Part shown: one piece after another, positions 1 to 64,000 of the stretch
Numbering within the stretch: position 1 is the first letter of the stretch
How the letters are laid out: the number at the start of each line of letters is the position of its first letter
Source: a phage
Sequence record: PZ386971.1
Length of the DNA: 64,000 bases
Strand: one strand, 5' to 3'
Position numbers and translations under genes: made by a program
Notes under the pieces: model-generated
What the model was told of the DNA's origin: nothing
Database searches by the model: none
What the model saw: the letters and a program-made list of their open reading frames with translations, nothing else

Positions 1-2211
1 ATGGCGTATCAGAAGCGTGATGTAGAATACGCCCCACTCAAGACGGGGTTTAAGACAGAAGACGTCAGACTGCGTATGGACCAAACGTTCATGCGCAAGC
101 CGTCTGTGCGCGCTCCTCGTGTGGAGTTGATGCTAACAGATGAGCAGGAATCGGAGTTCGTCGAGTGCGCGATGGACGCCCATTACTTCGCCGCCAACTA
201 CTACAAGATCACGACCATCGATAAAGGCTTCATCCTCTTTGACATGCACGATTACCAGAAGCAGTTGTTCCATGACTTCCAGGACTATCGATTCAATGCG
301 GTCGTCCAGGCTCGTCAGTCTGGGAAATGTGTAAAAGGTGACACGCTTGTCACAGTTTACGATACTCTCAGCCAAGAGCAGTTGCTCCTGACCATAGGGG
401 AGCTTCACAGCCGCTTCGAGGACGTCAACCACGCTGTGCCGCTGAATACCATTGGCAACCATGACAAGTTCGTGGACAGCCGCTTCGGCAAACGTTACTT
501 TGTGCAATCCGATAGTGGTTGGGTTCCGGTTATCGCAGCGCATAAGACGAAGAAATATGCGGAATTCGTTATTGTGACTGTTACTGGGCGGCGAATTAAC
601 GTGGCCGACGAACATATATTCTTCACTCCGGAAATGAAGGAGATATTTGCCAAAGACCTGAATTCTGGGTCATACATCATGACGTCAGAAGGTCCAGAAG
701 AAATCCGTGAGATTTGGCAGACTGGTGAGACGCATCACATGTATGACCTACAGGTGAAATCTAGTGATCAGCGCTACTACACCAACGGCTTCCTCAGCCA
801 CAACACGACAGTCGTGGCAGCGTTCCTGCTCTGGTATGCGATGTTCCACTCCGACAAAGAGATCGCAGTACTGGCGAACAAAGAGAAGCAGGCGATTGAA
901 ATCCTAGATCGTATTCGCAAAGCATATCAAGATTTGCCATTCTTCCTCCAACAGGGTTGTGAGAAGTTCGGTTCCACGCTGATCGAGTTCGAAAACGGAT
1001 CAAAGATCTACGCCTATGCGACATCTTCCGACTCCATCCGTGGTCGATCCGTATCGCTCCTGTATGTGGACGAAGTGGCGTTCATTGAAAACGACTTTGA
1101 ATTCTGGGAGTCTACATTCCCGGCGATTGCATCTGCAGAGACTTCACGTTGTATTCTGACCAGTACGCCGAAAGGTCAGCGCGGGTTGTTCTACGACATC
1201 GTCACCAAGGCGAACCCAGAACACCCACAATACAACGACTTCAAACTCACCGAGGTCCCATGGTATCGTGTTCCAACGTACACCAAAGATCCAGACTGGG
1301 AATCCAAACAAAGGGCGAAGCTGGGTGATGCACGTTTCGATCAAGAATTTGGCATTAAGTTCCGTGGTTCTGTGGGATCACTGATACCTGCCAAGTGTCT
1401 GGACAAGATGACCTCGAAGCTGTATCAGGAGCCGAACGAGTTCACCAAGATTTATCACGACTACGATCCTAAGCGCATCTATATGGGTATCGCAGATACA
1501 GGCAAGGGTGTCGAAGGGGATTATTCTGTGCTGACCATTATCGACATCACAGACTATCCTCACAAGATCGCAGCCAAGTATCGAAATAACACGATACCTC
1601 CAATGATGTACGCGTACACAATCGCCGATATGGGCGAGAAGTATGGAACGTGCCCGATGCTAGTCGAGACTAACAACGACGTGGGTGGTCAGGTGATCAC
1701 AATTCTATACCAGGAAATTGAATATCCCGAGATCATCTTCACTACAACAGATACCAAGGGCACAGGCAAGAGAATCGGTGGTCGCCGCCCTGAGCCTGGT
1801 ATCAATACCAACAAGAAGGTGCGCACAAACGGCTGTGCCAACCTGAAAGCCCTGATTGAACGTGAAATGCTGGTGATAGATGACCAGGACACGATAGATG
1901 AACTCAGTACATTCGTATGGACTGGAACAAGGTATGAAGCCGATGATGGTTGTCATGATGACTGTGTAATGCCCCTCGTGTTGTATGCATGGGCGGTGAA
2001 ACAAGAATGGTTTAGTGACCTCACCAACTCCAGTATCTCAGTCGACATGAGAGGACGGTTGTCTGCGATGGAAGAATCACAGATGCTACCATTTGGAGGT
2101 ATGATGTCGACGCCAGATCCTCACTCTGTGGAGAACATCCCAGGGTTCGGTGGAATTCAGGTTTATGACGACCGCTCTGGTATGTCTATGGAAGAATGGC
2201 TGAGACGGTGA
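1..2211 (+). CDS. 17: Terminase large subunit (T4 gp17-like), intein-containing
   Basis: 736-aa ORF; Walker A reads VVQARQSGK then TTVVAAF once residues 110-268 are removed, matching T4 gp17 LSRQLGKTTVVAIF; sits directly upstream of the sheath gene as in T4. Confidence 0.9.
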   Translation: MAYQKRDVEYAPLKTGFKTEDVRLRMDQTFMRKPSVRAPRVELMLTDEQESEFVECAMDAHYFAANYYKITTIDKGFILFDMHDYQKQLFHDFQDYRFNAVVQARQSGKCVKGDTLVTVYDTLSQEQLLLTIGELHSRFEDVNHAVPLNTIGNHDKFVDSRFGKRYFVQSDSGWVPVIAAHKTKKYAEFVIVTVTGRRINVADEHIFFTPEMKEIFAKDLNSGSYIMTSEGPEEIREIWQTGETHHMYDLQVKSSDQRYYTNGFLSHNTTVVAAFLLWYAMFHSDKEIAVLANKEKQAIEILDRIRKAYQDLPFFLQQGCEKFGSTLIEFENGSKIYAYATSSDSIRGRSVSLLYVDEVAFIENDFEFWESTFPAIASAETSRCILTSTPKGQRGLFYDIVTKANPEHPQYNDFKLTEVPWYRVPTYTKDPDWESKQRAKLGDARFDQEFGIKFRGSVGSLIPAKCLDKMTSKLYQEPNEFTKIYHDYDPKRIYMGIADTGKGVEGDYSVLTIIDITDYPHKIAAKYRNNTIPPMMYAYTIADMGEKYGTCPMLVETNNDVGGQVITILYQEIEYPEIIFTTTDTKGTGKRIGGRRPEPGINTNKKVRTNGCANLKALIEREMLVIDDQDTIDELSTFVWTGTRYEADDGCHDDCVMPLVLYAWAVKQEWFSDLTNSSISVDMRGRLSAMEESQMLPFGGMMSTPDPHSVENIPGFGGIQVYDDRSGMSMEEWLRR
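328..804 (+). mobile_element. Mini-intein (159 aa) inserted in the terminase P-loop
   Basis: Starts with Cys right after SGK (CVKGDTLV, block A-like); internal TGRRINVADEHIFFT (block B-like TxxH); ends YYTNGFLSHN followed by Thr (+1 nucleophile); too short for a homing-endonuclease domain. Confidence 0.75.
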
Positions 2212-2263
2212 TCACTAAATATCTTTCAAATTGAGCGAAACTCTACAGAGAAGGAATAAGATT

Positions 2264-4159
2264 ATGGCAACTCAAAGCTTCAGCGTTGCGCCGTCCGTAC
2301 AGTGGACTGAGCGTGATGCCACGCTTCAGACGTCCCCATCCGTTGTTGTTCAGGGTGCGGCTGTCGGCAAATTCCAATGGGGTGAGGCAGAACTCCCTGT
2401 GTTGGTCACTGGTGGTGAAACTGGTCTGGTGAAGAAATTCTTCAAGCCAAACGATGCAACTGCCACCGACTTCTTAGTGATTGCTGACTTCCTGTCTTAC
2501 AGCTCTGTTGCATGGGTGACCCGTGTGGTCGGTCCGGCGGCACGCAACGCTGTAACCAAAGGTCAGACTGCAATCCTTATCCGCAACAAATTAGACTTCG
2601 AAACTGCGTCCCCATCTGCGTCTATTACCTGGACAGGCCGCTATGCTGGCTCTCTGGGTAACGACATTGCTGTGAACATCTGTGACGCTGCGCTGTTCCC
2701 GACCTGGGAATTCCGTAACAACTTCGCATATGCTCCGCAGGATGGCGAGTACCATATCGCCATCGTTGACAAAGTAGGTCGCATCACCGACTCTTCTGGC
2801 GCTGTTAGTCAGGTTGATCGTATCTCTGTATCCGGTACTGCCACCGCTGCTGGTTCCATCTCTGTTGCTGGTGAAGCCGTGGCGTACACTGACGCTGACA
2901 CCCCGGCGACTCTGGCGACAAAGATCGGAACTGCGCTGACGTCTCTGTCTGAAGTATATTCTTCTGTTGTCGTGAAGTCCAACACCGTCACCGTCACTCA
3001 CAAAGCAATCGGTCCTCAGGCTGCGACTGCGATTGTTCCAGACGCGAATGGCCTGACTGCTACCGCTGCCGTCACCACTGTTGGTGCTTCCGGTACGATC
3101 ATCGAGAAGTATGAACTGGTTCAGACCGCTCAGGGTTCTAAGAAATCTGATGGATCCAATGCATACTTCAAAGACGTGATCAACGGCACCTCAAATTGGG
3201 TGTACACCTTCGCCACTACCCTGGCTGCTGGTGTCATTGAACTCGAAGGTGGTGTAGACGATTACACTGGGAACCGTGTTGCGGCTATCCAGGCACTGAA
3301 CAACGCCGAAGCGTATGATGCCAAGCCAGTGTTCGGTTTCTGTGAAGAACTGATTGAGCAGCAGGCACTGATCGACCTGTCCACCGAGCGTAAAGACACA
3401 GTGTCCTTCGTGTCTCCTCTTCGCGATACGGTCGTCGGAAACCGTGGCCGTGAGATGGATGATGTTGTGGCCTGGCGTGAAAGTCTTGTTCGCGACTCCT
3501 CCTACTTCTTCATGGATGACAACTGGGCGTATGTGTACGACAAGTACAACGACAAAATGCGTTGGATTCCGGCTTGTGGCGGCACCGCAGGTGTTTGGGC
3601 GCGCAGCATTGAAATCGCGGGTATCTACAAATCTCCGGCGTTCCACAACCGTGGTAAATACAACAACTATAATCGAATGGCATGGTCTGCGTCTTCTGAT
3701 GAGCGTGCTGTGCTGTATCGCAACCAGATCAACAGCATTGTCACCTTCTCCAACGAAGGCATCGTGTTGTACGGCGACAAGACTGGCCTGACCCGCCCAT
3801 CTGCGTTCGACCGCATCAACGTTCGTGGTCTGTTCATTATGGCAGAGCAGAACATCGCAGCCATCGCCAAATACTACCTTGGTGAGAACAACGATGCATT
3901 CACTCGTGGGTTGTTCAGCAACGCTGTCCGCCCATATATCCGCCAGTTGGCCAACATGGGCGCGATCTATGACGGGATGGTGAAGTGTGATGAGGACAAC
4001 AACACTGCGGAAGTTATCGCTGCCAACCAGATGGTTGCTGGTATCTGGCTGAAGCCCGAGTACAGCATAAATTGGGTGTATCTCGACTTCGCCGCCGTTC
4101 GCCCGGACATGGAATTCAGTGAGATCGAATCCGGTGGTGGTATCGTAGCCGCTTCTTAA
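2264..4159 (+). CDS. 18: Tail sheath protein (T4 gp18-like)
   Basis: 631 aa from ATG 2264 with AAGGAAT SD; N-terminal AAVGKFQWGEAELPV matches T4 gp18 ALAGKFQWGPAFQI; position after terminase; track ORF begins at an upstream in-frame TTG. Confidence 0.85.
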   Translation: MATQSFSVAPSVQWTERDATLQTSPSVVVQGAAVGKFQWGEAELPVLVTGGETGLVKKFFKPNDATATDFLVIADFLSYSSVAWVTRVVGPAARNAVTKGQTAILIRNKLDFETASPSASITWTGRYAGSLGNDIAVNICDAALFPTWEFRNNFAYAPQDGEYHIAIVDKVGRITDSSGAVSQVDRISVSGTATAAGSISVAGEAVAYTDADTPATLATKIGTALTSLSEVYSSVVVKSNTVTVTHKAIGPQAATAIVPDANGLTATAAVTTVGASGTIIEKYELVQTAQGSKKSDGSNAYFKDVINGTSNWVYTFATTLAAGVIELEGGVDDYTGNRVAAIQALNNAEAYDAKPVFGFCEELIEQQALIDLSTERKDTVSFVSPLRDTVVGNRGREMDDVVAWRESLVRDSSYFFMDDNWAYVYDKYNDKMRWIPACGGTAGVWARSIEIAGIYKSPAFHNRGKYNNYNRMAWSASSDERAVLYRNQINSIVTFSNEGIVLYGDKTGLTRPSAFDRINVRGLFIMAEQNIAAIAKYYLGENNDAFTRGLFSNAVRPYIRQLANMGAIYDGMVKCDEDNNTAEVIAANQMVAGIWLKPEYSINWVYLDFAAVRPDMEFSEIESGGGIVAAS

Positions 4160-4201
4160 TTTACTCCATGCCCTCTTCGGAGGGTACATTGAGGTATTGT
4201 T

Positions 4202-4504
4202 ATGAAAAGTTTTTCTCAATTTTTAGCAGAAGCAGGCCTAAAAGGTGACCTTCAGAAAGTTAAAGACTCCGTGATTGAATGGTTGGAAGACCAAGATGTA
4301 AGGCTCAAAAAGGGTGATATCGAAAATGGAGTATTTGGAGATTTCTTCCGCATAACCATTGATGATTTTGAATATACATATAATGGCAAAGAGATCAAAG
4401 TATTCGACCTGAAGAAAGATAAACAGGTTGTTAGCAAAGCTGCTGGAACTCGAGAAGCCCCAGGTGAACTCGGTAAATTGTTTAAGAAATACAGCAAAGT
4501 GTGA
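4202..4504 (+). CDS. Hypothetical small protein (100 aa)
   Basis: ORF with GAGGT SD, followed by a terminator hairpin; lies in the sheath-tube insertion. Confidence 0.5.
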   Translation: MKSFSQFLAEAGLKGDLQKVKDSVIEWLEDQDVRLKKGDIENGVFGDFFRITIDDFEYTYNGKEIKVFDLKKDKQVVSKAAGTREAPGELGKLFKKYSKV

Positions 4505-4508
4505 CAAG

Positions 4509-4530
4509 ACCCCGCTTCGGCGGGGTTTTA
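4509..4530 (+). terminator. Rho-independent terminator (ccccgcTTCGgcgggg + T-run)
   Basis: Perfect 6-bp GC stem with TTCG loop then TTTT; same hairpin sequence recurs at 12721. Confidence 0.6.
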
Positions 4531-4559
4531 AATTTTTCTAGATTATTTTATTGAATTAC

Positions 4560-4587
4560 TTTACTTCTTCAATAACTCACGTATAAT
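4560..4587 (+). promoter_or_regulatory. Early sigma70-type promoter (-35 TTTACT, 16 bp, -10 TATAAT), cassette A copy 1
   Basis: TTTACTtcttcaataactcacgTATAAT then conserved leader cataagcag..caacttgaaa and AGGAACTATATCATG. Confidence 0.55.
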
Positions 4588-4635
4588 TCTAAACATAAGC
4601 AGTACGACACCAACTTGAAACGAAGGAACTATATC

Positions 4636-4992
4636 ATGACCAAGACCGAAATTAACGCTATCCTGAAAGAAATCGGCCTCTGCAACCTGAAACGCCGCGT
4701 CAATCCTTACCAGCCCGCAAAGCCAGTACGCGACAGCCAGGGAAAGATGATAAAAGGGATCTACTGTGCAGATGTTGGCCCAATGACTGTGACCAGTCCA
4801 CACATTGACAGATTTAACGCTATTGTTGAGGAGTTTTGTGGTAAGGTTCTGGGTGAACTAGCTAATGATTTATGCTCCCCAGATACCAAAGTTGTAGCTT
4901 TCGGGAGCCACCTCGTCACATTCCACCTCACCAGCTTCCGTGCCCACGGTGATTATCATGTGTATTATGCTCAGGTTAGCATTCGCAAATAG
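4636..4992 (+). CDS. Hypothetical protein (118 aa)
   Basis: ATG at 4636 preceded by AGGAACTATATC; the track's MKRRNYIM N-terminus is an artefact of an in-frame TTG in the leader. Confidence 0.5.
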   Translation: MTKTEINAILKEIGLCNLKRRVNPYQPAKPVRDSQGKMIKGIYCADVGPMTVTSPHIDRFNAIVEEFCGKVLGELANDLCSPDTKVVAFGSHLVTFHLTSFRAHGDYHVYYAQVSIRK

Positions 4993-4998
4993 CAGTTT

Positions 4999-5022
4999 AC
5001 CCCGCTGAGGCGGGGTTTAGTT
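4999..5022. terminator. Bidirectional terminator hairpin between convergent genes
   Basis: accccgcTGAGgcggggt flanked by T/A runs, between the + ORF ending 4992 and the - gene ending 5017. Confidence 0.5.
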
Positions 5023-6801
5023 TTCCAGTTCATACCGGATAAGACCACACCCCCAGATACGCCCCAACCCGGCTTCCACCGACAGCATATCCTCTGTTTT
5101 GCCTTCTATATCGTATCCAAGTTTAAGGAATTTCTCTTTCCTGAAATTGAATTTGTGTATACGTAAGCTATAGTCTGGTGTCACATATTTGTAATCAGGG
5201 GGAAGGATTTCCTTTTCAACAAATCCGTTATTCAGGTAAACATTTTTCAGACGACTGACAACACAACGATCACCAAAAGAATATACTGTCTCACCCCGAT
5301 GTCGAGCGATATAATATTTCAGCAAGCGTGAGAATGCGCCATGGCAATTGTTAGAAGCAAATCTCACCAATTCAATACCATGCACTCGTTTGGTAAACAA
5401 CATCACCGCCTGGATATTCCCAGTTTTGTCTACAAGGTGTATATAATCTGTCGCCACCACACCACCTTGTATATGGAATCGGTCGAGAAAGTCCTTGGAC
5501 GTCCTATAGGAGCCTTCCAAAATGGTATGTTGGCGAGCGTATGACAATGGTTTCCCTATCCCCAATTTTGCTTTTAGGAGTGATTTAACCACTTCCTGTT
5601 TGTCACGCCACTCATCTTCCCAGATATGGATTAATTGAATACCCTGGGATTCACAGTGCATAGTCTTTTCAAGATGGTAGTCTTTGTATCGATGTTTCTC
5701 CGAATGCCAATACAACCCATTAAATTCTATTGCCAACTTATGTTCTGGGCAGTATATGTCTATCTGGCGTGTGGTCGCCCTCCCGTCGAACATTTTACCT
5801 CTGAGGACGGAGAAATTACCAGATTCATAAACGACACCCAATGAATCCAGGTATGAACATATTTCTATTTCTGGCTGTGTTTGGCTTTGGCTGCTGGGGT
5901 ATGTGAAAGAGTTCCTATATTCTTCAGAAGAGAAATAGTGAGGTACGCCGTATTTTTCTTTTGAAATGATCCTGGTATTGGCCTGGCTTCTATCCCATAT
6001 AGCCTTTACCTTCAACGGATAATCAACCCCATATTTTAAGACGCATGTTTTCTTTCTCTTTTCTATAATGGAATTGAGGAACATTGGATGATCCACACCA
6101 TAGATCTTCCTCCAAGTCTCAATCACCCTTTCCCTCACTTCTGGCATTTTCATGACGTGTGATACGCCATAGCGTTCCATGACAGAAGCAGCCACTCTGT
6201 CCTTTATAACATCAGACTTCATAGGGTGGTCGACCCCATATTTCTTAAGGGCAGTTTCCCGTGACTTTTGTTTTACTTCTTCCAGTTGGAATATGTTGGC
6301 TACGCCATATTTCTCTGTTATGGCGTTTTCTAGGTTGGCCCGTTCTGAGCCTCCCACCTTCATTGATTCTCGTTGGCATTCTTCGGAACAAAACTTTTTG
6401 TATCTGGGCGGTTGGGCTTCCATTTCTAAGCCGACGTCAGCACCGCAAGTGGCACACTGCGACTTCGGAATATCGTACAGCCAAGCAGTTATCGCTTGTG
6501 GTTCTTCTAATAGGTCGTTGTGTGACACCACGTATCCAACAACATCAACCCCAGTATGGGCCGTGAGTAGGGGATGAGAGATAAGTTTGTAGTTCAACGA
6601 ACCATCTTTCTTCCTGAGTTTACTATCAACCCAAGAGCGGCATTCGGTTTCGGTCGTCGGGATGTCATCCAACAAACCCGGATTGCGTTTCATCGTTCCC
6701 AGCATGAATGATTTGCATTCGTCACTACAATACAACGCAGCCTTCCTGGTTGGGGTGAACGGTTTGTGGCAGCATAAACAATTTTTATCGGGGAATGGCA
6801 T
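5017..6801 (-). CDS. Homing-endonuclease-like protein: N-terminal Cys cluster, six tandem KYGV..HP repeats, Vsr/DUF559-like PD-(D/E)XK nuclease domain
   Basis: 594 aa from ATG 6801 (GAGGAT SD); N-terminal CLCCH..C..C; repeats KYGVANI / KYGVDHPM / RYGVSHVM / IYGVDHPM / KYGVDYPL / KYGVPHYF; IDIYCPEHKLAIEFNGLYWHSE...IHIWEDEW resembles the Vsr/DUF559 fold; antisense insertion between conserved sheath and tube genes. Confidence 0.55.
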   Translation of the reverse strand: MPFPDKNCLCCHKPFTPTRKAALYCSDECKSFMLGTMKRNPGLLDDIPTTETECRSWVDSKLRKKDGSLNYKLISHPLLTAHTGVDVVGYVVSHNDLLEEPQAITAWLYDIPKSQCATCGADVGLEMEAQPPRYKKFCSEECQRESMKVGGSERANLENAITEKYGVANIFQLEEVKQKSRETALKKYGVDHPMKSDVIKDRVAASVMERYGVSHVMKMPEVRERVIETWRKIYGVDHPMFLNSIIEKRKKTCVLKYGVDYPLKVKAIWDRSQANTRIISKEKYGVPHYFSSEEYRNSFTYPSSQSQTQPEIEICSYLDSLGVVYESGNFSVLRGKMFDGRATTRQIDIYCPEHKLAIEFNGLYWHSEKHRYKDYHLEKTMHCESQGIQLIHIWEDEWRDKQEVVKSLLKAKLGIGKPLSYARQHTILEGSYRTSKDFLDRFHIQGGVVATDYIHLVDKTGNIQAVMLFTKRVHGIELVRFASNNCHGAFSRLLKYYIARHRGETVYSFGDRCVVSRLKNVYLNNGFVEKEILPPDYKYVTPDYSLRIHKFNFRKEKFLKLGYDIEGKTEDMLSVEAGLGRIWGCGLIRYELEN

Positions 6802-6882
6802 AATAAATATCCTCACTTTGGAGTATTTTAACCCCCATTTATTTCAAAACTAAATATTTACACTATTCAGAGGAGAACGACC

Positions 6883-7416
6883 ATGGCTACAGTTAATGAA
6901 TTCAGAGCAGCTATGTCACGCGGGGGTGGCGTTCAGCGCCAACACCGCTGGCGTGTGACTGTTAACTTCCCTTCCTTCGTGGCTGGAAGCGATACCATCC
7001 GTGATGTTTCGCTGTTGGCGGTGACCACAAATACCCCAACAGGCCAGCTCGGGGAGATACTCGTCCCATGGGGTGGTCGTGAACTTCCATTCCCAGGTGA
7101 CCGTCGTTTTGAGGCTCTGCCTGTAACGTTTATCAACGTTGTGGACAACGCCCCGTACAACGCATTCGAAGTCTGGCAGCAGTACATCAACGGCAGCAAC
7201 AACAACCGTGCGTCTGCTAACCCAGATGATTATTTCCGTGATGTAATCATGGAACTGCTGGATGCGAATGACAATGTCACCAAGACCTGGACCCTTCAGG
7301 GCGCCTGGCCTCAGAACCTCGGTCAGCTGGAACTGGACATGTCTGCAATGGACTCTTATACTCAGTTCACTGTTGACCTGCGTTACTTCCAGGCCATTTC
7401 AGACAAGTCTCTCTAA
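6883..7416 (+). CDS. 19: Tail tube protein (T4 gp19-like)
   Basis: 177 aa; C-terminal TWTLQGAWPQNLGQLELDMSAMDSYTQFTVDLRYFQ parallels T4 gp19 KGLWPTNVGELQLDWDSNNEIQTFEVTLALDYWE. Confidence 0.85.
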   Translation: MATVNEFRAAMSRGGGVQRQHRWRVTVNFPSFVAGSDTIRDVSLLAVTTNTPTGQLGEILVPWGGRELPFPGDRRFEALPVTFINVVDNAPYNAFEVWQQYINGSNNNRASANPDDYFRDVIMELLDANDNVTKTWTLQGAWPQNLGQLELDMSAMDSYTQFTVDLRYFQAISDKSL

Positions 7417-7482
7417 TGTCCTCAGTGCTGGGGGATCTATATTCCCCCTCACTAATTACAAGAAAATGTTGAGGACTTAATC

Positions 7483-9177
7483 ATGGCATTCGGTAATGGT
7501 GCATTCGGAAATGGGTTCTTCGGCTTGTTCGGCAGAGGCGGCAAAGTAGAAGCGCCGATTGATACCGACAAGATGGTCACGAACCAAGAAGAGAAGTTGC
7601 TTTCAAAAGCGACTGTTGTTGCGCTGGACGATTCTCAGGATGGTTCGATCATCCTCCAGGGCGGCGCGAACACATTCAATTTCGTTGGTGTTGAGAATGA
7701 GTTGCTCAACGTCAAACAGCTGGTCGAAGAGTACCAGTCTATGGCTCAGCAGCCTGAGATTCGTAAGGCTGTGGATATCATTGTCAACGACATCGTCACC
7801 TGTGAAGAGGACGAGACTCCTGTAACCATCAACCTGGAAAAGGTAGATGGCATCACAAACGAAGTCAAAGAGAAGATCACTGAAGCATTCAAAGAGATCA
7901 TGCATCTCCTTGACTTTGACAACACGGCGTATCAGAAGATCCGCAAATGGTATATTGAAGGCCGTCAGGCATTCCACGTTGTAGTGGACCCGAAGAACAA
8001 GAAAGCGGGTATCGCCAAACTCATCATGATGGACTCACGCTGTATCCGCCCAGTGTACATCGTTCAAAAGGCGATGCGCGACGGTATCGAAGTCATCAAT
8101 GACGTAAAACTTCAATACTACTACAACCCGAACTACAACCGCAACCAATTCACTGGCCAGTCCGGTACGTCTCAGAACTTCCAACCGTCACAGCAAGAGC
8201 TGGTGTTCGACGATGAGAGCATCGTGTATCTGGACAGTGGTGAAGAGCCTCTGGCGAATGGGGTTGTACCAAGCCTGCTGAACCCAGCTATCCGTCCCCT
8301 GAACAACCTTGTTACAACTGAAGATGCAACTGTGATCTATGCGATCACACGTGCTCCTGAGAAGCGAGCGTTCTATCTCGACGTGGGTACGCTGGGTAAG
8401 AAGTCGGCCGAAGAATACATGCAAGCCATGATGGGCAAATTCAAGAACCGTCTGGCGTATGATCGCACCACTGGTAAGGTGGCTGGTAACACTCATTTGA
8501 TGGGTATCGCTGAGGACTACTGGCTGCCACGTCGTGAAGGACAGAACGCAACCGAGATCTCCAACGTAGGCGGTGGCGATCAACTGGGTCAAATGGATCA
8601 TGTGGTATACTTCCGCGAGAAGCTCTACGAGGCTCTGATGATCCCTAAGAGCCGCCTGCAAGAGGAAGGTTCCATCAACATCGGTGGTTCCAATCTTGCT
8701 GAAATCACACAGGAAGAATTGCGCTTCAACAAGTTCTGTGCGAGCCTGCGCCGTCGTTATTCTTCTGGTATCTTCCTGGAACTTCTGCGCCGTCAGCTGA
8801 TATTGAAAGGCATTACAGATCAGGCTGACTGGAATGAGAAGATCAAGCCGTTCGTCAAGTTCGAATTCACTTCTGACAGCTTCATCCGTGAACAACAAGA
8901 GAACGAAATCTTGTCACAGCGTATGGCGGCTCTCGGTCAGATCGAACCATATATCGGCACTCTCTTCTCTATCGATTTTGCTCAACGCAATTTGCTGCGT
9001 ATGTCCGATGAAGACATCAAAGACCAGCAAGAGAAGATCGCGAAAGAGAAGAAAGAAGGCAAATACCCTGAAGTGCAGGCAGATGAGTCCGGCGGCTTCG
9101 GCAGCGGGGAAGTCAGTCCACTGAAATTCAGACCTAACGTCATCCCAGCGACTAACCCTCCTGGTGGTGAAGAATAA
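7483..9177 (+). CDS. 20: Portal protein (T4 gp20-like)
   Basis: 564 aa; located between tube and prohead protease as in T4; size close to gp20. Confidence 0.8.
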   Translation: MAFGNGAFGNGFFGLFGRGGKVEAPIDTDKMVTNQEEKLLSKATVVALDDSQDGSIILQGGANTFNFVGVENELLNVKQLVEEYQSMAQQPEIRKAVDIIVNDIVTCEEDETPVTINLEKVDGITNEVKEKITEAFKEIMHLLDFDNTAYQKIRKWYIEGRQAFHVVVDPKNKKAGIAKLIMMDSRCIRPVYIVQKAMRDGIEVINDVKLQYYYNPNYNRNQFTGQSGTSQNFQPSQQELVFDDESIVYLDSGEEPLANGVVPSLLNPAIRPLNNLVTTEDATVIYAITRAPEKRAFYLDVGTLGKKSAEEYMQAMMGKFKNRLAYDRTTGKVAGNTHLMGIAEDYWLPRREGQNATEISNVGGGDQLGQMDHVVYFREKLYEALMIPKSRLQEEGSINIGGSNLAEITQEELRFNKFCASLRRRYSSGIFLELLRRQLILKGITDQADWNEKIKPFVKFEFTSDSFIREQQENEILSQRMAALGQIEPYIGTLFSIDFAQRNLLRMSDEDIKDQQEKIAKEKKEGKYPEVQADESGGFGSGEVSPLKFRPNVIPATNPPGGEE

Positions 9178-9214
9178 TTCGACTAAGTATAGAAAACATT
9201 TAGAGGATATGAAC

Positions 9215-9385
9215 ATGGCCGCTATCGATCTGGTAAAAGCAATCATCGCTGGTGATACTGATGCCGCTGCTGCTGAATGCGAAATGGAGCTGTCCACTCG
9301 CGCCCAAGAACTGGTCCAGCAGGGTACTGAATATGTCTTGAACTCCCTGAGCCAAGACATGGGTCCTTTCGGCGACGACCAGTAA
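9215..9385 (+). CDS. Small acidic protein, possible prohead core protein (gp67-like position)
   Basis: 56 aa from ATG with GAGGA SD; lies between portal and protease where T4 encodes gp67/gp68. Confidence 0.35.
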   Translation: MAAIDLVKAIIAGDTDAAAAECEMELSTRAQELVQQGTEYVLNSLSQDMGPFGDDQ

Positions 9386-9397
9386 GAGGAATGTATC

Positions 9398-9703
9398 ATG
9401 GAAATCGAAGAAGTTGCAACGTTCGCTGATTTCCTGGCTTCCCGCATGGATGAGCAGAAAGTCATTGACAAGGTGAACGCAAAAGGCAAACGCCGTCGCC
9501 GTCTGCAGTGTGCTCCTGGTTTCAAACTGTCTGCGGATGGTTCCCGTTGTGAGGTGATGGTCGCCAGTGAGCGCCGTACTCGCAAGCTGGGCAACCGCAA
9601 GGCGATCCGAGCCAAGAAACGCATGGGTATGGGATACCAGCGCAAAATCGAGCGTCGTAAGAAAAAAGCAATGAAGTTCCGTCGTATGATGGGGCTGAGT
9701 TAA
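9398..9703 (+). CDS. Highly basic small protein, possible prohead core or internal protein (gp68-like position)
   Basis: 101 aa, Arg/Lys-rich C-terminal half (KRRRRL, RRKKKAMKFRR); synteny between portal and protease. Confidence 0.4.
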   Translation: MEIEEVATFADFLASRMDEQKVIDKVNAKGKRRRRLQCAPGFKLSADGSRCEVMVASERRTRKLGNRKAIRAKKRMGMGYQRKIERRKKKAMKFRRMMGLS

Positions 9704-9710
9704 GGAGCGA

Positions 9711-10379
9711 ATGATGAAACTGTTGCGTGAGATCACTGCGATAGGGAAAGACCTTCAGATTGGTGAAGCGGCCACGGCTACTGGCGGCAAAGCCATGTAC
9801 ATCGAAGGTCCATTCGTGATGTGTAACCAGGTGAACCGTAATGGTCGCAACTACGATCTCCAAAAGGTGGGTATCCCTGCTGTCGAAGCATACGACAAAG
9901 AGTATATCCAGGATCGTCGTGCAATCGGTGAACTCAAGCATCCGGATTATCCTTTCCCCGATATCGAACACGCTGCACTCAAAACCGAATCTTTGCGCTG
10001 GGAAGGCACCAACGCTATCGGTCGAGCGCGGATCCTGAATACACCGAAAGGTCAGATCATTCGTGCTCTGGCTGAAGCAGACTTCAACCTGGCCGTGTCT
10101 ACACGTGGCCTTGGTGAGACCAAGTCAGTGAACGGCTATGATGACGTTCAACCCGGCTTTATGCTCACTGCTGTTGATGCAGTCGACCGTCCTTCTGGAC
10201 AAGTTTGTTATGTAAAGGCTGTGAGCGAATCTGTGGAATGGCAGCTTGATGAATCTTCAGGAATCTGGGTTCCTAAGGACATTAAGGGGCATGTGGTCGA
10301 TTCATTGGTGAAAACCAATATTCAGTTAGAAGACGACTTCCTGCGCCGCCTCGATATCGCATTGAAACATCTGGGCTGA
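9711..10379 (+). CDS. 21: Prohead core protease (T4 gp21-like)
   Basis: YIEGPFVMCNQVNRNGRNYD / GELKHP / STRGLGE / TAVDAV align with T4 gp21 YIEGIFLQAEVVNRNKRLYP / GELNHP / SSRGLGS / VGVDAV. Confidence 0.9.
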   Translation: MMKLLREITAIGKDLQIGEAATATGGKAMYIEGPFVMCNQVNRNGRNYDLQKVGIPAVEAYDKEYIQDRRAIGELKHPDYPFPDIEHAALKTESLRWEGTNAIGRARILNTPKGQIIRALAEADFNLAVSTRGLGETKSVNGYDDVQPGFMLTAVDAVDRPSGQVCYVKAVSESVEWQLDESSGIWVPKDIKGHVVDSLVKTNIQLEDDFLRRLDIALKHLG

Positions 10380-10388
10380 ATTCAGCCT

Positions 10389-10398
10389 CACTAAATAC
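10389..10398 (+). promoter_or_regulatory. Late-promoter-like motif CACTAAATAC
   Basis: Variant of T4 TATAAATA placed 27 nt upstream of the scaffold ATG; same motif upstream of several other late genes. Confidence 0.35.
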
Positions 10399-10424
10399 TG
10401 AAAATCGTTCAGAAGGAAACAATC

Positions 10425-11276
10425 ATGAAACCTGAATTGCAAAAACTGTTTGAGGGCGTTAACGGCCTCAGCACCGACTTCCTGGATAAAGTGTCTGGTC
10501 TGCTGGAATCTAAAGTAGAAGCCGCTCGCCTGACCGCTATTCAAGAAACCGAAAACGCTGCCAATATTGAGCGCCTGCGTCTGGTTGAAGCTCATCAGGC
10601 TGAGATTGCTCAGCTGAAAGAGTCTCACTTGATGGAAATTGCGACCAAAGTCGATGGCTTCCTGAACGCGGTTGTAGAAGAGTGGGCTAACAAGAACGCT
10701 CCTGCCATCGACGCTCAGATCAAACGTGAAGCGGCTGAAAATCTGCTGGCTGGCCTGACTGGTGTTCTGAAAGAAGCTGGTATCAACTTTGCCACCGACG
10801 AAAACGGCCAGATCGCTGCGCTGACTGCCCGCCTGACCGAAGCAGAACGACGTGCTGCGATTGCCGAAAGCGAAAACCGTCAAATCAAAGAAGCCGCGAA
10901 TGCGACTCTGCGTGACTCTGTGATCGCCCGTATCTGTGAAGGTATGGTCGACACCAAGAAAGCAACGGTTGTCAATCTGCTGGAAGCTGTGCAGTTCACC
11001 ACCGAAAGCGAATTCGCTTCCCGCGTACACACCTTCCGCAACCTGGTAGAAGGTAAGTCCGTGAAGAAAGAAGGCGATGACGATGACGATGACTTCCAAG
11101 ACAAAGTCGGCGGAAAAGACGGCGATGACGACAACAAAGATGTTAAAGCCGAAGGCAAAAAGCCTAAGAAAGAAGGCGATGAAGATGACGATGAAGATGA
11201 AACAGACAAAGAGCTGAAAGAATCTATCAAGCGTCAGTTGGCCGACTATAATCGTCGCTTCGGCATCAACGGCTAA
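10425..11276 (+). CDS. 22: Prohead scaffold protein (T4 gp22-like)
   Basis: 283 aa, alpha-helical and charge-rich with acidic tail (KEGDDDDDDFQDK...DEDDDEDE); between protease and major capsid gene. Confidence 0.7.
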   Translation: MKPELQKLFEGVNGLSTDFLDKVSGLLESKVEAARLTAIQETENAANIERLRLVEAHQAEIAQLKESHLMEIATKVDGFLNAVVEEWANKNAPAIDAQIKREAAENLLAGLTGVLKEAGINFATDENGQIAALTARLTEAERRAAIAESENRQIKEAANATLRDSVIARICEGMVDTKKATVVNLLEAVQFTTESEFASRVHTFRNLVEGKSVKKEGDDDDDDFQDKVGGKDGDDDNKDVKAEGKKPKKEGDEDDDEDETDKELKESIKRQLADYNRRFGING

Positions 11277-11367
11277 TTTTAGCAGCCACAGCCCTCGAAA
11301 GGGGGCTTGATTTTGAACTACTAAGTAATTTCAACTTAACTGAATATCAATGTAAGGAATGACCATC

Positions 11368-12693
11368 ATGGCTAAGAAACTTGTTACCGAACAAATGCGC
11401 GAGCAGTGGCTGCCAGTTCTTCAGAAAGAATCTGAAAGCATCCAGCCGCTTTCTGCCGAAAACGTTGCCGTCCGTCTGCTGCAAAACCAGGCTGAGTGGA
11501 ACGCCAAAAACCTGGGCGAATCCGACGCTCCTGGCTCCGTGAACGCCTCTGTGGGCAAATGGCAGCCAGTCCTGATCGACATGGCCAAACGTCTGGCTCC
11601 GGTCAACATCGCGATGGACTTCTTCGGCGTTCAGCCGCTGTCTGGTCCTGACGGTCAGATCTTTGCTCTGCGTGCTCGCCAGGGCATTTCAGACGGCGGA
11701 TCCAACACCCAACATTCCCGTAAAGAACTGTTCATGCAGGAAGCTGATTCTGGCTACTCTGGTGACGACACTGCTCAGGCTGGCGACCCATCTGGCTTTA
11801 CCCAGACTGAGATCGAAGGTTCCGGCGCTGCCACCACCACCATCGGTAAAGGCATGTCAACTTCCGACGCTGAACTGCTGGGCACCACCACTAACCCATG
11901 GGCACGTGTTGGTATCACCGTTCAGAAAGCAACCGTGACTGCGAAGTCTCGCGGCCTGTACGCTGACTACAGCCATGAACTGCGCCAGGACATGATGGCG
12001 ATCCACGGCGAAGACGTTGACAGCATCCTGTCCGACGTGATGGTAACTGAAATTCAGGCAGAGATGAACCGTGAGTTTATCCGCACCATGAACTTCAGCG
12101 CAGTACGCTTCAAAAAATTCGGCACCAACGGTATCGTAGATATCTCCACTGACATCTCCGGTCGTTGGGCGCTGGAAAAATGGAAGTACATGACTTTCAT
12201 GCTGGAAGTCGAAGCGAACGGCATCGGTGTTGACACCCGTCGTGGTAAAGGCAACCGTGTTCTGTGCTCCCCGAACGTAGCATCCGCTCTGGCGATGTCC
12301 GGCATGCTGGATTATGCTCCGGCGCTGCAGGAAAACACCAAGCTGGCGATTGATCCGACTGGCCAGACCTTCGCTGGTGTGCTGTCTAATGGTATGCGTG
12401 TCTACATCGACCCGTATGCAGTAGCAGAGTACATCACCCTGGCATACAAAGGCGCAACCGCGCTGGATGCTGGTATCTTCTTCGCCCCATACGTTCCGCT
12501 GGAGATGTACCGCACCCAGGGTGAAACCACCTTCGCTCCACGCATGGCGTTCAAGACCCGCTACGGGATTTGTGCCAACCCGTTCGTTCAGATCCCAGCG
12601 AACCAGGATCCACAGGTCTATGTGACTGCGGATGGTATCGCCAAGGACACCAACGTGTATTTCCGCAAAGGGTTAATTAAGGGACTTTTCTAA
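11368..12693 (+). CDS. 23: Major capsid protein (T4 gp23-like)
   Basis: GVQPLSGPDGQIFALRA vs T4 GVQPMNSPTGQVFALRA; GVLSNGMRVYIDPYA...AYKGATALDAGIFFAPYV...FKTRYGI vs T4 GVLGGKYRVYIDQYA...GYKGPNEMDAGIYYAPYV...FKTRYGI; start at ATG 11368 with AAGGAA SD. Confidence 0.95.
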   Translation: MAKKLVTEQMREQWLPVLQKESESIQPLSAENVAVRLLQNQAEWNAKNLGESDAPGSVNASVGKWQPVLIDMAKRLAPVNIAMDFFGVQPLSGPDGQIFALRARQGISDGGSNTQHSRKELFMQEADSGYSGDDTAQAGDPSGFTQTEIEGSGAATTTIGKGMSTSDAELLGTTTNPWARVGITVQKATVTAKSRGLYADYSHELRQDMMAIHGEDVDSILSDVMVTEIQAEMNREFIRTMNFSAVRFKKFGTNGIVDISTDISGRWALEKWKYMTFMLEVEANGIGVDTRRGKGNRVLCSPNVASALAMSGMLDYAPALQENTKLAIDPTGQTFAGVLSNGMRVYIDPYAVAEYITLAYKGATALDAGIFFAPYVPLEMYRTQGETTFAPRMAFKTRYGICANPFVQIPANQDPQVYVTADGIAKDTNVYFRKGLIKGLF

Positions 12694-12720
12694 TCGAATA
12701 GTTGTCCTTAACCCTGACAA

Positions 12721-12742
12721 ACCCCGCTTCGGCGGGGTTTTT
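12721..12742 (+). terminator. Rho-independent terminator after the major capsid gene
   Basis: accccgcTTCGgcggggttttt, identical stem-loop to the one at 4509. Confidence 0.65.
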
Positions 12743-12794
12743 CATTTTGGGGATTCGTTATATGATGTGCCAAACTTAACCGGAGATAACGTGT

Positions 12795-12995
12795 ATGAGC
12801 CTGAAAGAAGATTCTGTAAACACCACAGTCGCCAACTCCACTTTCCGTGAGTGGCACGACGTATTGTGCAAAGTCGCGAAAAGCCAGGGCGGTTCAGCCG
12901 CCGACGCCGACGCCTGGCGTGATGATTACGAAGCAGGCAAGACCCCTCGCCAGTCTTGGGAAGATGAATGGGGTTGGGAAGAACAAGAAGGATAA
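12795..12995 (+). CDS. Small acidic Trp-rich protein (66 aa)
   Basis: ORF with GGAGA SD; C-terminus WEDEWGWEEQEG. Confidence 0.4.
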   Translation: MSLKEDSVNTTVANSTFREWHDVLCKVAKSQGGSAADADAWRDDYEAGKTPRQSWEDEWGWEEQEG

Positions 12996-13055
12996 CAGTT
13001 TTCAATAACGGGGCGAGAGGTATTATTGCCCCGTCTACTATCCGAGGGTTGTGCC

Positions 13056-13280
13056 ATGTACCTGAAAAAGACTGTGAAGAAGCCGAAAGGCGAAGTGATC
13101 GAAGTGTGCCTTATTGAGGCTTATGTTGACTCCTGGAACAATGAGCAGCGCTACTTCATGGTCAACACATTGGTGTATGTGCCAGCCTCTCACCTGAACC
13201 GTGATTTCATCACAACCGAGAACATCGTCCGCTGGGAGATTGCAACGCAGTCCGATATCGACAAACACATCATTCTTTGA
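13056..13280 (+). CDS. Hypothetical small protein (74 aa)
   Basis: ATG with GAGGG SD; track ORF begins at an upstream TTG. Confidence 0.4.
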   Translation: MYLKKTVKKPKGEVIEVCLIEAYVDSWNNEQRYFMVNTLVYVPASHLNRDFITTENIVRWEIATQSDIDKHIIL

Positions 13281-13297
13281 AAGGAAGGAACTATATC

Positions 13298-13741
13298 ATG
13301 TCAAAAGAGAAATACATTTTTATCAGTCCAGCCACGAAGGAGTTCTTCATCTCTGACGTGAAAGACCGTGTTGAGAAGTTCCGCTACATGCGCAGCTATG
13401 GTCTGGCGTCTGGTGAGATCGATTACCAGTCCCTGGATAATGATCGCCAGGATCTGATTGATGACGGCTGGCGTTTGGTCCCATCCCCTCAGTATATCCA
13501 TATCAAGCTGTACTACATGAAGGACAGCGGGAAGTATTATTCTGAAGGTGAACTCGTCCTCAATCGTGGAGAGGCTGAAGCTGAACCTGCTAAGTCCTGG
13601 ATGGACACTATGGATAAAATCCGCTATCTTCTCGACTCAGGCAATTTGCCCGGTTTGGTTAAAGGTGCCCGGTACGAGGTCTTCGTGACCGGAGAAGGGC
13701 ATCCAGGTGGTTATCCACAACTGTTCCGCATTAACAACTGA
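13298..13741 (+). CDS. Hypothetical protein (147 aa)
   Basis: ATG preceded by AAGGAACTATATC initiation region. Confidence 0.5.
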   Translation: MSKEKYIFISPATKEFFISDVKDRVEKFRYMRSYGLASGEIDYQSLDNDRQDLIDDGWRLVPSPQYIHIKLYYMKDSGKYYSEGELVLNRGEAEAEPAKSWMDTMDKIRYLLDSGNLPGLVKGARYEVFVTGEGHPGGYPQLFRINN

Positions 13742-13749
13742 GGTCAAAC

Positions 13750-13986
13750 ATGATTATCAAAAAGATCGGCGCAAGTCCTCTCACTGGTACTATATTCCAG
13801 GGCAGGTTGAACACCAAAACCAGCATGTGGGTTGGTGAGAAGACCGACGTGACAGATGACTGCGTGGCAGCTGTAGCTGAACACTTGCGACACATCAAGA
13901 AAGACTATTGCTTCCCAACGACGGATGGTAAGTTTCTGGTGCTGAGCGCCGAGGTTCACGACACCCTTCCCGACCGCTTCAAATAA
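13750..13986 (+). CDS. Hypothetical small protein (78 aa)
   Basis: ORF with GAGGT SD immediately after the previous gene. Confidence 0.45.
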   Translation: MIIKKIGASPLTGTIFQGRLNTKTSMWVGEKTDVTDDCVAAVAEHLRHIKKDYCFPTTDGKFLVLSAEVHDTLPDRFK

Positions 13987-14011
13987 ATTTTAAATTTATT
14001 CAATATACGGG

Positions 14012-14040
14012 GTTTAATTCTTCAATAAACCCCGTATACT
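14012..14040 (+). promoter_or_regulatory. Early promoter, cassette A copy 2 (-35 GTTTAAT, -10 TATACT), -35 lies in the loop of a tacgggg..ccccgta stem
   Basis: Followed by the same conserved leader tcattccataagcagcacaaca...gaaa and AGGAAATATATCATG as at 4588 and 48392. Confidence 0.5.
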
Positions 14041-14089
14041 TCATTCCATAAGCAGCACAACATTGACTCTGAAATGAAGGAAATATATC

Positions 14090-14419
14090 ATGACTTTTAA
14101 AGGCTTTGTAGCATTCGACGCAACCAAAACCAACGTGCTGAGCAACCCGCAGCTGGAAACCATCTCTGAAATGCGCCAGTGGGTGATGGGGATCACTGGC
14201 CATCAAACCCGAAAGGATCTTGAAGCGGAGTTCTATATCGAACCTGCTGAAGTCTTCTTCAATCGCCCTGAAGATGAACCGTTCATCCGTCAAGACTTGG
14301 ATGACAATGATATCACTCTCGCGATCTTCTCTGAAGCAAAAGCGGCTATGATCGTGGACGGCCTGTGTGATGAGTCCTTCACATACGATGAATACTGCGA
14401 TCAGTGTCAGGATCTGTGA
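14090..14419 (+). CDS. Hypothetical protein (109 aa)
   Basis: ORF downstream of cassette A copy 2. Confidence 0.5.
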   Translation: MTFKGFVAFDATKTNVLSNPQLETISEMRQWVMGITGHQTRKDLEAEFYIEPAEVFFNRPEDEPFIRQDLDDNDITLAIFSEAKAAMIVDGLCDESFTYDEYCDQCQDL

Positions 14420-14488
14420 TTTGTTCTAAACCTTTGAACAGGGTATGTTAACCGCATACCCTATCCCCTACAAATAGAGGACTTTACC

Positions 14489-14833
14489 ATGGCAGCAGAC
14501 ACCAAACTGAACAAATCCGTGGAGATCCCCCACATCGTCAAATTCGAAAAGCCGAGCGAGCGTAAGCCACGCAAATCGCGTCGCCTGGTCACCAAACTGG
14601 ATATTCTGAAACAGAAGTTCGGCGACCACAGCGTGTTCACGCGCATTCGAAATGCATTAAAGGAAGGGCGAACTGAGCTGGAACTATATCGACCGAACGG
14701 TTCGACACGCGCGTATCAGACCACTGACGGCTTACTGGAACTGATCCGCCTGAGCGGGATGACGATCGAACCTCGTTCGTCAGGCACTCCTCTGTGCTCC
14801 CTGTACGTAATCGGCAATCTTGGGGCGCTGTGA
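14489..14833 (+). CDS. Hypothetical protein with basic N-terminal region (114 aa)
   Basis: ORF with GAGGA SD; KPSERKPRKSRR segment. Confidence 0.5.
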   Translation: MAADTKLNKSVEIPHIVKFEKPSERKPRKSRRLVTKLDILKQKFGDHSVFTRIRNALKEGRTELELYRPNGSTRAYQTTDGLLELIRLSGMTIEPRSSGTPLCSLYVIGNLGAL

Positions 14834-14838
14834 GTTCT

Positions 14839-15261
14839 ATGAAGAAGTATATCGTTCTCATTACGGGTTCCCGCTCAATCACCGAGCGGGATAAGGTATT
14901 CGCCAAGCTGGACGAACTCCTCGATCCTCATGAAGTCTATACGTTGATCGAGGGTGAGGCCACGGGTGTCGACACGATTTGCCGTGATTGGGCTGAAATC
15001 AATTATGTTCATATCACCCCCATGCCGATCCCTCCGAGCTATTATGAAAAGTATGGGAACGGGATGGGTAACAAACGCAATCAGGACATGTTAGACAAGG
15101 CATTGGATCTCGTCAGGCAGACCAAGCTGGAAGTGTATCCGATTGCGATGTGGGATGGTTCGTCCACTGGCACCCTGGACATGATCAACCGTTGCAAGAA
15201 AGCTGGCCTCCCTGTGGATATCACTCTAATGGGTAAGCCGAAGACCAAGCGCCTTTTGTAA
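14839..15261 (+). CDS. SLOG-superfamily (DUF2493/YspA-like) nucleotide-binding protein
   Basis: 140 aa; VLITGSRSITERD ... EGEATGVDTICRDWAE pattern typical of DprA/LOG-like Rossmann domains found in phages. Confidence 0.5.
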   Translation: MKKYIVLITGSRSITERDKVFAKLDELLDPHEVYTLIEGEATGVDTICRDWAEINYVHITPMPIPPSYYEKYGNGMGNKRNQDMLDKALDLVRQTKLEVYPIAMWDGSSTGTLDMINRCKKAGLPVDITLMGKPKTKRLL

Positions 15262-15302
15262 CATATCATAAATAATTTGAGTACACACAGCGGAGATACA
15301 TC

Positions 15303-15473
15303 ATGTTTGTCGTCATCAATCTGTTCTGCTATATCTTCACGGCGTACTTCTTGGGCGCGGTATGGATCGAGACCTACAATGACCTGAAGGATGGGGAATA
15401 CGCCAACCGAATGGTTTATGTCAAGAAGTTTGTTCGTAAGTTCTGGTCCAACTTCGTTTACAAACTACCATGA
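15303..15473 (+). CDS. Small predicted membrane protein (56 aa)
   Basis: Not in the ORF track (under 60 aa); GGAGA SD; hydrophobic helix MFVVINLFCYIFTAYFLGAVW. Confidence 0.35.
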   Translation: MFVVINLFCYIFTAYFLGAVWIETYNDLKDGEYANRMVYVKKFVRKFWSNFVYKLP

Positions 15474-15511
15474 TCCCTAAATACCCCCATCATCCATGGG
15501 GGTATTTTCTT

Positions 15512-16240
15512 ATGAACGCACAGATCTATGACGCCCTATCGCAGGGCAACGCCTTTACCAATCCTCTCCCGTCCCTCAGCAGCGCCTCACAGGGGTTAAT
15601 CACCAGTGGTAAGGCGACTACAGCGTCACTGGCTAACACCGGAAATACGCAGATTCAGGAAGCGCTGACGGCAGGTGGGTTGACTACAGCCAAACTCAAC
15701 GAATCTACGGCGATGTTCAACTCAGCAAACACCAGCATCACCACGCTGATCAACTATGGCGACCAGTCAGTGAACGAGGCATATTCCCGCATCGGTACAT
15801 CTGTGTCGTATAAGTCCGCCCTGAAGTCTATAGGTCGAGAACCGAACAACTGTGATCTGATCAATAATGCATTTGGGGTTATTCAGAACCTCGGCAAACA
15901 GTGGATCAATACCATGCAAAGTGTTCTCACAACTATCACAAACAAGATGAATGAGTTGGCTGAATTGGTAGCTCAGGGTGTCAGTGCTGGTCTTGATGCT
16001 ATTCGGGCACTGGCTGCTGAAGTTACTCAGGCCATCGACACTGCTGTCGCATCAGTAGCCTCTATTGCTCAGGACATCACGAACGGTATTGCAGCAGAGT
16101 TAGCCCATATCCAAGACATGGTTGGTAAGTGTCTTAACTTCTCTTTTGCCAACGTGATCTCAGAGTGGGCGAAAGATATCTGCGCCGGAGGTGTCATCAA
16201 CAGCATTGGTTCCGATAATCTGAAGAACGCACTGAAGTAA
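15512..16240 (+). CDS. Hypothetical alpha-helical protein (243 aa), possibly late or virion-associated
   Basis: ATG 15512 preceded by late-like motif CCTAAATAC inside a hairpin; Ala/Thr/Ser-rich helical sequence. Confidence 0.5.
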   Translation: MNAQIYDALSQGNAFTNPLPSLSSASQGLITSGKATTASLANTGNTQIQEALTAGGLTTAKLNESTAMFNSANTSITTLINYGDQSVNEAYSRIGTSVSYKSALKSIGREPNNCDLINNAFGVIQNLGKQWINTMQSVLTTITNKMNELAELVAQGVSAGLDAIRALAAEVTQAIDTAVASVASIAQDITNGIAAELAHIQDMVGKCLNFSFANVISEWAKDICAGGVINSIGSDNLKNALK

Positions 16241-16648
16241 TCAGTGCTCCCGCGCCGGAAGAACTCCCACTGGTTCGATGCCATCCAACAGCAGGGAGTT
16301 CACACCCACATTACTCAGTCTGATCAAGATCGTTCCCCCTGGGTTAACTTCAAAGATACTCATCCCATTTCCAACCGCGTCGTTGTTAACGAACACACCC
16401 TGAGTTGCGATTCGTACTGGTTTATCTGAGTCATTCATGATCTTGAACGTCACGATTATATCCGATGTTGTACCCAGTCGTCCAACCATGCGTTGCTTCA
16501 GCTTGGCATAGAATGATGGATTAAAAGTGATAATGATGCTGTTGTTCTGAGAGTAATAAATACTGGCTGAAAGGTATGGAATCTTCCCTTCATCGCCACG
16601 CCGCAGGAGAGGAATTGTGGTCTTCCAGTATGGCTTGAGGGTGCTCAT
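16241..16648 (-). CDS. Hypothetical protein (136 aa), convergent with the upstream + gene
   Basis: C-terminal 136 aa of the minus ORF read as a well-behaved beta-rich protein (MSTLKPYWKTT...); the upstream part of that ORF is W/C/R-rich antisense-like junk. Confidence 0.4.
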   Translation of the reverse strand: MSTLKPYWKTTIPLLRRGDEGKIPYLSASIYYSQNNSIIITFNPSFYAKLKQRMVGRLGTTSDIIVTFKIMNDSDKPVRIATQGVFVNNDAVGNGMSIFEVNPGGTILIRLSNVGVNSLLLDGIEPVGVLPAREH

Positions 16649-16917
16649 GTTCTCATCAAAGCAACCTAAAGGTACGAGCTTCTGGAAGGGCTGGAACTCT
16701 TGCACGATGATGTCCAGCATACCCTTGTTACAAGTGGGAACGCTGGCCGACAACATCACAGGTACGGTGCGCACTTCCGGGGTCCAGAGTTCGGAAACAG
16801 AAATTATTGGCGTGACAAAGATACGACAGCTCGTAAACAAGAGCATCGAGCATGCCAACAACAATCTACTGATCCCGCGCATCAGGGTCACAAAATATCT
16901 CCACAGCAAAGGTGCTA

Positions 16918-17420
16918 TTATGTCCAACGTACAATTCAAGAACGAAAACCCTAATTTCGCGGCGTCCGATAAGTGGCGTCTGACTATCGGAGACCTTGTA
17001 CTCCTAACCCGTAACATCCACGACTTCAGTATACCAGGGGTGTACTCCGAAGGCATCGATGGTCCGTCGCCAGGAGACGTACTGGTTTCTATTCCTTCAG
17101 AACGTTTAACCTATGATCCCGTCGTATTTACTTTCGTTATAGACGAGGACTGGAAATCATGGTTACAGATCCACCAATGGATTACCAGCAACGTCGGCAA
17201 GGATTTGCCTGTCAGCAAGGACATTACCATTGAATTGCTGGATAACCTCAACCGACCGATTGGCCTCACTCTAGTGCTGGAGGAAGCCCGCCCGACTGCT
17301 TTGGACAACGTACTGGTGGACGTAGACGCGGCTGTACCTCAGCTGGTGACGACAGTGACCTTCAAGTTCCAACAGCTGGTTCCACTATCTGGTGGGAAGG
17401 CGATTGATTCTAATCAGTGA
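16918..17420 (+). CDS. Hypothetical protein (167 aa; N-terminus may extend to about 16707)
   Basis: ATG 16918 with AAAGGTG SD; protein-like sequence to the stop at 17420. Confidence 0.5.
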
Positions 17421-17464
17421 AATGCGGTATAATTCTCTATGACATTGACAAGCTGGGATATTTT

Positions 17465-17917
17465 ATGAAAGAACAACTACAGACAATGGCTACCGAGGAC
17501 ATCATGAACGAACTGGAGCCACTGATCACAGTGGACCCAGAAGACATGAACCTTGACCAGATCTCGCTGAAAATCGGGCGCTCTTGGATGGCTGTACAGC
17601 GGCATTATCTGCGCGAGGGGCGTTATCTTGAATTCCTCAATGGGCGCTTCCGTCAGATAGATCTCTATTTGCGCCGCTACTATGCAGGGGAGTTACCCCC
17701 GAACATCTACGCAGAGCGCCCCCTGAAGGTTCGCCCCCTGAAGTCTGACCTGGATACATGGGTCAAAGCAGACGATGACTATGTGGAGTTGTCTGTTCTG
17801 TTACAAGAACAAAAAGCAAAAGTCAAGTTCATAGAGACTTGTTTGGATCGCCTGAACAAACTGGGATACGAAGTGAAAAATGCTATTGAATGGAGAAAGT
17901 ATCTCGATGGTGTATAA
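17465..17917 (+). CDS. uvsY: UvsY-like recombination mediator
   Basis: 151 aa; YYAGELP...DLDTWVKADDDYVELSVLL...LGYEVKNAIEWRKY parallels T4 UvsY YYSGRGD...VLSADKDVLKVDTSLQY...RGFAIKHIQDMR; adjacent to uvsW as in T4. Confidence 0.55.
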   Translation: MKEQLQTMATEDIMNELEPLITVDPEDMNLDQISLKIGRSWMAVQRHYLREGRYLEFLNGRFRQIDLYLRRYYAGELPPNIYAERPLKVRPLKSDLDTWVKADDDYVELSVLLQEQKAKVKFIETCLDRLNKLGYEVKNAIEWRKYLDGV

Positions 17918-17932
17918 CAAGGATCACACATA

Positions 17933-18679
17933 ATGGCATCTCTCCAGGATCTACGCAAGCTGAATGACTTCGAAAACCGCCATTACACATTCCAGCAGTA
18001 CGAACTTCCTTACAAGGAACTGGAGTGTGTGACGACGGAAAACGGTCGTCATTATGTATCGCCGACTGGCGTCAAGCTGACATCCGTCACGACTATGCTG
18101 GGGCGTACTGGTGATCATGAATGGCTTGAGGCTTGGAGGAAGAAGCTAGGTGCAGAGGCCGCCGACCTTGAGACCATGCGTTGCGCTGACCGAGGGGAGA
18201 AGCTGCACCTTGCATGCGAACTGTATTTGAAGAACCGCCCAATGAAAGAAGTGTTGGAAGCGGCTGGCGAATACATGTTCATGTTCAAGCAGCTGTTCCC
18301 CTATCTGAACAAGATGACAAAGATCTATGCTCAGGAGATCCCATTATACAGCGAGGTGCTTGGTCTTGCAGGTCGAGTGGACCTTATTGGGATTTATGAG
18401 GGTAAACCTGCTATCATCGACTTCAAGACATCGAACATCATGAAGACGCGGGGAATGATCGAGGACTACAGTATCCAGCTGTGCTTATATTCGGTCATGT
18501 TCCAGCAGATGTTCGGTGTCAAGATCACCCGCCTCATCAATGTGATCGCCAACGAGTCTTCCCCTCTACCAACCGTCATTGAGTTCAACCGTGATGACAT
18601 CCTGACAAAGATGTTTGAGCGTGTTCGTCTGTACCATCGCATGGATAAAGAACAGAACGGAGTCTGGCCAGATCACTAA
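17933..18679 (+). CDS. PD-(D/E)XK nuclease, Cas4/RecB-like
   Basis: 248 aa; GRVDLIGIYEGKPAIIDFKTS (D...D/ExK) followed by QLCLY (QxxxY motif). Confidence 0.6.
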   Translation: MASLQDLRKLNDFENRHYTFQQYELPYKELECVTTENGRHYVSPTGVKLTSVTTMLGRTGDHEWLEAWRKKLGAEAADLETMRCADRGEKLHLACELYLKNRPMKEVLEAAGEYMFMFKQLFPYLNKMTKIYAQEIPLYSEVLGLAGRVDLIGIYEGKPAIIDFKTSNIMKTRGMIEDYSIQLCLYSVMFQQMFGVKITRLINVIANESSPLPTVIEFNRDDILTKMFERVRLYHRMDKEQNGVWPDH

Positions 18680-18683
18680 ATAC
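18674..18683 (+). promoter_or_regulatory. Late-promoter-like motif CACTAAATAC upstream of uvsW
   Basis: Same motif as upstream of the scaffold gene, about 25 nt before ATG 18708. Confidence 0.3.
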
Positions 18684-18707
18684 CCCATAATTCTTGGGAG
18701 ATTTTGT

Positions 18708-20216
18708 ATGGCAGACATCCAGATTGTTAAGGTTAATGAAGTCCGCATGCGTTGCATCGCAGATCTTTCTATCAGGGAAGAACTGAATGACTACTTCAAA
18801 TTCGAAGACCCGAACTTCGTTCCCAACCCCTTCTCTAAATGGGACGGGGTTGTTCGCTTGTTCACCAAGTCATCCGGCCTGATTGATATCGGCCTACTGT
18901 TTGAGGTGTTCAAGTTCTGCAAGAACAACAACTACACCATTGAACTGGATCCGGCTCTGAAGTACATTCAGGACATCCCAGACCAAGAAATCCATGACTT
19001 CATCAACAGTCTGCATCCAAAGATCCGCACCGAAAATCACGAATATATCGATGCCGAGACTCGTGACTACCAGTACGACACCATCGCCAAGGCTATGCGT
19101 CAAACCAGATGCGTCTGTGAACTGGCTACGAGTGCCGGTAAGTCCTTTATTCTGTATGTCATGGCGCGGTACTACAGGCAGCGCAGAGAAGCTCTCGAAA
19201 GTCCTCTGAAGACGCTTATCGTGGTTCCGTCAATTCACCTGGTCACTCAGCTGTACGACAACTTTGAAGAGTACGCACACGGCAGTGATTGGAAGCCCGT
19301 TGTCAACACTCAATTGATCTTTGAGGGCGCGACAAAGGAAATCAGCAAACCAATCGTCATCAGTACATGGCAGGGTATTCAAGACCAGCCGAAGGAATGG
19401 TTCCACCAGTTCGGTGATATCGTGGTGGATGAAGTGCACACCTCCAAGTCTGAGAAACTGTCTTACATCCTAAACAACTGCATCTATGCCGACCAGCGCC
19501 TGGGGGTTACAGGTACGCTGGCGAATACCAAAGTTGCCGGGCTTCAGGTGGTGGCTCACTTCGGGGCGTACCATAAGATCATCACGGCTCGCGATCTTAT
19601 CAATCTCGGGTACGCCACTGACATCAAAGTGAAGATGATTCAGCTGAAGCACACTCCGGCGGATGCTGTTGGTCTAGACGGGGATTATTCCAAGGAAATA
19701 GAATACCTTATCACACACCAGTCCCGCAACGAACTGATCGCCAAGATGGCACTGAATCTGAAAGGAAACGTGGCCATCATGTTCGAACGTATTGATGGTC
19801 ACATGATGGTCGTGTATGATATGCTGAGCGCAGTCAAGCCCAACGTGTTTGTCATCAACGGGGAAGTGAAGATCGAAGACCGCCGCCGCATACAGAAAGC
19901 GATGGAGGATGGAGAGGACATCACCCTGTTGGCATCATACGGGACAATGCAGCAGGGAGTGTCGATCAAGAAGCTACACCACCTTGTACTGGCACACCCG
20001 AGCAAGTCATATATCCGCGTCATACAGACATTGGGTCGTCTGATGCGTCAGCACTCCTCTAAGGACGTCGCGTGGATATGGGACTTAGTGGATGATGCAT
20101 CGTACAACGCCAGCACGAACCACGCTCTTAGGCACTCTCACGAGCGTTACAAGTTTTACCTGGCAGAGCGCCACCCTGTGGAATTCATGAAGGTGGCGCT
20201 GGGTAATCACGATTAA
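18708..20216 (+). CDS. uvsW: UvsW SF2 helicase
   Basis: ELATSAGKS Walker A, DEVH box, QPKEWFHQFG and KKLHHLVLAH match T4 UvsW QPKEWFSQFG and KNLHHVVLAH. Confidence 0.9.
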   Translation: MADIQIVKVNEVRMRCIADLSIREELNDYFKFEDPNFVPNPFSKWDGVVRLFTKSSGLIDIGLLFEVFKFCKNNNYTIELDPALKYIQDIPDQEIHDFINSLHPKIRTENHEYIDAETRDYQYDTIAKAMRQTRCVCELATSAGKSFILYVMARYYRQRREALESPLKTLIVVPSIHLVTQLYDNFEEYAHGSDWKPVVNTQLIFEGATKEISKPIVISTWQGIQDQPKEWFHQFGDIVVDEVHTSKSEKLSYILNNCIYADQRLGVTGTLANTKVAGLQVVAHFGAYHKIITARDLINLGYATDIKVKMIQLKHTPADAVGLDGDYSKEIEYLITHQSRNELIAKMALNLKGNVAIMFERIDGHMMVVYDMLSAVKPNVFVINGEVKIEDRRRIQKAMEDGEDITLLASYGTMQQGVSIKKLHHLVLAHPSKSYIRVIQTLGRLMRQHSSKDVAWIWDLVDDASYNASTNHALRHSHERYKFYLAERHPVEFMKVALGNHD

Positions 20217-20584
20217 TCTTGATTCACATAGGCGGGGGTGGCCTCGCCTTCATCAGATACTACGCCGAACAATTTGTCCAGAGAAGCCAGACATTGTGAG
20301 TTCAGGTGTTCACTGATCGTATCCTTCAGCATTTGTTCGCTGCCCATTTTGAATGGTAGAACCTTCGCTTCGATGCCGTTTTCAAACGTCACAACACCGA
20401 CATACAGACCAACTTTCAGGCCTGTCATCAAGCCAAGAGGGACAAATCGCGGCTCCGATGGTAAGTTCTTGTCTGACGCCAGCTGTGCCAGATAAACTGG
20501 GGTGCCTGTGACAAATTGCCCTGCGGTGAGGATGGCGTCTGGCTTACTGCATCCGACCGCATATAATCCTACGAACTGTTTCAT
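20213..20584 (-). CDS. Hypothetical protein (123 aa)
   Basis: Clean minus-strand ORF convergent with uvsW; AT-rich promoter region upstream. Confidence 0.5.
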   Translation of the reverse strand: MKQFVGLYAVGCSKPDAILTAGQFVTGTPVYLAQLASDKNLPSEPRFVPLGLMTGLKVGLYVGVVTFENGIEAKVLPFKMGSEQMLKDTISEHLNSQCLASLDKLFGVVSDEGEATPAYVNQD

Positions 20585-20768
20585 ATATTACTCTCGTGTG
20601 TTGGTTAACCTGACATACATATTATTTCGCATGCATGTTTAGACCAAATTAAATTAATTTTGCTGTTGAATAAAAAATTGCTTTCCTGTTGAACAATGGC
20701 GTGGTATTATACGAGTTGTGAGTGTTAACGAACAACGAGTATTTGTTTTATGAGCGAAGCGAATAGGA

Positions 20769-20817
20769 TTAATAAAGATTATTATCTTTAATAAAGGTTA
20801 TTATCTTTAATAAAGTC
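20769..20817. repeat. Tandem near-palindromic repeats, 2.5 copies of AATAAAG(A/G)TTATTATCTTT
   Basis: Each unit holds the inverted repeat AAAGAT-TATT-ATCTTT; lies in a 364-bp AT-rich divergent intergenic region. Confidence 0.6.
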
Positions 20818-20838
20818 CATAAATGCCGAAGGCATTTA
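20818..20838. promoter_or_regulatory. Perfect palindrome ATAAATGCC-GAA-GGCATTTAT (hairpin or operator)
   Basis: 9-bp inverted repeat with 3-nt spacer, directly after the tandem repeats. Confidence 0.45.
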
Positions 20839-20948
20839 TTAATAACGCGTAGCGCAATTTGCCACTTGTTCTATAAACAAAACACAGCGATACTAGATTG
20901 CGTCAAACATGACTTGAACCCCCCACTATATTTTGAGGATACATACAA

Positions 20949-21617
20949 ATGCAAGAGATCACTCTCTCCGAACGTACACTTCAGTTGCTGGCCAACTTTG
21001 AGACCATCAACCCATCTATCGTCCTGACACCGGGTAAGATGCTGCGCAGCATTAACGATTCGTCTACTGTTATCGCCGTGGCACAGATCGAAGAAGACTT
21101 CCCGTTTGAGTTCCCTATCCTGGACCTGACCAAACTTCTGGCCATCCAGCGCCTGCCTTCCTTCAAAGGTGGTAAAGCCGAATTCCATCAGGACTACATC
21201 CTGTTGAAAGGCGAAAACTCTCAGCTGCAATTCTGGCGTTCTGCTAAAGAACTCACTGTTGTTCCGGCTGACACCATTGAACTGCCGTCTGTCGACTTTG
21301 AAGCGATCATCACTCCAGAGAAGATGAAAGAACTGACCCGCGCCTGTTCTACCCTCGGACACAAGACTGTGCGCCTGGTTGCTCAGGGTGGCAAAACTCG
21401 CCTGGTTGCAACCACCACTACCCTGGACAACTCCAACAACTACACTGTTGAGCTGGGCGAAACCGCGCTGCCGGACTTCGTAATGCCGCTGGATGTTGCC
21501 AACCTGAAAATGATCGAAGGCAACTACACTCTGCGTGCCTGTGCTGATCTACAGATGGTGAACTTCCAATCATCCGACGCGACGATCAATTACTTCGTCG
21601 GCGCACAGATTGAGTAA
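20949..21617 (+). CDS. 45: Sliding clamp (T4 gp45-like)
   Basis: 222 aa; LLANFETINPSIVL and NLKMIEGNYTL resemble T4 gp45 LLKNFATINSGIML and NMKMQPGNYKL. Confidence 0.85.
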   Translation: MQEITLSERTLQLLANFETINPSIVLTPGKMLRSINDSSTVIAVAQIEEDFPFEFPILDLTKLLAIQRLPSFKGGKAEFHQDYILLKGENSQLQFWRSAKELTVVPADTIELPSVDFEAIITPEKMKELTRACSTLGHKTVRLVAQGGKTRLVATTTTLDNSNNYTVELGETALPDFVMPLDVANLKMIEGNYTLRACADLQMVNFQSSDATINYFVGAQIE

Positions 21618-21646
21618 TCAATCTCCAGCCTGATGCTATAATGTGT

Positions 21647-21670
21647 GGGCGGGGCGTTCCCCGCCTATTT
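21647..21670 (+). terminator. Attenuator or terminator hairpin between gp45 and gp44 genes
   Basis: GGCGGGGcgttCCCCGCC then TATTT; T4 has an analogous hairpin between genes 45 and 44. Confidence 0.5.
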
Positions 21671-21697
21671 GAAATGATTCTTCTACACGAGGCTGAA

Positions 21698-22687
21698 ATG
21701 TCTAATATCACTATCGTTTCCGACCAGTACGCATGGGAAAACAAGTACCGCCCTGACAACCTGGACGAGATTATCATCCCTCAAGACGTCCGCGCTAAAA
21801 TCCATGGCTACATCACCAGCGGCAACGGCAACATCCCGTCTATGCTGTTCTACTCCCCTCAGCCTGGTACTGGCAAGACTACCTCCGCCCTGGCCGTGTG
21901 TAATGAAATCGGTTGTAAGCAACCACTGATGATCAACGCATCCCTGGACAACAGCATCGACGTTATCCGTGACCGCGTGATTCAGTACTCTACTGGTGTG
22001 AGCGTATTCGGTGGTCGCAAAGTCGTTATCCTCGACGAAGTAGAGCGTCTGTCTATGGCGGCACAGGAGTCGCTGAAGGGTATTGTGGAGAAGGTCTCCA
22101 AGAACTGTTCATTCATCCTGACCACCAACGCCAAGCAACGTGTGAACGAACCTCTGCGCTCTCGTTGCCGTGAAATCGACTTTATCTGGAATGAGGCTGA
22201 GGCTGATGAGGTAAAACTTCAGTTCATGCGCCGCTGTGCTGAAATCCTTCGCTGCGAAGGTGTTGAGTATGACCCTCCTGTGTTGGCTGCTATTGTCAAG
22301 CGCCATTTCCCTGATAACCGCCGCATCATGGGTGTTCTACAGGATAACGTCACCACTTACGGCAAGATCGACGAACGTGCACTGGCTGTGTTAAAATCGG
22401 CCGATATGGGCATGTTGGTGAATATGTTGAAGGATAATGACTGGGCTGGGATGAAGCAGTGGGTGACCGACAACCAGAACTATATCACTGAAGACTTCTA
22501 TTCCCGCTTCTTCCAGTTCTGTGTACCACAGGATAAAGAGAAGCAAATGTTGGTTCAGAATGAGTCTATCCCTGATCTGGTATGCGTGTGTGGTCAGTCT
22601 CAGATTGAACACCGTCAGGTCGGCGATGTCTGGCTGCATGCTGTGTATTTCCTGACCAACGTCATGCTCAACATCAAGTGGAAGTGA
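21698..22687 (+). CDS. 44: Clamp loader large subunit (T4 gp44-like AAA+)
   Basis: SPQPGTGKTT Walker A (T4 SPSPGTGKTT), LRSRCREIDF (T4 LQSRCRVITF), C-terminal NIKWK (T4 EMQWK). Confidence 0.9.
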   Translation: MSNITIVSDQYAWENKYRPDNLDEIIIPQDVRAKIHGYITSGNGNIPSMLFYSPQPGTGKTTSALAVCNEIGCKQPLMINASLDNSIDVIRDRVIQYSTGVSVFGGRKVVILDEVERLSMAAQESLKGIVEKVSKNCSFILTTNAKQRVNEPLRSRCREIDFIWNEAEADEVKLQFMRRCAEILRCEGVEYDPPVLAAIVKRHFPDNRRIMGVLQDNVTTYGKIDERALAVLKSADMGMLVNMLKDNDWAGMKQWVTDNQNYITEDFYSRFFQFCVPQDKEKQMLVQNESIPDLVCVCGQSQIEHRQVGDVWLHAVYFLTNVMLNIKWK

Positions 22688-22691
22688 TACT

Positions 22692-23114
22692 ATGGCCGCC
22701 CTTGGATTGTTCGATTACCTGTCTGCTCTGAACAGCAGCAAAGAAAACCTTCTGCGGACTGATGACCCAGAAGTGTTGAAAGGATTCGACCCGTTTATGA
22801 CGCGGCGTGGTTTAGCTCAGAGCAAAGACACTCTAGTGACCGCTCAGCAGATGAACAAACTGCATGCTGTTACTCCATGGATGCAATGGTCATATGCCTT
22901 TCACACCATTCCGGCGCGGAAACGCTACGACAAATGGTCTAAGAAAGGTCCGATTGATCCTGACGTGAAGTTACTCTCCGAGTACTTCTACATCAGCATG
23001 GAGAAGGCATCCGAGTACGTCCGTTTCTTGCCGAAGGAAGTCCTGGCCGAAATACGCGAGAAGATGAGACGCACTGAGCTGAACGCCAAAGCGAAACCGC
23101 GCAAGGCTAAGTAG
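22692..23114 (+). CDS. 62: Clamp loader small subunit (T4 gp62-like)
   Basis: 140 aa; ARKRYDKWSK resembles T4 gp62 RGKRYGKWAK; follows gp44 gene. Confidence 0.7.
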   Translation: MAALGLFDYLSALNSSKENLLRTDDPEVLKGFDPFMTRRGLAQSKDTLVTAQQMNKLHAVTPWMQWSYAFHTIPARKRYDKWSKKGPIDPDVKLLSEYFYISMEKASEYVRFLPKEVLAEIREKMRRTELNAKAKPRKAK

Positions 23115-23143
23115 TTCAAACTATTGTGAAAGGAGAATGAGTC

Positions 23144-23608
23144 ATGGCGCGCAATACGCTAGACATATTGAACATTTCAGCCGTCAACGATGAGGCCAGC
23201 ATCGTTGATTGTATGGTTGAAGTTCAATTGAACCAAGATCGGCCAGGAATATTCCTGGGGATCAAGGAAACACTGAGCCGGATTGGGGTAAACACGCGCC
23301 AAGAGCCGAATACTCTGTATCAGACTTGCCATATTCTTCATAAGTGTGGTAAGTATTATATCGTCCACTTTAAGCATCTATTCATGCTGGACGGGCATTA
23401 CAACGGATTTAACCGCGAAGATGTCCTGAGGATGAACCGCATCATCAAGCTGCTGGAGCAGTGGAACATGGTGAAGGTCATTCATCCCGAGCAGGTCACC
23501 GAAGCCGCCGATATGTCACGCATTAAAGTGGTTAAACACGATCAGGTTCCTGAATGGAAGCTGGTCCCAAAATACATTATCCGGCCTACGAAGGCCAAGA
23601 GCGAATAA
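23144..23608 (+). CDS. regA: RegA translational repressor
   Basis: LYQTCHILHKCGKYYIVHFKHLFMLDG and EWKLVPKYIIRP match T4 RegA LYQSCHILQKKGLYYIVHFKEMLRMDG and EWKLVPKYTIG. Confidence 0.85.
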   Translation: MARNTLDILNISAVNDEASIVDCMVEVQLNQDRPGIFLGIKETLSRIGVNTRQEPNTLYQTCHILHKCGKYYIVHFKHLFMLDGHYNGFNREDVLRMNRIIKLLEQWNMVKVIHPEQVTEAADMSRIKVVKHDQVPEWKLVPKYIIRPTKAKSE

Positions 23609-23624
23609 CTGGAGTCGCTAAATC

Positions 23625-24497
23625 ATGACAACTACATTTTCTAAGAACGTGAATCTGAATCTGGCTTTCGGTAATGCAAAGGGCGACGTCACATCGCCTG
23701 ACTTTGGTAAGATCCGCAATCAGGCGAAACTGGTGCTGGAAGAGACCCGCGAACTGCTGGAAGCGGTGTTCTTTGACCATGATGTGAAGGTGGAATTCAC
23801 TGCAACTCCACGAGTCCTGAAAGAACCTGCCGTTGTGGACATCAAAGGCATCATGCGCCAGATCATGGATGCCCAGGGCGACATCACAACAGTCAACGAC
23901 GGTTTGGCTCATATTGCTGGTTTCGACGGCGACGAATGCCTACAGCGCGTGTATGCGTCTAACATGAGCAAGTTCATTCGCAATGAAGGTGAAGTTGTGC
24001 CTGCACTGGATTACTACTACAACAAAGGCTTCCCACGCGAAAGTCTGCGCATCGAAGGGGAATTCCCTCAGGCGTGCATCAAAGTGGTAGACACCATCAC
24101 CGTCGACGGCAAAGAATACCCGGCTGGCAAGTTCCTGAAGAACATGGCAACCTTCAAAGAGCCTGACTTCTCTGATATGCTGACTGCCGAGCCTAAGCGC
24201 CAGATCACTGAAATCATTCTGACGGGTACGGCCATTCCAGGCCAGCTCGGCTCTAACGAACACGCTGGTGTTGCCTTCGCTCCGTTCGATTTTATTGACG
24301 AGATCATGGGATACACCAAGATGGGCTTCCAGGCGTTCTCTGGCGAAACAGTCGAGAGCTACATTCCCGTGTTTGTTTTCAATGAAGACAACTTCCCAAC
24401 TCTACCGTTGATCTGGGGTGAATGGAAAGCCAACGTCCGTATCTATGTGGCCAGCCCAGTGCAATCATCTATCACCCAACTGACCCGTATCGATTAA
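23625..24497 (+). CDS. Hypothetical protein (290 aa) with weak MazG/HisE-like all-alpha NTP-pyrophosphatase signature at N-terminus
   Basis: EETRELLEAV (EExxE) segment; the full EExxE...EExxD motif is not convincingly present. Confidence 0.45.
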   Translation: MTTTFSKNVNLNLAFGNAKGDVTSPDFGKIRNQAKLVLEETRELLEAVFFDHDVKVEFTATPRVLKEPAVVDIKGIMRQIMDAQGDITTVNDGLAHIAGFDGDECLQRVYASNMSKFIRNEGEVVPALDYYYNKGFPRESLRIEGEFPQACIKVVDTITVDGKEYPAGKFLKNMATFKEPDFSDMLTAEPKRQITEIILTGTAIPGQLGSNEHAGVAFAPFDFIDEIMGYTKMGFQAFSGETVESYIPVFVFNEDNFPTLPLIWGEWKANVRIYVASPVQSSITQLTRID

Positions 24498-24565
24498 GAT
24501 ATACGGTTATTCACTAAACAACAGAGGCTATAATGGCCTCTGTTTTCGTATTCTAAGAGGATACC

Positions 24566-25789
24566 ATGAAAGATAAACCATATGACATCCCATATTGCGG
24601 TGTCCGTGAAACCAAAATCAAATCAGCCCATCCTATGTTAAGTTCATTCCACCGTCAGCTGGCATATGAATGGATGAGGGATCGTTATGCGATACATGTC
24701 AAGAAGGACGTGCAATGCCTTCCAGCGCCATGGACGGATAATCCGGTATTACGCCAAGTCAAGTTTTGTAACGTGCGGAGAGAGCACGATAGACAGTCTC
24801 GAAATTTGATCAATAATATCATCCTCAATCAGGATCTCACGCTATCTGACAAAATGTTCAACTGTGTATTGTTCCGCATGTACAACATGTGGGAACCTAT
24901 ACAGGCTTTGGGTGGTCCATGGACGATCGAAGAATTCGGAAACATAAATCTTGAATGGTGTCGAAGTGTTCTTCAGGAATTCGAATCTAAAGGTGGCAAA
25001 GTTTTCACCAATGCGTTTAATACAGGCGGTCTGAAACAATGCCTGGCTTTCCCCGAACTAGTTGTCAACCACAAGGAGCAGCGCTTCGGTGGGATGATGG
25101 TGAATCTGATCTGTAAAGACGGTTCAACCCAGAACATGGATTACAAGGAAGCCAAGGCCATCGCTGAAGCAGAGCCGGACTTCTACACCATCGAAGGTTG
25201 GGAACCGTACATGCCAATGCGTGTCATCCGCTCCCTGAAGGCATTCGTCAACAAACACCCTCATTACTTTGATCGCCTCAGGGAATTTAGCCGTCCCGAC
25301 TCTGTTTACCAGGCGATGTATGACGACATTGAGGGGCTTGGACCATTCTTGGCATACCAGATTTGGGTTGATTTTACATACATCGATGAATATCCATTCA
25401 GTGAAAACCACTTCACTATCGCTGGTCCAGGTTGCCGTGCTGGTATCGATCTGTTATTTTTGGACAAGGACGGCATGACGCATGAAGAATGCATATTCTG
25501 GGTTCGTGATCATCAAGATCAATTGTTCGCTCAGTATGGGTATAAACGTAATGAATTTTGGTCGGCAGAAGAACCGGAAGATCGTTGCATGAATGTTATG
25601 CAGCTGGAGAACATGTTCTGTGAACTTCAGAAATATACCCGCTGTGTTGAGGCAGTGATGCGCGGGGAGAAACCTCGAGGAAAGGTGGGGTATGACGGGA
25701 ATGGTAGTGCGTATAAGCAACGTTGTGATGAAGTCGTGCTCAAACGTGGTTCCGTCAATTTGCTGGACCGTTTGAAGAAACCTGAATAA
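24566..25789 (+). CDS. Hypothetical protein (407 aa), orphan enzyme-like
   Basis: Long clean ORF with RBS; no recognisable P-loop, methyltransferase or ligase motif. Confidence 0.55.
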   Translation: MKDKPYDIPYCGVRETKIKSAHPMLSSFHRQLAYEWMRDRYAIHVKKDVQCLPAPWTDNPVLRQVKFCNVRREHDRQSRNLINNIILNQDLTLSDKMFNCVLFRMYNMWEPIQALGGPWTIEEFGNINLEWCRSVLQEFESKGGKVFTNAFNTGGLKQCLAFPELVVNHKEQRFGGMMVNLICKDGSTQNMDYKEAKAIAEAEPDFYTIEGWEPYMPMRVIRSLKAFVNKHPHYFDRLREFSRPDSVYQAMYDDIEGLGPFLAYQIWVDFTYIDEYPFSENHFTIAGPGCRAGIDLLFLDKDGMTHEECIFWVRDHQDQLFAQYGYKRNEFWSAEEPEDRCMNVMQLENMFCELQKYTRCVEAVMRGEKPRGKVGYDGNGSAYKQRCDEVVLKRGSVNLLDRLKKPE

Positions 25790-25903
25790 AGATTCCCTTT
25801 ACTTCGTTCTTCAATAACTCAATCCAGCGTATATTAACCTCACTTAAACGAAGCGCCCTGGCAAACGGGGCGCACATTTGAACTGAAACAGGAAGATTAC
25901 ATC

Positions 25904-27922
25904 ATGTCAGATTTTAAGCCCTTCGCAGTAGCTGTCAACAATAACGTGCTGGCCATGTCAGCAACTGGTCTGTTCATGACCAACATCGATAAAGATGCTC
26001 TGTGGGATCTGTATCTGTCTTCTTTCCCTGCTGGCACTAACCCGCTTTATCGTGAGCGTACCGAGCACGACTGCACCTGCTGTAAACAATTCATCCGTAA
26101 TATCGGCGGTGTGGTCACCATCGACTCCGACCTGAACGTGATCTCTATCTGGGATAACATTCAGCTGGGTAACGAATACGACGTTGTCGCTGCGGCGCTG
26201 TCAGCATATGTTAAGCAGCACGCAATCGTCGACGTGTACTTCAACGACACCAAGAAAGTTGGTGTTGAGTCGAATCACGAAATGAAAGACGGTATTGCCC
26301 GCACCTACAACCACTTCCACACCGACCTGCTGGGTAGCTATGTTCTGCGGGCAGATACCATCGCTTCTAAGAAGGGCGAAATCCGCCAGGCGATTGAAGT
26401 GTTTGAGCGCGGTCTGCGCGAACTGTCTCTGGAATCGGCTGAAATCGTTCTGGAATTGATTGACCAGAATTCTCTGTATCGCGGTGAAGAGCACAAAGCG
26501 GCAGTGCAGGCGTTCGTGGTGAACAAGACCCTGTACGAACAAACTGCAGAAGAGAAACGCGCTCTGTGGGCTTGGCGCACTGGCTACCGTGCAAACGGTC
26601 ATACCCCTCACGGCATTCGTAATACCGTGATTGGCTCTCTGCTGGTAGACCTCAATGAAGGCCGGGATTTGGAAACCGCCGTGAAGTCCTTTGAAGCCAA
26701 AGTCGCCCCGACGAACTACAAGCGCCCAACCGCGCTGGTCACGAAGTCGATGATTGAAAACGCGCAGAAAGAAGTCGAAGCGCTGGGTCTGACTGATTCA
26801 CTGGGTCGCCGTTATGCCGTGTATGACGATCTGACCATCAACAACGTTCTGTTCGCCGATCTGGCAGCTCAGAAGAAGATGGACCCGTTTGCTCAGCTGG
26901 CGTCTGAAGTGAAGACTCCGACCAAGTCCCTGGACAAGGTTGAAGAGATCACGATCGACGACTTCCTGGCCAACGTGTTGCCAAAGGCGCATTCCCTGGA
27001 AGTGCTGGTCGAAAACTCTCACATTGGCAACCTGATGTCCCTGATCGCTCCGGCTACCGCAGGCGCTCCTAACCTGTTCAAATGGAACAACGGTTTCAGC
27101 TGGTCATACAACGGTGAAGTGGCCGACTCCATCAAAGAGCGCGTGAAGACAGCAGGCGGCAACGTTGACAGCTTCCTCCGGGTGTCACTGGCTTGGCATA
27201 ACAACGACGACCTGGATCTGAGCATGAACGATCCTCTTCACAACCACGTATATTTTCGCAACCGTCGTTCGACAACTGGCGCAACTCTGGACATCGACAT
27301 GAACGGTATGGACGGCATTGACCCAAATCGCCGTCCGGTGGAGAACATCTTCTTCAGCGATGAACGCAAGCTACGTGACGGGAATTATGAGTTCTATGTC
27401 ACCAACTTCAACAAGCGTGAAACCTGTGACGTTGGTTTCGAAATCGAAGTCGAATACAAAGGCCAGACCAAGCGCTTCTCACACCCTGGCCTGGGTAACA
27501 AAGATCGCACGTTGGCTGTTGTGGTTCAGGTTCGCGCTGGTCAGGTGGTTGACATCAGTTCTACCCTGAAAGACGACGCTCGCTCTCAGGAAATCTGGGG
27601 CATCAAGACCTCCGTCTTCCAGAAGGTACAGCTGGTTCTGAACTCACCAAACCATTGGGACGGCGAGCAGACGGGCAACAAGCACGTGTTCTTCATCCTG
27701 GAAGGTTGTGCTAACCCTGTCGGCACCCGTGGTTTCTATAACGAATATCTGAAGCCGGAACTTGATAAACACCGCAAGGTTTTTGAAATGTTAGGTGGTA
27801 AGATTAAAGTACAGCCAAGCAATGAGCAGCTGTCCGGTCTGGGCTTCTCTACCACCCAACGCAACCACGTGTTCGTGAAGGTGAGCGGTTCGTTCAACCG
27901 CACTGTGAAAGTTGTGTTCTAA
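25904..27922 (+). CDS. Hypothetical large protein (672 aa)
   Basis: Clean ORF preceded by AGGAAGATTACATCATG; Cys cluster HDCTCCKQF near N-terminus; no recognisable catalytic motif. Confidence 0.6.
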   Translation: MSDFKPFAVAVNNNVLAMSATGLFMTNIDKDALWDLYLSSFPAGTNPLYRERTEHDCTCCKQFIRNIGGVVTIDSDLNVISIWDNIQLGNEYDVVAAALSAYVKQHAIVDVYFNDTKKVGVESNHEMKDGIARTYNHFHTDLLGSYVLRADTIASKKGEIRQAIEVFERGLRELSLESAEIVLELIDQNSLYRGEEHKAAVQAFVVNKTLYEQTAEEKRALWAWRTGYRANGHTPHGIRNTVIGSLLVDLNEGRDLETAVKSFEAKVAPTNYKRPTALVTKSMIENAQKEVEALGLTDSLGRRYAVYDDLTINNVLFADLAAQKKMDPFAQLASEVKTPTKSLDKVEEITIDDFLANVLPKAHSLEVLVENSHIGNLMSLIAPATAGAPNLFKWNNGFSWSYNGEVADSIKERVKTAGGNVDSFLRVSLAWHNNDDLDLSMNDPLHNHVYFRNRRSTTGATLDIDMNGMDGIDPNRRPVENIFFSDERKLRDGNYEFYVTNFNKRETCDVGFEIEVEYKGQTKRFSHPGLGNKDRTLAVVVQVRAGQVVDISSTLKDDARSQEIWGIKTSVFQKVQLVLNSPNHWDGEQTGNKHVFFILEGCANPVGTRGFYNEYLKPELDKHRKVFEMLGGKIKVQPSNEQLSGLGFSTTQRNHVFVKVSGSFNRTVKVVF

Positions 27923-27966
27923 ACCTGATTTGAAATTGTAACCCATTCATCATTGAGGATAGTAAA

Positions 27967-28338
27967 ATGTTTGATAAAGCAACCCGTATGAAACTGCGCT
28001 TCGAGTCTAACAAAGGCCTGTTGTCTGTTGAGCAGGTCTGGGACCTGAGCCTGACTGCCCTGAACGAAATGGCGAAAGGTCTGAGCCGTCAGGTGAAAGC
28101 AGCAGAAACCGATGAAGAAGATTTCATTGGTACCAAAAGCAACGTTGACTCCGAACTGCAGCTGCGCTTCGACGTTGTCAAGCACATCATCGGCGTTAAG
28201 CTGAAAGAACGTGACGACAGCAGAGACGCGGCAGAGCGTAAGGCGAACAACCAGATTATCCTGGAGCTGATCCAGCGTAAGAAACAGCAAGAGCTGGAAA
28301 GCAAATCTGTTGAAGAACTGGAAGCACTCCTGAAATAA
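27967..28338 (+). CDS. Hypothetical charged helical protein (123 aa)
   Basis: ORF with GAGGAT SD; followed by a terminator hairpin. Confidence 0.5.
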   Translation: MFDKATRMKLRFESNKGLLSVEQVWDLSLTALNEMAKGLSRQVKAAETDEEDFIGTKSNVDSELQLRFDVVKHIIGVKLKERDDSRDAAERKANNQIILELIQRKKQQELESKSVEELEALLK

Positions 28339-28361
28339 TCTGTCTGACCTCAGCCTGAGCA

Positions 28362-28388
28362 ACCCCGCCATGTGCGGGGTTTCTTTTG
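28362..28388 (+). terminator. Rho-independent terminator
   Basis: ccccgcCATGTgcgggg then TTTCTTTT. Confidence 0.55.
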
Positions 28389-28398
28389 GACAAAGAAT

Positions 28399-28773
28399 AT
28401 GAAACCTGTTATATGCGATTACTGTGGCCTCCCAGCCGAATTCGTCGGTGGTGATGTTCTCTACCCTCATCACCCTGACCTCCGCAATCTGAAGTTCTGG
28501 GTGTGCACTCCATGTGATGCCCGTGTCGGTTGCCATGCCCATGGCGACGGCAGACAACCTTTGGGAAGGATGGCGAATGCCGCTCTCCGTGCTGCTAAGC
28601 AAAAAGCCCATAGATCGTTTGACCCATTATGGAAAAGCGGAGAGAGGAGCAGGAGCGACGCTTACAGTTGGCTGGCGCATAAGCTGGGGATTAAGAAGCG
28701 CGATTGCCATATCGGCTTGTTCGATATCGACATGTGCCGTAAAGTAGTGGAGGTCTGTAAACAAATATCATAG
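28399..28773 (+). CDS. Zinc-ribbon protein (125 aa)
   Basis: CDYC...(n)...CTPCDARVGCHAH Cys/His cluster. Confidence 0.5.
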   Translation: MKPVICDYCGLPAEFVGGDVLYPHHPDLRNLKFWVCTPCDARVGCHAHGDGRQPLGRMANAALRAAKQKAHRSFDPLWKSGERSRSDAYSWLAHKLGIKKRDCHIGLFDIDMCRKVVEVCKQIS

Positions 28774-28781
28774 GAGAACAC

Positions 28782-29654
28782 ATGACAACTCGCACTGGCA
28801 TCAAACTCACTCCTGAAGTCCTGAAGTCACATATCGCTGAGGTGATTTACGAAGACCGCGAAGTCGGCGGTCACCGGGCTATCACTTGTCATTTCAAGAT
28901 GGATAACGGCTTCGTCGTTCACGGCACCAAGCCCAGCACATCCATAGACCCGGCCAACTTCGATGAAGCCCTGGGCAAAGAGATTTCCTACAATAACACC
29001 TTCGACCAGCTGTGGCAGCTGGAGGCGTACCGGGCGCTTGTTGAACAAGATCTGTTGGCCAAAGCCACGGAAACGGCAGAGATCCGGATCGATCAATACG
29101 CTGTTGAACGTAGCGCCCTCTGTCCGGCCTATCACCTCGGCTTCAATGTGATGATTCAGGAAGTGATGTTCAGAGCGGAAAATGGCGAGCGCTTCTTGGC
29201 GTCTTTCATTTGTGGGCCGGATGACATGGAACTTGTTGTTGAATCTCACAACGCCAAATCTCGTAAGGCTGTTAGTGATTTCCTGCGCGCCAACTCCAAA
29301 CTCGATCTCACTTGTTCGCCATTGGTTCTGCGCATCGCCAAGATTTGTCATGAAGCCAACCGCGCATACTGCAAGTCTATTGGTGACGACTCTCAACTGC
29401 CTTGGGAACAATCTCCGGCCTGGCAGCGTGAGAGCGCTTGCAAAGGTGTTATCTTCCATCTCACTGGTGATCGTAAGCCCAGCGAATCGCATGAGAGATG
29501 GATGGCGGAGAAGGAGTCTGAGGGATGGGTATATGGCCCAGTCAAAGACCCTCAGACCAAGCAACACCCTTGCATAGTTCCGTATGGAGAACTCCCGGTA
29601 CAACAACGCTCCAAAGATTATATTTTCAAATCCATTGTAGACTCCTTTAAATAA
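28782..29654 (+). CDS. Gp49-like N-terminal domain fused to a C-terminal RyR-domain
   Basis: N-terminus HRAITCHFKMDNGFVVHGT...DPANFDEALGKEISYNNTFDQLWQLEAYRAL; C-terminus HERWMAEKESEGWVYGPVKDPQTKQHPCIVPYGELP resembles the RyR repeat. Confidence 0.5.
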   Translation: MTTRTGIKLTPEVLKSHIAEVIYEDREVGGHRAITCHFKMDNGFVVHGTKPSTSIDPANFDEALGKEISYNNTFDQLWQLEAYRALVEQDLLAKATETAEIRIDQYAVERSALCPAYHLGFNVMIQEVMFRAENGERFLASFICGPDDMELVVESHNAKSRKAVSDFLRANSKLDLTCSPLVLRIAKICHEANRAYCKSIGDDSQLPWEQSPAWQRESACKGVIFHLTGDRKPSESHERWMAEKESEGWVYGPVKDPQTKQHPCIVPYGELPVQQRSKDYIFKSIVDSFK

Positions 29655-29690
29655 GCTCTGAATAATATTTCAACCTGTCAATAATATAAT

Positions 29691-29719
29691 GCCCGGTTAT
29701 ATTCAATCGGGCATTTTTA
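29691..29719 (+). terminator. Terminator-like hairpin after the RyR-domain gene
   Basis: gcccg-(12 nt loop)-cgggc followed by ATTTTTA. Confidence 0.4.
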
Positions 29720-29728
29720 TTATATTAA

Positions 29729-29759
29729 TTGGCATCAATACCGCCTGTCGTAATATAAT
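29729..29759 (+). promoter_or_regulatory. Sigma70-like promoter (TTGGCA ... TATAAT) upstream of the vWA gene
   Basis: TTGGCA at 29729 and TAATATAAT at about 29751-29759 (16-19 bp spacer depending on hexamer choice). Confidence 0.4.
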
Positions 29760-29804
29760 AGTCCCATGTTAAAATAGTTAGGAAATATAACTCACGAGAG
29801 CCTG

Positions 29805-29981
29805 ATGACCGACAACAAATTAAAACGTGTCGGACTTGATTGTCTTGACAATTCATTCCGCCCCAGTGATGTTCTGGTCGCCCAAATGGAAAACAACCGG
29901 GATTTCATTGAAACTATGCTGGAGAACGCCGACGCGAACTCCAAACACTCCAAAGCCCAAAAAGGTCAAAACGATGATTGA
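29805..29981 (+). CDS. Possible small ORF (58 aa) overlapping the vWA start
   Basis: Not in the track (under 60 aa); ATG with GAGAG upstream; reads MTDNKLKRVGLDCLDNSFRP...; hand-indexed coordinates. Confidence 0.25.
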   Translation: MTDNKLKRVGLDCLDNSFRPSDVLVAQMENNRDFIETMLENADANSKHSKAQKGQNDD

Positions 29982-32175
29982 ATCATTAACATTTAAGAAT
30001 GCGGTTGCGACCGTTGCGCCGTCTAACCATGTAATCGTTGTGGATATCTCCGGTTCCATGTATCGTTCACTTCCAGAAGTCCGTAAGCATCTGAAGGAGA
30101 ACCTGCCTTCCCTGGTGAAACCCGAAGATACTGTGAGCATCCTTTACTTTTCATCTCGCGGTGATTTCGGAACGGTATTTGCCGGACGCCAGATCGGTGT
30201 CGCATCTGACCTGAGCGAGCTGAATAAGCTGATCGATCGCTTCCTGCAACCGTCCGGATGTACTGGCTTTGTTGAGCCGTTGAAACTGGCGATGGACACT
30301 GCTCGTAGCCTGAAGAAGCCTGGCTATGTCAACAACCTGGCGTTCATGACTGACGGGTATGACAACTGCTGGCGTACCAACGAAATCTTACTGGTTGCTG
30401 AGACCCTGCCATTTGCTTTCGATAACATTACTTTCATCGAATACGGCTGGCACTGTAACCGCGAACTGCTGGCGCAGATGGCCGAACGCTCCGGTGCGAC
30501 CCACGTGTTTGCCGAAGGTCAGACCGAATACCAGACCGAACTAGAAAACGTGCTGAAGTCATCAGTGCCGAAGGTGAAAGTTGATGTCCCAGTCATCTAC
30601 ACCCATGCCATCTACGTCGAAAACGGTGTGGCAACAGTACTGGCGGTGCAGGACGATGACTCTCACCCGGTCGGCTATGTGAGCATCCCTGAGAGCGTCA
30701 CCAAGCTGTGGGTTGTAAACCCTAACATGATCGACCAGCTTGATGCGCTGGCGGACATCCAGGCGGCATACGTGCTGGCGTTCTACGGCGTACACATCAT
30801 GGACGCAGACCTGGTATGGGCTGCGCTGAAGAAGACGGGCGACGTTCGCTTCATCAAACAGTACAGCAACTGCTTTACCAAGCAGGACTACTCCAACATC
30901 AAGAACGATCTGGTACAGGCGATTGTTGACGACCAGCTGCGCGGCGTTGACGGTATTGACTATGACCTGGTTCCGGCTGAAGATGCGACGACCGTCGTTG
31001 ACGTGCTGACGTATCTGGCTGAAGCTGGCGTGTCTGTTGCCACCAAACATCCTATGTTCTCCTACAAGAGCATTGGTCGCGGTACTGTGCAGAAAGCGGA
31101 CGATACCGAAGACAAACTGGCAGAACAGATCGCGAATGCTCAGTCCAAAGAAGAGCGTAAAGCCCTGGCTCTCAAGCTGGCTGAGCACGAAGAATGGACG
31201 CCGTCGTTTGAACCTGCCAACGATCTGGGCGTTATCTCAATCAGCGATCTGGTCTACAACTCTGAGCGCCCGAACATCAGTGTGCGCACTATTCAGCATG
31301 GTACTGTGACTGTCCCTGAGTTCGCACAGAAGAAGTTTGGTCTGCCTGAAGAACTGGATACTTTCCAGTGGCGCAACTACACCATCGTCAAAGATGGTAT
31401 CATCAACGTGAAGACCCTGCCGTTCAAGGCTGATATCGAAGTTGTACAGAAGCTGATCGAAATGGGCGTCCACGTGTTTGGTGGACCGGAAGTGTTTGTC
31501 CTGAACCTGGAAAGCGTACCGCTGGTCAACCGCGCCATGGTCAAGAACATCAGTGCTGCTCAGTTCTTTGCGGATAATGTCCGTTTGGAAGCCCTGAAAG
31601 GCAAGCAGAAGGTGCTGAAGTTCTATCGAGACGCCCTGGTTGGTAAAGGTAACGCCAAAGGCCTGGCAGTACAGTACGGCGCTGAGGCGGCCGAGTTCCT
31701 GTCCTCCTACGGCATCCGCGATTACGGCTTCTCACCGAAGACTGAGACCAAAGAGTCTACCGACTTCTACATGAGCCGGGAGCTGAACGTGAAGATCGCT
31801 GGCGCTTCATCTCTACCGTCTATCGCAGCGGTACAGAAGAAGATTGCCGAGAACAAGAAACTCAATGCTGGTGACTTGTTCATCGCCAATGCTCTGAAAG
31901 AGTACGAAGCATTCGTGAAGTCTCCTATGATCACTGCCGTGCCTGAAGCCTTACAGAAACAGCTGATCGAAAACTGGATCGACGCTGCTGCCAAGGCGAC
32001 CATCACCGAAGTCCGTGCCCTGAACAAGACACTGTCTAAAGTGGTGTATGGTATCGTTGCTGGCCACGGCTGGTTCACCGACCTCGACCTGGAAGAGTCC
32101 ACCATGGAAGTTGAAGTGGATGGCGTGAAGTACAAGGTCACTGCCGAACTGACAGAGAAAGAAATCAAAATCTAA
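29974..32175 (+). CDS. von Willebrand factor A (vWA) domain protein, 733 aa
   Basis: VIVVDISGSM (MIDAS DxSxS), later FMTDGYDN; N-terminal 49 aa of the track ORF are low-complexity and likely untranslated, start ATG 29974 with AAAGG SD. Confidence 0.7.
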   Translation: MIESLTFKNAVATVAPSNHVIVVDISGSMYRSLPEVRKHLKENLPSLVKPEDTVSILYFSSRGDFGTVFAGRQIGVASDLSELNKLIDRFLQPSGCTGFVEPLKLAMDTARSLKKPGYVNNLAFMTDGYDNCWRTNEILLVAETLPFAFDNITFIEYGWHCNRELLAQMAERSGATHVFAEGQTEYQTELENVLKSSVPKVKVDVPVIYTHAIYVENGVATVLAVQDDDSHPVGYVSIPESVTKLWVVNPNMIDQLDALADIQAAYVLAFYGVHIMDADLVWAALKKTGDVRFIKQYSNCFTKQDYSNIKNDLVQAIVDDQLRGVDGIDYDLVPAEDATTVVDVLTYLAEAGVSVATKHPMFSYKSIGRGTVQKADDTEDKLAEQIANAQSKEERKALALKLAEHEEWTPSFEPANDLGVISISDLVYNSERPNISVRTIQHGTVTVPEFAQKKFGLPEELDTFQWRNYTIVKDGIINVKTLPFKADIEVVQKLIEMGVHVFGGPEVFVLNLESVPLVNRAMVKNISAAQFFADNVRLEALKGKQKVLKFYRDALVGKGNAKGLAVQYGAEAAEFLSSYGIRDYGFSPKTETKESTDFYMSRELNVKIAGASSLPSIAAVQKKIAENKKLNAGDLFIANALKEYEAFVKSPMITAVPEALQKQLIENWIDAAAKATITEVRALNKTLSKVVYGIVAGHGWFTDLDLEESTMEVEVDGVKYKVTAELTEKEIKI

Positions 32176-32181
32176 TCCAAC

Positions 32182-32205
32182 GGGCGGGGCAACCCGCCTT
32201 TCTTT
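32182..32205 (+). terminator. Rho-independent terminator with GNRA loop
   Basis: ggcgggGCAAcccgcc then TTTCTTT. Confidence 0.55.
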
Positions 32206-32217
32206 GGGAGAAGTAGC

Positions 32218-32541
32218 ATGAGCAGTAAACCAACATATGTTGAAGTCATGCGTCATCTGGCTCAGTACGCCACTGACAATCTGAACTTGGATCTGTGGCG
32301 TGACGATGACAAGCGCAAATTGCTGGACGACGTGGCATCTCAGAACGAGGACGCCCTAGACAAGCTGGCTGGCCTCCGCACCAAGAAAGACCTCGGCGGT
32401 GATGAACTGGACGCTATCGAAATTGTAATGGACCTCGAAGAAGAGTTTCAGGTCGAAATCGACGATGGTTGGCTGGGCAGTAAAGGTGATGACCCGACCA
32501 TGGGTGAACTCGCTGAACTCGTGGTTGCCCTGCGCAAATAA
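32218..32541 (+). CDS. Acyl carrier protein homolog with Ser-to-Glu at the phosphopantetheine site
   Basis: DLGGDELDAIEIVMDLEEEFQVEIDD aligns with E. coli ACP [26 protein letters not shown]; the conserved DSL Ser is Glu (DEL). Confidence 0.7.
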   Translation: MSSKPTYVEVMRHLAQYATDNLNLDLWRDDDKRKLLDDVASQNEDALDKLAGLRTKKDLGGDELDAIEIVMDLEEEFQVEIDDGWLGSKGDDPTMGELAELVVALRK

Positions 32542-32547
32542 CAGAAG

Positions 32548-32572
32548 TCCCCAACAAACGTTGGGGATTTTT
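32548..32572 (+). terminator. Terminator hairpin tccccaacAAAgttgggga + T-run (copy 1)
   Basis: Identical 26-bp element recurs at 32904. Confidence 0.55.
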
Positions 32573-32583
32573 ACTTTTAGGGG

Positions 32584-32612
32584 TTTACTTCTATAATGTA
32601 AATGCGTATTAT
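32584..32612 (+). promoter_or_regulatory. Early promoter (-35 TTTACT, 17 bp, -10 TATTAT)
   Basis: gggGTTTACTtctataatgtaaatgcgTATTAT; same -35 family as cassette A. Confidence 0.45.
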
Positions 32613-32661
32613 TGAATTCATAGAGCGGGGCGTTCCTGTTCATTGAAAGAAGGTATACATT

Positions 32662-32886
32662 ATGTCTGCTATATCATGTGTTGTTGATCTCACCCCATTT
32701 TGCCTGAACAATATTGCTAACCCTAAATTGGTCTTGTTTAAGGATCCCTCTAATTTCTGCTGGCTGGCAAGTTGTGATACCAACAACGGGCGTCGTGCTG
32801 TTTGGGAGTTTCCCGCAACTGATGAAGGCAGAATTTCTGCTATAAGAAAATTAGAACTAGAAAATTCAAGCCGAGAAATTAAATAG
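32662..32886 (+). CDS. Hypothetical small protein (74 aa)
   Basis: ORF flanked on both sides by duplicated terminator-promoter cassettes. Confidence 0.4.
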   Translation: MSAISCVVDLTPFCLNNIANPKLVLFKDPSNFCWLASCDTNNGRRAVWEFPATDEGRISAIRKLELENSSREIK

Positions 32887-32903
32887 GCATAACTTTTATT
32901 AAA

Positions 32904-32928
32904 TCCCCAACAAACGTTGGGGATTTTT
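32904..32928 (+). terminator. Terminator hairpin tccccaacAAAgttgggga + T-run (copy 2)
   Basis: Exact repeat of the element at 32548. Confidence 0.55.
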
Positions 32929-32940
32929 AACTTTTAGGGG

Positions 32941-32969
32941 TTTACTTCCTTTAAGGAATGTCCTATTAT
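32941..32969 (+). promoter_or_regulatory. Early promoter (-35 TTTACT, 17 bp, -10 TATTAT)
   Basis: GTTTACTtcctttaaggaatgtccTATTAT. Confidence 0.45.
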
Positions 32970-33020
32970 TCAATAACTGGCGAACGATGGGTTCACCGGG
33001 TTGAAAGGTAAGATTATATC

Positions 33021-33260
33021 ATGAAGAACAAAATGGTCGAAACTTCAGTAGAGATTGATCGCAATTGGGGATTGCTCCGCGCTAAAGGGTTCCGTCGTGT
33101 GTATGCGACCAAAGAAGTCTACGCACAGCGCCGTGACGTTATCATCAGCAAGAAAGGCAAAGAGTGGGTTGCTGAAGAAGTTGATGTCGAGACAGGCATC
33201 GTAGGAAAGGTAAAGGCCAAGGCCGTGATCCTCTTCGCTCTTCTGAAGCACATCAGTTAA
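33021..33260 (+). CDS. Hypothetical small protein (79 aa)
   Basis: ATG preceded by AGGTAAGATTATATC. Confidence 0.4.
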   Translation: MKNKMVETSVEIDRNWGLLRAKGFRRVYATKEVYAQRRDVIISKKGKEWVAEEVDVETGIVGKVKAKAVILFALLKHIS

Positions 33261-33273
33261 TTCTATAACTTTG

Positions 33274-33300
33274 GGCGGGGTATGATTACCCCGTCTATTT
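33274..33300 (+). terminator. GC hairpin GGCGGGGTATGATTACCCCGTC + TATTTG (type B, copy 1)
   Basis: 31-bp element identical to the one at 33833. Confidence 0.5.
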
Positions 33301-33319
33301 GAAATGCAGGAACTATACC

Positions 33320-33826
33320 ATGACCGATCAACAAATTCAAGATTTATTTTACCTCGTCCATGATAAGTCCCACATCATGCGCCCCGGTACTGTTTCCCCT
33401 GCCGTCCGTGATCTGGTGCAAGAATTGCGCGAACCACAGACGACCACACTTTATCGCGGGTTGCCTAAAGAGGACGTTGCGCGTTTAGAGATGATGTTTG
33501 AACGAGGCGACATGTTCCAGACATGGGATTCTTGCCTTAGCTTCAGTGAACTGAAGCATGTGGCCAAAAAATTTTCTAAATCGTACGGAACCCAAGCTGT
33601 TGCCCGCATTTGTTACAAACATCGAAACAGACTCCCGGAGGGGCTTAATGTCTATGGTTCTCTAGAAAAATTTGTGAACAAAGGCGATGAATCAGAAATG
33701 GATATGCTGGACTTGGCGTCCATGGAGAAAGAATGGATATTCTGCCAGCCTCGCGTCATACCAGTTTCAAGAAAAATGGCAACAGACGGCACGATGGTTT
33801 TTACCGTATCACTTGTTACCCTATAA
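33320..33826 (+). CDS. Hypothetical protein (168 aa)
   Basis: ATG preceded by CAGGAACTATACC. Confidence 0.5.
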   Translation: MTDQQIQDLFYLVHDKSHIMRPGTVSPAVRDLVQELREPQTTTLYRGLPKEDVARLEMMFERGDMFQTWDSCLSFSELKHVAKKFSKSYGTQAVARICYKHRNRLPEGLNVYGSLEKFVNKGDESEMDMLDLASMEKEWIFCQPRVIPVSRKMATDGTMVFTVSLVTL

Positions 33827-33832
33827 ACCCAC

Positions 33833-33859
33833 GGCGGGGTATGATTACCCCGTCTATTT
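33833..33859 (+). terminator. GC hairpin GGCGGGGTATGATTACCCCGTC + TATTTG (type B, copy 2)
   Basis: Exact repeat of 33274 element. Confidence 0.5.
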
Positions 33860-33878
33860 GAAACCAAGAGACTATATC

Positions 33879-34256
33879 ATGAAAAAGTTAATCCTCGCTG
33901 TTGCCCTGCTGGGCGCTTCCTTTGCTGCTGTTTCCGCCCCTCCTGTCATCACCGGAGTGTCTACCAACGGTGTTTATGCTTTCAAGGCGTATGGCCAAGA
34001 CCTCGTTCTGTATAAGAACGGGAAGATGATTGAGCGCTGCGTATCAGACGACGTGAATCGTGGGATCGACAATCAGGGTAGCCCATACGTCCTGGACATC
34101 TATTCCTGCTCCAACGGGACGAAGTCCTTTGGCGTCAAGACCTTTGGCAACGTCGCCGACGGTGGCTGGGGCTTCATGTTCGAAACCCGCAACCACCACC
34201 CGGTCAAGACCATGCAAGAAGAGTTCTTGATCTCTGTCGGGGGTGGAACATTATGA
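33879..34256 (+). CDS. Secreted small protein with signal peptide (125 aa)
   Basis: MKKLILAVALLGASFAAVSA signal-peptide-like N-terminus; two Cys. Confidence 0.5.
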   Translation: MKKLILAVALLGASFAAVSAPPVITGVSTNGVYAFKAYGQDLVLYKNGKMIERCVSDDVNRGIDNQGSPYVLDIYSCSNGTKSFGVKTFGNVADGGWGFMFETRNHHPVKTMQEEFLISVGGGTL

Positions 34257-34540
34257 CGCCTGAACAACGCCGTTCCGTGAAAGTCATGGTGAAAGGTAAG
34301 ACTCAGCTGAGTTATGTCCAGTCTGCCAATGTTGTCCGCCTGATGGAAGTCAAGAACGACATCGACAACTCCCGATTCCAATCGGCACTCTACGGGCTTC
34401 TCGAGTTCGTTCTTCGCCAGGCTGATCTTGGTCCTGTCTATACTCTTGATGATCTGACCAAGCTGTTGAACACGGGCGGGGAAGGTTTCGACACTGCTCG
34501 TATCCTGATTGACGGTGGACCTAAAGAAGACGAGGTATAA
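34253..34540 (+). CDS. Hypothetical protein (95 aa)
   Basis: ORF overlapping the upstream stop (ATGA). Confidence 0.45.
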   Translation: MTPEQRRSVKVMVKGKTQLSYVQSANVVRLMEVKNDIDNSRFQSALYGLLEFVLRQADLGPVYTLDDLTKLLNTGGEGFDTARILIDGGPKEDEV

Positions 34541-34732
34541 TTTGGATAAAGAATTGGTTTGGGAAATTGTGAAGGGTGTCCTAGTAATAATCGCGGTGGT
34601 TTTCATCTTGGGTGGAAACTTCTTCTATTGGTTATTCCGATCCGACCAGAAACGTCGCGAACGCAAGGAGAAAGAGAGAAAGGATCGATGGATGCGCTAA
34701 CTAAGGGATAACCCTATATCCCGAGGTGTGTC

Positions 34733-35182
34733 ATGTTCCTTACATCCTTTATTGACTGGTTGAACATCATTAACGGCCTGAGGATCCCTGTTGGGAACCT
34801 CGGGCTTTCTCGTTCTTCTATGCCGCAAATCGATGCCGACAAACAAGAAGATTTTCACAAATATCTTGAAGACAACGGCGTGTCCATAGATGCTGTGCAA
34901 GTGCCCATCAAAATGCTTCGTCTCACCCAGAACGAAATCAACAAGATGAAGGTCTGGAAGATCATGAAGCAGATCAGAAATAAGAAACCTATGGGTCGAG
35001 TTTGGGTGTCTTCTGACAATTACGTTGTTGACGGTTCTCACCGATTTGTCGCTGCGTTGAACATGGACGGCAAACAGCGCATGAAGGTCTACAAAGTTGA
35101 TTTGCCAGCGATGGAATTTGTTAAACTCGCTAAACAGTTTCAGGGTGTGCGATACAGAACGGTCAGCGATACCCGTTTCTGA
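34733..35182 (+). CDS. ParB/Srx-like nuclease-domain protein
   Basis: 149 aa; LRLTQNEI ... VVDGSHRFVAA resembles the ParB N-terminal domain (LxxTQ ... DGxHR). Confidence 0.5.
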   Translation: MFLTSFIDWLNIINGLRIPVGNLGLSRSSMPQIDADKQEDFHKYLEDNGVSIDAVQVPIKMLRLTQNEINKMKVWKIMKQIRNKKPMGRVWVSSDNYVVDGSHRFVAALNMDGKQRMKVYKVDLPAMEFVKLAKQFQGVRYRTVSDTRF

Positions 35183-35261
35183 ATACGATAGTTTATTGAA
35201 ACCCTTTACTCATCATGGTGAGCCGCCTATCATTTCATCCAATGAAATAAGGAGAATCACC

Positions 35262-35948
35262 ATGAAACGTTTAATCCTCGGGGTCGTGCTGTCTGGTCTG
35301 GCATTACCCGCCGCTGCTAAGCTGAACTCCACAGGTGATAAACTGTGGTCCGACCTTTCCTATTGTGCTGGGTTCTCCCAGGCGGTTGCCATCGACAAGT
35401 CTGGTTCCATAGAGAACTTCGCTGAACTCTGGAACACAGGCAACGTCTCCACTGCTGTCGTCAATGCCGGAATTGAGTTCAACCGTTACAAACAGGGAGC
35501 CTATAACCTCAAGGGCTACCTCAATGACGACGAATTTAACCGTGGAGGCATGGAGGCTGGCGATTTGATCATGACTGGGCGTATGGGCACCCAAGGCCGA
35601 ATGACCGTAAGACAGTGCCGTTCGCTCCCTTCTCCGGCATTACAGAAGGGTGTGCAGGTTGGTCGCCGCCACCTGAACCTCATCAACGATGGCAACCAGT
35701 GCGTCAAAGTATTCGAATACAGCGCTACGCAGACCTCTGATCGCGTCCTGAAGAAGGAATGGCGCACCCGCGCTCTTGGTCTCAGAGCCTGGCTGGTTGA
35801 GAACGATTATTACTTTGAAGACAGGGTTCAGAACGGTCTGAAAGACCTGGCCACGAATCTGAGCGTGAACCTTGATGATCCTCGCATGTCGCGCGAACTC
35901 CAGCAGACTCGTGTTGACTGCGACAATATGATGAAGGAGAACGAGTGA
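35262..35948 (+). CDS. Secreted or periplasmic protein with signal peptide (228 aa)
   Basis: MKRLILGVVLSGLALPAAA signal-peptide-like N-terminus; several Cys. Confidence 0.5.
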   Translation: MKRLILGVVLSGLALPAAAKLNSTGDKLWSDLSYCAGFSQAVAIDKSGSIENFAELWNTGNVSTAVVNAGIEFNRYKQGAYNLKGYLNDDEFNRGGMEAGDLIMTGRMGTQGRMTVRQCRSLPSPALQKGVQVGRRHLNLINDGNQCVKVFEYSATQTSDRVLKKEWRTRALGLRAWLVENDYYFEDRVQNGLKDLATNLSVNLDDPRMSRELQQTRVDCDNMMKENE

Positions 35949-36274
35949 TGAAATGTAAAATCTTGCTCTTGTTGGTACTGATAGCCGGATGTGTAAACGC
36001 CGCGCCACCGTCCAAACTGAACACATGTGTGGCATGGATGGAGACGTATCAGCAGTTCCACCCAGATGACAAAGACACATCTATCCTCCTGTCTGACTTT
36101 GAGGGAGAGCTGAAGCGCCTTGATCTGTTCAGTGTTGATCAGATAGAGAATGCGCTGGATCTTCCCATGATGCTGACTGCGGCTGATAACAGTCCACAAA
36201 CGAAAAAAGACCTGATGTATTGTCGGGGGATTGCCCAGGACTTTGTCGGATTTCAAAATAAAGTTTCGGGTTAA
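35945..36274 (+). CDS. Putative lipoprotein (109 aa)
   Basis: MMKCKILLLLVLIAGC: signal peptide with lipobox-like LIAGC. Confidence 0.5.
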   Translation: MMKCKILLLLVLIAGCVNAAPPSKLNTCVAWMETYQQFHPDDKDTSILLSDFEGELKRLDLFSVDQIENALDLPMMLTAADNSPQTKKDLMYCRGIAQDFVGFQNKVSG

Positions 36275-36313
36275 AATTTAGCCCTACATTGTGAACTGAA
36301 GGAATACACTGTG

Positions 36314-37180
36314 ATGCTCCTGACCAAAACAATCGCTGCGGCGATTATCGAAAAGAATAAGGCTTTTGCCCCCAACGCAGCCAAAGTTATGTTGGTACAC
36401 GAAGACGCTCGCGTGATCTTCGCCGAGAAGTTCGAGATGGGCGCGAAGTTCTGGTATGCCGACAACTTACGTGAGAGCAAACTTCAGGGTATCATCCACA
36501 AACTGACTCTGGTCGCCAAGCGTAATGACCAGGGTGACTGGGTCGGCGTTTCTGACTTCAGTACGAAGATCACCCCAAAGGCTCCGCTTTCTCGTCAAGA
36601 GCGCATTCTGGAAGCCCAGGAAAAGCTGCGTGCGGCTCGGAGTACCACAAAGGCGAAGCCAGATGCAAGCCCTGTCATCAAGCCAGCGGTTGTTCCTAAG
36701 TCCAAATACCTCCCGCCCGTGAGTCAAAAGTCTGTGGAGCAATTGGTTGAGAAGCGCAAGGGTGACGTTGTGATGAAGTCTGACTCTTCAGTGGAGTCGT
36801 TCAAGCCGGATCCAGCAGAAGTACAGGCGCTGGCAGAAAAGGTAAAGAATTCACAATTCATTTCCCTGCGCGAACTTGAACCGCCTACTCGCCGTCGTAT
36901 CGCCAACGAGCTGTTTGTGTCGTTCAGGTCGGATGGCAAGATCGTCCTGTGCAAAGCCCTGCGCGATGCAATCCCTTGGACAACTCTGAACATGATGGTC
37001 ACTCGCGACTTCAAGCGTTTTGGTATCATGCAAGGCAAGGACTACAACGTCAACCAGAGCGGGACTTATGTTAATCGCGCCATGTGTGACAAACTGACCT
37101 TCCCAGAAGACACCGGAACGATCCGTGTCGTTCTGAATTGGGATGACAAGCTGAACATGTATGTTGGCGATTTCCAATAA
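36314..37180 (+). CDS. Hypothetical protein (288 aa)
   Basis: ATG 36314 with AAGGAA SD; track start is the GTG 3 nt upstream. Confidence 0.5.
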   Translation: MLLTKTIAAAIIEKNKAFAPNAAKVMLVHEDARVIFAEKFEMGAKFWYADNLRESKLQGIIHKLTLVAKRNDQGDWVGVSDFSTKITPKAPLSRQERILEAQEKLRAARSTTKAKPDASPVIKPAVVPKSKYLPPVSQKSVEQLVEKRKGDVVMKSDSSVESFKPDPAEVQALAEKVKNSQFISLRELEPPTRRRIANELFVSFRSDGKIVLCKALRDAIPWTTLNMMVTRDFKRFGIMQGKDYNVNQSGTYVNRAMCDKLTFPEDTGTIRVVLNWDDKLNMYVGDFQ

Positions 37181-37236
37181 TCAATAACCTCGGGCGGCTT
37201 ATCATAAAGCTGCCCTTTCATTTGAGAGACTATATC

Positions 37237-37899
37237 ATGGAAAAACTTTATTCTATTATCGTCGGTCCTGATCCTGACGGATTATTCTTCGCCTCGTTGT
37301 CTTATATTGCCCACGCCCGTATCGGTAGCTATTACGCATATTGCACACGTGGCCACGACGGTTCCAATATCCTCCATTATAGCCGCCTGAACGATTTCCT
37401 GGCACTTCAACCAGAAGATGTTGTGCTGGCGCGTCGCGTGTTCATCGACTTCAACGCGATGCACAACAACGAAATCGACGCTCGCTACCATGCCATGCGT
37501 TCTATGGACGGGGGAGATTGCATTTATCGTATCGACCATTTTAGTGAGTTTACCGAATGTATTGATTGGTTTATCTCTGATAAAGTGATGGGTGAAAGAA
37601 TCGTCACAACTCCGTGGGCACATGCGGAACAACTTCGTGTGTCTACCGATGCGTACAAAGAAGTCGACAATCTGTGCAACAAGTTCCGCATCTCGGTGAC
37701 CTGTAATCAAGACCTGGGCGAAGAGATACAATGGACAGCTGAGTCTCCTCATTTCAGTGGCCTGGTGATGACGGCCGAAACCCGTTCCCGTGCTGTTGTC
37801 CAGTTAGTACTCTGGGCGTTCTACCAGCGCACCCCGTTCTCGTACATGGGGCAGAAAGAGATTGATGAACTCCTGAAGTCTCACGCGGTGGAGGTGTAA
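37237..37899 (+). CDS. Hypothetical protein (220 aa)
   Basis: ATG preceded by GAGAGACTATATC. Confidence 0.5.
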   Translation: MEKLYSIIVGPDPDGLFFASLSYIAHARIGSYYAYCTRGHDGSNILHYSRLNDFLALQPEDVVLARRVFIDFNAMHNNEIDARYHAMRSMDGGDCIYRIDHFSEFTECIDWFISDKVMGERIVTTPWAHAEQLRVSTDAYKEVDNLCNKFRISVTCNQDLGEEIQWTAESPHFSGLVMTAETRSRAVVQLVLWAFYQRTPFSYMGQKEIDELLKSHAVEV

Positions 37900-37900
37900 T

Positions 37901-38179
37901 ATGGCTGGCGTATGGTGTGATGTCTTGCTGGTTCGTTACAGCGTAAATGGGTGTGTCCAAGTGCGTTCCGCCTTCTATCCAGTACCGTTCTCTTCCGGTG
38001 GCCTGACGGTTCAGCGAGTTCTCGATATTGAGGCAGAACTGAACAAAAAGTCTTTTGGTGTACAAGTCCTGGGGTACGATCTTCTGAATGAAATGATGGT
38101 TGAAGAAGACAAAGTTGAGACTGTCATTGGTCGTCAGGAGATGGAATCGTTAATCTCCAAATCGGAGGTCAAATCATGA
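37901..38179 (+). CDS. Hypothetical small protein (92 aa)
   Basis: ORF with GGAGGTG SD. Confidence 0.4.
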   Translation: MAGVWCDVLLVRYSVNGCVQVRSAFYPVPFSSGGLTVQRVLDIEAELNKKSFGVQVLGYDLLNEMMVEEDKVETVIGRQEMESLISKSEVKS

Positions 38180-38427
38180 GTCCCAACATGGCAATAATCT
38201 GGGTTGGTGAATCGTCAATGCGTTGTCCTCACAAGACGATCACCTTCTTGGACGATGAGCGCCTGGCCGAACAACGGGTTGAAGTCCGCGAAATGCAGGT
38301 TTCTTCAAAGGTGGTGAACGTTCCTGTGACTAATATTCAGACTTTTAAGCCTTGCGTCAGAGTGATTTGTGAACGCTGTGGATGTTATGGCACGATGACG
38401 ACTGAAGACGTGGCGAAAGGCTATTAA
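38176..38427 (+). CDS. Hypothetical small Cys-containing protein (83 aa)
   Basis: ORF overlapping the upstream stop; C..C pairs. Confidence 0.4.
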   Translation: MSPNMAIIWVGESSMRCPHKTITFLDDERLAEQRVEVREMQVSSKVVNVPVTNIQTFKPCVRVICERCGCYGTMTTEDVAKGY

Positions 38428-38517
38428 TTCCGCTTTATTCAATAAAATTTGTTAGTTAAACTGTAGTCCTCTTGTAGTGAACATGAAAGTAAACATTAAC
38501 CCAACGGAGAAATCCAG

Positions 38518-38796
38518 ATGAATCGTACTGAATTTGTTGCCCACATTGCTTCGACCCAGAACATCACCAAAGGCGAAGCGGAGAAAGTAGTGGCATCCTT
38601 TATCAACGGTGTTAAGACTGCAGTTGCTGCAGGCGCATCTGTACAGCTGGTCGGCTTCGGTGCGTTCGAAGTGAAACACCAAGAAGCGCGTGAAGGCCGC
38701 AACCCTCTGGACGGCCAGACCATTCAGATCGCGGCGAAAAACGTTGTGAAATTCAAAGTGGGCGAAGGTCTGAAGAACGCTGCCAACGGCAAGTAA
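38518..38796 (+). CDS. HU/IHF-family histone-like DNA-binding protein
   Basis: 92 aa; GFGAFEVKHQEAREGRNPLDGQTIQIAAKNVVKFKVGEGLK matches the HU signature arm. Confidence 0.85.
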   Translation: MNRTEFVAHIASTQNITKGEAEKVVASFINGVKTAVAAGASVQLVGFGAFEVKHQEAREGRNPLDGQTIQIAAKNVVKFKVGEGLKNAANGK

Positions 38797-38848
38797 TTCT
38801 ATCTGACGCGCGGCCAGGCTCTGCAATACAGGGCATGGCAAAGAGAAA

Positions 38849-38875
38849 GCCGGAGCATTGTACTCCGGCTTTTTC
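38849..38875 (+). terminator. Rho-independent terminator after the HU gene
   Basis: gccggagCATTGTActccggc then TTTTT. Confidence 0.6.
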
Positions 38876-38924
38876 GTTCTTGGGGATCGGGTAAACTATA
38901 GGCGAATCCCATAGGAGGAAGAAA

Positions 38925-40643
38925 GTGACAGCATTCAACCAATATACCAAGGCGCTTGACGGCGTCGGACCAGTCAGCATAGACCGCATCAAGTCTCTTG
39001 CCACTGAGTTCTTCCCGTATGACACCGCCAACCCCGGCCAGATGGAATGCATCGTTGAAGCCATTGATGCCCTTGTGAATAAGAAATTCAAACACGTGAT
39101 CATCGAGGCTCCGACTGGTGTAGGTAAATCCCTCATCGGCACTACCATCCATAATGTGCTTCGCCATTTGGTTCTTGAGCACAACCCGTATGGTCAGTTC
39201 CGCACGTCTATCACGACGCCGACCAAAGGTTTACAGGATCAGTATGCAGCAGAGAAAGCCGTGGCGATAGACATCCTGAAGGGCAAGAAGAACTACCGTT
39301 GCCACATCAGTCCCGACCTATACTACAACGCCATTCAGTGCCGTATGGCATGCCGTGATGGCCACTGTAGTAAGAATCGTTGCCCATATGTTCAGGCGCG
39401 TCGACAGTGGACCGACGTCTCCTCCCTGCGCTGCACCAACGCCGCCATGATGGTGGAGATGTGTACGACGATTTGTATGAAGCCGGAAAACCGTGCCGAT
39501 ATGCTGATCCTTGACGAGTGTCATAAGATGCCCTCTACGCTCCTAGAGCATACTATCATGGAATACAACATAAAGGCTGTGGAAGGGTTGCTTACGATCC
39601 CCGAGGGAGTGCCTATCGTGGAGACCATCAAGGATATCATCATCCGCACAGAGAACTATGAATTGGGCAAGCTGTATTCCCTGTCTGGTGAGATGCATGC
39701 GATATTTGATGAACTACACGGCAAGGTTGAAGCCCTGTTGGAAACTCTTGAAGAACTGGTAGAGGATGAGCGCCTGACTGAAGCCCAGGTGATGAAGCTG
39801 TCTGATATTATTGATAATCTTCACAACCTCAGTGACTACTGCGGTATCATGGGGCAGACCAACGCCAGCACTTTCATCGTACAGGAGAAGGACAAGGGTA
39901 TGATTCAGTTCAAGCCTGTCATCGCCTCTGATGTATCCCAGTTCGGTCTGTTCCGCAAGGGTGACTACCACGTTCACATGTCGGCGACCATCTGCGGGAT
40001 TGACTCGTACGCCCGGTCACTGGGTATCCGCGAGGGTGAGTACCACAAGATACAGATCGGCAACCCTATCCCGATTGAGAACCGGAAAGTCAACTACATG
40101 CCCATCATGAAGATGACAGCGAACATGGGTGACTACGAGATGAAGAAGCTGGCTGAATACGTGGATGAAATTATCGCGTTCCACCCTGGGCAGTCTGGCA
40201 TCATTCACACAGTCAGTTATGACCGCGCCCTGGCTCTACAAAAGTTCAGTAAGTACCGGAATATGATTCACGTTCCTCGTACTCGTAAGGCTCTGATGGA
40301 CATCATGGAAAACGCGTTCAGGACGAAGACGCCTTGTGTCATCGCCAGTCCGGCCATGGAAGAGGGGTATGACTTCAAAGGCGATTATAGTCGATTTCAG
40401 ATCTTGATCAAAGTGCCATACGATTACCTTGGTGATCCTCTGGTGGCCCACGTCAACAGTGTGGACCCATCGGCGTACTTCAGGATGGCGGTACTGCGTA
40501 TCGTTCAGATGTGTGGGCGTTCGGTCAGGGGCGTGAATGACTGGGCTGCGACGTACATCCTTGATTCTTCTTTTGAATCACTGATGATGCGCAACCCAGA
40601 GTTCTTCCCCGCTTGGTTCACTGATGCCGTGTTTGAGGTTTAG
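38925..40643 (+). CDS. DinG/XPD-like Fe-S SF2 helicase
   Basis: 572 aa; APTGVGKS Walker A; four-Cys cluster CHISPDLYYNAIQCRMACRDGHCSKNRC; DECH box. Confidence 0.75.
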   Translation: MTAFNQYTKALDGVGPVSIDRIKSLATEFFPYDTANPGQMECIVEAIDALVNKKFKHVIIEAPTGVGKSLIGTTIHNVLRHLVLEHNPYGQFRTSITTPTKGLQDQYAAEKAVAIDILKGKKNYRCHISPDLYYNAIQCRMACRDGHCSKNRCPYVQARRQWTDVSSLRCTNAAMMVEMCTTICMKPENRADMLILDECHKMPSTLLEHTIMEYNIKAVEGLLTIPEGVPIVETIKDIIIRTENYELGKLYSLSGEMHAIFDELHGKVEALLETLEELVEDERLTEAQVMKLSDIIDNLHNLSDYCGIMGQTNASTFIVQEKDKGMIQFKPVIASDVSQFGLFRKGDYHVHMSATICGIDSYARSLGIREGEYHKIQIGNPIPIENRKVNYMPIMKMTANMGDYEMKKLAEYVDEIIAFHPGQSGIIHTVSYDRALALQKFSKYRNMIHVPRTRKALMDIMENAFRTKTPCVIASPAMEEGYDFKGDYSRFQILIKVPYDYLGDPLVAHVNSVDPSAYFRMAVLRIVQMCGRSVRGVNDWAATYILDSSFESLMMRNPEFFPAWFTDAVFEV

Positions 40644-41407
40644 TAACCCGCAACGAAGGACAGATGGCACTTGACATTCGGTTCCAACGACGTCACAGAA
40701 ACCGTCATATTGTCCGTATCTTGGCTGAAGTCAATGGTGGCGAGAGGTTTGGTCTGAATATGGTTGTAAACACTGTAGATCAGATCCTCGCCACGATACC
40801 CTACCTTCCCGTCGGTGTCTTGCCAATGACCCAGTGTTTCATCGTAGACATGCACTCTGAACTCGATCATATGGAAGAGTGCCTTGGGGATGTCCTTGAG
40901 TACGCTGGTGCCAACCACGGGAATCTCTATGCTGGAATCATTGGAGTTCCCTTCATAGACCGAAGCCCATGCAAAGGTAGGATCACCCCCAGCAACAGGG
41001 GTTCGCTTCCAGTATTGGAATTCTGGGTTGCCTGAAGCGTTCTTCTGAAGTAGAATGACCTCACCACCTTTGAAGTTCGAGGTATCGATGTCGCCTCGCT
41101 GAAGTTCATCTGCTGGAGATCCAATAAATTTCCAACCTTCGCGATCCAGTAAAGACTTATAATAGTCGGTGAACACGTTGCTGTCTTCTGCATCGTTGAT
41201 GGCATCTTTGAGACCTTGGCCTGTCACCATCTCGTTGAGCTTCAACCACATGTTCTTGACAGCAGACGCTGCTGCGACTTGTCCAGCAGTCCCACCTGCA
41301 GCATAATCATAGATGATATCTTCTGACTTGATAGCATCATAGATAGAGAGGAGCAATTGCTCAATCTGCGGGGCGGTGAGACTGAAACGATATGCGCGGG
41401 GTGCCAT
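40640..41407 (-). CDS. Hypothetical protein (255 aa)
   Basis: Minus-strand ORF from ATG with GAGGAA SD; the track's upstream extension (52 aa) looks like junk. Confidence 0.5.
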   Translation of the reverse strand: MAPRAYRFSLTAPQIEQLLLSIYDAIKSEDIIYDYAAGGTAGQVAAASAVKNMWLKLNEMVTGQGLKDAINDAEDSNVFTDYYKSLLDREGWKFIGSPADELQRGDIDTSNFKGGEVILLQKNASGNPEFQYWKRTPVAGGDPTFAWASVYEGNSNDSSIEIPVVGTSVLKDIPKALFHMIEFRVHVYDETLGHWQDTDGKVGYRGEDLIYSVYNHIQTKPLATIDFSQDTDNMTVSVTSLEPNVKCHLSFVAGY

Positions 41408-41452
41408 AGTTTCATTCCTCTTTCTATAAAACCAGTTTGGGATATTTATATC

Positions 41453-41980
41453 ATGATAGAAATTTATTCTGACGGGGGTTCTAACCCGAAGACCAACCAG
41501 GCCGCAGGCTGGGCATTTGTCATCAGGCCAATAACGGGTATGCAATGGAAGGTGTTCTTCGGTCATCTACCTCCCCCGTCCACTAACAATATCGCCGAGT
41601 TGTTGGGTGTGACCAACGCATTGAAGCTACTGTGGGCATTCTCAGGAAAGGGTGAGCGCAGAATACCAAAGGCAACAATTTGGTCTGACAGCCAATATGC
41701 CATCAAGAGTGTCACCGAATGGCGAGCGAAGTGGGAGTATCAGGGTTTCCCAGAAAAGAACGTTGAACTCATCAAAGATCTGTTCAGAATCTATGATCTC
41801 GTTTGTTCAATTTGTGATGTTGAACTAAAATGGGTTAAGGGTCATGCGGGGCACGAAGGCAACGAACTTGCCGATGACTGGGCCACAGCAGCCAAAAACG
41901 ACAGCAACTTCCTGATTGAGAATGACAAGATCTCAGTGAAGAAGGTTGTTGGATCTTTTGATGAATTTATCGGTATCTGA
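41453..41980 (+). CDS. rnhA: Ribonuclease HI
   Basis: YSDGGS...GWAFVI, TNNIAELLGV, WSDSQYAI, VKGHAGHEGNELADDWA match the RNase H type 1 catalytic motifs. Confidence 0.85.
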   Translation: MIEIYSDGGSNPKTNQAAGWAFVIRPITGMQWKVFFGHLPPPSTNNIAELLGVTNALKLLWAFSGKGERRIPKATIWSDSQYAIKSVTEWRAKWEYQGFPEKNVELIKDLFRIYDLVCSICDVELKWVKGHAGHEGNELADDWATAAKNDSNFLIENDKISVKKVVGSFDEFIGI

Positions 41981-41991
41981 GGGCTTTCATA

Positions 41992-42783
41992 ATGGGAATG
42001 AACTTCGTGGACAGAGGGGAGAATGTCGTCAAATATTTCACGGACGAAGACAACGAGCGTGTCATTAGTATCCTTCGTGATTGGATCCCCGCCCGCAAGA
42101 AAGCACTTGCTGAGGGCACCAGGCTTCCAAAGATCCCCAACTATGTTGCTCTGCAGGTCCAGCGCATCATCACCAAGATGAGTACCCGCTACAACTATCG
42201 CGACTATCCCTTCCGTGAAGACATGGTCTCTGAAGCAATAGTCAACATCCTGCGCTACCTCCACACCTTTGACGTCGAACACATTGGAAAGAAAGGGAAG
42301 ATCAACTTCTTCTCTTGGGTGACCATGTGCGCTGATCGATCATTCGCTCGTAAACTGAATATCGAAGAAGAACACACGTACATCAAATTGCGCTCATTTG
42401 AAGAGGCGGGTGGGTTCGCAGGCCTGGCAGACGATCCCGACTTCCAACAAGAGATCTTTGTTGACGCGACAGGGATTGGTATGGACTTCCGTGAGCGTAT
42501 CGGTAACTTTGAGAACAAAAAGGACGCTCAAAGGCAGAAGGAGCGAGAGAAGGTGGAGGCGGCTCGTCTCGCAGAATCGAATAAAAAGATTGCGAAAGGC
42601 ATACTTCAATACATGGCGCAGGCTAAGAATACGGTAACAGCGCAGGCCGAAGACAATTCAGATCAGGACTTTGGCAAAACCCAATTCAATCTGGAAGATG
42701 ATATCTGTGCGATGGAACCAGATTGGGAAGCCCTCAAACAAAGATTAGAAGAACGGGAGAAAAAGAATAATGGCGATTGCTAA
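41992..42783 (+). CDS. 55: Late sigma factor (T4 gp55-like)
   Basis: NFFSWVTMCADRSFARKLNIEEEH resembles T4 gp55 [24 protein letters not shown]; lies upstream of gp47/gp46 as in T4. Confidence 0.6.
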   Translation: MGMNFVDRGENVVKYFTDEDNERVISILRDWIPARKKALAEGTRLPKIPNYVALQVQRIITKMSTRYNYRDYPFREDMVSEAIVNILRYLHTFDVEHIGKKGKINFFSWVTMCADRSFARKLNIEEEHTYIKLRSFEEAGGFAGLADDPDFQQEIFVDATGIGMDFRERIGNFENKKDAQRQKEREKVEAARLAESNKKIAKGILQYMAQAKNTVTAQAEDNSDQDFGKTQFNLEDDICAMEPDWEALKQRLEEREKKNNGDC

Positions 42784-43885
42784 AATCGGCGATCTGCATA
42801 TCGGGAGCCGTAATGGTTCCCGATACGTTCGCGACTTCATCAAGAACTACCTCATCAATTATTTCATCCCTGAACTTGTCGCCTCCGACATCCATGAGGT
42901 CTGGCAGTTTGGTGACACATTTGACGTCCGCAAATTCATGTACGGGCGTGACAAGGACTGGTTGAAAGATGAGCTGACTCCGGCGCTGAAAGCTGCTGGG
43001 ATCAAGTGGAATGGTATTGTTGGCAACCACGACATCACCCTGGAAGAGTCTAACCGCATCAACTGGCCATCCTACCTGAACGAACTCGACCCAGATGTAT
43101 ACTGCTATTATAGCGAACCGACCGAAGTGATGATCGAGGGTGTCAAGACTCTGCTCCTACCGTGGATCAACAAGGAGAACTATGATGCGTCTATTAAGGC
43201 GTTACAAGATACAGACGCCGAGTACTGTTTTGCGCATCTGGAGTTGGCAGGGTTCAAAATGTACCAGTCCTCTACTTGTGATCACGGTCAGATCGACGTT
43301 GCGTTGCTTTCCAAGTTTACCAGGGTCGACACGGGGCATTTCCATACCCGTTCGATGGAAGGTAACATTCAGTATCTTGGGACTCCGTATCACCTGAACT
43401 GGGAAGACTACAAAGATGGCACCAACCGTGGCTTCTATGTGGACGACATGCGCGGCGGTGAGGTATTCATTCCCAACAGCGAGCACCAGACGTTGTTCCG
43501 CTATGTGGAATATGATTACACCAAGTTGTCCTCAGACGATGAGGGTAACTGGATCGACCCGGAATGGTTGAACACAGGCTTGGGTATTGAAGGGCAAATC
43601 GTTAAGGTTATTGTACAGAATCGCGACAATGCTAAGCATTATGAAAAGTTCTGTGATGCAATGAAGCGATGCAAGTGTATTGACTACAACTTCATCGACC
43701 GGACTATTACCGTAGCGGCTGAGAAGGTTGAGGTCACCGAAGAGATGGTGGCAACCGACGCAGTGGAAGTCCTAAAGAAGGATATCCGCGCCGGGAACAA
43801 CATCCAGCGCCCTGAAAACGTCTGCAAGCTAGCAGAGCACTTCTACAACGCTGCCCAACAACGCCTGAATACACTGGATGCATAA
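42770..43885 (+). CDS. 47: Recombination nuclease subunit (T4 gp47, Mre11-like)
   Basis: Calcineurin-like phosphoesterase motifs GDLHIG, GNHD, GHFH; followed by the gp46 gene. Confidence 0.85.
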   Translation: MAIAKIGDLHIGSRNGSRYVRDFIKNYLINYFIPELVASDIHEVWQFGDTFDVRKFMYGRDKDWLKDELTPALKAAGIKWNGIVGNHDITLEESNRINWPSYLNELDPDVYCYYSEPTEVMIEGVKTLLLPWINKENYDASIKALQDTDAEYCFAHLELAGFKMYQSSTCDHGQIDVALLSKFTRVDTGHFHTRSMEGNIQYLGTPYHLNWEDYKDGTNRGFYVDDMRGGEVFIPNSEHQTLFRYVEYDYTKLSSDDEGNWIDPEWLNTGLGIEGQIVKVIVQNRDNAKHYEKFCDAMKRCKCIDYNFIDRTITVAAEKVEVTEEMVATDAVEVLKKDIRAGNNIQRPENVCKLAEHFYNAAQQRLNTLDA

Positions 43886-43886
43886 C

Positions 43887-46223
43887 ATGACTCAAAGTAC
43901 AGATATCCTGGCCAAATTTGGCAATCTTTTGAAGGAAGCTGACACCCCGGTAGAGGTGGAAGTCCCATTTGAAGTGCGTGATAACGTTACGCACAAACTG
44001 ACTTTCCGCAAAGGTCGCGCCAAGAACTTCCGCTCCATCGGCAATCAGTTCATGGAGATTGATTATCAGCGCAACCCAGCCACCCTTGTCACGTCTGATG
44101 ACAACGGCGCGGGTAAATCCACGATGTTGGTATGGCTGCTGTTCTTCGTACTGTACAACACCACGTACAGTAAGAAGGAGAAGAAGGCAGGCCTGGTTAA
44201 CTCACAAAGCCGCAAGGAATGTGTGGGTGAGGTAGAGTTTGCCTGTCGTGGTAGTGAATGGAAAGTTCGCCGGGGTATCAAGCCCGACTTTGTTGAAGTC
44301 TACCAGATGGTGGACGGTAAGTGGTTGCAGATCGATAACGAAGCAGCCAAGGCCGACATGAACAAGTACATCGTGAACCTCATCGGTGTAGACCAGAAGA
44401 TGTTTGAGAACTCTCTGGTGCTGGGTAAAGAGAAGTTCATTCCGTTTACGGAGATGTACACTGCCGACCGTCGCGCCATGGTGGAGACAATTTGGGACTT
44501 GGGCTTCTTCAGCCTGATGAACGAAGATGTCAAGGCCGCCATCAAAAAGGCAAATACAACTCTGGACTCCATATCTAACGAATGCGCACTGAAGGTTATT
44601 GACCACACCAACAAGAAGACGCAGCTTCAGCAGATCGAGCAATCCAACGCCCTGATCCAACAGCAGTCGGCCGATATCCTTGTACAGCAACAGGAAGCCC
44701 TGAATTCCCTGGATGCTGACATCGCTTCCCAGAACGAAGAGCGCAGCCGCCTCACTGCGGTTGAGTTCGAAGCCACCCAGGAAATGAAGACGGTAGAAAA
44801 CCGCCTGAATGATGAATCCATGGTGGAGATCGAGGCTATCAAGAAAGACTTTGATGCCAAGATCCAGGCGGTGAAGGATGCCGCTCAGGAAAAGGCCGAT
44901 GATTATGAGCGCATCGAAGTGTCTACTGCGGAGCATGAACTTCAGGTCTTGCGTGACCGTGCCTTTACAGTGGCCGAAAGCAAGAACACCCTGCTCACCG
45001 AGCGCAACACAAACCTGGACGCCCTGAACGCTGCTATTCAGCGCCGCCAGCAGGGTGAGAACTTCCGCATCAAGTTCCAGACCGAAATGGACGGACATCA
45101 GTCGGCCATCAAGCGCTTCCACGACATGGGGACTTGCCCTACCTGTACCCAACTGGTGTCTGATGACACCAAGGCGCGGATTGAGAGTGAGTACAATCCT
45201 CAGATCCAGGAACTGCAGTCGAAGTTAGATCAACTAGACAAAGTTACCGCCGATATCAATGTCCTGATCGATGATCACAAGGCTCAGGACGATAAGTTGG
45301 TTGCTGACATTGCTGTGTTGGACACTGAACTGGATGCAATGCGCAAGCAGGCTGACGAAATCGTTGACAACATCAAGCAGCTGCGCCGTGATATTCAAGG
45401 TTTTCATGATGCTGCCACGATTGAGTGTAATTCACTGAACCGTGAATGTCAACAGAAGATCCTTGACATCCGTAAGGCACTGAACGTTCGTTTTGAAGAC
45501 ATCACTGCGTCACTACAACAAACTCGAGAGAATGCCGTCAGCGGGATTAAAGCCGTCGATGATAAGATCGCCGAGCTGAAAGCCCGTCGTGCTCCTCTCG
45601 TGGCGTCTATTGCCGATCTGGAGCGTAAACTGGCTGTACAACCAACGCCTACCGCCGAACTAGAGAACTCTATCGCTGTGTTGGAAGGTGAACTGGAGGA
45701 TCTATACCAGCGCCGCGAGGATGCCGATCAGGAACTCCAGGACTTACAGCACCTCCTGTTCTTCCTGAAGGATGACCAGACCAAGGCGCGTATCATCGCC
45801 CTGTATCTGCCATTCCTCAATAGCAAGATCAACGAGTATCTTGAAGCCCTCAACATGTTCTTGGACATCGTTGTTGACGATACCTTTGAGATCACCATGA
45901 GTGCAGCAGGCCGCAAGGGGCAGAGTATCTTCTCCCTGTCTACTGGCCAGCGGAGCCGCCTGAACCTGGCGGTGACATTAGCTCTGCGTGACGTGGCTAA
46001 CCTCAAGGCATCAGTGCAATGTAACCTGTTTGTCCTGGATGAAATCCTTGAGAACATGAGCGAGCGCGGGGTGCAGGAATCGGTTGAGATGCTGAAGCAT
46101 AAGTTCGGCGGGAACAACCTGTTTGTCATCAGCCAGCGTGAGCAGGAGTTCCAGGAATACTTCCAACACAACATTCGCTACGGCCTACGAAACGGCCTGA
46201 CCGAAGTTATCAAGAAGGATTGA
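43887..46223 (+). CDS. 46: Recombination ATPase subunit (T4 gp46, Rad50-like)
   Basis: N-terminal P-loop DDNGAGKST, long coiled-coil, CPTC zinc hook; start could be ATG 43878 instead. Confidence 0.85.
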   Translation: MTQSTDILAKFGNLLKEADTPVEVEVPFEVRDNVTHKLTFRKGRAKNFRSIGNQFMEIDYQRNPATLVTSDDNGAGKSTMLVWLLFFVLYNTTYSKKEKKAGLVNSQSRKECVGEVEFACRGSEWKVRRGIKPDFVEVYQMVDGKWLQIDNEAAKADMNKYIVNLIGVDQKMFENSLVLGKEKFIPFTEMYTADRRAMVETIWDLGFFSLMNEDVKAAIKKANTTLDSISNECALKVIDHTNKKTQLQQIEQSNALIQQQSADILVQQQEALNSLDADIASQNEERSRLTAVEFEATQEMKTVENRLNDESMVEIEAIKKDFDAKIQAVKDAAQEKADDYERIEVSTAEHELQVLRDRAFTVAESKNTLLTERNTNLDALNAAIQRRQQGENFRIKFQTEMDGHQSAIKRFHDMGTCPTCTQLVSDDTKARIESEYNPQIQELQSKLDQLDKVTADINVLIDDHKAQDDKLVADIAVLDTELDAMRKQADEIVDNIKQLRRDIQGFHDAATIECNSLNRECQQKILDIRKALNVRFEDITASLQQTRENAVSGIKAVDDKIAELKARRAPLVASIADLERKLAVQPTPTAELENSIAVLEGELEDLYQRREDADQELQDLQHLLFFLKDDQTKARIIALYLPFLNSKINEYLEALNMFLDIVVDDTFEITMSAAGRKGQSIFSLSTGQRSRLNLAVTLALRDVANLKASVQCNLFVLDEILENMSERGVQESVEMLKHKFGGNNLFVISQREQEFQEYFQHNIRYGLRNGLTEVIKKD

Positions 46224-46225
46224 TC

Positions 46226-46390
46226 ATGAACTACGAACAAATTAAACTCGCAATCCTGGTCTTTGCATGCATCATTGATATCGTTGCGTTTTCTCGTGAA
46301 GTCGAAAGGAAAAACTACCTGAAAGCACTGGGGTATCTCGGGTTCTCTGTCTGGTTCTGTTATCTACTTGCAGGTCAAATCCTGAAATGA
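46226..46390 (+). CDS. Small predicted membrane protein (54 aa)
   Basis: Not in the track (under 60 aa); hydrophobic segments ILVFACIIDIVAF and LGFSVWFCYLLAG; stop overlaps next ATG. Confidence 0.3.
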   Translation: MNYEQIKLAILVFACIIDIVAFSREVERKNYLKALGYLGFSVWFCYLLAGQILK

Positions 46391-46716
46391 AAGTCGTCCA
46401 CTTCAAGAAGGAGCCATATGATGTCTACATTGGTCGGCCTGGTAAATGGGGGAACCCGTTTGAGGTCAAAGACCATGGACGAGGCGTCTGTATCGAACTG
46501 TTTGAGGACGACCTGTATGTGCGCCTGATTGAAGGGGATATCACTGAGGATGAACTCCTTGATCTTGACGGGAAGGTATTGGGGTGCTGGTGTAAGCCGC
46601 GCCCCTGCCACGGAGATGTTTACGTCAAAGTCGTCGGGCGTATTAAACTATTCCGCAAGCTGGGCAAATCCTTTACTGAACATCTGAGACAAACGTATGT
46701 CAGAAAACAAAGATGA
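46387..46716 (+). CDS. DUF4326-like protein
   Basis: YDVYIGRPGKWGNPF and LGCWCKPRPCHGDV recalled as hallmarks of DUF4326. Confidence 0.45.
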   Translation: MKVVHFKKEPYDVYIGRPGKWGNPFEVKDHGRGVCIELFEDDLYVRLIEGDITEDELLDLDGKVLGCWCKPRPCHGDVYVKVVGRIKLFRKLGKSFTEHLRQTYVRKQR

Positions 46717-46981
46717 AATTCAGGAATCCTGTGACATTGCTGTGGAGATATGGAATCGCAGGAATCCTCATTACCAAGTGACCGTCACTCCGAATCGTTA
46801 TCTTGAGCAGGGCGGCCTGATTGTGGTTGATGCTGTACTCGCTTTCAACAAGTACCAAGATATGCAGATCCTGGACGGCAACTTTACCGTCGCGACCAAT
46901 ACGGCATGGGATGACCCTCTACAGTTCGTCTATGGCTGGCTGGAGTGTATCGAGGAATCCTACCACCTCATCTACGAATGA
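46697..46981 (+). CDS. Hypothetical protein (94 aa)
   Basis: ORF overlapping the upstream gene end. Confidence 0.45.
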   Translation: MSENKDEIQESCDIAVEIWNRRNPHYQVTVTPNRYLEQGGLIVVDAVLAFNKYQDMQILDGNFTVATNTAWDDPLQFVYGWLECIEESYHLIYE

Positions 46982-46991
46982 GGCTGAAGGG

Positions 46992-47001
46992 CACTAAATA
47001 C
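46992..47001 (+). promoter_or_regulatory. Late-promoter-like motif CACTAAATAC in a hairpin loop
   Basis: gggcac-TAAATACCAC-gtgccc; same motif class as at 10389 and 18674. Confidence 0.3.
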
Positions 47002-47080
47002 CACGTGCCCTTTATCTTTTAACCCCTGTCAGGAGGCTCAAGCGAGCTGCAAGTCGACAAACCACATAAGGAACGCCATC

Positions 47081-47695
47081 ATGACGATGACAACGTTGAA
47101 GGCCATGGCCTTGTCCGTGACCTTTACCATTGCCAGCGGGAATGTGCACGCTTCCCAAAATACAAGTCAATGTGTTTATGATTTCTCTGAGCAACAACTT
47201 AATACGATGGCAACCGCCTATCACGTAGGCAAGACACAAGATCTTGGCTACACTCTGGCCGCCATATCTTGGCGAGAGAGCCGCGCTGGTGAAGATGTAG
47301 TGTCAATGCGATACGGCCTCAAGGCGGCCAACATGGGAGCCTTCCAGAACAAGGTGAAGACAGTTGGTGATCGCGAAGGTTGTAAGAATCGCAAGTGCTA
47401 TGCCAATGTCGCCATAAAGTTGCTGACCGACCAAGAATATGCCGCGCAAGCCGCCCTCGATGAGATACAGTTCTGGCTGACCTATCACAATCAGAATATC
47501 CGCAAATCCCTCTCCTCTTACAATGCTGGCTTCGCCCGTAATCCCGCATCGAACGCTTATGCTGCTGACGTCGTGAAGAAAGCTAAATATCTTCAGAAAT
47601 GTGTGTCTTTCGAAGGCCGGACCATCTCCGAGGTAGATCCTCAGGTGATCGCCATGAACAAGCACACAATAGAGAAACTGAAGAGGACAAGATAA
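47081..47695 (+). CDS. Secreted protein with lytic-transglycosylase-like motif
   Basis: Signal-peptide-like N-terminus MTMTTLKAMALSVTFTIASGNVHA; ISWRESRAG...GAFQ weakly resembles the SLT ES/GLMQ motifs. Confidence 0.4.
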   Translation: MTMTTLKAMALSVTFTIASGNVHASQNTSQCVYDFSEQQLNTMATAYHVGKTQDLGYTLAAISWRESRAGEDVVSMRYGLKAANMGAFQNKVKTVGDREGCKNRKCYANVAIKLLTDQEYAAQAALDEIQFWLTYHNQNIRKSLSSYNAGFARNPASNAYAADVVKKAKYLQKCVSFEGRTISEVDPQVIAMNKHTIEKLKRTR

Positions 47696-48333
47696 TGAAC
47701 ATCACTCCATCTCAGGCCGGATATGAACATATCTTGGTCTTCATTGCTCTACAGGGTGCGAAGGAAGGCATCATCGTATCCGAGTACTCAGGCACGGTTC
47801 GCCTTGCCGATTATGTCGCACCAGAGGCATTTATCAAGAAGTGTATTGACGCATGGTGCCTCTATGCCCTCGGCACGTATCCTGCTCCTCCTGATGGCGA
47901 GCTGTTGTTTACTGTGCCGACTCCGGCTGCTGGCGATACGGACGCGATCTTTGCCGATATGCTGGCCAAGGGGTATCTGGTGTATGACATCACCCACGAT
48001 GTCTACTCCTTTACTTCGCTGAACACCGTGTTTGGATTCACCATCACATCTGAAGCCAACATCCCTGACTGGGGTATCTTGGCATGGGGTGTTGACGGCC
48101 TGGGTGCAACCTACGCATCGTCTGACGTCGGTGCAGTTCTGATTGATGAGGGTGTCACCATGGAGCAGTACCTTGCCCAGTTCCCTCAGCACAATATCAC
48201 AGGCAGCGACATCATTTTGGTCCAGCCTGGCGCTATCGCTCTCCCCCGTTTGGTGGATGGATGGAATCCTCGGCTGAAGGACATCATCGCAGGTATTCGA
48301 TCCCACATTCCGATTGTGAATCCGACGCCGTAA
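47695..48333 (+). CDS. Hypothetical protein (212 aa)
   Basis: ATG overlapping the upstream stop (TAATG); the track's N-terminal extension is low-complexity. Confidence 0.5.
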   Translation: MNITPSQAGYEHILVFIALQGAKEGIIVSEYSGTVRLADYVAPEAFIKKCIDAWCLYALGTYPAPPDGELLFTVPTPAAGDTDAIFADMLAKGYLVYDITHDVYSFTSLNTVFGFTITSEANIPDWGILAWGVDGLGATYASSDVGAVLIDEGVTMEQYLAQFPQHNITGSDIILVQPGAIALPRLVDGWNPRLKDIIAGIRSHIPIVNPTP

Positions 48334-48362
48334 AATAATTCAATAAAAGGGGCTTTTGCCCC

Positions 48363-48391
48363 TTTACTTCTTCAATATCCTTCCCTATACT
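48363..48391 (+). promoter_or_regulatory. Early promoter, cassette A copy 3 (-35 TTTACT, 17 bp, -10 TATACT)
   Basis: Preceded by hairpin aggggcTTTTgcccct and followed by leader tcattccataagcaacacaacaccaacttgaaa and AGGAACTACACCATG. Confidence 0.5.
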
Positions 48392-48439
48392 TCATTCCAT
48401 AAGCAACACAACACCAACTTGAAAAGCAGGAACTACACC

Positions 48440-48715
48440 ATGAAAATTATCCTCGACGCATATATCCGCCACGGTCAGAAATACCTGATGGCCAAGGTTT
48501 ACGACGGCGAAGAATTGATCCACGCCCAGACCGCCCCAGCTGCCCAGCTGCGAGAAATCATGTCACGCGACTTCCCTGGTGTTGAAATGGTAGAGCCTAC
48601 CAACCAGGCCGAAGTAGACAAAGAGTGGGAGCGCGAATGGAGTCCAGCGGCTATCGCTCGGGCTGAAAAGAATTGGTCTAACCGCGAAAACGCAAACCGC
48701 CCTTTCCGCCGTTAA
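48440..48715 (+). CDS. Hypothetical small protein (91 aa)
   Basis: ORF downstream of cassette A copy 3. Confidence 0.45.
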   Translation: MKIILDAYIRHGQKYLMAKVYDGEELIHAQTAPAAQLREIMSRDFPGVEMVEPTNQAEVDKEWEREWSPAAIARAEKNWSNRENANRPFRR

Positions 48716-48737
48716 TTTGAACCGAAGGAACTATATC

Positions 48738-49073
48738 ATGACACAACTCAAGAACTTCACCGCCGATGACATGTTTGCCTTCCAGGGTGCTGAGCACTTT
48801 GCTGACGGCTCCGTACCTCGCATCTACTACTTCTCCGACGAAGAAATGGAAGATTTCTTCGCCCTGATGGAAAAGGACTACGAACCAGACGACTTCGTTT
48901 ATATCATCCATCACGCCGAAGGACTGACATTGGGCTGGACGGCCAACAATGAACCAGAAGAAGTAAACTTCCCTGAAGGTATCATGTCAGAGCGCGTCGA
49001 ATATCTACTGGAAGCCCTGGACCCCCACACCCTCCCGCTCTGGGCGATGTCTGTAGCCCAAGTTCAAAAATAA
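48738..49073 (+). CDS. Small strongly acidic protein (111 aa)
   Basis: ATG preceded by AAGGAACTATATC; Asp/Glu-rich. Confidence 0.45.
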   Translation: MTQLKNFTADDMFAFQGAEHFADGSVPRIYYFSDEEMEDFFALMEKDYEPDDFVYIIHHAEGLTLGWTANNEPEEVNFPEGIMSERVEYLLEALDPHTLPLWAMSVAQVQK

Positions 49074-49148
49074 GATAAGGGGGCTGACGCTCCCTTTTGG
49101 TTTCGCTAATTAGAAGAAACCGCCGTTAATTCAATCAGGAGATATAAA

Positions 49149-52133
49149 ATGTCAAAGCCAAGTTTCCTCCAGTTCATGCAGGAAAGAGATCAGTTGGACG
49201 AAGCGTTCAACTCCGCTCCGTATGAGCTGACCATGGGTAAGAAGAACGCAGGCGATGTGTTCTTCACCTTCGTCGACGAAGATGATAAGGAATACCGCAT
49301 TCAGTTCTATACTCCTCAGGGACTGGGCAAGAGCGTTCGTCAGGTTTTCATCGGCCAGAAGCGCGGCTCCGTCTATCCTGACGCCATCGCTCGCTTCAAG
49401 AACCCAATGCGCGTTATTGCTTCCATGATCGAAGCGACCAAACAATTCATGGCGACTCCTCTGGGCAAAACTATCGATGGCTATGCTGTCAACTTCTCGA
49501 AGAAAGCGCTGGATCGCGGTATGACCCTGATTCCTAAGATCATCCGCCAGTCCGGTCTGAAGCAGAAACTGAATGTCATGGACCTGACCTACGCGCCTGT
49601 CCCTGACCGTGGTTATGTGTGGCTAGTTCGTAAGGGCAAAGATCCGGCTCAGGTATTCGACGGTCCGAAGATGCAGGGTATCACCTGGGATGATCCAGAC
49701 AAGGTCGGTGACGTTCCGGTTCAGAACAATACTCCGGATGTGGGTGTGTCATCTTCTGTTGATAATTCCAACGGATGGAAATTAACTTCAAACGGGGATC
49801 AGCCCATGTTGATATGGGCTGGTAAGGAGAGAGGCCGCACGAATACGGCAAATATCGCTCCCCACTACAATGAGCCGGGCGTGTATGTTGGCGCATACAT
49901 GAATGAGAAACCTGTGCGTGGGCAAAGTGCTGATTTCATTGCTCGTCAGTTGAAATTACCACAAGTCCCTATCAGTATCCTGAATGATTTCACCACGGCG
50001 TCCACAAAATTTTGGAAAGGTTCTCAACAGAAATCTGCGCCTGTTGTGCCGGCAGGTTCGGACAGAAATAACCCAGCCAACATTATCGGTTCTGGAACTG
50101 CTGTTATTGATGCCAAACGGCTTGGTGCTCAGGAAGTAAACGTGGAACGATTCAAAAACGGCGTTCGCATGCGTTCTCGAAACGGTGACGTCGACATCAG
50201 TATTTCTGACCCAGACTTTTCAAATGCAGCAAGTGCGGCTGATGCTGCCACAGCCTCTGTTGTGGTCAAGAACGGGCGTTACGAAGGTGCCATCAATTCA
50301 AAGCGCAAGATTGCCCGCACCTCGAACGAGCAGGGTACTGAATGGGATATTATCGGCGTCAACGGGGAAATCCTTGTCTCTATCAAGTTGAACAAAGTGT
50401 CTAAATCCACATCAGATTCGACCGAGGGTGCAACCAGTGTTGATCAATTACGTGACAGCGGTTTCATCGCTCGTGTTCTGGGTATCATTGATACCAACGT
50501 TGGGCTGGACACTTCTATTCTTCCTGGTGAAAACATCCGTCGCGTGGGCGCTGGTCGTTACACGACGACAGGCGGGTTGGTTATCGTTGTCAACTTCACA
50601 AACGTCCTCGCTGGTTTCGTTCAATACTCAGTTTTCAGCGAAATTGCTGAAGAGGAGAACGTGGCCAAAGGTAGCGCCCGTGACGTCGCCAAGGCGGTAA
50701 TTGCGTCCATCTTTGAGGTTGCTAAGACCCAGTACACTGGCAAATGGGAAATTAGCGCAGTGCCAACAAGCGCTCCATATCCTATCAAAGCCATTCGCCG
50801 TTCTCGGGGCTGGGGTTATGTGGAAACCGCAAACTGGACTCTGACAGTGTCCGACGCTGTCCTGAATCGTGTGAAGCCAGGGAACACTGCTCTGCTGGAA
50901 CTCATCAAAGAGCCTCCGCGTGGCAAGCACCTGCTGGAAATCATCCCAGAGAAGGGCGACAAGACCCTGATGCTGAAAGATCGTATTACCGGGGCCATCT
51001 ATGGTTCTATCGACCTGAATGCCCAAGGCGCTGATCTGGTCAACTCTGGAACCCTGAAGATACCAAGCAACGCCATGGTGTTTGGTGAGACTGTCAACGG
51101 TATGTCCATTCGGTGGGATGTCAATTTCCCCGAAACGGGAAAATACGCCGGTACTTCTATGATAACCAACGTGACCTATTACTACGACAAAGGTAAAGTT
51201 GCATTCACCCCAATTGTCTCTCAGAAAGGGCGTACCCTGAACAATCCGAAGACATATGAACTTCCTTTAAACAAAGATATGGTCCAGAGTGTGATTGATG
51301 AGATTTCATCAAAAATGGTATATCTTTCCAGAAACCTCCAACAGTTGAAAAGTCAGTCATACAACCCAAACCAGGTGTTCTTGAACGATATAACCATCAC
51401 GGATAAAGGTGAAGTGATTTGGAATGATTACAACTTGTCTGACGGCAAAGTTACACAAATTATGCTGTCCATGATAAGCGCAGAAAATAAACGCCTGGAG
51501 AAAGTAGCAAACACGCCGGATATCAATATCACATTGCCCAAGAAACAAGCTGAAGTGGTAGAATTTATAAACCGGATGATCGACATCGATCTCACCCCTT
51601 ATGTGAGAACCCCCAAAAAACGTGATGTGGTATTATTTGACTCTTCTGAATTGTCGATAAACCAACTCAACAACATAGAACGCCTGGGAAGAGAAACAGG
51701 AAAATGGTCTCTTCAGCCAAACGGTGGTATGGGTCATGCACTACTTCTGAAAAGCACGTCGCACAATCCGAAGGACGACCTTGCGGCATACGCCGACTCC
51801 ATTCGCGACAACGCACCAAAAGGTCGCGACCTGGATTGGCAGATCTATGCAAGCCGTGATGGTCAGACTCTGAACGTGGACTGGGATATCACCTTCCGCC
51901 GCAACACAACTGAAGGGGCATATCGCGAGTTCAAAGCTCAGATTGACCGCGCCAACCAGTACCTGCAGACACTGTACCGGGATGCGAAGTCCAAGGGTTA
52001 CAACCCGACTGAACCAAACCTGATGACTCTGGCTCGCGCCCAGCAGTCTGACCAGTGGTCACAAGACAACGGGGAAAGCGCATACAGCGAGTACGAGCAG
52101 TCCCTGGGTGGCAACATGCAGATTAAGATCTGA
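49149..52133 (+). CDS. Large hypothetical protein (994 aa)
   Basis: Long uninterrupted ORF with GGAGA SD; Asn/Gly/Ser/Thr-rich; no polymerase or ATPase motifs found. Confidence 0.6.
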   Translation: MSKPSFLQFMQERDQLDEAFNSAPYELTMGKKNAGDVFFTFVDEDDKEYRIQFYTPQGLGKSVRQVFIGQKRGSVYPDAIARFKNPMRVIASMIEATKQFMATPLGKTIDGYAVNFSKKALDRGMTLIPKIIRQSGLKQKLNVMDLTYAPVPDRGYVWLVRKGKDPAQVFDGPKMQGITWDDPDKVGDVPVQNNTPDVGVSSSVDNSNGWKLTSNGDQPMLIWAGKERGRTNTANIAPHYNEPGVYVGAYMNEKPVRGQSADFIARQLKLPQVPISILNDFTTASTKFWKGSQQKSAPVVPAGSDRNNPANIIGSGTAVIDAKRLGAQEVNVERFKNGVRMRSRNGDVDISISDPDFSNAASAADAATASVVVKNGRYEGAINSKRKIARTSNEQGTEWDIIGVNGEILVSIKLNKVSKSTSDSTEGATSVDQLRDSGFIARVLGIIDTNVGLDTSILPGENIRRVGAGRYTTTGGLVIVVNFTNVLAGFVQYSVFSEIAEEENVAKGSARDVAKAVIASIFEVAKTQYTGKWEISAVPTSAPYPIKAIRRSRGWGYVETANWTLTVSDAVLNRVKPGNTALLELIKEPPRGKHLLEIIPEKGDKTLMLKDRITGAIYGSIDLNAQGADLVNSGTLKIPSNAMVFGETVNGMSIRWDVNFPETGKYAGTSMITNVTYYYDKGKVAFTPIVSQKGRTLNNPKTYELPLNKDMVQSVIDEISSKMVYLSRNLQQLKSQSYNPNQVFLNDITITDKGEVIWNDYNLSDGKVTQIMLSMISAENKRLEKVANTPDINITLPKKQAEVVEFINRMIDIDLTPYVRTPKKRDVVLFDSSELSINQLNNIERLGRETGKWSLQPNGGMGHALLLKSTSHNPKDDLAAYADSIRDNAPKGRDLDWQIYASRDGQTLNVDWDITFRRNTTEGAYREFKAQIDRANQYLQTLYRDAKSKGYNPTEPNLMTLARAQQSDQWSQDNGESAYSEYEQSLGGNMQIKI

Positions 52134-52189
52134 TCATTGAAAGCCCCTTCGGGGGCTTATAAATAACTGAAATCCCCGAGGAGATTAAG

Positions 52190-52759
52190 ATGAAACCGTT
52201 TATCGAATATTTTAAAGAACAAGCCGCTAAACCTCAGACCCATGCTGGTGTCCAGGGTAAGACCGTATCCATCACCAAGCAAGCTGACGGCACCCAGTGG
52301 TGTTCCGGCGCTACCGTGACCCAGATCACCCCTGACAATCAGGCGGATGTCTACAACCTGGAGTTAACCAACGGCAACACTATCAAGGTGAAGCTGACTC
52401 CGGATCAGACCCATGGCATTACCCAAGGCCAGGAAGTTGTTGCTGTCCATGACGGTTTCGAATTCTTCTTTGGCAAGTCTGCCGACAAAGGCCAGGTGAC
52501 CGAATCCTATGCTCAGGAACTGGCGAACATGGACAAGATGATCGGTAAAGCACTGGGTGCTGGCAAGTCTCGCAAGAGTGGTCGTACTGAGTTTGAATAC
52601 TCTGGCATCCCTGGCATCGGCAAGGCGATCACCGTGAACTTCGGTGGTGAAGATGACCCGTATGTGATCGTCACCTGCAACGGCAAGGAGCATGATATCA
52701 GCAAGGGTAAAAACCTGGCTGCTGACATTGCCAAGTTCCTCGGTGTTAAGCCTGTCTAG
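52190..52759 (+). CDS. Hypothetical protein (189 aa)
   Basis: ORF with GAGGAG SD. Confidence 0.5.
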   Translation: MKPFIEYFKEQAAKPQTHAGVQGKTVSITKQADGTQWCSGATVTQITPDNQADVYNLELTNGNTIKVKLTPDQTHGITQGQEVVAVHDGFEFFFGKSADKGQVTESYAQELANMDKMIGKALGAGKSRKSGRTEFEYSGIPGIGKAITVNFGGEDDPYVIVTCNGKEHDISKGKNLAADIAKFLGVKPV

Positions 52760-52852
52760 AAGGTTGCACTAGACGACGCCACGGCGAAAGAACTTGGTCT
52801 GTAACTGGATCCCCCTAAATACAGGGGGATTTCTTTTTCTGAGGACAACATC

Positions 52853-53206
52853 ATGGTCAACGCTAGTATTTTCATCAACCGTGGATTGCTTGCTATAGCC
52901 CACTCTCATGCCTTACACTTCGTTACAACGTCCTATGCCAAGCACAAGGCACTCGGGGAGTTCTACGGGGAACTGGAGGACTTACTAGACACGTTTACCG
53001 AAGCATACATCGGCGCGGGTGGTCAGTATGTTCCATCATTCGAGAATATCAAATTGTACAATCCTGATCCGATATCGTATATCAACAGCGTAATCATCGA
53101 CGTCAATGGGATCTACAATCAATGTGACAGCCATTTACAAAACACGCTTGACGAAATCAAAACTCTGTGCTATCAAACGATTTACAAACTGAAGCAACTG
53201 GCGTAG
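52853..53206 (+). CDS. Hypothetical protein (117 aa)
   Basis: Preceded by ccccc-TAAATACA-ggggg hairpin carrying the late-like motif. Confidence 0.45.
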   Translation: MVNASIFINRGLLAIAHSHALHFVTTSYAKHKALGEFYGELEDLLDTFTEAYIGAGGQYVPSFENIKLYNPDPISYINSVIIDVNGIYNQCDSHLQNTLDEIKTLCYQTIYKLKQLA

Positions 53207-53267
53207 TCTATAGATCTATCTGATAATATAATTGCCCATTATTTGTCAATCATAGATAAGGATAAAG

Positions 53268-53876
53268 ATGGGCAAGATCTTCGTTCCAACACATTTAGAA
53301 GGCTGTCAAATTGCAGCCAAATATCTTCACAAGCAGATGAATTGCGGTGCCGTATTTATCGAACCGAATCCTCACACCAATTCTGAATCCCCTGATGCAA
53401 TCGGGTTTCGCCCCGATGGGTGCAGTATTTTGATCGAGGTCAAAATCAGCCGGGATGATTTCCGAGCAGATGCTAAGAAACCTCATCGCATCAATCCTGA
53501 GCAGGGGATGGGCAGCTATCGTTTTTATGCATGTCCTGAGGGAGTCATCCGCATTGAAGATCTACCACCAAAGTGGGGGTTGTTCTACTTCACGCCTCGA
53601 AAATCATTGAAGGCGATCCATGTCCCCGACATGAAGATATCTTCCCTGTATTCCCCTCAGCACTATCTGAATATGATAGCCTGCCGAGGCCAGAATGGCA
53701 AGATGCCTCCTTATCTCCTCCATTACCAAAAGATGGTGGAAGACTTCGGCCATGTCGTAAAGAACACCGTCGCTGAACACAATGTCCTCTATGGGGCTTG
53801 GCGTCAGCTCTGTATTGCTCAAACCCGTGGTGTGGCATATACTGTCAATGAGGTATTCCAGAGGCCCGCGATTTAA
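53268..53876 (+). CDS. Putative PD-(D/E)XK-fold nuclease (202 aa)
   Basis: ESPDAIGFRPDGCSILIEVKISRDD contains a PD...(E)xK arrangement. Confidence 0.4.
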   Translation: MGKIFVPTHLEGCQIAAKYLHKQMNCGAVFIEPNPHTNSESPDAIGFRPDGCSILIEVKISRDDFRADAKKPHRINPEQGMGSYRFYACPEGVIRIEDLPPKWGLFYFTPRKSLKAIHVPDMKISSLYSPQHYLNMIACRGQNGKMPPYLLHYQKMVEDFGHVVKNTVAEHNVLYGAWRQLCIAQTRGVAYTVNEVFQRPAI

Positions 53877-53886
53877 GAGGTGTACT

Positions 53887-54171
53887 ATGTCATTAGCAGC
53901 ATACAACAAAGAATTTTCAGAAATAAATTATGACTTCTTGTTTGCGAGTGAGCGCCGATTTGTACAGGCGAATGAATATTTGGAAAACCACGGTATGGAA
54001 TCCAGATATGAAAATATATTGAACATGCAAGCGGCCATGGCGACGACTGAACTTGGGGCTGACAGTTATGAAGCCAAAGCATATTCTCGTCTTACCCATT
54101 ATGATCAGACCATGGTAGAAAAATATAAATCTATCCTTTCTCAGAACGGGTGGGTAAATGAAATTTCTTGA
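53887..54171 (+). CDS. Hypothetical small protein (94 aa)
   Basis: ATG 53887 with AGAGGTG SD; track ORF begins upstream. Confidence 0.4.
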   Translation: MSLAAYNKEFSEINYDFLFASERRFVQANEYLENHGMESRYENILNMQAAMATTELGADSYEAKAYSRLTHYDQTMVEKYKSILSQNGWVNEIS

Positions 54172-55219
54172 CGAACAATTCATAAATTACGTTGCTCCCA
54201 GACTCGATAAATTCAAGTGGGAACGTGTTGGGTCTGTCGCAAATTTTAGATGCCCACTTTGTGGAGATTCTCTCAAAAGTGCTAACAAGCGACGCGGTTA
54301 TTTTTTCTTCGATCGAGATAATGATTGCTTTCGGTTTAAATGTCATAATTGCCATAACATGAGTGGCTGGGCGTTTGAGTTCTGGTTGAAGAAGTTTGAT
54401 GAACGCTTGTCCACCGAGTACAACATGGAGAAGTTCCGTCTGCTGGGTGATTCATCTTCCAAGCCGCTCCCGGCGCTGAAGCCTTTGCCAAAGCTGACAC
54501 AGTCAGCCCGTATCGGTTCAATGGAGGCTAAACGCGACGAGAGCCTCCTCGGCAATATGCTCCGACTTGATCTGCTACCGCCCAACCATAAGGCTCGGCA
54601 GTACGTACAGGGCAGGGGAATGCCGGAGAGCACGTTGCCCCTCCTGTATTACACCCAACACTTCCGCCAGGATCTACTCCAGTTCGAAACGAACCCCGAG
54701 AAGCAGCTGAAAATCCCCGATGACGAACGGCTGGTGATTCCATTCTGGACGCAAGACGGGCGTATGAAGATCGTCCAGGGGCGTGCATTTGAAGTGCGTG
54801 ATGGGATACTGCGGTACTCTACTGTCAAGCCGCGCGATGAAGACACTAAGGTCTATGGTGAAGACCGGGTGAACATTCACAAGACCAAGCTGGTTGTGGA
54901 AGGTCCGATTGACAGCCTATTCCTACCCAACTGTCTTGCATCGGCCGACGCTGATCTACTGAGTGTGAAGGGCGACATCTATATCCCCGACAACCAGTAC
55001 CGGAACCCGCAGGTGTGTGACGGTATCCAGAAGATGATAGATAAAGGTGTCAAGGTTGTACTGTTCCCACCAGACGTTCCTTGGAAGGATATCAACGACA
55101 TGGTCATGCCATCAAAGGGCAACATGTCCATACAAGACCTCCTGAAGCTGATCGCCAAGAACGTTTACCAGGGTATGGCCGCATCATTACAATTCGCAGA
55201 ACTGAGGAAAGTACGATGA
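54158..55219 (+). CDS. 61: DNA primase (T4 gp61-like, zinc ribbon + TOPRIM)
   Basis: FRCPLCGDS...FKCHNCH zinc-binding region; VVEGPIDSLF TOPRIM acidic motif. Confidence 0.7.
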   Translation: MKFLDEQFINYVAPRLDKFKWERVGSVANFRCPLCGDSLKSANKRRGYFFFDRDNDCFRFKCHNCHNMSGWAFEFWLKKFDERLSTEYNMEKFRLLGDSSSKPLPALKPLPKLTQSARIGSMEAKRDESLLGNMLRLDLLPPNHKARQYVQGRGMPESTLPLLYYTQHFRQDLLQFETNPEKQLKIPDDERLVIPFWTQDGRMKIVQGRAFEVRDGILRYSTVKPRDEDTKVYGEDRVNIHKTKLVVEGPIDSLFLPNCLASADADLLSVKGDIYIPDNQYRNPQVCDGIQKMIDKGVKVVLFPPDVPWKDINDMVMPSKGNMSIQDLLKLIAKNVYQGMAASLQFAELRKVR

Positions 55220-55422
55220 CGTTAGAAGAACTGAACAAACTGGACGACGGAGAGATCTTGCGGGGGTACTTGAAATCTCGTGAGGGATATGTCCTATCTG
55301 GGGAAGAGTCTCCGAGTTTCATCCACGGCTGGAAGAATGGTCAGGCGGACTTCCATGGGGTTCCCATCAGTGATGAGCAGGCCGAATTGGCTCGCGAGTT
55401 TGTAAGATTTCGCCCGAACTAA
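55216..55422 (+). CDS. Hypothetical small protein (68 aa)
   Basis: ATG overlapping the primase stop. Confidence 0.4.
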   Translation: MTLEELNKLDDGEILRGYLKSREGYVLSGEESPSFIHGWKNGQADFHGVPISDEQAELAREFVRFRPN

Positions 55423-55450
55423 AACTTTTTAATTCACATTACTTCCCTCC

Positions 55451-55476
55451 AGGCCTCATTCGACGAGGCCTTTTAA
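55451..55476 (+). terminator. Rho-independent terminator
   Basis: aggcctcATTCGACgaggcct then TTTT. Confidence 0.6.
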
Positions 55477-55516
55477 AATACTTCAAAAATAATTTTAAAA
55501 AATTATTGAAAAAGAC

Positions 55517-55548
55517 TTTACTCTTCAATAATAGCGCACTATTATAAT
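55517..55548 (+). promoter_or_regulatory. Strong early promoter with AT-rich upstream element (-35 TTTACT, 17 bp, -10 TATTATAAT)
   Basis: aaaataattttaaaaaattattgaaaaagaCTTTACTcttcaataatagcgcacTATTATAAT. Confidence 0.5.
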
Positions 55549-55617
55549 CACATAGGGCGGCAACACACCGCCGAATGAAAAGTGAAACGAACCAACTACA
55601 TTATGAGGAATTACATC

Positions 55618-56106
55618 ATGGCTACTACCAAAACTCTGATCACCAACGGCACCATCTCTTTCGAACTGAACACCGAAGTTGCTAAAGTTGAAATGTTCCG
55701 CATCGCTCAAGCAGCTGGCTTCACTGGTGGCAAAACTTCCTTCATGAACCTGCTGAACGGTAAAGTGAAAGCGACTAACGGCTTCACCCTGGTAGAGCAG
55801 GTTGTGGTTGATAAAGCTGTGGTTGCTAAGACTGCCGACAAAGTTGGTATGCTGAAAAACCTGGGCCACGACATTCACATTGTCGAAGCGAAGACCGAAA
55901 CTTACGGCACCATCGTAGTCGGTAAAGGTCGCATCCAGCTGAACCCACTGAACAACGGTTCCTTCTCTGTGATGGTCTTCCCTAAGAAGGGATACGACAA
56001 CACCGACATCGTGAAAGCTGCTGGCGGCGAAGCAAAAGCTCAGTACGTCAAAATGGGTAAACTGAGCGCCGACGCAGTTGAAGATCTGGTGAGCAAACTG
56101 GCCTAA
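55618..56106 (+). CDS. Hypothetical protein (162 aa), probably abundant
   Basis: Strong promoter and UP element upstream; codon choice looks biased toward abundant codons; Gly/Lys/Thr-rich. Confidence 0.55.
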   Translation: MATTKTLITNGTISFELNTEVAKVEMFRIAQAAGFTGGKTSFMNLLNGKVKATNGFTLVEQVVVDKAVVAKTADKVGMLKNLGHDIHIVEAKTETYGTIVVGKGRIQLNPLNNGSFSVMVFPKKGYDNTDIVKAAGGEAKAQYVKMGKLSADAVEDLVSKLA

Positions 56107-56252
56107 TCCAGACGTGTAACATAGGGGAGGCAACTCCCCCTATCAGGTCTTGGGAGGAGATCACAGTCATTCAATCCTCTTTGGTGCTCTCTGGGTTGCT
56201 GACACATCCAGAACAAAGTCTCCCCCAGCTCCTCGAGTAGTTCACTTTCACT

Positions 56253-56262
56253 TTAAATACCT
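56253..56262 (+). promoter_or_regulatory. Late-promoter-like motif CTTTAAATAC upstream of endolysin
   Basis: About 27 nt upstream of ATG 56289; the SD GGAGGT lies in a possible hairpin acctcTGCATTCATTGTGgaggt. Confidence 0.3.
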
Positions 56263-56288
56263 CTGCATTCATTGTGGAGGTATTTCTT

Positions 56289-57083
56289 ATGGCCATTCTA
56301 AAACTTGGCAACCGTGGCACTGAAGTGAAGGCACTTCAGGATAGCCTCAACAAAATCGGCTTCACCCTCGTCGCTGATGGTATCTTTGGCAAGGCAACAG
56401 AGAACGCCGTCAAGACTGTTCAGGCGGGTGCGGGGCTTGTCATCGATGGTATCGTGGGTCCAAAGACCTCCTATGCTATTCGCAACGCCGGAGACGCCCA
56501 TCAGGATCATCTAACTGAGTCAGACCTGATTGATGCTGCTAACGATCTGGGTGTTGACCTCGCCTCTGTCAAGGCGGTGAATCAGGTTGAGTCGCGCGGC
56601 ACGGGCTTCACCAAGTCAGGTAAGATCAAGACATTATTTGAGCGCCACATCATGTATAAGAAGCTGATGGCGAAGTTCGGACAGGCTCGGGCGAATGCCA
56701 TGGGACATATGTACCCGACGTTGGTCAGTCCTTCCGCAGGCGGGTACACGGGAGGCGACGCGGAGTTGGATCGACTTCATGCGGCCATCAACATCGATGA
56801 GGATTGTGCGTACGAGAGCGCCTCTTACGGTCTCTTCCAGATCATGGGATTCAACTGCCAGGTCTGTGGATACGCCAACGCCAAGGAGATGTTCAACGAC
56901 TTCCTGACAGGAGAACGTGCTCATTTGATGGCATTCGTGAAGTTCATCAAGGCTGACGCCAAGCTCTGGCAGGCTCTGAAGGACAAGAACTGGTCTGAAT
57001 TTGCACGGCGCTATAATGGTCCGGCGTATGCCAAGAACCAGTACGACAAGAAGCTCGCAGCAGCATACAAGAGTTTCAGTTAA
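56289..57083 (+). CDS. Endolysin: peptidoglycan-binding domain + DUF3380-type muramidase domain
   Basis: N-terminus LKLGNRGTEVKALQDSLNKIGF...DGIFGKATENAVKTVQ (PG_binding_1-like); C-terminus ESRGTGF...SYGLFQIMGFN...WSEFARRYNGP. Confidence 0.8.
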   Translation: MAILKLGNRGTEVKALQDSLNKIGFTLVADGIFGKATENAVKTVQAGAGLVIDGIVGPKTSYAIRNAGDAHQDHLTESDLIDAANDLGVDLASVKAVNQVESRGTGFTKSGKIKTLFERHIMYKKLMAKFGQARANAMGHMYPTLVSPSAGGYTGGDAELDRLHAAINIDEDCAYESASYGLFQIMGFNCQVCGYANAKEMFNDFLTGERAHLMAFVKFIKADAKLWQALKDKNWSEFARRYNGPAYAKNQYDKKLAAAYKSFS

Positions 57084-57088
57084 CTCAA

Positions 57089-57111
57089 AGGCCGGAAACG
57101 GCCTTTTCTTT
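57089..57111 (+). terminator. Rho-independent terminator after endolysin
   Basis: aggccgGAAAcggcct then TTTCTTT. Confidence 0.6.
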
Positions 57112-57185
57112 ATCCAATCCTCAGGTATGCTGGGGTTGTCACCTTAATTAGAGGTGATGACACCCTGAGATATAGGAAGGTTCCC

Positions 57186-58028
57186 ATGCAATCTGCCACC
57201 AAAGTTGTAAGTAAGAAGCCAGCGGGTAAGACCAAGTCAGCACGTAAGAAAGAGACAATTCAGAAAGAAGATGACTGGATGAAGTTCTCTAAAGGTGACT
57301 TCAGAATCGCTCCATTCAATGGCCTCTCAGAAAATCAGAACCTCGCGTATCAATCTGCTCTTGAAGAAAACCTCACCATCGCAATCGGTCCGGCAGGCAC
57401 AGGTAAATCGTATTGTGGTGCCTCAGCCGCCGCCAAGCTCCTGATCGATAAAGTGGTCAGCAAGATCGTCATCACGCGCTCTCCGCTGCCAACAGGCCAG
57501 ACTGCAGGCTTCCGCCCTGGCGACACATACGAAAAACTGATGCCATATCTGATGCCCCTGATTCAGACGCTGAAGAAGGTGCTGAAGACTGACACAGGTA
57601 GCGACGGTTTCTTCAACTATCTGTGGGAGAAGCGGATCATTGAGATCCAGGATCTGGAGACCATCAAGGGGATGACCTTCGACGACACCTTCCTGATCAT
57701 TGAAGAAGCGCAGGAATGTGATATGGAGCAGCTGAAGAACCTACTGACCCGCGCATCCGACTCGACTTATATCTTTGTCAACGGTGACATCAAACAGTCC
57801 AACAAGCGCCTGCGCGACAGCGCCCTTGAAAAGTACGTCAGTTCCTTCCGCGACTTCAACGCCAAGCTGGAGGCCGGAACCCTGAAGATCGATGGTATTG
57901 ACGTCGGTGATGAGTACCCTGAATGGGTTCAGCCGTTCAGTATCATCGAGTTCGACAAGTCTGACCGCAACGGGCGCGGCGACTTCACCCGCCTGATGCT
58001 GGAAGTCAACGATCTGTACGACATTTAA
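57186..58028 (+). CDS. phoH: PhoH-like ATPase
   Basis: GPAGTGKS Walker A and IIEEAQE Walker B-like segment in a 280-aa protein, as in PhoH family. Confidence 0.8.
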   Translation: MQSATKVVSKKPAGKTKSARKKETIQKEDDWMKFSKGDFRIAPFNGLSENQNLAYQSALEENLTIAIGPAGTGKSYCGASAAAKLLIDKVVSKIVITRSPLPTGQTAGFRPGDTYEKLMPYLMPLIQTLKKVLKTDTGSDGFFNYLWEKRIIEIQDLETIKGMTFDDTFLIIEEAQECDMEQLKNLLTRASDSTYIFVNGDIKQSNKRLRDSALEKYVSSFRDFNAKLEAGTLKIDGIDVGDEYPEWVQPFSIIEFDKSDRNGRGDFTRLMLEVNDLYDI

Positions 58029-58111
58029 GTAACTCGCCAACCCTCCCCGCCGCCTTCAATCTACGAGGGCGGCGTATAATAAAACCTGCGTAAACAAACC
58101 CGAGGAACACC

Positions 58112-60394
58112 ATGATTAACGTTATAAAACGTGACGGATCTTCTGTCCCATTTGATATTGAGAAACTACACGCAGTCGTAGACCGCGCATGTGATGGCCT
58201 GTCTGGTGTGTCAATGTCAGAGGTGATCGCTGCATCGAAGATTCAGTTCACCGACAACATGAGAACAGATCGCATTCAGGATATCCTCATCCAGGCTGCG
58301 GCTTCACTGATCTCTGTAGAGAAACCCAACTACCAGTATGTGGCCGCTCGCCTGAAGTCATATGATCTGCGCAAGGCTGTCTATGGCCAGTACAAGCCGC
58401 CTCACCTGCTGGACATCTTCGTCAAGAACATCAAACAGCGCGTGTATGATCGTGAGTTCCTTGATCTCTACACGACCGAAGAGTTCAACGAGCTGAACGA
58501 TGTTATTAACCACAAACGTGACAAGAACTTCACGTGGGCGGCCATGGGCCAGCTGACAGAGAAGTATCTGCTGCGCGACCGTTCCAAGAAAGACAGCAAG
58601 ATCTTCTATGAAACTCCACAGGTCATGTACATGGGCATCGCCATGGCGTTGTTCTCCAACTGGGACAAAGCCAGCCGCCTGGAGATGGTGAAAAAGTTCT
58701 ATGAATATGCCAGCACAGGCAAGTTCAGTCTTCCCACCCCGATTATGGCAGGTGTTCGTACTCCTACCCGTCAGTTCAGTTCCTGTGTGTTAATCAAGAC
58801 GGATGACACCCTGAACTCTATCAACGCAACAGCCAAGACCATCGTTGACTATGTGTCCAAACGTGCGGGTATCGGCTTCGATGTCGGGGCAATCCGTGGG
58901 ATTGGTAGTCCTATTCGCGGCGGAGAGATGGTTCACACAGGCCTGATCCCGTTCATCAAGTATCTCACTGGGGCACTCAAATCGTGCTCTCAGGGCGGCA
59001 TTCGTGGTGGTGCAGCAACAGCGTACATCCCTCTGTGGCATTACCAGTTCGATGACGTCGTTGTTCTGAAGAACAACCGTGGTACTGAAGAAAACCGCGA
59101 ACGCCGTATCGACTATGGCATTCAGATCAACCGCGTGATGTTTGAGCGCCTGGTTGCCAAGCAGCCTCTGTATCTGTTCGACCCGAAAGACAACCGCGAA
59201 ATGTATGAAGCATACTTCGCTGACGTTGACAAGTTCCGTACTCTGTATGAGAACATGATCAAGGCCGCTGATGCTGGTTTGGTTCGTGCTAAAAAGTTGC
59301 AGGCAGAAGAGGTGTTCCAGATGCTGTTAGACCAGCGTTCAGACACAGGCCGCATCTACATCGCATTTGTCGATCACATGAATGAATACAGTCCATTCAA
59401 CCTAGACACGATTTATTCTTCAAATCTTTGTTTAGAAATCGCCCTGCCGACCCGTGAGTTTGAGCAGTACAACGATGAAAACGGGCGCGTGGCTCTGTGC
59501 ACCCTGGCTTCCTTCAACCTGACAGCGTTCGAAGATCCTACGGAAATGGAAGACGTGGCGTTCGTGTTGGTGTCTGCGCTGGACATGCTGTTGGAATATC
59601 AGGACTATCCAGCGATTCAGGCTCGCAAGGCTGTTGAAGACTATCGTCCTCTGGGTGTTGGTATCGTGAACGTGGCTCACTTCCTGGCCAAGAACTTCAC
59701 GGGCTATGGCTCACCAGCTGGTCTTGAAATGCTGGATGCGTGGATGGCACACCTGCACTTCTATCTGGTCAAGGCGTCCAACCGTCTGGCCATGAAGTTC
59801 GGGGCGTGTAAACGCAGAACCATCCACAATAATGGGCAGGTCACCGCCGACCTTCAGCCGCTTCCACTTGATATCCTACCAAATGGCAAGAAGCCAGAAG
59901 GGATGGCATACGGGCTGGATTGGGATGAGTTGAAGGATAATCTGAAGACCTATGGTATCCGCAACGCCACTCTGCTGGCAGTAGCCCCTACCGAAAGCTC
60001 CTCACAGGTCCTCAACGCAACGAACGGCATTGAGCCACCGAAGGGCTTGGTGAGCATCAAGGGTAGCAAGGACGGCACTTATAAGCAGGTCGTCCCGGAC
60101 GTTGAGACCCTTGGACCGATGTATGACCTCAAGTGGGACCTGGACTGTATTGAGTACCTGAAGACCGCTGCTGTCATCCAGCGCTGGGTTGACCAGTCCA
60201 TCAGTACCAACACGTGGTATGACCCAGAGAAGTACCCTGACAGCAAGATCCCTCGCGCCAAGATGATGCAGGATATCCTGTCGTTCTATATGTGGGGTGG
60301 CAAGACTCTGTATTACAACACAAACAAGGACGCCAAGGAAGACGAAGAGCTGAAGCAGGCTGAGGAAACTCAGTGCGATAGCTGTGTTGTATAA
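58112..60394 (+). CDS. nrdA: Ribonucleotide reductase class Ia alpha subunit
   Basis: 760 aa; N-terminal ATP-cone (VIKRDGSSVPFDIEKL); C-terminal redox Cys pair CDSCVV; size equals T4 NrdA. Confidence 0.95.
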   Translation: MINVIKRDGSSVPFDIEKLHAVVDRACDGLSGVSMSEVIAASKIQFTDNMRTDRIQDILIQAAASLISVEKPNYQYVAARLKSYDLRKAVYGQYKPPHLLDIFVKNIKQRVYDREFLDLYTTEEFNELNDVINHKRDKNFTWAAMGQLTEKYLLRDRSKKDSKIFYETPQVMYMGIAMALFSNWDKASRLEMVKKFYEYASTGKFSLPTPIMAGVRTPTRQFSSCVLIKTDDTLNSINATAKTIVDYVSKRAGIGFDVGAIRGIGSPIRGGEMVHTGLIPFIKYLTGALKSCSQGGIRGGAATAYIPLWHYQFDDVVVLKNNRGTEENRERRIDYGIQINRVMFERLVAKQPLYLFDPKDNREMYEAYFADVDKFRTLYENMIKAADAGLVRAKKLQAEEVFQMLLDQRSDTGRIYIAFVDHMNEYSPFNLDTIYSSNLCLEIALPTREFEQYNDENGRVALCTLASFNLTAFEDPTEMEDVAFVLVSALDMLLEYQDYPAIQARKAVEDYRPLGVGIVNVAHFLAKNFTGYGSPAGLEMLDAWMAHLHFYLVKASNRLAMKFGACKRRTIHNNGQVTADLQPLPLDILPNGKKPEGMAYGLDWDELKDNLKTYGIRNATLLAVAPTESSSQVLNATNGIEPPKGLVSIKGSKDGTYKQVVPDVETLGPMYDLKWDLDCIEYLKTAAVIQRWVDQSISTNTWYDPEKYPDSKIPRAKMMQDILSFYMWGGKTLYYNTNKDAKEDEELKQAEETQCDSCVV

Positions 60395-60463
60395 ATTGGT
60401 CTAAACCTACTACCGTTATATCATCAGGGGTGAGAGATCACCCCTATTCATCAGGAGTTCTAT

Positions 60464-60757
60464 ATGTTCCAAACGTTATTGTTAGTCCCTGGCCAACCAG
60501 GTATCTTGCTCGAACACAACAGCAAAATGGAAGCGGAGAATGTTCTGCGCAACGTGAAGGTGGCCACTGCTTGGCACAACGGCGGCGAAGTCACGGCTAT
60601 CCCGTTGAACTACACGGATCCAATGGATACTGTGAACCGTACTCACATCCTTCTAGACCTCAGCAAATTACCTGCAGACAAACGCCGGGATTTTGTTGTT
60701 AACATCAAGAATTACATTACCACCGAACAGATCAAACTCCACGAAGGCAAGGCATAA
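60464..60757 (+). CDS. Hypothetical small protein (97 aa) between nrdA and nrdB
   Basis: ORF with AGGAG SD. Confidence 0.4.
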   Translation: MFQTLLLVPGQPGILLEHNSKMEAENVLRNVKVATAWHNGGEVTAIPLNYTDPMDTVNRTHILLDLSKLPADKRRDFVVNIKNYITTEQIKLHEGKA

Positions 60758-60758
60758 C

Positions 60759-61862
60759 ATGAGCGAACAGAAACAATTCTCCGTATTCGACCCAAGCTCC
60801 GATAACACTGGTCTGCCGTTCTTCGGTGACCCAGTGAGCATTCAGCGTTACGATGTCGTGGCCTGGCCATTCGTACAGAAGTGGTATGAGAAAGGTCTCA
60901 GTCAATTCTGGCGTCCTGAAGAGGTGGACATCACCAAGGACAAGGCAGACTTCGCTACTCTGAACGAAGCAGAGAAACATGTCTACTTCAGCAACCTGAA
61001 GCGCCAGACCATGCTGGACTCTATCCAGGGTGCGGCTCCGTTCGAGGCGTTTGGTCCATGGGCGTCTACCCCTGAAATGCAGTTTGCTGTCCTTGAATGG
61101 ACGCGCCAGGAAGCCATTCACTCTTTATCTTACACCCACATTTTGCGCAATACTGTGAACGATCCAGGTATTGTGTTTGACCACGTACTGGATGTTGTGG
61201 AGATCGTGGACTGTGCTCACCAGATCAGTGTGTACTACGATGACATGGTACAGTACAGTGGCATGCGTATGGCCGGACGCATCTTCACCCGAGAAGATCT
61301 GATGAATGCCAAACGCGCATTCTGGCGTGCTCTGTTTGCTGCCAACACACTGGAAGGCATCCGCTTCTACGTGTCCTTTGCATGCTCTTGGGCATTCACA
61401 CAGTTCCAGAAGAAGATGGAAGGCAATGCCAAAATCATTCGACAGATCGCCCGTGATGAGCAGGATCACCTGATCCTGACCCAGACGCTGCTAAACCGCC
61501 TGCCTGGTATGGACCCTGACTTTGCAATCATCCGTGAGGAACTGCGTGGTGAGATGACCCAGATGTTCCTGGACGTGGTTCATCAAGAGAAGGAGTGGGC
61601 GAACTACCTATTCAAAGACGGTTCCATCCTGGGGCTGAACGCCAAGATCCTTCATCAGATGGTAGACTGGCTGGCAACCCACCGAATGGGCGCTATCGGG
61701 CATCCATATCCCGGTGAACCTCGCAAGGAGAACCCAGTCCCATGGATTAATGACTGGCTAGATAATAAGGCAATGCAGTACGCGTTGCAGGAAGCGGAAG
61801 CTCCTGATTATCTGATGGGTGTACTGACTGGTTCGGTATCCGATGGCCTCAAATTCGCTTAA
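60759..61862 (+). CDS. nrdB: Ribonucleotide reductase beta subunit
   Basis: 367 aa; di-iron ligand region EAIHSLSYTH and EGIRFYVSFA; no intron interruption. Confidence 0.9.
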   Translation: MSEQKQFSVFDPSSDNTGLPFFGDPVSIQRYDVVAWPFVQKWYEKGLSQFWRPEEVDITKDKADFATLNEAEKHVYFSNLKRQTMLDSIQGAAPFEAFGPWASTPEMQFAVLEWTRQEAIHSLSYTHILRNTVNDPGIVFDHVLDVVEIVDCAHQISVYYDDMVQYSGMRMAGRIFTREDLMNAKRAFWRALFAANTLEGIRFYVSFACSWAFTQFQKKMEGNAKIIRQIARDEQDHLILTQTLLNRLPGMDPDFAIIREELRGEMTQMFLDVVHQEKEWANYLFKDGSILGLNAKILHQMVDWLATHRMGAIGHPYPGEPRKENPVPWINDWLDNKAMQYALQEAEAPDYLMGVLTGSVSDGLKFA

Positions 61863-61871
61863 AGGTGAGAA

Positions 61872-62096
61872 ATGATTACTATCTATTCCAAACAAGGTTG
61901 CGCTCAGTGTGTAACAGCCGAAAATCTGTGCAAAATGAAAGGGCTGGAACACAAGATCCTCAAGCTGGACAAAGATTACCGGCTGGAAGAACTTCAGCAG
62001 TTGACGGGTAAGCCGCGCGTGTCGATGCCTGTAATCGTCCTCGCTGACCAGACCGTGACCGACGTTAATGGACTCGCCGCCAGCCTTAAACGCTGA
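61872..62096 (+). CDS. Glutaredoxin/NrdH-like small redoxin
   Basis: 74 aa; MITIYSKQGCAQCV CxxC active site; directly downstream of nrdB. Confidence 0.7.
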   Translation: MITIYSKQGCAQCVTAENLCKMKGLEHKILKLDKDYRLEELQQLTGKPRVSMPVIVLADQTVTDVNGLAASLKR

Positions 62097-62122
62097 CAAG
62101 CCAAAGCCCCTCATTGAGGGGC

Positions 62123-62151
62123 TTTACTTCTATAATCCCTGCGCTTATACT
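62123..62151 (+). promoter_or_regulatory. Early promoter (-35 TTTACT, 17 bp, -10 TATACT)
   Basis: Hairpin agcccctCATTGaggggct then TTTACTtctataatccctgcgctTATACT; AGGAACTATATCATG at the ORF start. Confidence 0.45.
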
Positions 62152-62202
62152 TCCCAGTAATTCATTGGCATTCGCCACAAATTGAACAGCAGGAACTATA
62201 TC

Positions 62203-62442
62203 ATGACCGACTCTGAAGTCTACGACACCTCAATGAAATACCACGCCATGACAGCCAAACGCGGCTGTGCTGCTAACAAGGCATATTGGATAGGTGAACT
62301 CAGAACCCTCCGCGCCGTGGTCAACCACGAAATCATTATGAATCACGACAACAACGGTCAAGGTAAAGACCGAGAAGAATTGAAGGTTGCTCGTGAACGT
62401 CTTCGCTTTGGTCTGACCAAAGCCCTTGAATATGTGAAATAA
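62203..62442 (+). CDS. Hypothetical small protein (79 aa)
   Basis: ATG preceded by CAGGAACTATATC. Confidence 0.45.
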   Translation: MTDSEVYDTSMKYHAMTAKRGCAANKAYWIGELRTLRAVVNHEIIMNHDNNGQGKDREELKVARERLRFGLTKALEYVK

Positions 62443-62453
62443 GGAACTATATC

Positions 62454-62915
62454 ATGACAAACAAAGTACTCACCAACCCACTGCACAACTTCGGTTACAT
62501 TCAACTCCCTCTGGTGATCGACACCCTGTACGCCGACGACAAAGAAGAGATCTGCTGGTCACCCACCGCACTGATTGAACGCGAAATCTTCAAGTCTGTT
62601 GTTGATGTCATGTTCCGTATCGGTCGCAATGGACCTCTGGTCTACCTCGGCAAGGTGACTGAGTTGAAGACAAGCCACAACGAACGCTTCCTTCGTATCG
62701 ATACAACGGGGTGCTCTCATCAGGACTTCAACACATTGCGCAATTATGTTCTGGTCAACCGCCCGGTCAGTCAACACCGCCCGTATCTGACGTCAATGCA
62801 CATCGACAATTTCATCACCGACGTACACCTCCGCGCCGAAACCCTCCATGAAGAGGAAACAGGCCGAGCTATCGACACAGTCTTAAATATGGTTGTGATC
62901 ACCCTGGCGGAGTAG
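62454..62915 (+). CDS. Hypothetical protein (153 aa)
   Basis: ATG preceded by AAGGAACTATATC. Confidence 0.5.
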   Translation: MTNKVLTNPLHNFGYIQLPLVIDTLYADDKEEICWSPTALIEREIFKSVVDVMFRIGRNGPLVYLGKVTELKTSHNERFLRIDTTGCSHQDFNTLRNYVLVNRPVSQHRPYLTSMHIDNFITDVHLRAETLHEEETGRAIDTVLNMVVITLAE

Positions 62916-62920
62916 TCCTC

Positions 62921-63271
62921 ATGCAAGATTACAAAGAGTTGAGAATGCAGCTGGCAGTCCCCATACCAGACAAAGGTTTATACCAGAACCTGCATCATCT
63001 GATGTCTGAAGGGCATATGCTGCCCTTGCGGTCTGAGGATGGATCTCAGATCGGTTATGCCACCAGTTGCGTGGTCTACGACAAACCAGGAGACGAAGAG
63101 CGCGGAAAGGTCAGTGTGGGTTCCAGATTTGTGTTGAACAAGAAGCTGGAGGGATCAGTGGTTGACGTCAGGCCGATGATTATCCTCTACCAATTCAACG
63201 GCAAAGAAATGTTCAGGTTATTGAGCCACTTCATGTTAGTCGTGGCTCCGGCATTCAGGACGAAATTCTAA
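62921..63271 (+). CDS. Hypothetical protein (116 aa)
   Basis: ORF immediately after the previous gene. Confidence 0.45.
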   Translation: MQDYKELRMQLAVPIPDKGLYQNLHHLMSEGHMLPLRSEDGSQIGYATSCVVYDKPGDEERGKVSVGSRFVLNKKLEGSVVDVRPMIILYQFNGKEMFRLLSHFMLVVAPAFRTKF

Positions 63272-63648
63272 TTCGTCCTTTTCAACCACACGGTGTCTGT
63301 TATTGGATCTGGATTGTTGACCACATAGAATGTGATGGTCACGCCCAGAGAGTGGTAATCCTCTGACAGACTCACCGTGACTTCTTCTACCTCTGCTCTG
63401 GGTTCATACAGGGCGATGGCGTCCTCTACTTTGTTCTTCACATCTACCTGGATAGTCGGTGTCGTGTTTTCACCCAGCAGCCCATAAAGTCCCGCGCCGA
63501 TCCCAGGATAAGTGGGCCAGTCCCCGACTGAAGACATGACGATATTCCGCACGGATTGTAAGACAGCATACACACCTGATTTCATGGTGACATCTTTGGT
63601 CACCGGATGCATGCCGAACTTCAGATCGACATCTTTATACTCTTTCAT
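63268..63648 (-). CDS. 25: Baseplate wedge protein (T4 gp25-like)
   Basis: ALYEPRAEVEEVTVSLSEDYHSLGVTITFYVVNNPD aligns with T4 gp25 RNYEPRIDKLAVNVIPVYDDYTLIVEIRFSVIDNPD. Confidence 0.8.
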   Translation of the reverse strand: MKEYKDVDLKFGMHPVTKDVTMKSGVYAVLQSVRNIVMSSVGDWPTYPGIGAGLYGLLGENTTPTIQVDVKNKVEDAIALYEPRAEVEEVTVSLSEDYHSLGVTITFYVVNNPDPITDTVWLKRTN

Positions 63649-63721
63649 TTCGCGATCCTCTCAGGATGCCTATAAGGAGCAGAGAGACGTGCTGTCCCTC
63701 TGCCACTAAACTTATACCAAC

Positions 63722-64000
63722 TTACTCTTTGGTGCCGAAATTACCACCATTGTCTTTTAATTCTGCCTTGATGTCAATCTCACCCGGACCCGTAGGGGAT
63801 GCAGGGGTTGCACCTGACAGAGAAGAAGCGCGACCAGCACCTTCGGCATATATGATGTTACCATTGATCGTCTGAGCGACAGTCAGTTTGTCAGCGATTA
63901 TCTCAGTCGTTAGAATCTTAGGAACCTTCAATGTCCCACCGACCTCCAGAGTCTCGCAGATAATGCGCAGAATATTCTGCGCTTGCATTTCCGCTAGGTC
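63722..64000 (-). CDS. Partial gene upstream of gp25 (3-prime part only), possibly baseplate-associated
   Basis: Minus-strand reading frame runs to the window edge; Gly/Thr/Ala-rich C-terminus. Confidence 0.3.
   Translation of the reverse strand, partial: DLAEMQAQNILRIICETLEVGGTLKVPKILTTEIIADKLTVAQTINGNIIYAEGAGRASSLSGATPASPTGPGEIDIKAELKDNGGNFGTKE

Follow-up and report, generated by a model that had tools for sequence, protein, structure and literature searches.

A degenerate CTAAATA box as the probable late-promoter element of an Ackermannviridae phage and its predicted overlap with ribosome-binding-site hairpins

The phage sequence PZ386971.1 raises the question of what switches on its late genes. 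At positions 10389-10398 (+ strand) of the window, which is the whole 64,000-nt stretch that was analyzed, a box reading CACTAAATAC lies 27 nt before the ATG (10425) of a gp22-like prohead core/scaffold gene. It is located directly 3' of a hairpin that spans the gp21 stop codon and is also found in the Limestonevirus, Kuttervirus and Taipeivirus orthologues. The first-pass annotation treated this box and seven similar sites as candidate late promoters that resemble the T4 consensus TATAAATA, with TAAATA preceded by C rather than TA and read by the phage's own gp55.

The window phage belongs to the Ackermannviridae (Aglimvirinae, Agtrevirus-like; ViI-like group). Escherichia phage vB_EcoM-RPN242 (RPN242) has 98.6% identity to the 4-kb stretch around the focal box, and 287 ViI-like phages also match, with hosts that include Salmonella, Klebsiella, Escherichia, Dickeya, Serratia and others. 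The hypermodified thymidine 5-NeOmdU is reported from the DNA of ViI-like phages (PMC5889632). The window is ~93% coding and 6.8% non-coding, with almost all genes on the + strand. Its gene map was built from RPN242 gene calls placed by tblastn, and the gaps were filled with ORFs. The complete RPN242 genome was pieced from four parts and has 195 annotated CDS, 194 of which were used for a k-mer screen. Rfam matched no known RNA family anywhere in the window.

The recurrence of the motif is real. Five exact copies of CMCTAAATAC, or C(A/C)CTAAATAC, are found in the window at 10389, 15475, 18674, 46992 and 52813, each of them on the + strand. By chance, 0.14 copies would be expected, and none of 100 shuffled sequences has as many as five. 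The remaining three of the eight sites listed in the first-pass annotation are partial matches (2213, CACTAAATAT; 6848, AACTAAATAT; 56251, CTTTAAATAC). Two of these, at the tube gene (6848-6857) and the endolysin gene (56251-56260), had been slightly misregistered. The shorter word CTAAATA has eight copies in the window, again all on the + strand, compared to 3.7 expected from shuffles, and 3 of 100 shuffles reach that number. Position was scored against an upstream zone 25-60 nt 5' of a same-strand start codon, for which 2.3% of window positions qualify. This zone holds 6/8 copies of CTAAATA (binomial p = 4e-9), 12/21 copies of TAAATA (p = 6e-15) and 17/29 copies of the wider pattern (C/A/T)TAA(A/G/T)TA (p = 6e-21). 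Non-coding sequence makes up 6.8% of the window, yet it contains at least part of seven of the eight CTAAATA copies. The copy at 47583 is within a coding region and may be chance.

The same words come first when the complete RPN242 genome is searched without a preset motif. The screen compared every 6-, 7- and 8-mer found between -60 and -15 of the 194 genes with the whole genome. The top 6-mer is TAAATA (30/63 copies upstream of genes, p = 4e-31), the top 7-mer is CTAAATA (16/20, p = 7e-23) and the top 8-mer is CTAAATAC (11/12, p = 2e-17). Some of these genome-wide counts are inflated by paralogous tail-spike leaders. The next unrelated word is TATAAT, and no other candidate late promoter emerges from the screen of the 194 genes.

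Spacing to the start codon is also regular. The motif had been placed 25-45 nt upstream of its genes; the distance from box end to ATG is 25-42 nt at seven of the eight listed sites, and the exception is 46992, which is unusually far from the next gene at 80-86 nt. For the sheath, tube, gp22, uvsW and endolysin genes, the TAAATA hexamer starts 30-48 nt before the ATG, and the same range holds for the genes at 15303, 15512, 52190, 52853 and 62921 and for a minus-strand gene at 41407.

Single-base variants of CTAAATA in the window suggest which positions of the box are flexible. Changes at position 1 (to A or T) or position 5 (to G or T) are often found upstream of start codons. Most of the remaining variants are rarely found there, with scattered exceptions such as CTAAACA (3/6). 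All three window copies of CTAAGTA precede genes (capsid, the gene at 9215 and regA), as do two of four copies of CTAATTA (portal and a 994-aa gene at 49149), although both counts are small. Among 39 box sites aligned from the complete RPN242 genome, position 1 is C in 22, A in 9 and T in 8. The C that was proposed to replace the TA of T4 is therefore preferred but not obligatory, and two boxes in the window read TATAAATA. Across genera, the box is held at orthologous sites while its flanks diverge, and position 5 swaps between A, G and T. Conservation at orthologous sites extends over Limestonevirus, Kuttervirus and Taipeivirus, and largely to two Vibrio relatives. Since the variants at positions 1 and 5 are enriched upstream and orthologous sites exchange these same bases, (C > A, T)TAA(A > G, T)TA is suggested as a working consensus. 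With A, G or T accepted at position 5, the genes for capsid and portal would enter the regulon.

The individual sites are described below and are on the + strand unless stated otherwise. The sheath box CACTAAATAT (2213-2222) sits 1 nt after the TerL stop codon (TGA, 2209-2211) and precedes the tail sheath ATG (2264) by 42 nt; CACTAAATATCTTTCAAATTGAGCGAAACTCTAC is conserved at this site in 5/5 enterobacterial genomes compared. The tube box AACTAAATAT (6848-6857), with the tail tube ATG (6883) 26 nt downstream, belongs to a palindrome, TAAATATTTA (6851-6860), that faces a minus-strand homing-endonuclease ORF, and relatives have CTAATTA at the equivalent place. Two boxes differ at position 1. ATAAATA (15268-15274) is 28 nt before ATG 15303, and TTAAATA (62883-62889) is 31 nt before ATG 62921, within the end of the upstream gene. 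The first box with the T4 consensus TATAAATA (52158-52165) is directly after a terminator hairpin and 24 nt before ATG 52190. The second (41443-41450) is on the minus strand, 35 nt before ATG 41407 of a minus-strand gene, and its SFP10 orthologue reads TATAAGTA.

The boxes with G or T at position 5 include those of two major virion genes. The major capsid protein gene (ATG 11368) has CTAAGTA (11321-11327) 40 nt upstream, where the box directly follows a terminator hairpin. CTAATTA (7452-7458; context CACTAATTAC) is 24 nt before the portal ATG (7483), also directly after a terminator hairpin. Both boxes are CTAAATA in Vibrio relatives, where GR28A has CCCTAAATACC at the capsid position and phage D504 has CTACTAAATACC at the portal position. 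A small gene at 9215, downstream of portal, has CTAAGTA (9183-9189) 25 nt before it; the site is CTAAGTA in Aglimvirinae and CTAAATA in the Kuttervirus and Taipeivirus orthologues. The 994-aa gene (ATG 49149) has CTAATTA (49106-49112) 36 nt upstream, directly after a terminator hairpin, and this variant is conserved in Magnus and SFP10. The regA homologue (ATG 23144) has CTAAGTA (23107-23113) 30 nt upstream, and the same box is CTAAATA in RPN242.

Other sites combine the box with a hairpin of their own. The first-pass annotation placed three of them (46992, 52813 and 15475) in the loop of a GC-stem hairpin, which holds for the first two only. At 46987-47020, a terminator-like hairpin (AAGGGCAC / GTGCCCTT; stem 46987-46994 / 47005-47012, 10-nt loop) with a T-rich tail has the box (46992-47001) in its loop. 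This loop box is conserved in SFP10 and the loop is CTAATTA in Klebsiella phage Magnus. At 52807-52842, the hairpin GGATCCCCCT / AGGGGGATTT is followed by CTTTTTCT, and the box (52813-52822), 31 nt before ATG 52853, spans the 6-nt loop AAATAC and adjoining stem bases. The stem-loop (52807-52832) has a T-rich tail and is the strongest terminator-like call of its region; hairpin and box are conserved in Magnus and SFP10. Both terminator-loop sites are conserved in Kuttervirus and Taipeivirus. The site at 15475-15507 is different. Here a 12-bp hairpin, AAATACCCCCAT / ATGGGGGTATTT (15479-15490 / 15496-15507), has the box CCCTAAATAC (15475-15484) as the base of its 5' arm, and its 3' arm contains the G-rich Shine-Dalgarno sequence of the gene at 15512, 9 nt before its ATG. 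This site is conserved in 8 distinct relatives. The endolysin site (56251-56285; ATG 56289) has a similar arrangement, with the box CTTTAAATAC (56251-56260), in which T and not C precedes TAAATA, and a 13-bp hairpin (AAATACCTCTGCA / TGTGGAGGTATTT) with the Shine-Dalgarno GGAGG in its 3' arm. It is found in 8 distinct relatives, with changes that are wobble-compatible in all but one. A weaker hairpin follows the uvsW box CACTAAATAC at 18674-18707 and overlaps the uvsW Shine-Dalgarno GGGAG (uvsW ATG 18708); the upstream nuclease gene has the TAA of this box as its stop codon.

The surroundings of the box resemble those of a promoter with a single element. Among the 39 aligned RPN242 sites, the information content is at most 0.21 bit at all 40 positions 5' of the box. 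Since no position exceeds this value, the box has no -35 element. On the other side, C is mildly preferred at the four bases 3' of the box. A is enriched at the 6th nucleotide after the box (22/39, p = 4e-5) and at the 7th (21/39, p = 2e-4). The T4 late-promoter box spans -13 to -6; therefore, the A-enriched positions fall at the expected +1.

Most genes that follow a box are virion genes or of another late type. In RPN242 they include sheath, gp22, gp14, gp4, gp2, gp5, a gp6-like wedge gene, three tail-spike/fibre genes, uvsW, endolysin and a 4.8-kb gene that is annotated as a 'phage structural protein' in SFP10. Some box genes are not classic late genes, such as regA, a homologue of a 'starvation-inducible regulator' and small unknown ORFs.

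Homologues of the T4 late transcription proteins are also present, in the window or in RPN242. The gp55-like sigma gene that had been noticed at 41992-42783 (+ strand) is confirmed by a match to PHROG 234, late sigma transcription factor (E = 3.4e-52), which covers 174/181 positions of the profile, and by its annotation as gp55 or late sigma in CBA120, LIMEstone1, SFP10 and Magnus. Its product has 263 aa, compared to 185 aa for T4 gp55. Pfam gave no match and neither did the PDB sequences, so the identification comes from the PHROG profile and the annotation of relatives. A tblastn search with this protein (E <= 1e-3) reaches gp55 of cyanophages and of Vibrio and Stenotrophomonas phages, with no T4-type coliphage or Aeromonas record among the matches tallied or listed. 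Since no T4-type coliphage is among the matches listed, the protein is a distant member of the family. A gp45-like sliding clamp gene is found at 20949-21617 (+ strand; PHROG 223, E = 2.3e-64), with a weak Pfam match to gp45-slide_C. The gp33 homologue is outside of the window, in the RPN242 genome (gp060; PHROG 254, E = 3e-20).

Taken together, the box is very probably a -10-like element of phage late promoters, read by the host RNA polymerase core with the phage gp55-type sigma and without a -35 element, and the gp33 and gp45 (sliding clamp) homologues would presumably take part as in T4. The late-promoter reading of the first-pass annotation is well supported because the box is conserved and has no -35 partner, A is enriched at the predicted +1, and homologues of gp55, gp45 and gp33 are present; the enrichment upstream of genes and the predominance of virion genes agree with it. 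The predicted transcription start is an A 6-7 nt 3' of the box. In the window, the box would drive sheath, tube, portal, scaffold, capsid, uvsW, endolysin and several small genes. The analysis directly shows the statistics, positions and conservation of the motif, the predicted folds and the three protein homologues, and from these we infer gp55 binding to the box, the start site, the late timing and the translational gating discussed below. The literature search found no start-site mapping or transcriptome for any Ackermannviridae phage, and no timing or gp55-binding data for the family.

Other explanations of the box have to be weighed against a late promoter. An A/T-rich word may recur by chance, and plain CTAAATA is only about twofold over shuffles; however, its strand and position are non-random at the significance levels given above, both for the window (p = 4e-9) and for the complete genome (p = 7e-23), and the box is conserved across genera. 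These statistics refute chance recurrence, and its probability is practically nil. The box could instead be a weak sigma-70 -10 hexamer that is used by unmodified host polymerase at early or middle promoters, since it is A/T-rich and upstream of genes, where TATAAT is likewise enriched. This is extremely unlikely: TAAATA agrees with TATAAT at only 3/6 positions and does not end in T, a -35 signal is missing and none of the sigma-70-like matches on the + strand coincides with the eight listed box sites. In addition, the genes served are mainly virion genes, and the sigma-70-like motif of this phage group, TTCAAT-N14-TATAAT, is a separate element found elsewhere.

It is also very unlikely that the box is the site of another phage or host DNA-binding regulator, marking a regulon rather than acting as a -10 element. 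Genes for such regulators are present in the genome (for example, FmdB-like and the 'starvation-inducible regulator' homologue), and sequence alone cannot name the binder. The box is, however, asymmetric, single-copy and always oriented to its gene at promoter-like spacing, and only one or two positions separate it from the T4 gp55 box. The set of gp55, gp33 and gp45 homologues and the failure of the k-mer screen to yield a competing late promoter also argue against a different binder. An RNA-level role is suggested by the many sites with a strong hairpin whose base is formed by AAATA paired with TATTT, and by the annotators of Magnus, who called these hairpins 'terminator'. The box would then be the A-rich 5' flank of terminators or regulatory hairpins, with TAAATA pairing with the T-rich tail TATTT. 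As the sole explanation this is highly improbable, as about half of the sites have no such hairpin (sheath, tube, gp22, 15268, 52158, 41443 and gp5), the box is unpaired in the loop at two sites, and stems and loops vary while the box does not. Terminator geometry also does not account for the exact hexamer, for its constant spacing from the ATG or for the A at the predicted +1. A gp55-type late promoter is thus the preferred reading of the box.

If the box is such a promoter, the hairpins suggest three settings for it. In the first, the box is directly after an intrinsic terminator and transcription would be re-started late. Boxes directly 3' of terminator-like hairpins are found at portal, capsid, 49106, 52158 and gp22. 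In the second setting (46992 and 52813), the box is in the terminator loop and the late transcript would begin in the 3' arm; therefore, the terminator hairpin could not fold in that transcript. In the third (15475, 56251 and, more weakly, 18674), the box contributes the 5' arm and the Shine-Dalgarno sequence is in the 3' arm. Read-through RNA would bury the ribosome-binding site, and late RNA that starts inside the hairpin would leave the site free. The predicted folds are consistent with this. From the long RNA to the RNA beginning at the predicted +1, the folding energy changes from -19.5 to -5.7 kcal/mol at 15475, from -18.3 to -1.2 kcal/mol at the endolysin site (56251) and from -15.6 to 0.0 kcal/mol at uvsW (18674).

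This pairing is common among box genes. In RPN242, the box and the next 5 nt are predicted to pair with the 25 nt before the ATG in 17/30 box genes compared to 29/164 other genes (Fisher p = 2e-5). The Shine-Dalgarno region has 8.1 of 12 nt paired in box genes and 5.6 in the others (p = 3e-5). All relatives sampled (~8 distinct sequences per site) share the hairpin layout, and the changes are mostly one-sided and wobble-compatible. In the annotation of Klebsiella phage Magnus, the hairpins called 'terminator' overlap the annotated ribosome-binding site. It is evenly balanced whether the Ackermannviridae box does double duty at most late genes, so that the 5' arm TAAATAcCcc belongs to a hairpin that buries the ribosome-binding site and blocks or terminates read-through, only gp55-initiated transcripts are translated, and position 5 is degenerate. 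Alternatively, the hairpins could act only as terminators. If the box does have this double role, it may represent the gating of T4 gene e generalised to tail-spike, neck, endolysin and other genes. Neither double-duty hairpin gating nor the degenerate position 5 was found stated in the literature searched.

The motif itself is already on record for this phage group. The word CTAAATAcCcc is said to originate from the 'Viunalikevirus' genus paper by Adriaenssens et al. in 2012 (Arch Virol 157:2035). Sites 15477 and 18676 of the window match it in full, reading CTAAATACCCC, as do several RPN242 tail-spike leaders. The EspM4VN genome paper (PMC7283392) cites it as a regulatory motif for the ViI-like phages ('Viunalikevirus', now Ackermannviridae). 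The published motif is a fixed word, whereas the core described here is (C/A/T)TAA(A/G/T)TA, whose variants cover capsid and portal. The cCcc tail is found in only about half of the sites. Because the hairpin arm after the box pairs with the Shine-Dalgarno sequence, this tail may be explained as the anti-Shine-Dalgarno strand.

A C at this position is also known from another phage lineage. The late-promoter consensus of Aeromonas phage Aeh1 is CTAAATA, starting from -12, and the unusual C was noted by Nolan et al. 2006 (PMC1524935); the Aeh1 gp55 is strongly diverged from T4 gp55 (PMC1524935). The 7-mer is identical to that of the window phage, with C in place of the A of T4 at -12, and is likewise found upstream of orthologues of T4 late genes. 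Since no Aeromonas or T4-type coliphage record is among the gp55 matches listed, the common preference for C may be either convergent or ancestral. In at least two distant lineages, C at -12 would thus be tolerated or preferred by sigmas of the gp55 family.

Other reports on the family treat its late promoters in different ways. In the CBA120 paper (2011), the late recognition sequence of the ViI family was still described as unidentified. The AG3 paper (2011) searched for promoters using TATAAATA with one mismatch, the LIMEstone paper listed 33 late promoters by T4 similarity with the sequence absent from its text, and a 2024 family review does not mention promoters. The CTAAATA finding is correct but already known; it is a correct rediscovery, because both the motif and the idea of a diverged gp55 that reads CTAAATA are already in the literature. 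The discovery is modest in this respect, as the motif itself was already published. What is added here is the degenerate position 5, the A at the predicted +1 and the pervasive fusion of box and hairpin with pairing of the ribosome-binding region.

These additions have some practical use. They provide a usable late-promoter model for annotation of Ackermannviridae (xTAAxTA ~30-50 nt before the ATG), a family of phages widely used in biocontrol and therapy. The embedding of the box in hairpins hints at how the phages may keep tail-spike, neck and lysis genes silent until late. Engineering by tail-spike swaps would be affected, because exchange of a gene with its leader also exchanges the promoter and the translational gate.

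Compared with the T4 late promoter TATAAATA, which depends on gp55, gp33 and gp45, the box shares a single -10-like element without a -35 and the hexamer TAAATA. The start is likewise predicted 6 nt past the box, each of the three proteins has a homologue and two perfect copies of TATAAATA occur in the window. The differences from T4 are a preference for C at -12, a lack of conservation at -13 and the occurrence of A, G or T at -8. The likeness extends to the hairpins. In the T4 genes e, soc, 49 and I-TevI, a hairpin that occludes the ribosome-binding site has the late promoter embedded in its 5' arm, and it was shown experimentally that the early read-through RNA buries this site while the late RNA exposes it (PMC3014915). 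The sequence layout of such gating, in which the Shine-Dalgarno sequence pairs with an arm that carries or abuts the box, is seen in the predicted folds here. The endolysin region (56251-56291) has the same order as T4 gene e, namely box, anti-Shine-Dalgarno arm, loop, Shine-Dalgarno arm and ATG, and its predicted late start falls after the 5' arm. Gating in T4 concerns a handful of genes, whereas the predicted layout in RPN242 covers the 17 of 30 box genes counted above, including tail-spike and neck genes.

The late box (CTAAATA and variants), the predicted promoter read by the gp55-like sigma, varies between close relatives. The regA box is CTAAGTA in the window (23107-23113) versus CTAAATA in Escherichia phage vB_EcoM-RPN242 (position 86608 of that genome). 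The two phages are 98% identical, and the A/G difference is a natural polymorphism at degenerate position 5 of the box. The tube-gene box reads CTAATTA in relatives that do not have the homing-endonuclease-like insert, a 599-aa ORF on the minus strand (5017-6816) flanked by the sheath and tube genes. In the window, the tube-gene box belongs to the palindrome TAAATATTTA (6851-6860), which also points at the endonuclease ORF with promoter-like spacing. RPN242's own endonuclease, located after the capsid gene, shares just 42% identity with the ORF in the window.

Outside the window, the gene pairs gp4/gp030 and gp2/gp057 of RPN242 are divergently transcribed from back-to-back boxes (RPN242 positions 19111/19140 and 39095/39121). 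These boxes form an inverted repeat (TAAATA ... TATTTA); therefore, in either transcript, each of them pairs with its partner's complement. A further CTAAATA of the window, also found in RPN242, lies within a coding region at 47583-47589. It precedes an in-frame ATG (47599) by 10 nt and the annotated start (47695) by 112 nt. This copy may have arisen by chance or may be an internal late promoter.

The box at 46992-47001, in the loop of a terminator-like hairpin, is followed by a 75-nt leader (47012-47086) which extends to the gene starting at 47087. The leader is near-invariant among Agtrevirus-like, Taipeivirus and Kuttervirus genomes. AGGAGG lies within it, as does a small GCTC/GAGC hairpin. 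The leader has no obvious ORF and no match in Rfam.

The sequence G(G/A)(A/G)ACTATATCATG, a conserved context of translation initiation, occurs nine times on the + strand of the window compared to 0.09 expected, at the ATGs 4636, 13298, 14090, 33320, 33879, 37237, 48738, 62203 and 62454. The ORFs that it begins are small and of unknown function, and the context points to corrected start codons for three of them (4636, 33320 and 62203). It may serve as an operator of the RegA-like translational repressor, the gene for which is at 23144-23608. Two of these small ORFs are preceded on the 5' side by a 25-nt exact direct repeat, GGCGGGGTATGATTACCCCGTCTAT (33274-33298 and 33833-33857), which is a GC-rich hairpin. 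The repeat pair looks like a duplicated terminator/leader cassette.

The second motif published for the ViI-like phages, the sigma-70-like TTCAAT-N14-TATAAT (PMC7283392), is present at 58055-58080 upstream of the nrdA homologue, and a version with N13 is found at 55524-55548. In ViI-like phages 5-(2-aminoethoxy)methyluridine replaces approximately 40% of thymidines (PMC5889632), and RPN242 has the pyrophosphorylase and kinase genes for this modification. Since the late box contains only T and A after its first base, late-promoter recognition may take place on hypermodified DNA.

Follow-up and report, generated by a model that had tools for sequence, protein, structure and literature searches.

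The 140-aa ORF located at positions 14839-15261 of the window, as the whole 64,000-nucleotide stretch of phage DNA under analysis (record PZ386971.1) is called here, was found to be a real, conserved gene under purifying selection, whose product was assigned with very high confidence to the stand-alone YAcAr/DUF2493 proteins of the SLOG superfamily. The residues conserved throughout this family appear to compose a minimal DprA-like pocket, and a role directed at DNA was tentatively favoured over the sponging or hydrolysis of an immune signal, which was judged the less probable of the two.

The family is already catalogued, and its finding in this phage adds nothing beyond the public annotation, in which orthologues are named 'DUF2493 domain-containing', 'YspA domain containing' or 'YspA cpYpsA-related SLOG domain-containing', or, in SEA-PHAGES-style annotation, 'DprA-like'. 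In their survey, Iyer et al. (2022) observed that viral SLOG domains belong mostly to the YpsA-like clade, that SLOG domains occur in 31% of jumbo phages, and that viral SLOG domains are found fused to Macro, NADAR and DUF4326 domains as well as to helicase, HNH, exonuclease and HTH domains; they proposed that viral SLOG proteins sense or degrade cADPR-type signals (PMC9503650). A survey of jumbo phages names YAcAr explicitly (PMC7824862), and no functional study of DUF2493/YAcAr was found in the literature. The sequence-only reading of this stretch had suggested that a phage copy could bind or hydrolyse a host signalling nucleotide and, since only the proposal of Iyer et al. and no YAcAr experiment was found in the literature, this idea corresponds to an existing prediction. 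Papers on UG17/DRT10 were set aside as irrelevant, SLOG being mentioned in them only through the SLATT acronym. Among the small proteins of tailed phages and giant viruses that still lack an explanation, YAcAr/DUF2493 is one of the more common, and since the present copy is carried by phages of E. coli, Enterobacter and Salmonella that lend themselves to engineering, it offers a practical entry point to the family.

The gene and its genomic context

The phage was found to be Agtrevirus-like, within the Ackermannviridae, with 97.8% identity to Enterobacter phage fGh-Ecl02 over 4.5 kb and 97.6% identity of the stretch to Escherichia phage AV101. The YAcAr gene lies within a series of small ORFs, all on one strand, and the main features of this region are as follows.

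11359-12693, major capsid gene, upstream of the YAcAr gene
12719-12740, terminator, upstream of the YAcAr gene
14489-14833, + strand, upstream ORF of 114 aa (phrog_4663), directly 5′ of the YAcAr gene
14839-15261, + strand, YAcAr gene of 140 aa, from ATG at 14839 to TAA at 15259-15261, stop codon included
15470-16240, + strand, DUF7217 region matched by PHROG_289
28782-32175 (approximate), + strand, ribose-phosphate pyrophosphokinase/nicotinamide phosphoribosyltransferase (NAMPT) region, equivalent to ORF50-51 of phage P46FS4 at positions 6982-9497 of locus L098

An alternative GTG start at 14794 would give a longer ORF; however, it overlaps the upstream gene, and the conservation among homologues starts at the MKKY of the 140-aa protein, for which reasons the ATG at 14839 was taken as the real start. 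On the 3′ side, the YAcAr gene is followed by a 56-aa ORF, a DUF7217 protein (named 'structural protein' in some records), DUF7424 on the opposite strand and the gp3 tail-completion protein, and further 3′ by UvsY, an exonuclease, UvsW and the sliding clamp with its loader; UvsY, the exonuclease, UvsW and the clamp are placed 2-6 kb downstream of the YAcAr gene, with UvsW at ~3.4 kb. An NAD-salvage pair of Agtreviruses, composed of ribose-phosphate pyrophosphokinase and NAMPT, was observed ~14 kb downstream, and its window ORF at 29827-32175 encodes 782 aa, compared with 554 aa for the P46FS4 NAMPT.

The same gene position was observed in Agtrevirus, in Kuttervirus (CBA120 orf174) and in the Miltonvirus phiMAM1. 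The comparison with phage P46FS4 resulted in a dN/dS of 0.07; in relation to CBA120, synonymous sites were saturated and amino acid identity was still 76%, and the copy of the distant phiMAM1 showed 48% identity by tblastn, or 51% over aligned codons. Altogether, copies with >=60% identity were present in ~269 phage records, and the protein matched ~1% of deposited phage genomes.

Concerning expression timing, the sequence-only reading had counted the gene among 'early small ORFs', and early or middle expression appears plausible from the arrangement of putative promoters. The motif CTAAATA occurs eight times in the window, always on the + strand (2215, 6850, 10391, 15477, 18676, 46994, 47583 and 52815) and 16-87 nt 5′ of gene starts, about 3.7 copies being expected on both strands together. 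By this number and placement, and since the phage encodes homologues of gp55 and gp33, the motif can be considered a candidate late promoter. Its copy at 15477 precedes the DUF7217 gene; the interval from the capsid-gene terminator to the YAcAr gene has no CTAAATA and contains sigma-70-like sites. The small-ORF cluster is placed between the capsid-gene terminator and the late structural genes. The T4 late promoter TATAAATA was also considered and discarded, as neither of its two copies in the window is near the YAcAr gene, and no Ackermannviridae transcriptome was found in the literature. Three GC-rich hairpins were noticed on the + strand at 13011-13036, 14009-14036 and 14443-14462, each in an intergenic gap of the small-ORF cluster on the 5′ side of the YAcAr gene; they may stabilise transcripts or act in the manner of terminators, a clear T-tract being present only in the hairpin after the capsid gene (12719-12740), and an Rfam search of the window gave no match.

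Family membership and predicted fold

The protein scored 43.6 bits (E-value 2.7e-11) against the Pfam family PF10686 (YAcAr, formerly DUF2493), whose curated cut-off is 28.2. In this match, aa 5-58 are aligned with positions 2-55 of the 66-position profile, the model spanning the N-terminal half only, and the homology of the C-terminal half was established by the full-length family alignment. A match to PHROG_289 was also found (E-value 5.5e-39), and NCBIfam gave no match. When a profile of 24 close relatives was searched against a library of 1.84 billion representatives, 28,958 of them matched at E<=1e-3; the family size of ~29,000 refers to representatives at 50% identity. Most of these representatives are stand-alone proteins of ~115-140 aa, the size class to which the present protein also belongs, and the family is mostly phage-borne. 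Homologues were found in 41 of 72,556 plasmids, of which 40 were non-mobilizable, and a role in the leading region of conjugative plasmids was rejected on these figures.

The AlphaFold model built from a 100-sequence alignment (pLDDT 94.3, pTM 0.87) presented five strands and four helices, with low confidence at residues 132-140; a single-sequence model, with a pLDDT of 50, was discarded. In the accepted model, the protein is predicted to be a three-layer alpha/beta Rossmannoid with a parallel five-stranded core sheet, to which SLOG members are nearest, and the two pocket loops that characterize the SLOG fold were found, with G10-S-R12 after strand 1 and G39-x-A41-x-G43-x-D45 after strand 2. 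The protein would thus be a minimal five-stranded SLOG Rossmannoid domain followed by a short basic tail. The fold matches received the following scores, while Foldseek ranked the DprA proteins of H. pylori and S. pneumoniae at the top.

YpsA (2nx2), 11.7
TM1055 (1rcu), 10.8
ShosA (8zva), 10.7
TRPM2 MHR domain, 10.6
DprA (3maj), 10.5
SLOG domain of ThsA with 3'cADPR (7uxs), 10.4
DprA (4ljk), 10.0
MoCo carrier, 9.9
LOG enzymes, 9.2-9.5

The sequence and fold evidence therefore place the protein in the YAcAr family of the SLOG superfamily. The earlier assignment to SLOG/DUF2493, which had been made from motifs alone, was borne out by PF10686, PHROG_289 and the fold: a significant match exists at 43.6 bits, the nearest structures are SLOG proteins, and the proposed HMM comparison with DUF2493 passed the Pfam cut-off. 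The same comparison with the LOG family failed, as no PF03641 match was obtained at E<=10.

The YpsA-like clade of the SLOG superfamily was reportedly described by Burroughs et al. in 2015. The placement of YAcAr in this clade within SLOG is also given in PMC6459960 and PMC9503650, and a GxD/E motif after strand 2, predicted to bind substrate, defines the clade (PMC6459960); in the present protein it corresponds to G43-V44-D45. The protein shares with YAcAr/DUF2493 the score above threshold, all the invariant residues, the size and the carriage by phages. The Ackermannviridae clade differs from the rest of the family by an extra three-residue insert (I64-P-P66), a longer helix after strand 3 (~aa 90-99), a basic C-tail, and the sequence Y.KYGNGMGNKRN in place of the YAcAr consensus W.KYGKxAGPIRN.

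Conserved residues and the putative nucleotide pocket

Among 100 diverse YAcAr members, G10, R12, G39, A41, G43, D45, G77, R80, N81 and G111 were invariant, and A76, M84 (98%), A103, S109, T112 and M115 were conserved in 96-99%; the group formed by S109, G111, T112 and M115 reached 99-100%. These residues are concentrated in four motifs, to which the C-terminal tail is added.

14866-14874, + strand, GSR motif (codons of G10-S11-R12), loop after strand 1
14953-14973, + strand, codons of G39-E-A41-T-G43-V-D45, loop and helix start after strand 2, including the GxD/E of the YpsA clade
15067-15081, + strand, RN motif (codons of G77-N-K-R80-N81), long helix after strand 3
15151-15183, + strand, codons of W105-D-G-S-S109-T-G111-T112-L-D-M115, loop and helix start after strand 4
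15232-15258, + strand, basic C-tail (codons of G132-KPKTKRLL-140), kept across Ackermannviridae-type members

The two sequences on which the first assignment had relied were found at aa 8-18 (ITGSRSITERD) and aa 38-53 (EGEATGVDTICRDWAE). The GSR part of the signature then described was correct, and the second motif, given as GGxxGxD, is in fact GxAxGxD, with G39, A41, G43 and D45.

The GSR and GxAxGxD motifs aligned with the GSR and SGLARGID of E. coli Smf by both hhalign and hmmsearch, comparisons of the family profile that covered the N-terminal half only and had low probability. Because the programs aligned this half only, the equivalence between G-x-x-R-N (G77, R80, N81) and the FPRRN of E. 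coli Smf was recognized by eye, with Gly in the position of the aromatic residue. In H. pylori DprA, 'G-S/T/A-R' and 'F/L/Y-x-x-R-N/D' are the ssDNA-binding signatures, and the DprA substitutions R52E and R143E decreased the affinity for ssDNA ~315-fold and ~173-fold, respectively (PMC3950713). For ShosA, the equivalent arginines R139 and R234 were required for both ssDNA binding and antitoxin function (PMC12961424; PMC11961720). Many YAcAr relatives presented sub-threshold matches to PF02481 (DprA), a Pfam family for which the present protein had no match, and a PDB sequence search with the family profile returned insignificant DprA matches only (E-value 1.7). Judged by conserved residues, the YAcAr family would therefore represent a minimal DprA-like pocket, with the caveat that GSR-like and Arg-helix motifs are also found elsewhere in the SLOG superfamily.

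The 'G-S/T/A-R' motif of DprA/Smf (PF02481; 4ljk and 4ljr of H. pylori, 3uqz of S. pneumoniae), in the loop after the first core strand, is present in the YAcAr protein as G10-S11-R12; ShosA (8zva) is a DprA-like antitoxin. However, the YAcAr protein is ~65 residues shorter than DprA, whose domain has ~205 aa, with five strands instead of nine, it has neither SAM nor DML1 domains, its core is acidic, and Gly replaces the aromatic residue. The net charge is -3 for the core (pI 5.4) and +4 for the tail, compared with +7 for the Smf domain. The tail, GKPK(T/S)KRL(L/I), is shared by every Ackermannviridae-type copy, even at 47% identity, and absent from the rest of the family, and it is probably disordered according to the model. 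The possibility that it served as a shared docking motif was rejected, as a similar C-terminus was found in none of the other real genes of the window.

The comparison with LOG proteins led in another direction. The LOG motif PGGxGTxxE (PMC3950713) includes the catalytic Glu; the corresponding segment of the YAcAr protein is G107-S-S-T-G111-T112-L-D-M115, in which the Glu site is occupied by Met, as it is in 99 of 100 members. The LOG/PpnN proteins (PF03641; 5ajt, 5wq3, 9us2, 1rcu) thus differ from the present one in this Glu, replaced by Met115 and, as no PF03641 match exists either, hydrolysis of the LOG type appears unlikely.

Gene neighbours and domain fusions across phages

The viral locus search, carried out with a 13-sequence sub-alignment of the family, revealed no neighbour family in more than six loci when 74 non-redundant IMG/VR loci were clustered by BLAST, and the 148 nearest ORFs of >=100 aa contained 59 Pfam families, none of them in more than two loci. 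The existence of a universal operon partner was rejected on both counts. The recognisable neighbours were largely DNA enzymes, including family A DNA polymerase, UvrD helicase, DnaG, Prim-Pol, SNF2, the pol III delta subunit, HNH nucleases, methylases and integrases, and nucleotide-metabolism genes (thymidylate kinase, NrdD) were also present. In Klebsiella phage KpV52, the YAcAr gene is found directly 3′ of the DNA polymerase gene; in KVP40-like vibriophages, a stand-alone YAcAr gene is placed directly 5′ of a Dda-like helicase gene; and in PhiW-14 it follows the clamp, the clamp loader and RegA. The accessory helicase HelB of the lytic phage ICP1 carries a C-terminal DUF2493 fused to a Dda-like SF1B helicase (bioRxiv 10.1101/671271), whereas the present protein is stand-alone with no helicase gene adjacent, and a Streptomyces DciA is fused to a YAcAr/DUF2493 domain (bioRxiv 10.1101/2022.01.24.477630).

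Domains linked to ADP-ribose were encountered less often: within 6 kb of YAcAr, DUF4326 was found in three and NADAR in two of 78 loci, and in one metagenomic phage YAcAr is directly followed by a cREC gene, with NADAR nearby. Overall, fusions and neighbours are mostly DNA enzymes, and ADP-ribose-processing domains are a minority.

Two further fusions were recorded. A 470-aa reverse transcriptase-YAcAr fusion (positions 4963-6375 of locus L081, from the 156-kb viral contig IMGVR_UViG_3300031555_002371) comprises RVT_1 at aa 68-266 and a C-terminal YAcAr domain at aa 347-413, and a NADAR gene is found at the same locus. In the metagenomic protein P0152 (1099 aa), a DarT1-type NADAR is combined with three YAcAr domains and with DUF4326. 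NADAR domains of the DarT1 type detach ADP-ribose from the guanine of DNA; from its domain content, P0152 would tie the YAcAr family to the reversal of DNA ADP-ribosylation and, if the NADAR acts on DNA in this way, the fusion would be compatible with a DNA-directed module.

Proposed role and alternative explanations

It is proposed that R12, G39/A41/G43/D45, R80/N81 and S109/G111/T112 would line one nucleotide-binding pocket, equivalent to the site that in DprA and ShosA receives the base and phosphate of ssDNA. The YAcAr protein would be a small DNA-directed module whose nucleotide pocket is not of the LOG type. Its target would be ssDNA, or else a normal or modified nucleotide within DNA, and it would assist the replication, recombination or repair of the phage as an accessory factor rather than hydrolyse free nucleotides. 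A DNA-directed module is favoured because the invariant residues coincide with the DprA/ShosA pocket and the gene neighbours and fusions are mainly DNA enzymes, and the fixed position of the gene across Ackermannviridae genera fits a housekeeping role, not that of a rapidly exchanged accessory gene. Even so, this proposal is held with somewhat less than even confidence.

In a second explanation, regarded as rather doubtful, the pocket would sponge or cleave 2'/3'cADPR, His-ADPR or N7-cADPR, blunting Thoeris-like immunity. This counter-defence role has been predicted for viral SLOG proteins of the YpsA-like type (PMC9503650), and it draws on the analogy to the SLOG domain of ThsA, which binds 3'cADPR. 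However, in type I Thoeris the ThsA domain (7uxs) is a sensor fused to a SIR2 NADase, while the present protein is stand-alone, encoded by a phage and only 17% identical to it, and no experiment on any YAcAr protein was found in the literature. The genomic data also argue against this explanation, since ADP-ribose-linked neighbours occur in ~6% of loci, no ADP-ribose-processing partner gene is found near the present gene, and the gene is fixed and syntenic across the Ackermannviridae, in contrast with the patchy spread usual for sponges. Furthermore, the catalytic Glu of LOG enzymes is absent, the NADAR of the P0152 fusion is DarT1-associated and acts on ADP-ribosylated DNA, so that DNA targeting fits it as well, and PADLOC, whose library does not cover anti-defence proteins, gave no match. 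The sequence-only reading was right as to the family, and its suggestion that a signalling nucleotide is bound or hydrolysed went without locus-specific support, with Met115 in the place of the Glu; though reasonable, this suggestion was an unsupported guess, and one or more other explanations fit equally.

The stop codon of the upstream ORF lies 5 nt before the ATG at 14839, a spacing that indicates translational coupling of the two genes. phrog_4663 was found in 271 phage records, all Ackermannviridae-like, and the ORF is always placed directly 5′ of the YAcAr gene, which it adjoins in CBA120 and phiMAM1 as well; it shows 91% identity to CBA120 (76% for YAcAr), its phiMAM1 copy is still detectable, and it has no homologue in Pfam or the PDB. 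The two genes may constitute a two-gene module. It is conceivable, although distinctly unlikely, that in this Ackermannviridae module the DprA-like pocket would read a nucleotide that marks phage or host conflict and so protect phage replication, in which case an ADP-ribosylated or hypermodified base within ssDNA, or else an immune signal of the cADPR type, could serve as ligand. If true, a viral YAcAr protein would be characterised for the first time, and the module would represent a new class of factors that counter defence or guard replication.

An enzyme of the nucleotide pool is improbable. Such a protein would act as an N-glycosidase or phosphoribohydrolase on a free (d)NMP or nucleoside, comparable to LOG, PpnN or deoxyribosyltransferase/DNPH1, for the purposes of nucleotide sanitation, NAD metabolism or the thymidine hypermodification typical of Ackermannviridae. 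However, PF03641 remains unmatched even at E<=10, Met takes the place of the Glu of PGGxGTxxE in 99% of members, the viral loci yielded no conserved partner from nucleotide metabolism, and the family also occurs in many phages without known DNA modification.

The modulation of host cell division or physiology is more improbable still. It would be analogous to B. subtilis YpsA, whose overproduction blocks FtsZ assembly. To our knowledge, YpsA has no GSR motif. The identity between YpsA (2nx2) and the present protein is only 15%, the YpsA residues required for filamentation are not kept even in the prophage relative YoqJ, and the link of YpsA to GpsB and cell division is specific to Firmicutes (PMC6459960). 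The neighbourhood of the gene also contains no pointer to cell division.

Finally, a GTP-binding protein or guanylate kinase can practically be dismissed, the database label 'GTP-binding domain' of PHROG/RefSeq, derived from old annotations of phiEco32-like phages, being contradicted by the missing Walker A/P-loop motif (GxxxxGK[ST]) in the 140 aa, by a fold that is that of SLOG structures and not of P-loop NTPases, and by the chimeric nature (DUF2493 and DUF7217) of the PHROG_289 profile.

In this profile of 500 positions, labelled 'GTP-binding domain', positions 20-146 correspond to DUF2493 and positions 250-500 to DUF7217, which is encoded two genes downstream. The chimera likely originated from a merged 475-aa ORF of Salmonella phage 38 (A0A0N7CDB8), and a true DUF2493-DUF7217 fusion was rejected as an artefact of that ORF. 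As a consequence of the chimeric profile, DUF7217 proteins, which are also found in FelixO1-like phages, are mislabelled as GTP-binding in some records.

What the first reader, a model, noticed from the sequence alone, without database searches (positions are those of the whole stretch)
17933..18679. Cas4/RecB-like PD-(D/E)XK nuclease between uvsY and uvsW
Motifs D(137)-(E/D)xK (IIDFKTS) and QxxxY are present, but no C-terminal Cys cluster was noticed. T4 has only small uvsY.-1/-2 ORFs at this position. The nuclease may process ends for UvsY/UvsX-mediated recombination or generate substrates from host DNA.
Basis: partly seen in the sequence, partly recalled or inferred. Interest (0 to 1): 0.4.

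Follow-up and report, generated by a model that had tools for sequence, protein, structure and literature searches.

The report
MGME1-like exonuclease gene in an Ackermannviridae phage
The ORF is a real, conserved phage DNA nuclease gene, but it is the viral counterpart of the mitochondrial exonuclease MGME1 rather than a Cas4, and it is already annotated in many related phages, so it is an ordinary finding with a sharper label.

Summary
The ORF at 17933-18679 (+, 248 aa) is real and lies between uvsY and uvsW. The window comes from an Ackermannviridae phage, not T4. It is 97.8% identical in DNA to Enterobacter phage fGh-Ecl02, and this gene sits at this position throughout the family, often annotated "exonuclease" (phrog_298, E 7.6e-86).

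It is a RecB-type PD-(D/E)XK nuclease (Pfam PDDEXK_1 above threshold). It is not a Cas4: it scores 32 bits against a cutoff of 65 and has no conserved Cys cluster.

Its closest characterised relative is human mitochondrial MGME1. The family profile matches MGME1 at E 9e-19, against 0.11 for Cas4. An AlphaFold model (pLDDT 92.8) matches MGME1 structures at TM 0.69/0.77, with RecE at 0.44 and Cas4 near 0.33. All seven MGME1 active-site residues align to invariant residues: H92, E135, D150, D163, K165, Q182 and Y186.

The MGME1-phage link was published in 2013. The most likely function is a metal-dependent nuclease acting on free single-stranded DNA ends or flaps during phage replication and recombination.

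Linkage to uvsY/uvsW is specific to Ackermannviridae. In marine phages the homolog usually sits next to phoH and gp33.

This phage has an RNase HI-type gene. The closely related phage Ag3 has no detectable T4-type (FEN) RNase H, which suggests, but does not prove, a role in primer or flap removal.

The parts
17933..18679 (+). CDS of the MGME1-like RecB-type PD-(D/E)XK nuclease (248 aa, ATG to TAA)
   Evidence: ORF listed. Pfam PDDEXK_1 30.4 bits. phrog_298 'exonuclease' E 7.6e-86. The family profile matches human MGME1 at E 9e-19. The AF2 model has pLDDT 92.8, and its best Foldseek PDB hit is MGME1 5zyu at E 2e-12, TM 0.69/0.77.
17919..17923 (+). Shine-Dalgarno-like AAGGA, 9 nt upstream of the ATG
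   Evidence: Read directly from the sequence printed. This is an inference from a consensus match, not a tested site.
18134..18220 (+). Codons for W68 to E96. This is the second arm of the predicted helical arch and carries invariant W68, R87-G88, H92 and E96, which correspond to human W152, G176, H180 and E184.
   Evidence: Invariant columns in alignment A1. Residue map to human MGME1. Helices 63-72 and 74-99 in the model. The roles of H180 and W152 in MGME1 are taken from PMC6237815.
18335..18337 (+). Codon for E135 (motif I glutamate, equivalent to human E223)
   Evidence: Invariant in 30 sequences and aligned to E223. E223 is named as an active-site residue in PMC3597694.
18380..18382 (+). 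Codon for D150 (motif II aspartate in GRVD, equivalent to human D238)
18419..18427 (+). Codons for D163-F164-K165 (motif III (D/E)xK within IIDFKTS, equivalent to human D251-W-K253)
18476..18490 (+). Codons for Q182-L-C-L-Y186 (motif IV QxxxY, equivalent to human Q271 and Y275)
17465..17917 (+). uvsY (recombination mediator), the immediately upstream gene in the same orientation, separated by a 15-nt spacer
   Evidence: Pfam UvsY E 2.8e-11 and phrog_231 E 1.8e-43. The start codon is placed by analogy with the annotated CDS in fGh-Ecl02.
18708..20216 (+). uvsW helicase, the immediately downstream gene in the same orientation, separated by a 28-nt spacer with GGGAG 7 nt before its ATG
   Evidence: Pfam UvsW_N, ResIII and Helicase_C. 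phrog_16 E 2.2e-102. Sequence read. Annotated equivalents appear. No terminator signal above shuffled background lies between uvsY and the end of uvsW.
41540..41977 (+). RNase HI-type gene elsewhere in the window. It is context for the primer/flap-removal hypothesis and is not physically part of the locus.
   Evidence: tblastn with Ag3 gp110 gives 97.9% identity. Pfam RNase_H PF00075 E 1.4e-20.

Best explanation
The ORF encodes a small, single-domain RecB-type PD-(D/E)XK nuclease without an Fe-S cluster. It belongs to the family that also contains the eukaryotic mitochondrial genome maintenance exonuclease MGME1.

Shown here: homology and a confident predicted fold match to MGME1, with every residue of MGME1's two-metal active site conserved (H92, E135, D150, D163, K165, Q182, Y186), plus the arch tryptophan (W68) and a loop lysine (K171).

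Inferred by analogy with MGME1: the enzyme threads a free single-stranded DNA end under a two-helix arch and cuts it in a Mg2+-dependent manner. It would therefore act as a ssDNA exonuclease and flap/tail-trimming nuclease rather than as a dsDNA resection enzyme.

Inferred from context: it is probably co-transcribed with uvsY and uvsW. It would serve phage replication and recombination by removing ssDNA flaps, displaced strands or non-homologous tails so that ligase can seal the products. The phage has separate Mre11/Rad50-like gp47/gp46 for dsDNA end resection. It has only an RNase HI-type RNase H in the window, and no T4-type FEN RNase H was detectable in the complete genome of the close relative Ag3.
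For: Identity. Pfam PDDEXK_1 is above threshold. phrog_298 'exonuclease' scores E 7.6e-86. The single-sequence best PDB hit is MGME1. The 30-sequence profile matches MGME1 at E 8.8e-19 over essentially the whole domain, against 0.11 for Cas4 SSO0001. JGI names several homologs 'genome maintenance exonuclease 1'.

Structure. The AF2 model has pLDDT 92.8 and pTM 0.88. The nine top Foldseek PDB hits are all MGME1 chains (E 2e-12 to 6e-11, TM up to 0.69/0.82, rmsd 1.9 A over 204 columns). RecE follows at 3.6e-5 and Cas4 near 1e-4.

Active site. H180/E184/E223/D238/D251/K253/K257/Q271/Y275/W152 of human MGME1 align to H92/E96/E135/D150/D163/K165/K171/Q182/Y186/W68, all invariant in 30 family members. 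The roles of these residues in MGME1 come from PMC3597694 and PMC6237815.

MGME1 biochemistry used for the analogy. It prefers ssDNA, needs free ends and is metal dependent (PMC3597694). ssDNA is bound under a helical arch (PMC6237815). It cleaves flaps so that polymerase and ligase can finish (PMC4937333).

Context. The order gp3-uvsY-nuclease-uvsW-gp45-gp44-gp62 is conserved from this phage to Vibrio phage VP-1, which is 45% identical. Spacers are short and no terminator signal exceeds background. gp46, gp47 and RNase HI are in the window. No FEN-type rnh is detectable in the complete Ag3 genome or in the window, and none is annotated in Ag3.

Distribution. At least 377 Synechococcus-phage records carry the nuclease, but only 41 carry a FEN-type rnh. 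613 Escherichia-phage records carry rnh, but only 62 carry the nuclease.
Against: No phage member of this family has been characterised biochemically in anything I could find. Substrate, polarity and biological role are therefore all by analogy.

Identity to human MGME1 is only about 25% over 188 columns.

One of the two MGME1 'pin' residues (F173) is an alanine here (A85), so duplex-unwinding or flap behaviour may differ.

The complementary distribution with FEN-type RNase H is only partial. S-PM2 and Sf-CH11 carry both genes.

Gene neighbourhood gives no consistent functional signal outside Ackermannviridae. The neighbours are phoH/gp33 in marine phages, structural and RNR genes in a jumbo phage, and housekeeping genes in SAR86 and Nitrosopumilaceae.

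The absence of a FEN-type gene rests on one tblastn query and on annotations.
Confidence: 0.6

Rival explanations
1. It is a viral Cas4: a Fe-S PD-(D/E)XK exonuclease related to CRISPR adaptation, used by the phage to process DNA ends or to interfere with host spacer acquisition.
For: It has weak sub-threshold similarity to Cas4 models: TIGR00372 E 8e-8, and phrog_1706 'CRISPR/Cas system associated' E 9e-10. Some database entries for homologs carry the name Cas4. Cas4 structures appear among the lower Foldseek hits.
Against: The TIGR00372 score of 32.3 bits is half the curated cutoff of 65. No cysteine is conserved in the family, so the defining 4-Cys Fe-S cluster is absent. The profile E-value to Cas4 SSO0001 is 0.11, against 9e-19 to MGME1. 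TM to Cas4 is about 0.33, against 0.69/0.77 to MGME1. There are no cas genes or CRISPR array among the annotated neighbours.
Confidence: 0.03
2. It is a lambda-Exo/RecE-type processive 5'-3' dsDNA exonuclease. It would resect double-strand ends to give 3' tails for UvsY/UvsX loading, acting as the nuclease half of a recombination module.
For: It has the same superfamily and catalytic motifs as RecE and lambda Exo, and RecE is the best non-MGME1 structural hit (E 3.6e-5). It lies directly between the mediator uvsY and the helicase uvsW in all Ackermannviridae examined. It is widely annotated as 'exonuclease'.
Against: Structural similarity to RecE is much weaker (TM 0.44) than to MGME1. No single-strand annealing protein partner is annotated nearby. 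The phage already encodes gp46/gp47, the T4-type resection nuclease. The uvsY/uvsW linkage is not kept outside Ackermannviridae, appearing in 2 of 80 viral loci. MGME1 itself is monomeric and prefers ssDNA (PMC6237815).
Confidence: 0.12
3. Its main job is nucleotide scavenging. It would degrade host (or surplus) DNA fragments to feed the phage nucleotide pool, rather than processing replication or recombination intermediates.
For: In marine myoviruses and Pseudomonas phage pf16 the homolog sits next to phoH. In S-PM2 it is close to thymidylate synthase. In a jumbo phage it lies upstream of ribonucleotide reductase. phoH is adjacent in 38 of 80 viral loci. Cellular homologs occur in streamlined marine oligotrophs (SAR86, Nitrosopumilaceae), where scavenging is plausible. 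MGME1 also takes part in degrading linear mtDNA, as described in the abstract of PMC6584726.
Against: Adjacency to phoH says little, because PhoH function is itself unknown. In this phage phoH is about 39 kb away and the gene lies inside a replication/recombination block. An enzyme that needs ssDNA ends requires other nucleases or helicases to make its substrate. There is no direct evidence.
Confidence: 0.2

Closest known systems
Human MGME1 (Ddk1/C20orf72), mitochondrial genome maintenance exonuclease 1; PDB 5zyu, 5zyt, 5zyv, 5zyw, 8xa9
   Same: It is a single-domain RecB-type PD-(D/E)XK fold without an Fe-S cluster. The profile match runs the full length of the domain (E 9e-19). It is the best structural match (TM 0.69/0.77, rmsd 1.9 A). 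All active-site residues (H, E, D, DxK, QxxxY), the arch tryptophan and the 'PSVT' N-terminal strand motif are conserved. Grouping of MGME1 with phage and archaeal exonucleases was already reported in PMC3597694.
   Different: Identity is only about 25%. There is no mitochondrial targeting extension. Pin residue F173 is replaced by Ala. Ackermannviridae members have an extra N-terminal segment of about 28 residues, modelled with lower confidence. The protein is encoded by a phage inside a uvsY-uvsW block. Its activity is untested.
phrog_298 'exonuclease' of T4-like cyanophages (for example S-PM2 S-PM2d196, T4-like GC 325) and other myoviruses
   Same: They belong to the same protein family: phrog_298 E 7.6e-86, and 30-36% identity by tblastn over most of the length. 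Length and motifs are the same.
   Different: The genomic position differs. In cyanophages and pf16 the order is phoH-exonuclease-gp33...gp32, whereas here it is uvsY-exonuclease-uvsW.
Cas4 (TIGR00372 / SSO0001, PDB 4ic1; type I-C Cas4 8d3l)
   Same: They share the PD-(D/E)XK superfamily branch, the motif II/III/IV arrangement and the QxxxY motif.
   Different: It scores below the family cutoff (32 against 65 bits). It has no 4-Cys Fe-S cluster. Structural overlap is poor (TM about 0.33). There is no CRISPR-cas context.
E. coli RecE / phage lambda exonuclease (PDB 3h4r, 3sm4)
   Different: TM is only 0.44. Those enzymes are toroidal oligomers that process dsDNA ends and pair with an annealing protein. 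No such partner is annotated here.
T4 RNase H (rnh, FEN-type 5'-3' exonuclease/flap endonuclease)
   Same: There is a possible functional overlap in removing 5' flaps or primers. Distribution among T4-like phages is partly complementary.
   Different: The fold and family are unrelated, with no sequence similarity. Some phages (S-PM2, Sf-CH11) carry both genes.

Membership tests
RecB-type PD-(D/E)XK nucleases (Pfam PDDEXK_1, PF12705) | Scores above the curated Pfam gathering threshold | tested here: met
   30.4 bits against a cutoff of 22, E 4.9e-7, residues 62-194.
RecB-type PD-(D/E)XK nucleases (Pfam PDDEXK_1, PF12705) | Motif II Asp, motif III (D/E)xK and motif IV QxxxY in the correct order and conserved | tested here: met
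   D150, D163-F-K165 and Q182xxxY186 are all invariant in 30 homologs.
RecB-type PD-(D/E)XK nucleases (Pfam PDDEXK_1, PF12705) | Alpha/beta restriction-endonuclease-like core fold | tested here: met
   The AF2 model has pLDDT 92.8. Foldseek hits at E<1e-3 are MGME1, RecE, Cas4, EXO5, AddA/AddB, Dna2 and AdnAB nuclease domains. This rests on a predicted structure, not a solved one.
MGME1-like exonucleases | Full-length sequence homology to MGME1 that is stronger than to other PD-(D/E)XK subfamilies | tested here: met
   Against the PDB, the profile matches MGME1 at E 8.8e-19 (profile positions 36-226 of 227). The next hit is Cas4 SSO0001 at 0.11. The single sequence also hits MGME1 first.
MGME1-like exonucleases | Active-site set H180, E223, D238, D251, K253, Q271, Y275 (human numbering) | tested here: met
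   These align to H92, E135, D150, D163, K165, Q182 and Y186, all invariant in the family. The residue list is taken from PMC3597694 and PMC6237815.
MGME1-like exonucleases | Two-helix arch over the active site, with pin residues W152 and F173 | tested here: inconclusive
   Long helices at 63-72 and 74-99 are predicted. W68 aligns to W152 and is invariant, but F173 aligns to A85. Whether the arch closes over ssDNA cannot be judged from a model.
MGME1-like exonucleases | No Fe-S cluster | tested here: met
   No conserved cysteine appears in 30 sequences. The four Cys of this protein are scattered at positions 32, 84, 95 and 184.
MGME1-like exonucleases | Metal-dependent, free-end-dependent ssDNA exonuclease/flap cleavage activity; monomeric state | not testable with these tools
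   This requires purified protein. These properties are known for human MGME1 only (PMC3597694, PMC6237815, PMC4937333).
Cas4 | Scores above the curated family cutoff (TIGR00372) | tested here: not met
   32.3 bits against a cutoff of 65.
Cas4 | Four conserved cysteines coordinating an Fe-S cluster (one N-terminal, three C-terminal) | tested here: not met
   No conserved Cys is present.
Cas4 | Genomic association with cas1/cas2 or a CRISPR array (for canonical Cas4) | tested here: not met
   The neighbours are gp3, uvsY, uvsW, gp45, gp44 and gp62. No cas genes are annotated in the Ag3 genome.
Lambda-Exo/RecE-type recombination exonuclease modules | Adjacent single-strand annealing protein partner (Red-beta/RecT/Erf type) | tested here: not met
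   None is annotated beside the gene in five Ackermannviridae genomes. The recombinase system is UvsX/UvsY.
Lambda-Exo/RecE-type recombination exonuclease modules | Toroidal oligomer acting processively on dsDNA ends | not testable with these tools
   Only a monomer was modelled. The structural match to RecE is weak (TM 0.44).

The most novel reading that the evidence does not exclude
In Ackermannviridae and most marine T4-like myoviruses, the MGME1-type nuclease together with a phage RNase HI-type enzyme is the primer- and 5'-flap-removal system that replaces the FEN-type RNase H of T4. This is the same two-nuclease logic as RNase H1 plus a flap nuclease in mitochondria. It would make these phage genes the living representatives of the source from which eukaryotes acquired MGME1, alongside the already accepted phage-derived POLG, POLRMT and Twinkle.
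Probability: 0.2. Interest if true: 0.55.

Novelty: already known. Interest (0 to 1): 0.22.

Why it matters
Practically, it corrects a label. Homologs are variously annotated 'hypothetical', 'exonuclease' or 'Cas4' in phage genomes. This one should be read as an MGME1-like ssDNA-end nuclease, which predicts substrate and mechanism more precisely.

Biologically, the family is very widespread. At least 996 phage records carry it, it is present in most marine cyanomyoviruses, and it is chromosomal in SAR86 and Nitrosopumilaceae. Yet no phage or prokaryotic member was found characterised in the literature searches run here.

If the primer/flap-removal reading holds, it would explain how T4-like phages without a detectable FEN-type RNase H mature lagging strands. 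It would also add a fourth phage-derived component to the mitochondrial DNA replication machinery. The gene itself and the MGME1-phage relationship are not new.

Tried and rejected
1. Cas4 membership. Tested with NCBIfam, cysteine conservation, a PDB profile search and fold search. Rejected.

2. Promoter and terminator scans across 15200-21200, and a search for the T4 late-promoter box TATAAATA. Counts equalled shuffled expectation. There is no late box near the gene, and the only two in the window are at 41443 and 52158. The expression class therefore remains unknown, and co-transcription with uvsY/uvsW is inferred only from short spacers and shared orientation.

3. Neighbourhood analysis in cellular genomes (SAR86, Nitrosopumilaceae, others). 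I hoped for a functional clue. The neighbours are unrelated housekeeping genes: release factor, LysRS, PAC2, nitroreductase, hydrolases and a sulfotransferase. This was uninformative beyond showing that the gene is chromosomal there.

4. Synteny with uvsW/uvsY in 80 IMG/VR loci. Only the two Ackermannviridae contigs keep it. In that script my UvsY query was mis-framed, so the UvsY count is unreliable. The UvsW, gp3 and gp45 counts are sound.

5. Strict mutual exclusion between the MGME1-like gene and the FEN-type rnh gene. Rejected, because S-PM2 and Sf-CH11 have both. Only a partial complementary pattern remains.

6. Literature searches for any biochemical work on the phage protein. None found. 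The jumbo-phage review does not mention MGME1 or Cas4.

7. My first residue mapping with mafft --keeplength dropped a human insertion and gave shifted numbers. It was redone correctly.

8. A possible PIP/clamp-binding motif in the N-terminal extension was considered by eye. It does not fit the consensus and was dropped untested.
Full report
**1. What is in the sequence**

- An ATG-to-TAA ORF lies exactly at 17933..18679 on the + strand and encodes 248 aa.
- An AAGGA Shine-Dalgarno-like site sits 9 nt before the ATG. The uvsY stop codon lies 15 nt upstream.
- The upstream ORF is UvsY (Pfam PF11056 E 2.8e-11; phrog_231 E 1.8e-43). Its real start is probably 17465, by analogy with the annotated relative.
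- The downstream ORF is UvsW (UvsW_N, ResIII, Helicase_C; phrog_16 E 2.2e-102). Its ATG is at 18708, 28 nt after the nuclease stop, with GGGAG 7 nt before it.
- 'D137' is misnumbered. The motif II aspartate is D150 in GRVD.
- The protein has four scattered cysteines (32, 84, 95, 184). None is conserved among homologs.

**2. Where the window comes from**

- The 2.9-kb block uvsY-nuclease-uvsW is 97.8% identical to Enterobacter phage fGh-Ecl02. It is 92-96% identical to a group of Escherichia, Shigella, Salmonella and Enterobacter phages that includes Shigella phage Ag3 (Agtrevirus). Dickeya phage Ds9CZ (Limestonevirus) matches at about 90%. All of these are Ackermannviridae.
- T4 is therefore the wrong comparator.
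- In Ackermannviridae the order gp3 - uvsY - nuclease - uvsW - (small antisense ORF) - gp45 - gp44 - gp62 - regA is standard. It appears in fGh-Ecl02, Ag3, Dickeya phage Ds9CZ, Shigella phage ChubbyThor and the distant Vibrio phage VP-1, whose nuclease is only 45% identical.
- RefSeq and several submitters already call the gene 'exonuclease' or 'putative exonuclease'.

**3. What the protein is**

- Pfam places it in PDDEXK_1 at 30.4 bits, above the gathering score of 22. PHROGs places it in phrog_298 'exonuclease' at E 7.6e-86.
- The Cas4 model TIGR00372 gives 32.3 bits, half its cutoff of 65.
- A phmmer search of the PDB with the single sequence returns human MGME1 as its best hits (E about 5e-3).
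- A database search found 2227 homologs. JGI names several of them 'genome maintenance exonuclease 1'.
- I aligned 30 diverse members (A1, down to 32% identity). Invariant columns include W68, R87, G88, H92, E96, E135, G147-R-V-D150, D163, K165, T166, K171, Q182 and Y186.
- A profile of A1 matches MGME1 chains at E 8.8e-19 across essentially the whole domain. The next structure is Cas4 SSO0001 at E 0.11.
- AlphaFold2 on A1 gave a confident model (mean pLDDT 92.8, pTM 0.88).
- Foldseek against the PDB returns nine MGME1 chains first (E 2e-12 to 6e-11; TM 0.69 normalised by query and 0.77 by target for 5zyu; rmsd 1.9 A over 204 columns). RecE follows (3.6e-5, TM 0.44), then Cas4 structures (about 1e-4, TM about 0.33), then EXO5, AddAB, Dna2 and AdnAB.
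- I added the human MGME1 fragment printed to A1 and mapped residues. H180, E184, E223, D238, D251, K253, K257, Q271, Y275 and W152 align to H92, E96, E135, D150, D163, K165, K171, Q182, Y186 and W68. Only the second 'pin' residue differs (F173 to A85). Identity is 25.5% over 188 columns.
The protein is a bona fide PD-(D/E)XK nuclease of the MGME1 type, not the Cas4 type.

**4. Is the MGME1 link new?**

- No. Szczesny et al. [quoted passage not shown] They suggested a phage origin parallel to POLG, POLRMT and Twinkle.
- A BFVD entry for an uncultured siphovirus is already named after MGME1.
- I found no paper that characterises a phage member.

**5. Distribution and context of the family**

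- tblastn finds the protein in 996 phage records. About 280 are at 60% identity or more; those listed are Ackermannviridae-type phages of about 140-160 kb. The rest are mostly Synechococcus, Prochlorococcus and cyanophage myoviruses, Vibrio phages, jumbo coliphages and Klebsiella phages, and Rhizobium, Stenotrophomonas and Pseudomonas T4-like phages.
- The gene's position varies between lineages.

| Lineage | Gene order around the nuclease |
|---|---|
| Cyanophage S-PM2 | td ... phoH - exonuclease - gp33 - DUF1825 - gp32 |
| Pseudomonas phage pf16 | phoH - exonuclease, with gp32 about 3 kb further on |
| Jumbo coliphage E9.1 | Between virion genes and ribonucleotide reductase |

- Among 80 IMG/VR loci, phoH is upstream in 38 and gp33 is downstream in 21. 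uvsW is adjacent in only 2, and both of those are Ackermannviridae contigs.
- The physical linkage to uvsY and uvsW is therefore a lineage-specific arrangement, not a family-wide coupling.
- A scan of one genome per prokaryotic species found the family on long chromosomal contigs of Nitrosopumilaceae and SAR86, and in a few other marine or freshwater MAGs. There it is flanked by unrelated housekeeping genes.

**6. How it most likely works**

- What is shown is homology, a predicted fold and conservation of the active site. The rest is inferred from MGME1.
- MGME1 is a metal-dependent DNase that needs free ends and strongly prefers ssDNA (PMC3597694).
- It binds ssDNA under a two-helix arch next to a two-metal site (PMC6237815).
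- It cleaves flaps imprecisely, so that the polymerase's own exonuclease and ligase can finish (PMC4937333).
- In mitochondria, primer removal needs RNase H1 plus a second, flap-type nuclease (PMC6182146).
- The phage context fits a comparable role. The gene lies in a block of recombination and replication genes.
- Within the window, the phage also carries gp47/gp46 for dsDNA end resection (42770-46220) and an RNase HI-type gene (41540-41977, PF00075 E 1.4e-20).
- Elsewhere in the Ag3 genome are DexA, UvsX, gp32, a RuvC-like resolvase, ligase and gp43.
- I could not detect a T4-type FEN RNase H. tblastn with the S-PM2 rnh protein finds 1807 phage records including T4. It gives nothing better than E 0.84 against the complete Ag3 genome, and nothing in the window. 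None is annotated in Ag3.
- Across the phage collection the two genes are partly complementary. By record counts, 377 Synechococcus-phage records carry the MGME1-like gene against 41 with rnh. 613 Escherichia-phage records carry rnh against 62 with the MGME1-like gene.
- The complementarity is not strict. S-PM2 and Sf-CH11 carry both.
- My preferred reading is a ssDNA-end and flap-trimming nuclease serving replication and recombination-dependent replication.
- A more specific and more speculative version has it act as the flap partner of the phage RNase HI.
- Nucleotide scavenging and RecE-like dsDNA resection remain as rivals. Cas4 is excluded as a family assignment.

**7. Verdict**

- The gene is a well-conserved, already annotated core gene of Ackermannviridae. 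It belongs to a family whose kinship with MGME1 was published in 2013.
- This is an ordinary finding with a sharper annotation. The untested primer/flap-removal hypothesis is the only part with some wider interest.

Noticed in passing
window 41540-41977 (+); compared with locus L007 21282-21722 (Ag3 gp110): The phage encodes a short (146 aa) RNase HI-type protein (PF00075, matching profile positions 35-139 only) beside gp55/gp47/gp46. No T4-type FEN RNase H is detectable in the complete Ag3 genome or in the window. Lagging-strand primer removal in Ackermannviridae is therefore not explained by the T4 model.
   Followed up: partly
L171 777-1526 (Shigella phage ChubbyThor); L172 1584-4178 (Dickeya phage Ds9CZ): Relatives carry insertions in this block. 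ChubbyThor has a 'putative endonuclease' ORF inserted between uvsY and the nuclease gene. In Ds9CZ, uvsW is annotated in two pieces separated by a 669-nt ORF. This suggests homing-endonuclease or intron/intein traffic at this locus, which is absent from the window.
   Followed up: partly
L018, L026, L043 (Nitrosopumilaceae); L042, L062, L066, L071 (SAR86); match at about 5001-5650 in each: Homologs of the nuclease (30-37% identity) lie on long chromosomal contigs of ammonia-oxidising Thaumarchaeota and SAR86 gammaproteobacteria, among housekeeping genes (PAC2, nitroreductase, release factor, LysRS, peptidase S51). The family is therefore cellular as well as viral.
   Followed up: partly
L003 3243-4910 (S-PM2); L005 3076-4741 (pf16); 38 of the loci L091-L170: Outside Ackermannviridae the nuclease gene is most often immediately downstream of phoH and upstream of gp33. 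This recurrent phoH-nuclease pairing has no known meaning.
   Followed up: partly
window 20213-20584 (-) and 20585-20948: A conserved 123-aa ORF of unknown function (phrog_4255, E 3.3e-49) lies antisense between uvsW and gp45. It is followed by an AT-rich (GC about 0.38) 360-nt intergenic region with two hairpin/terminator-like sites (20596-20618 on +, 20839-20819 on -). This region is likely a transcription boundary and promoter region for the gp45-gp44-gp62 operon.
   Followed up: no
window 17915-17935: The uvsY stop codon (TAA, 17915-17917) is in the same reading frame as the nuclease ORF and only five codons upstream of its ATG. The two genes are therefore separated by one stop codon in frame. 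This is probably without significance, but it fits translational coupling.
   Followed up: no
window 18683-18699: A small 5-bp hairpin (CCCCA...TGGGA) overlaps the GGGAG ribosome-binding site of uvsW. It is within the background count of the scan, so it is probably chance.
   Followed up: no
L001 (ON212266.1 record header) compared: The nearest relative, fGh-Ecl02, is filed in GenBank under Cvivirinae; Kuttervirus. Yet at this locus the window and fGh-Ecl02 are much closer to Agtrevirus Ag3 (94.5% nt; nuclease 96.8% aa in SKML-39 and PP35) than to the Kuttervirus type phage Vi01 (nuclease 85% aa). The record's genus label may be wrong, or the locus may be mosaic.
   Followed up: no
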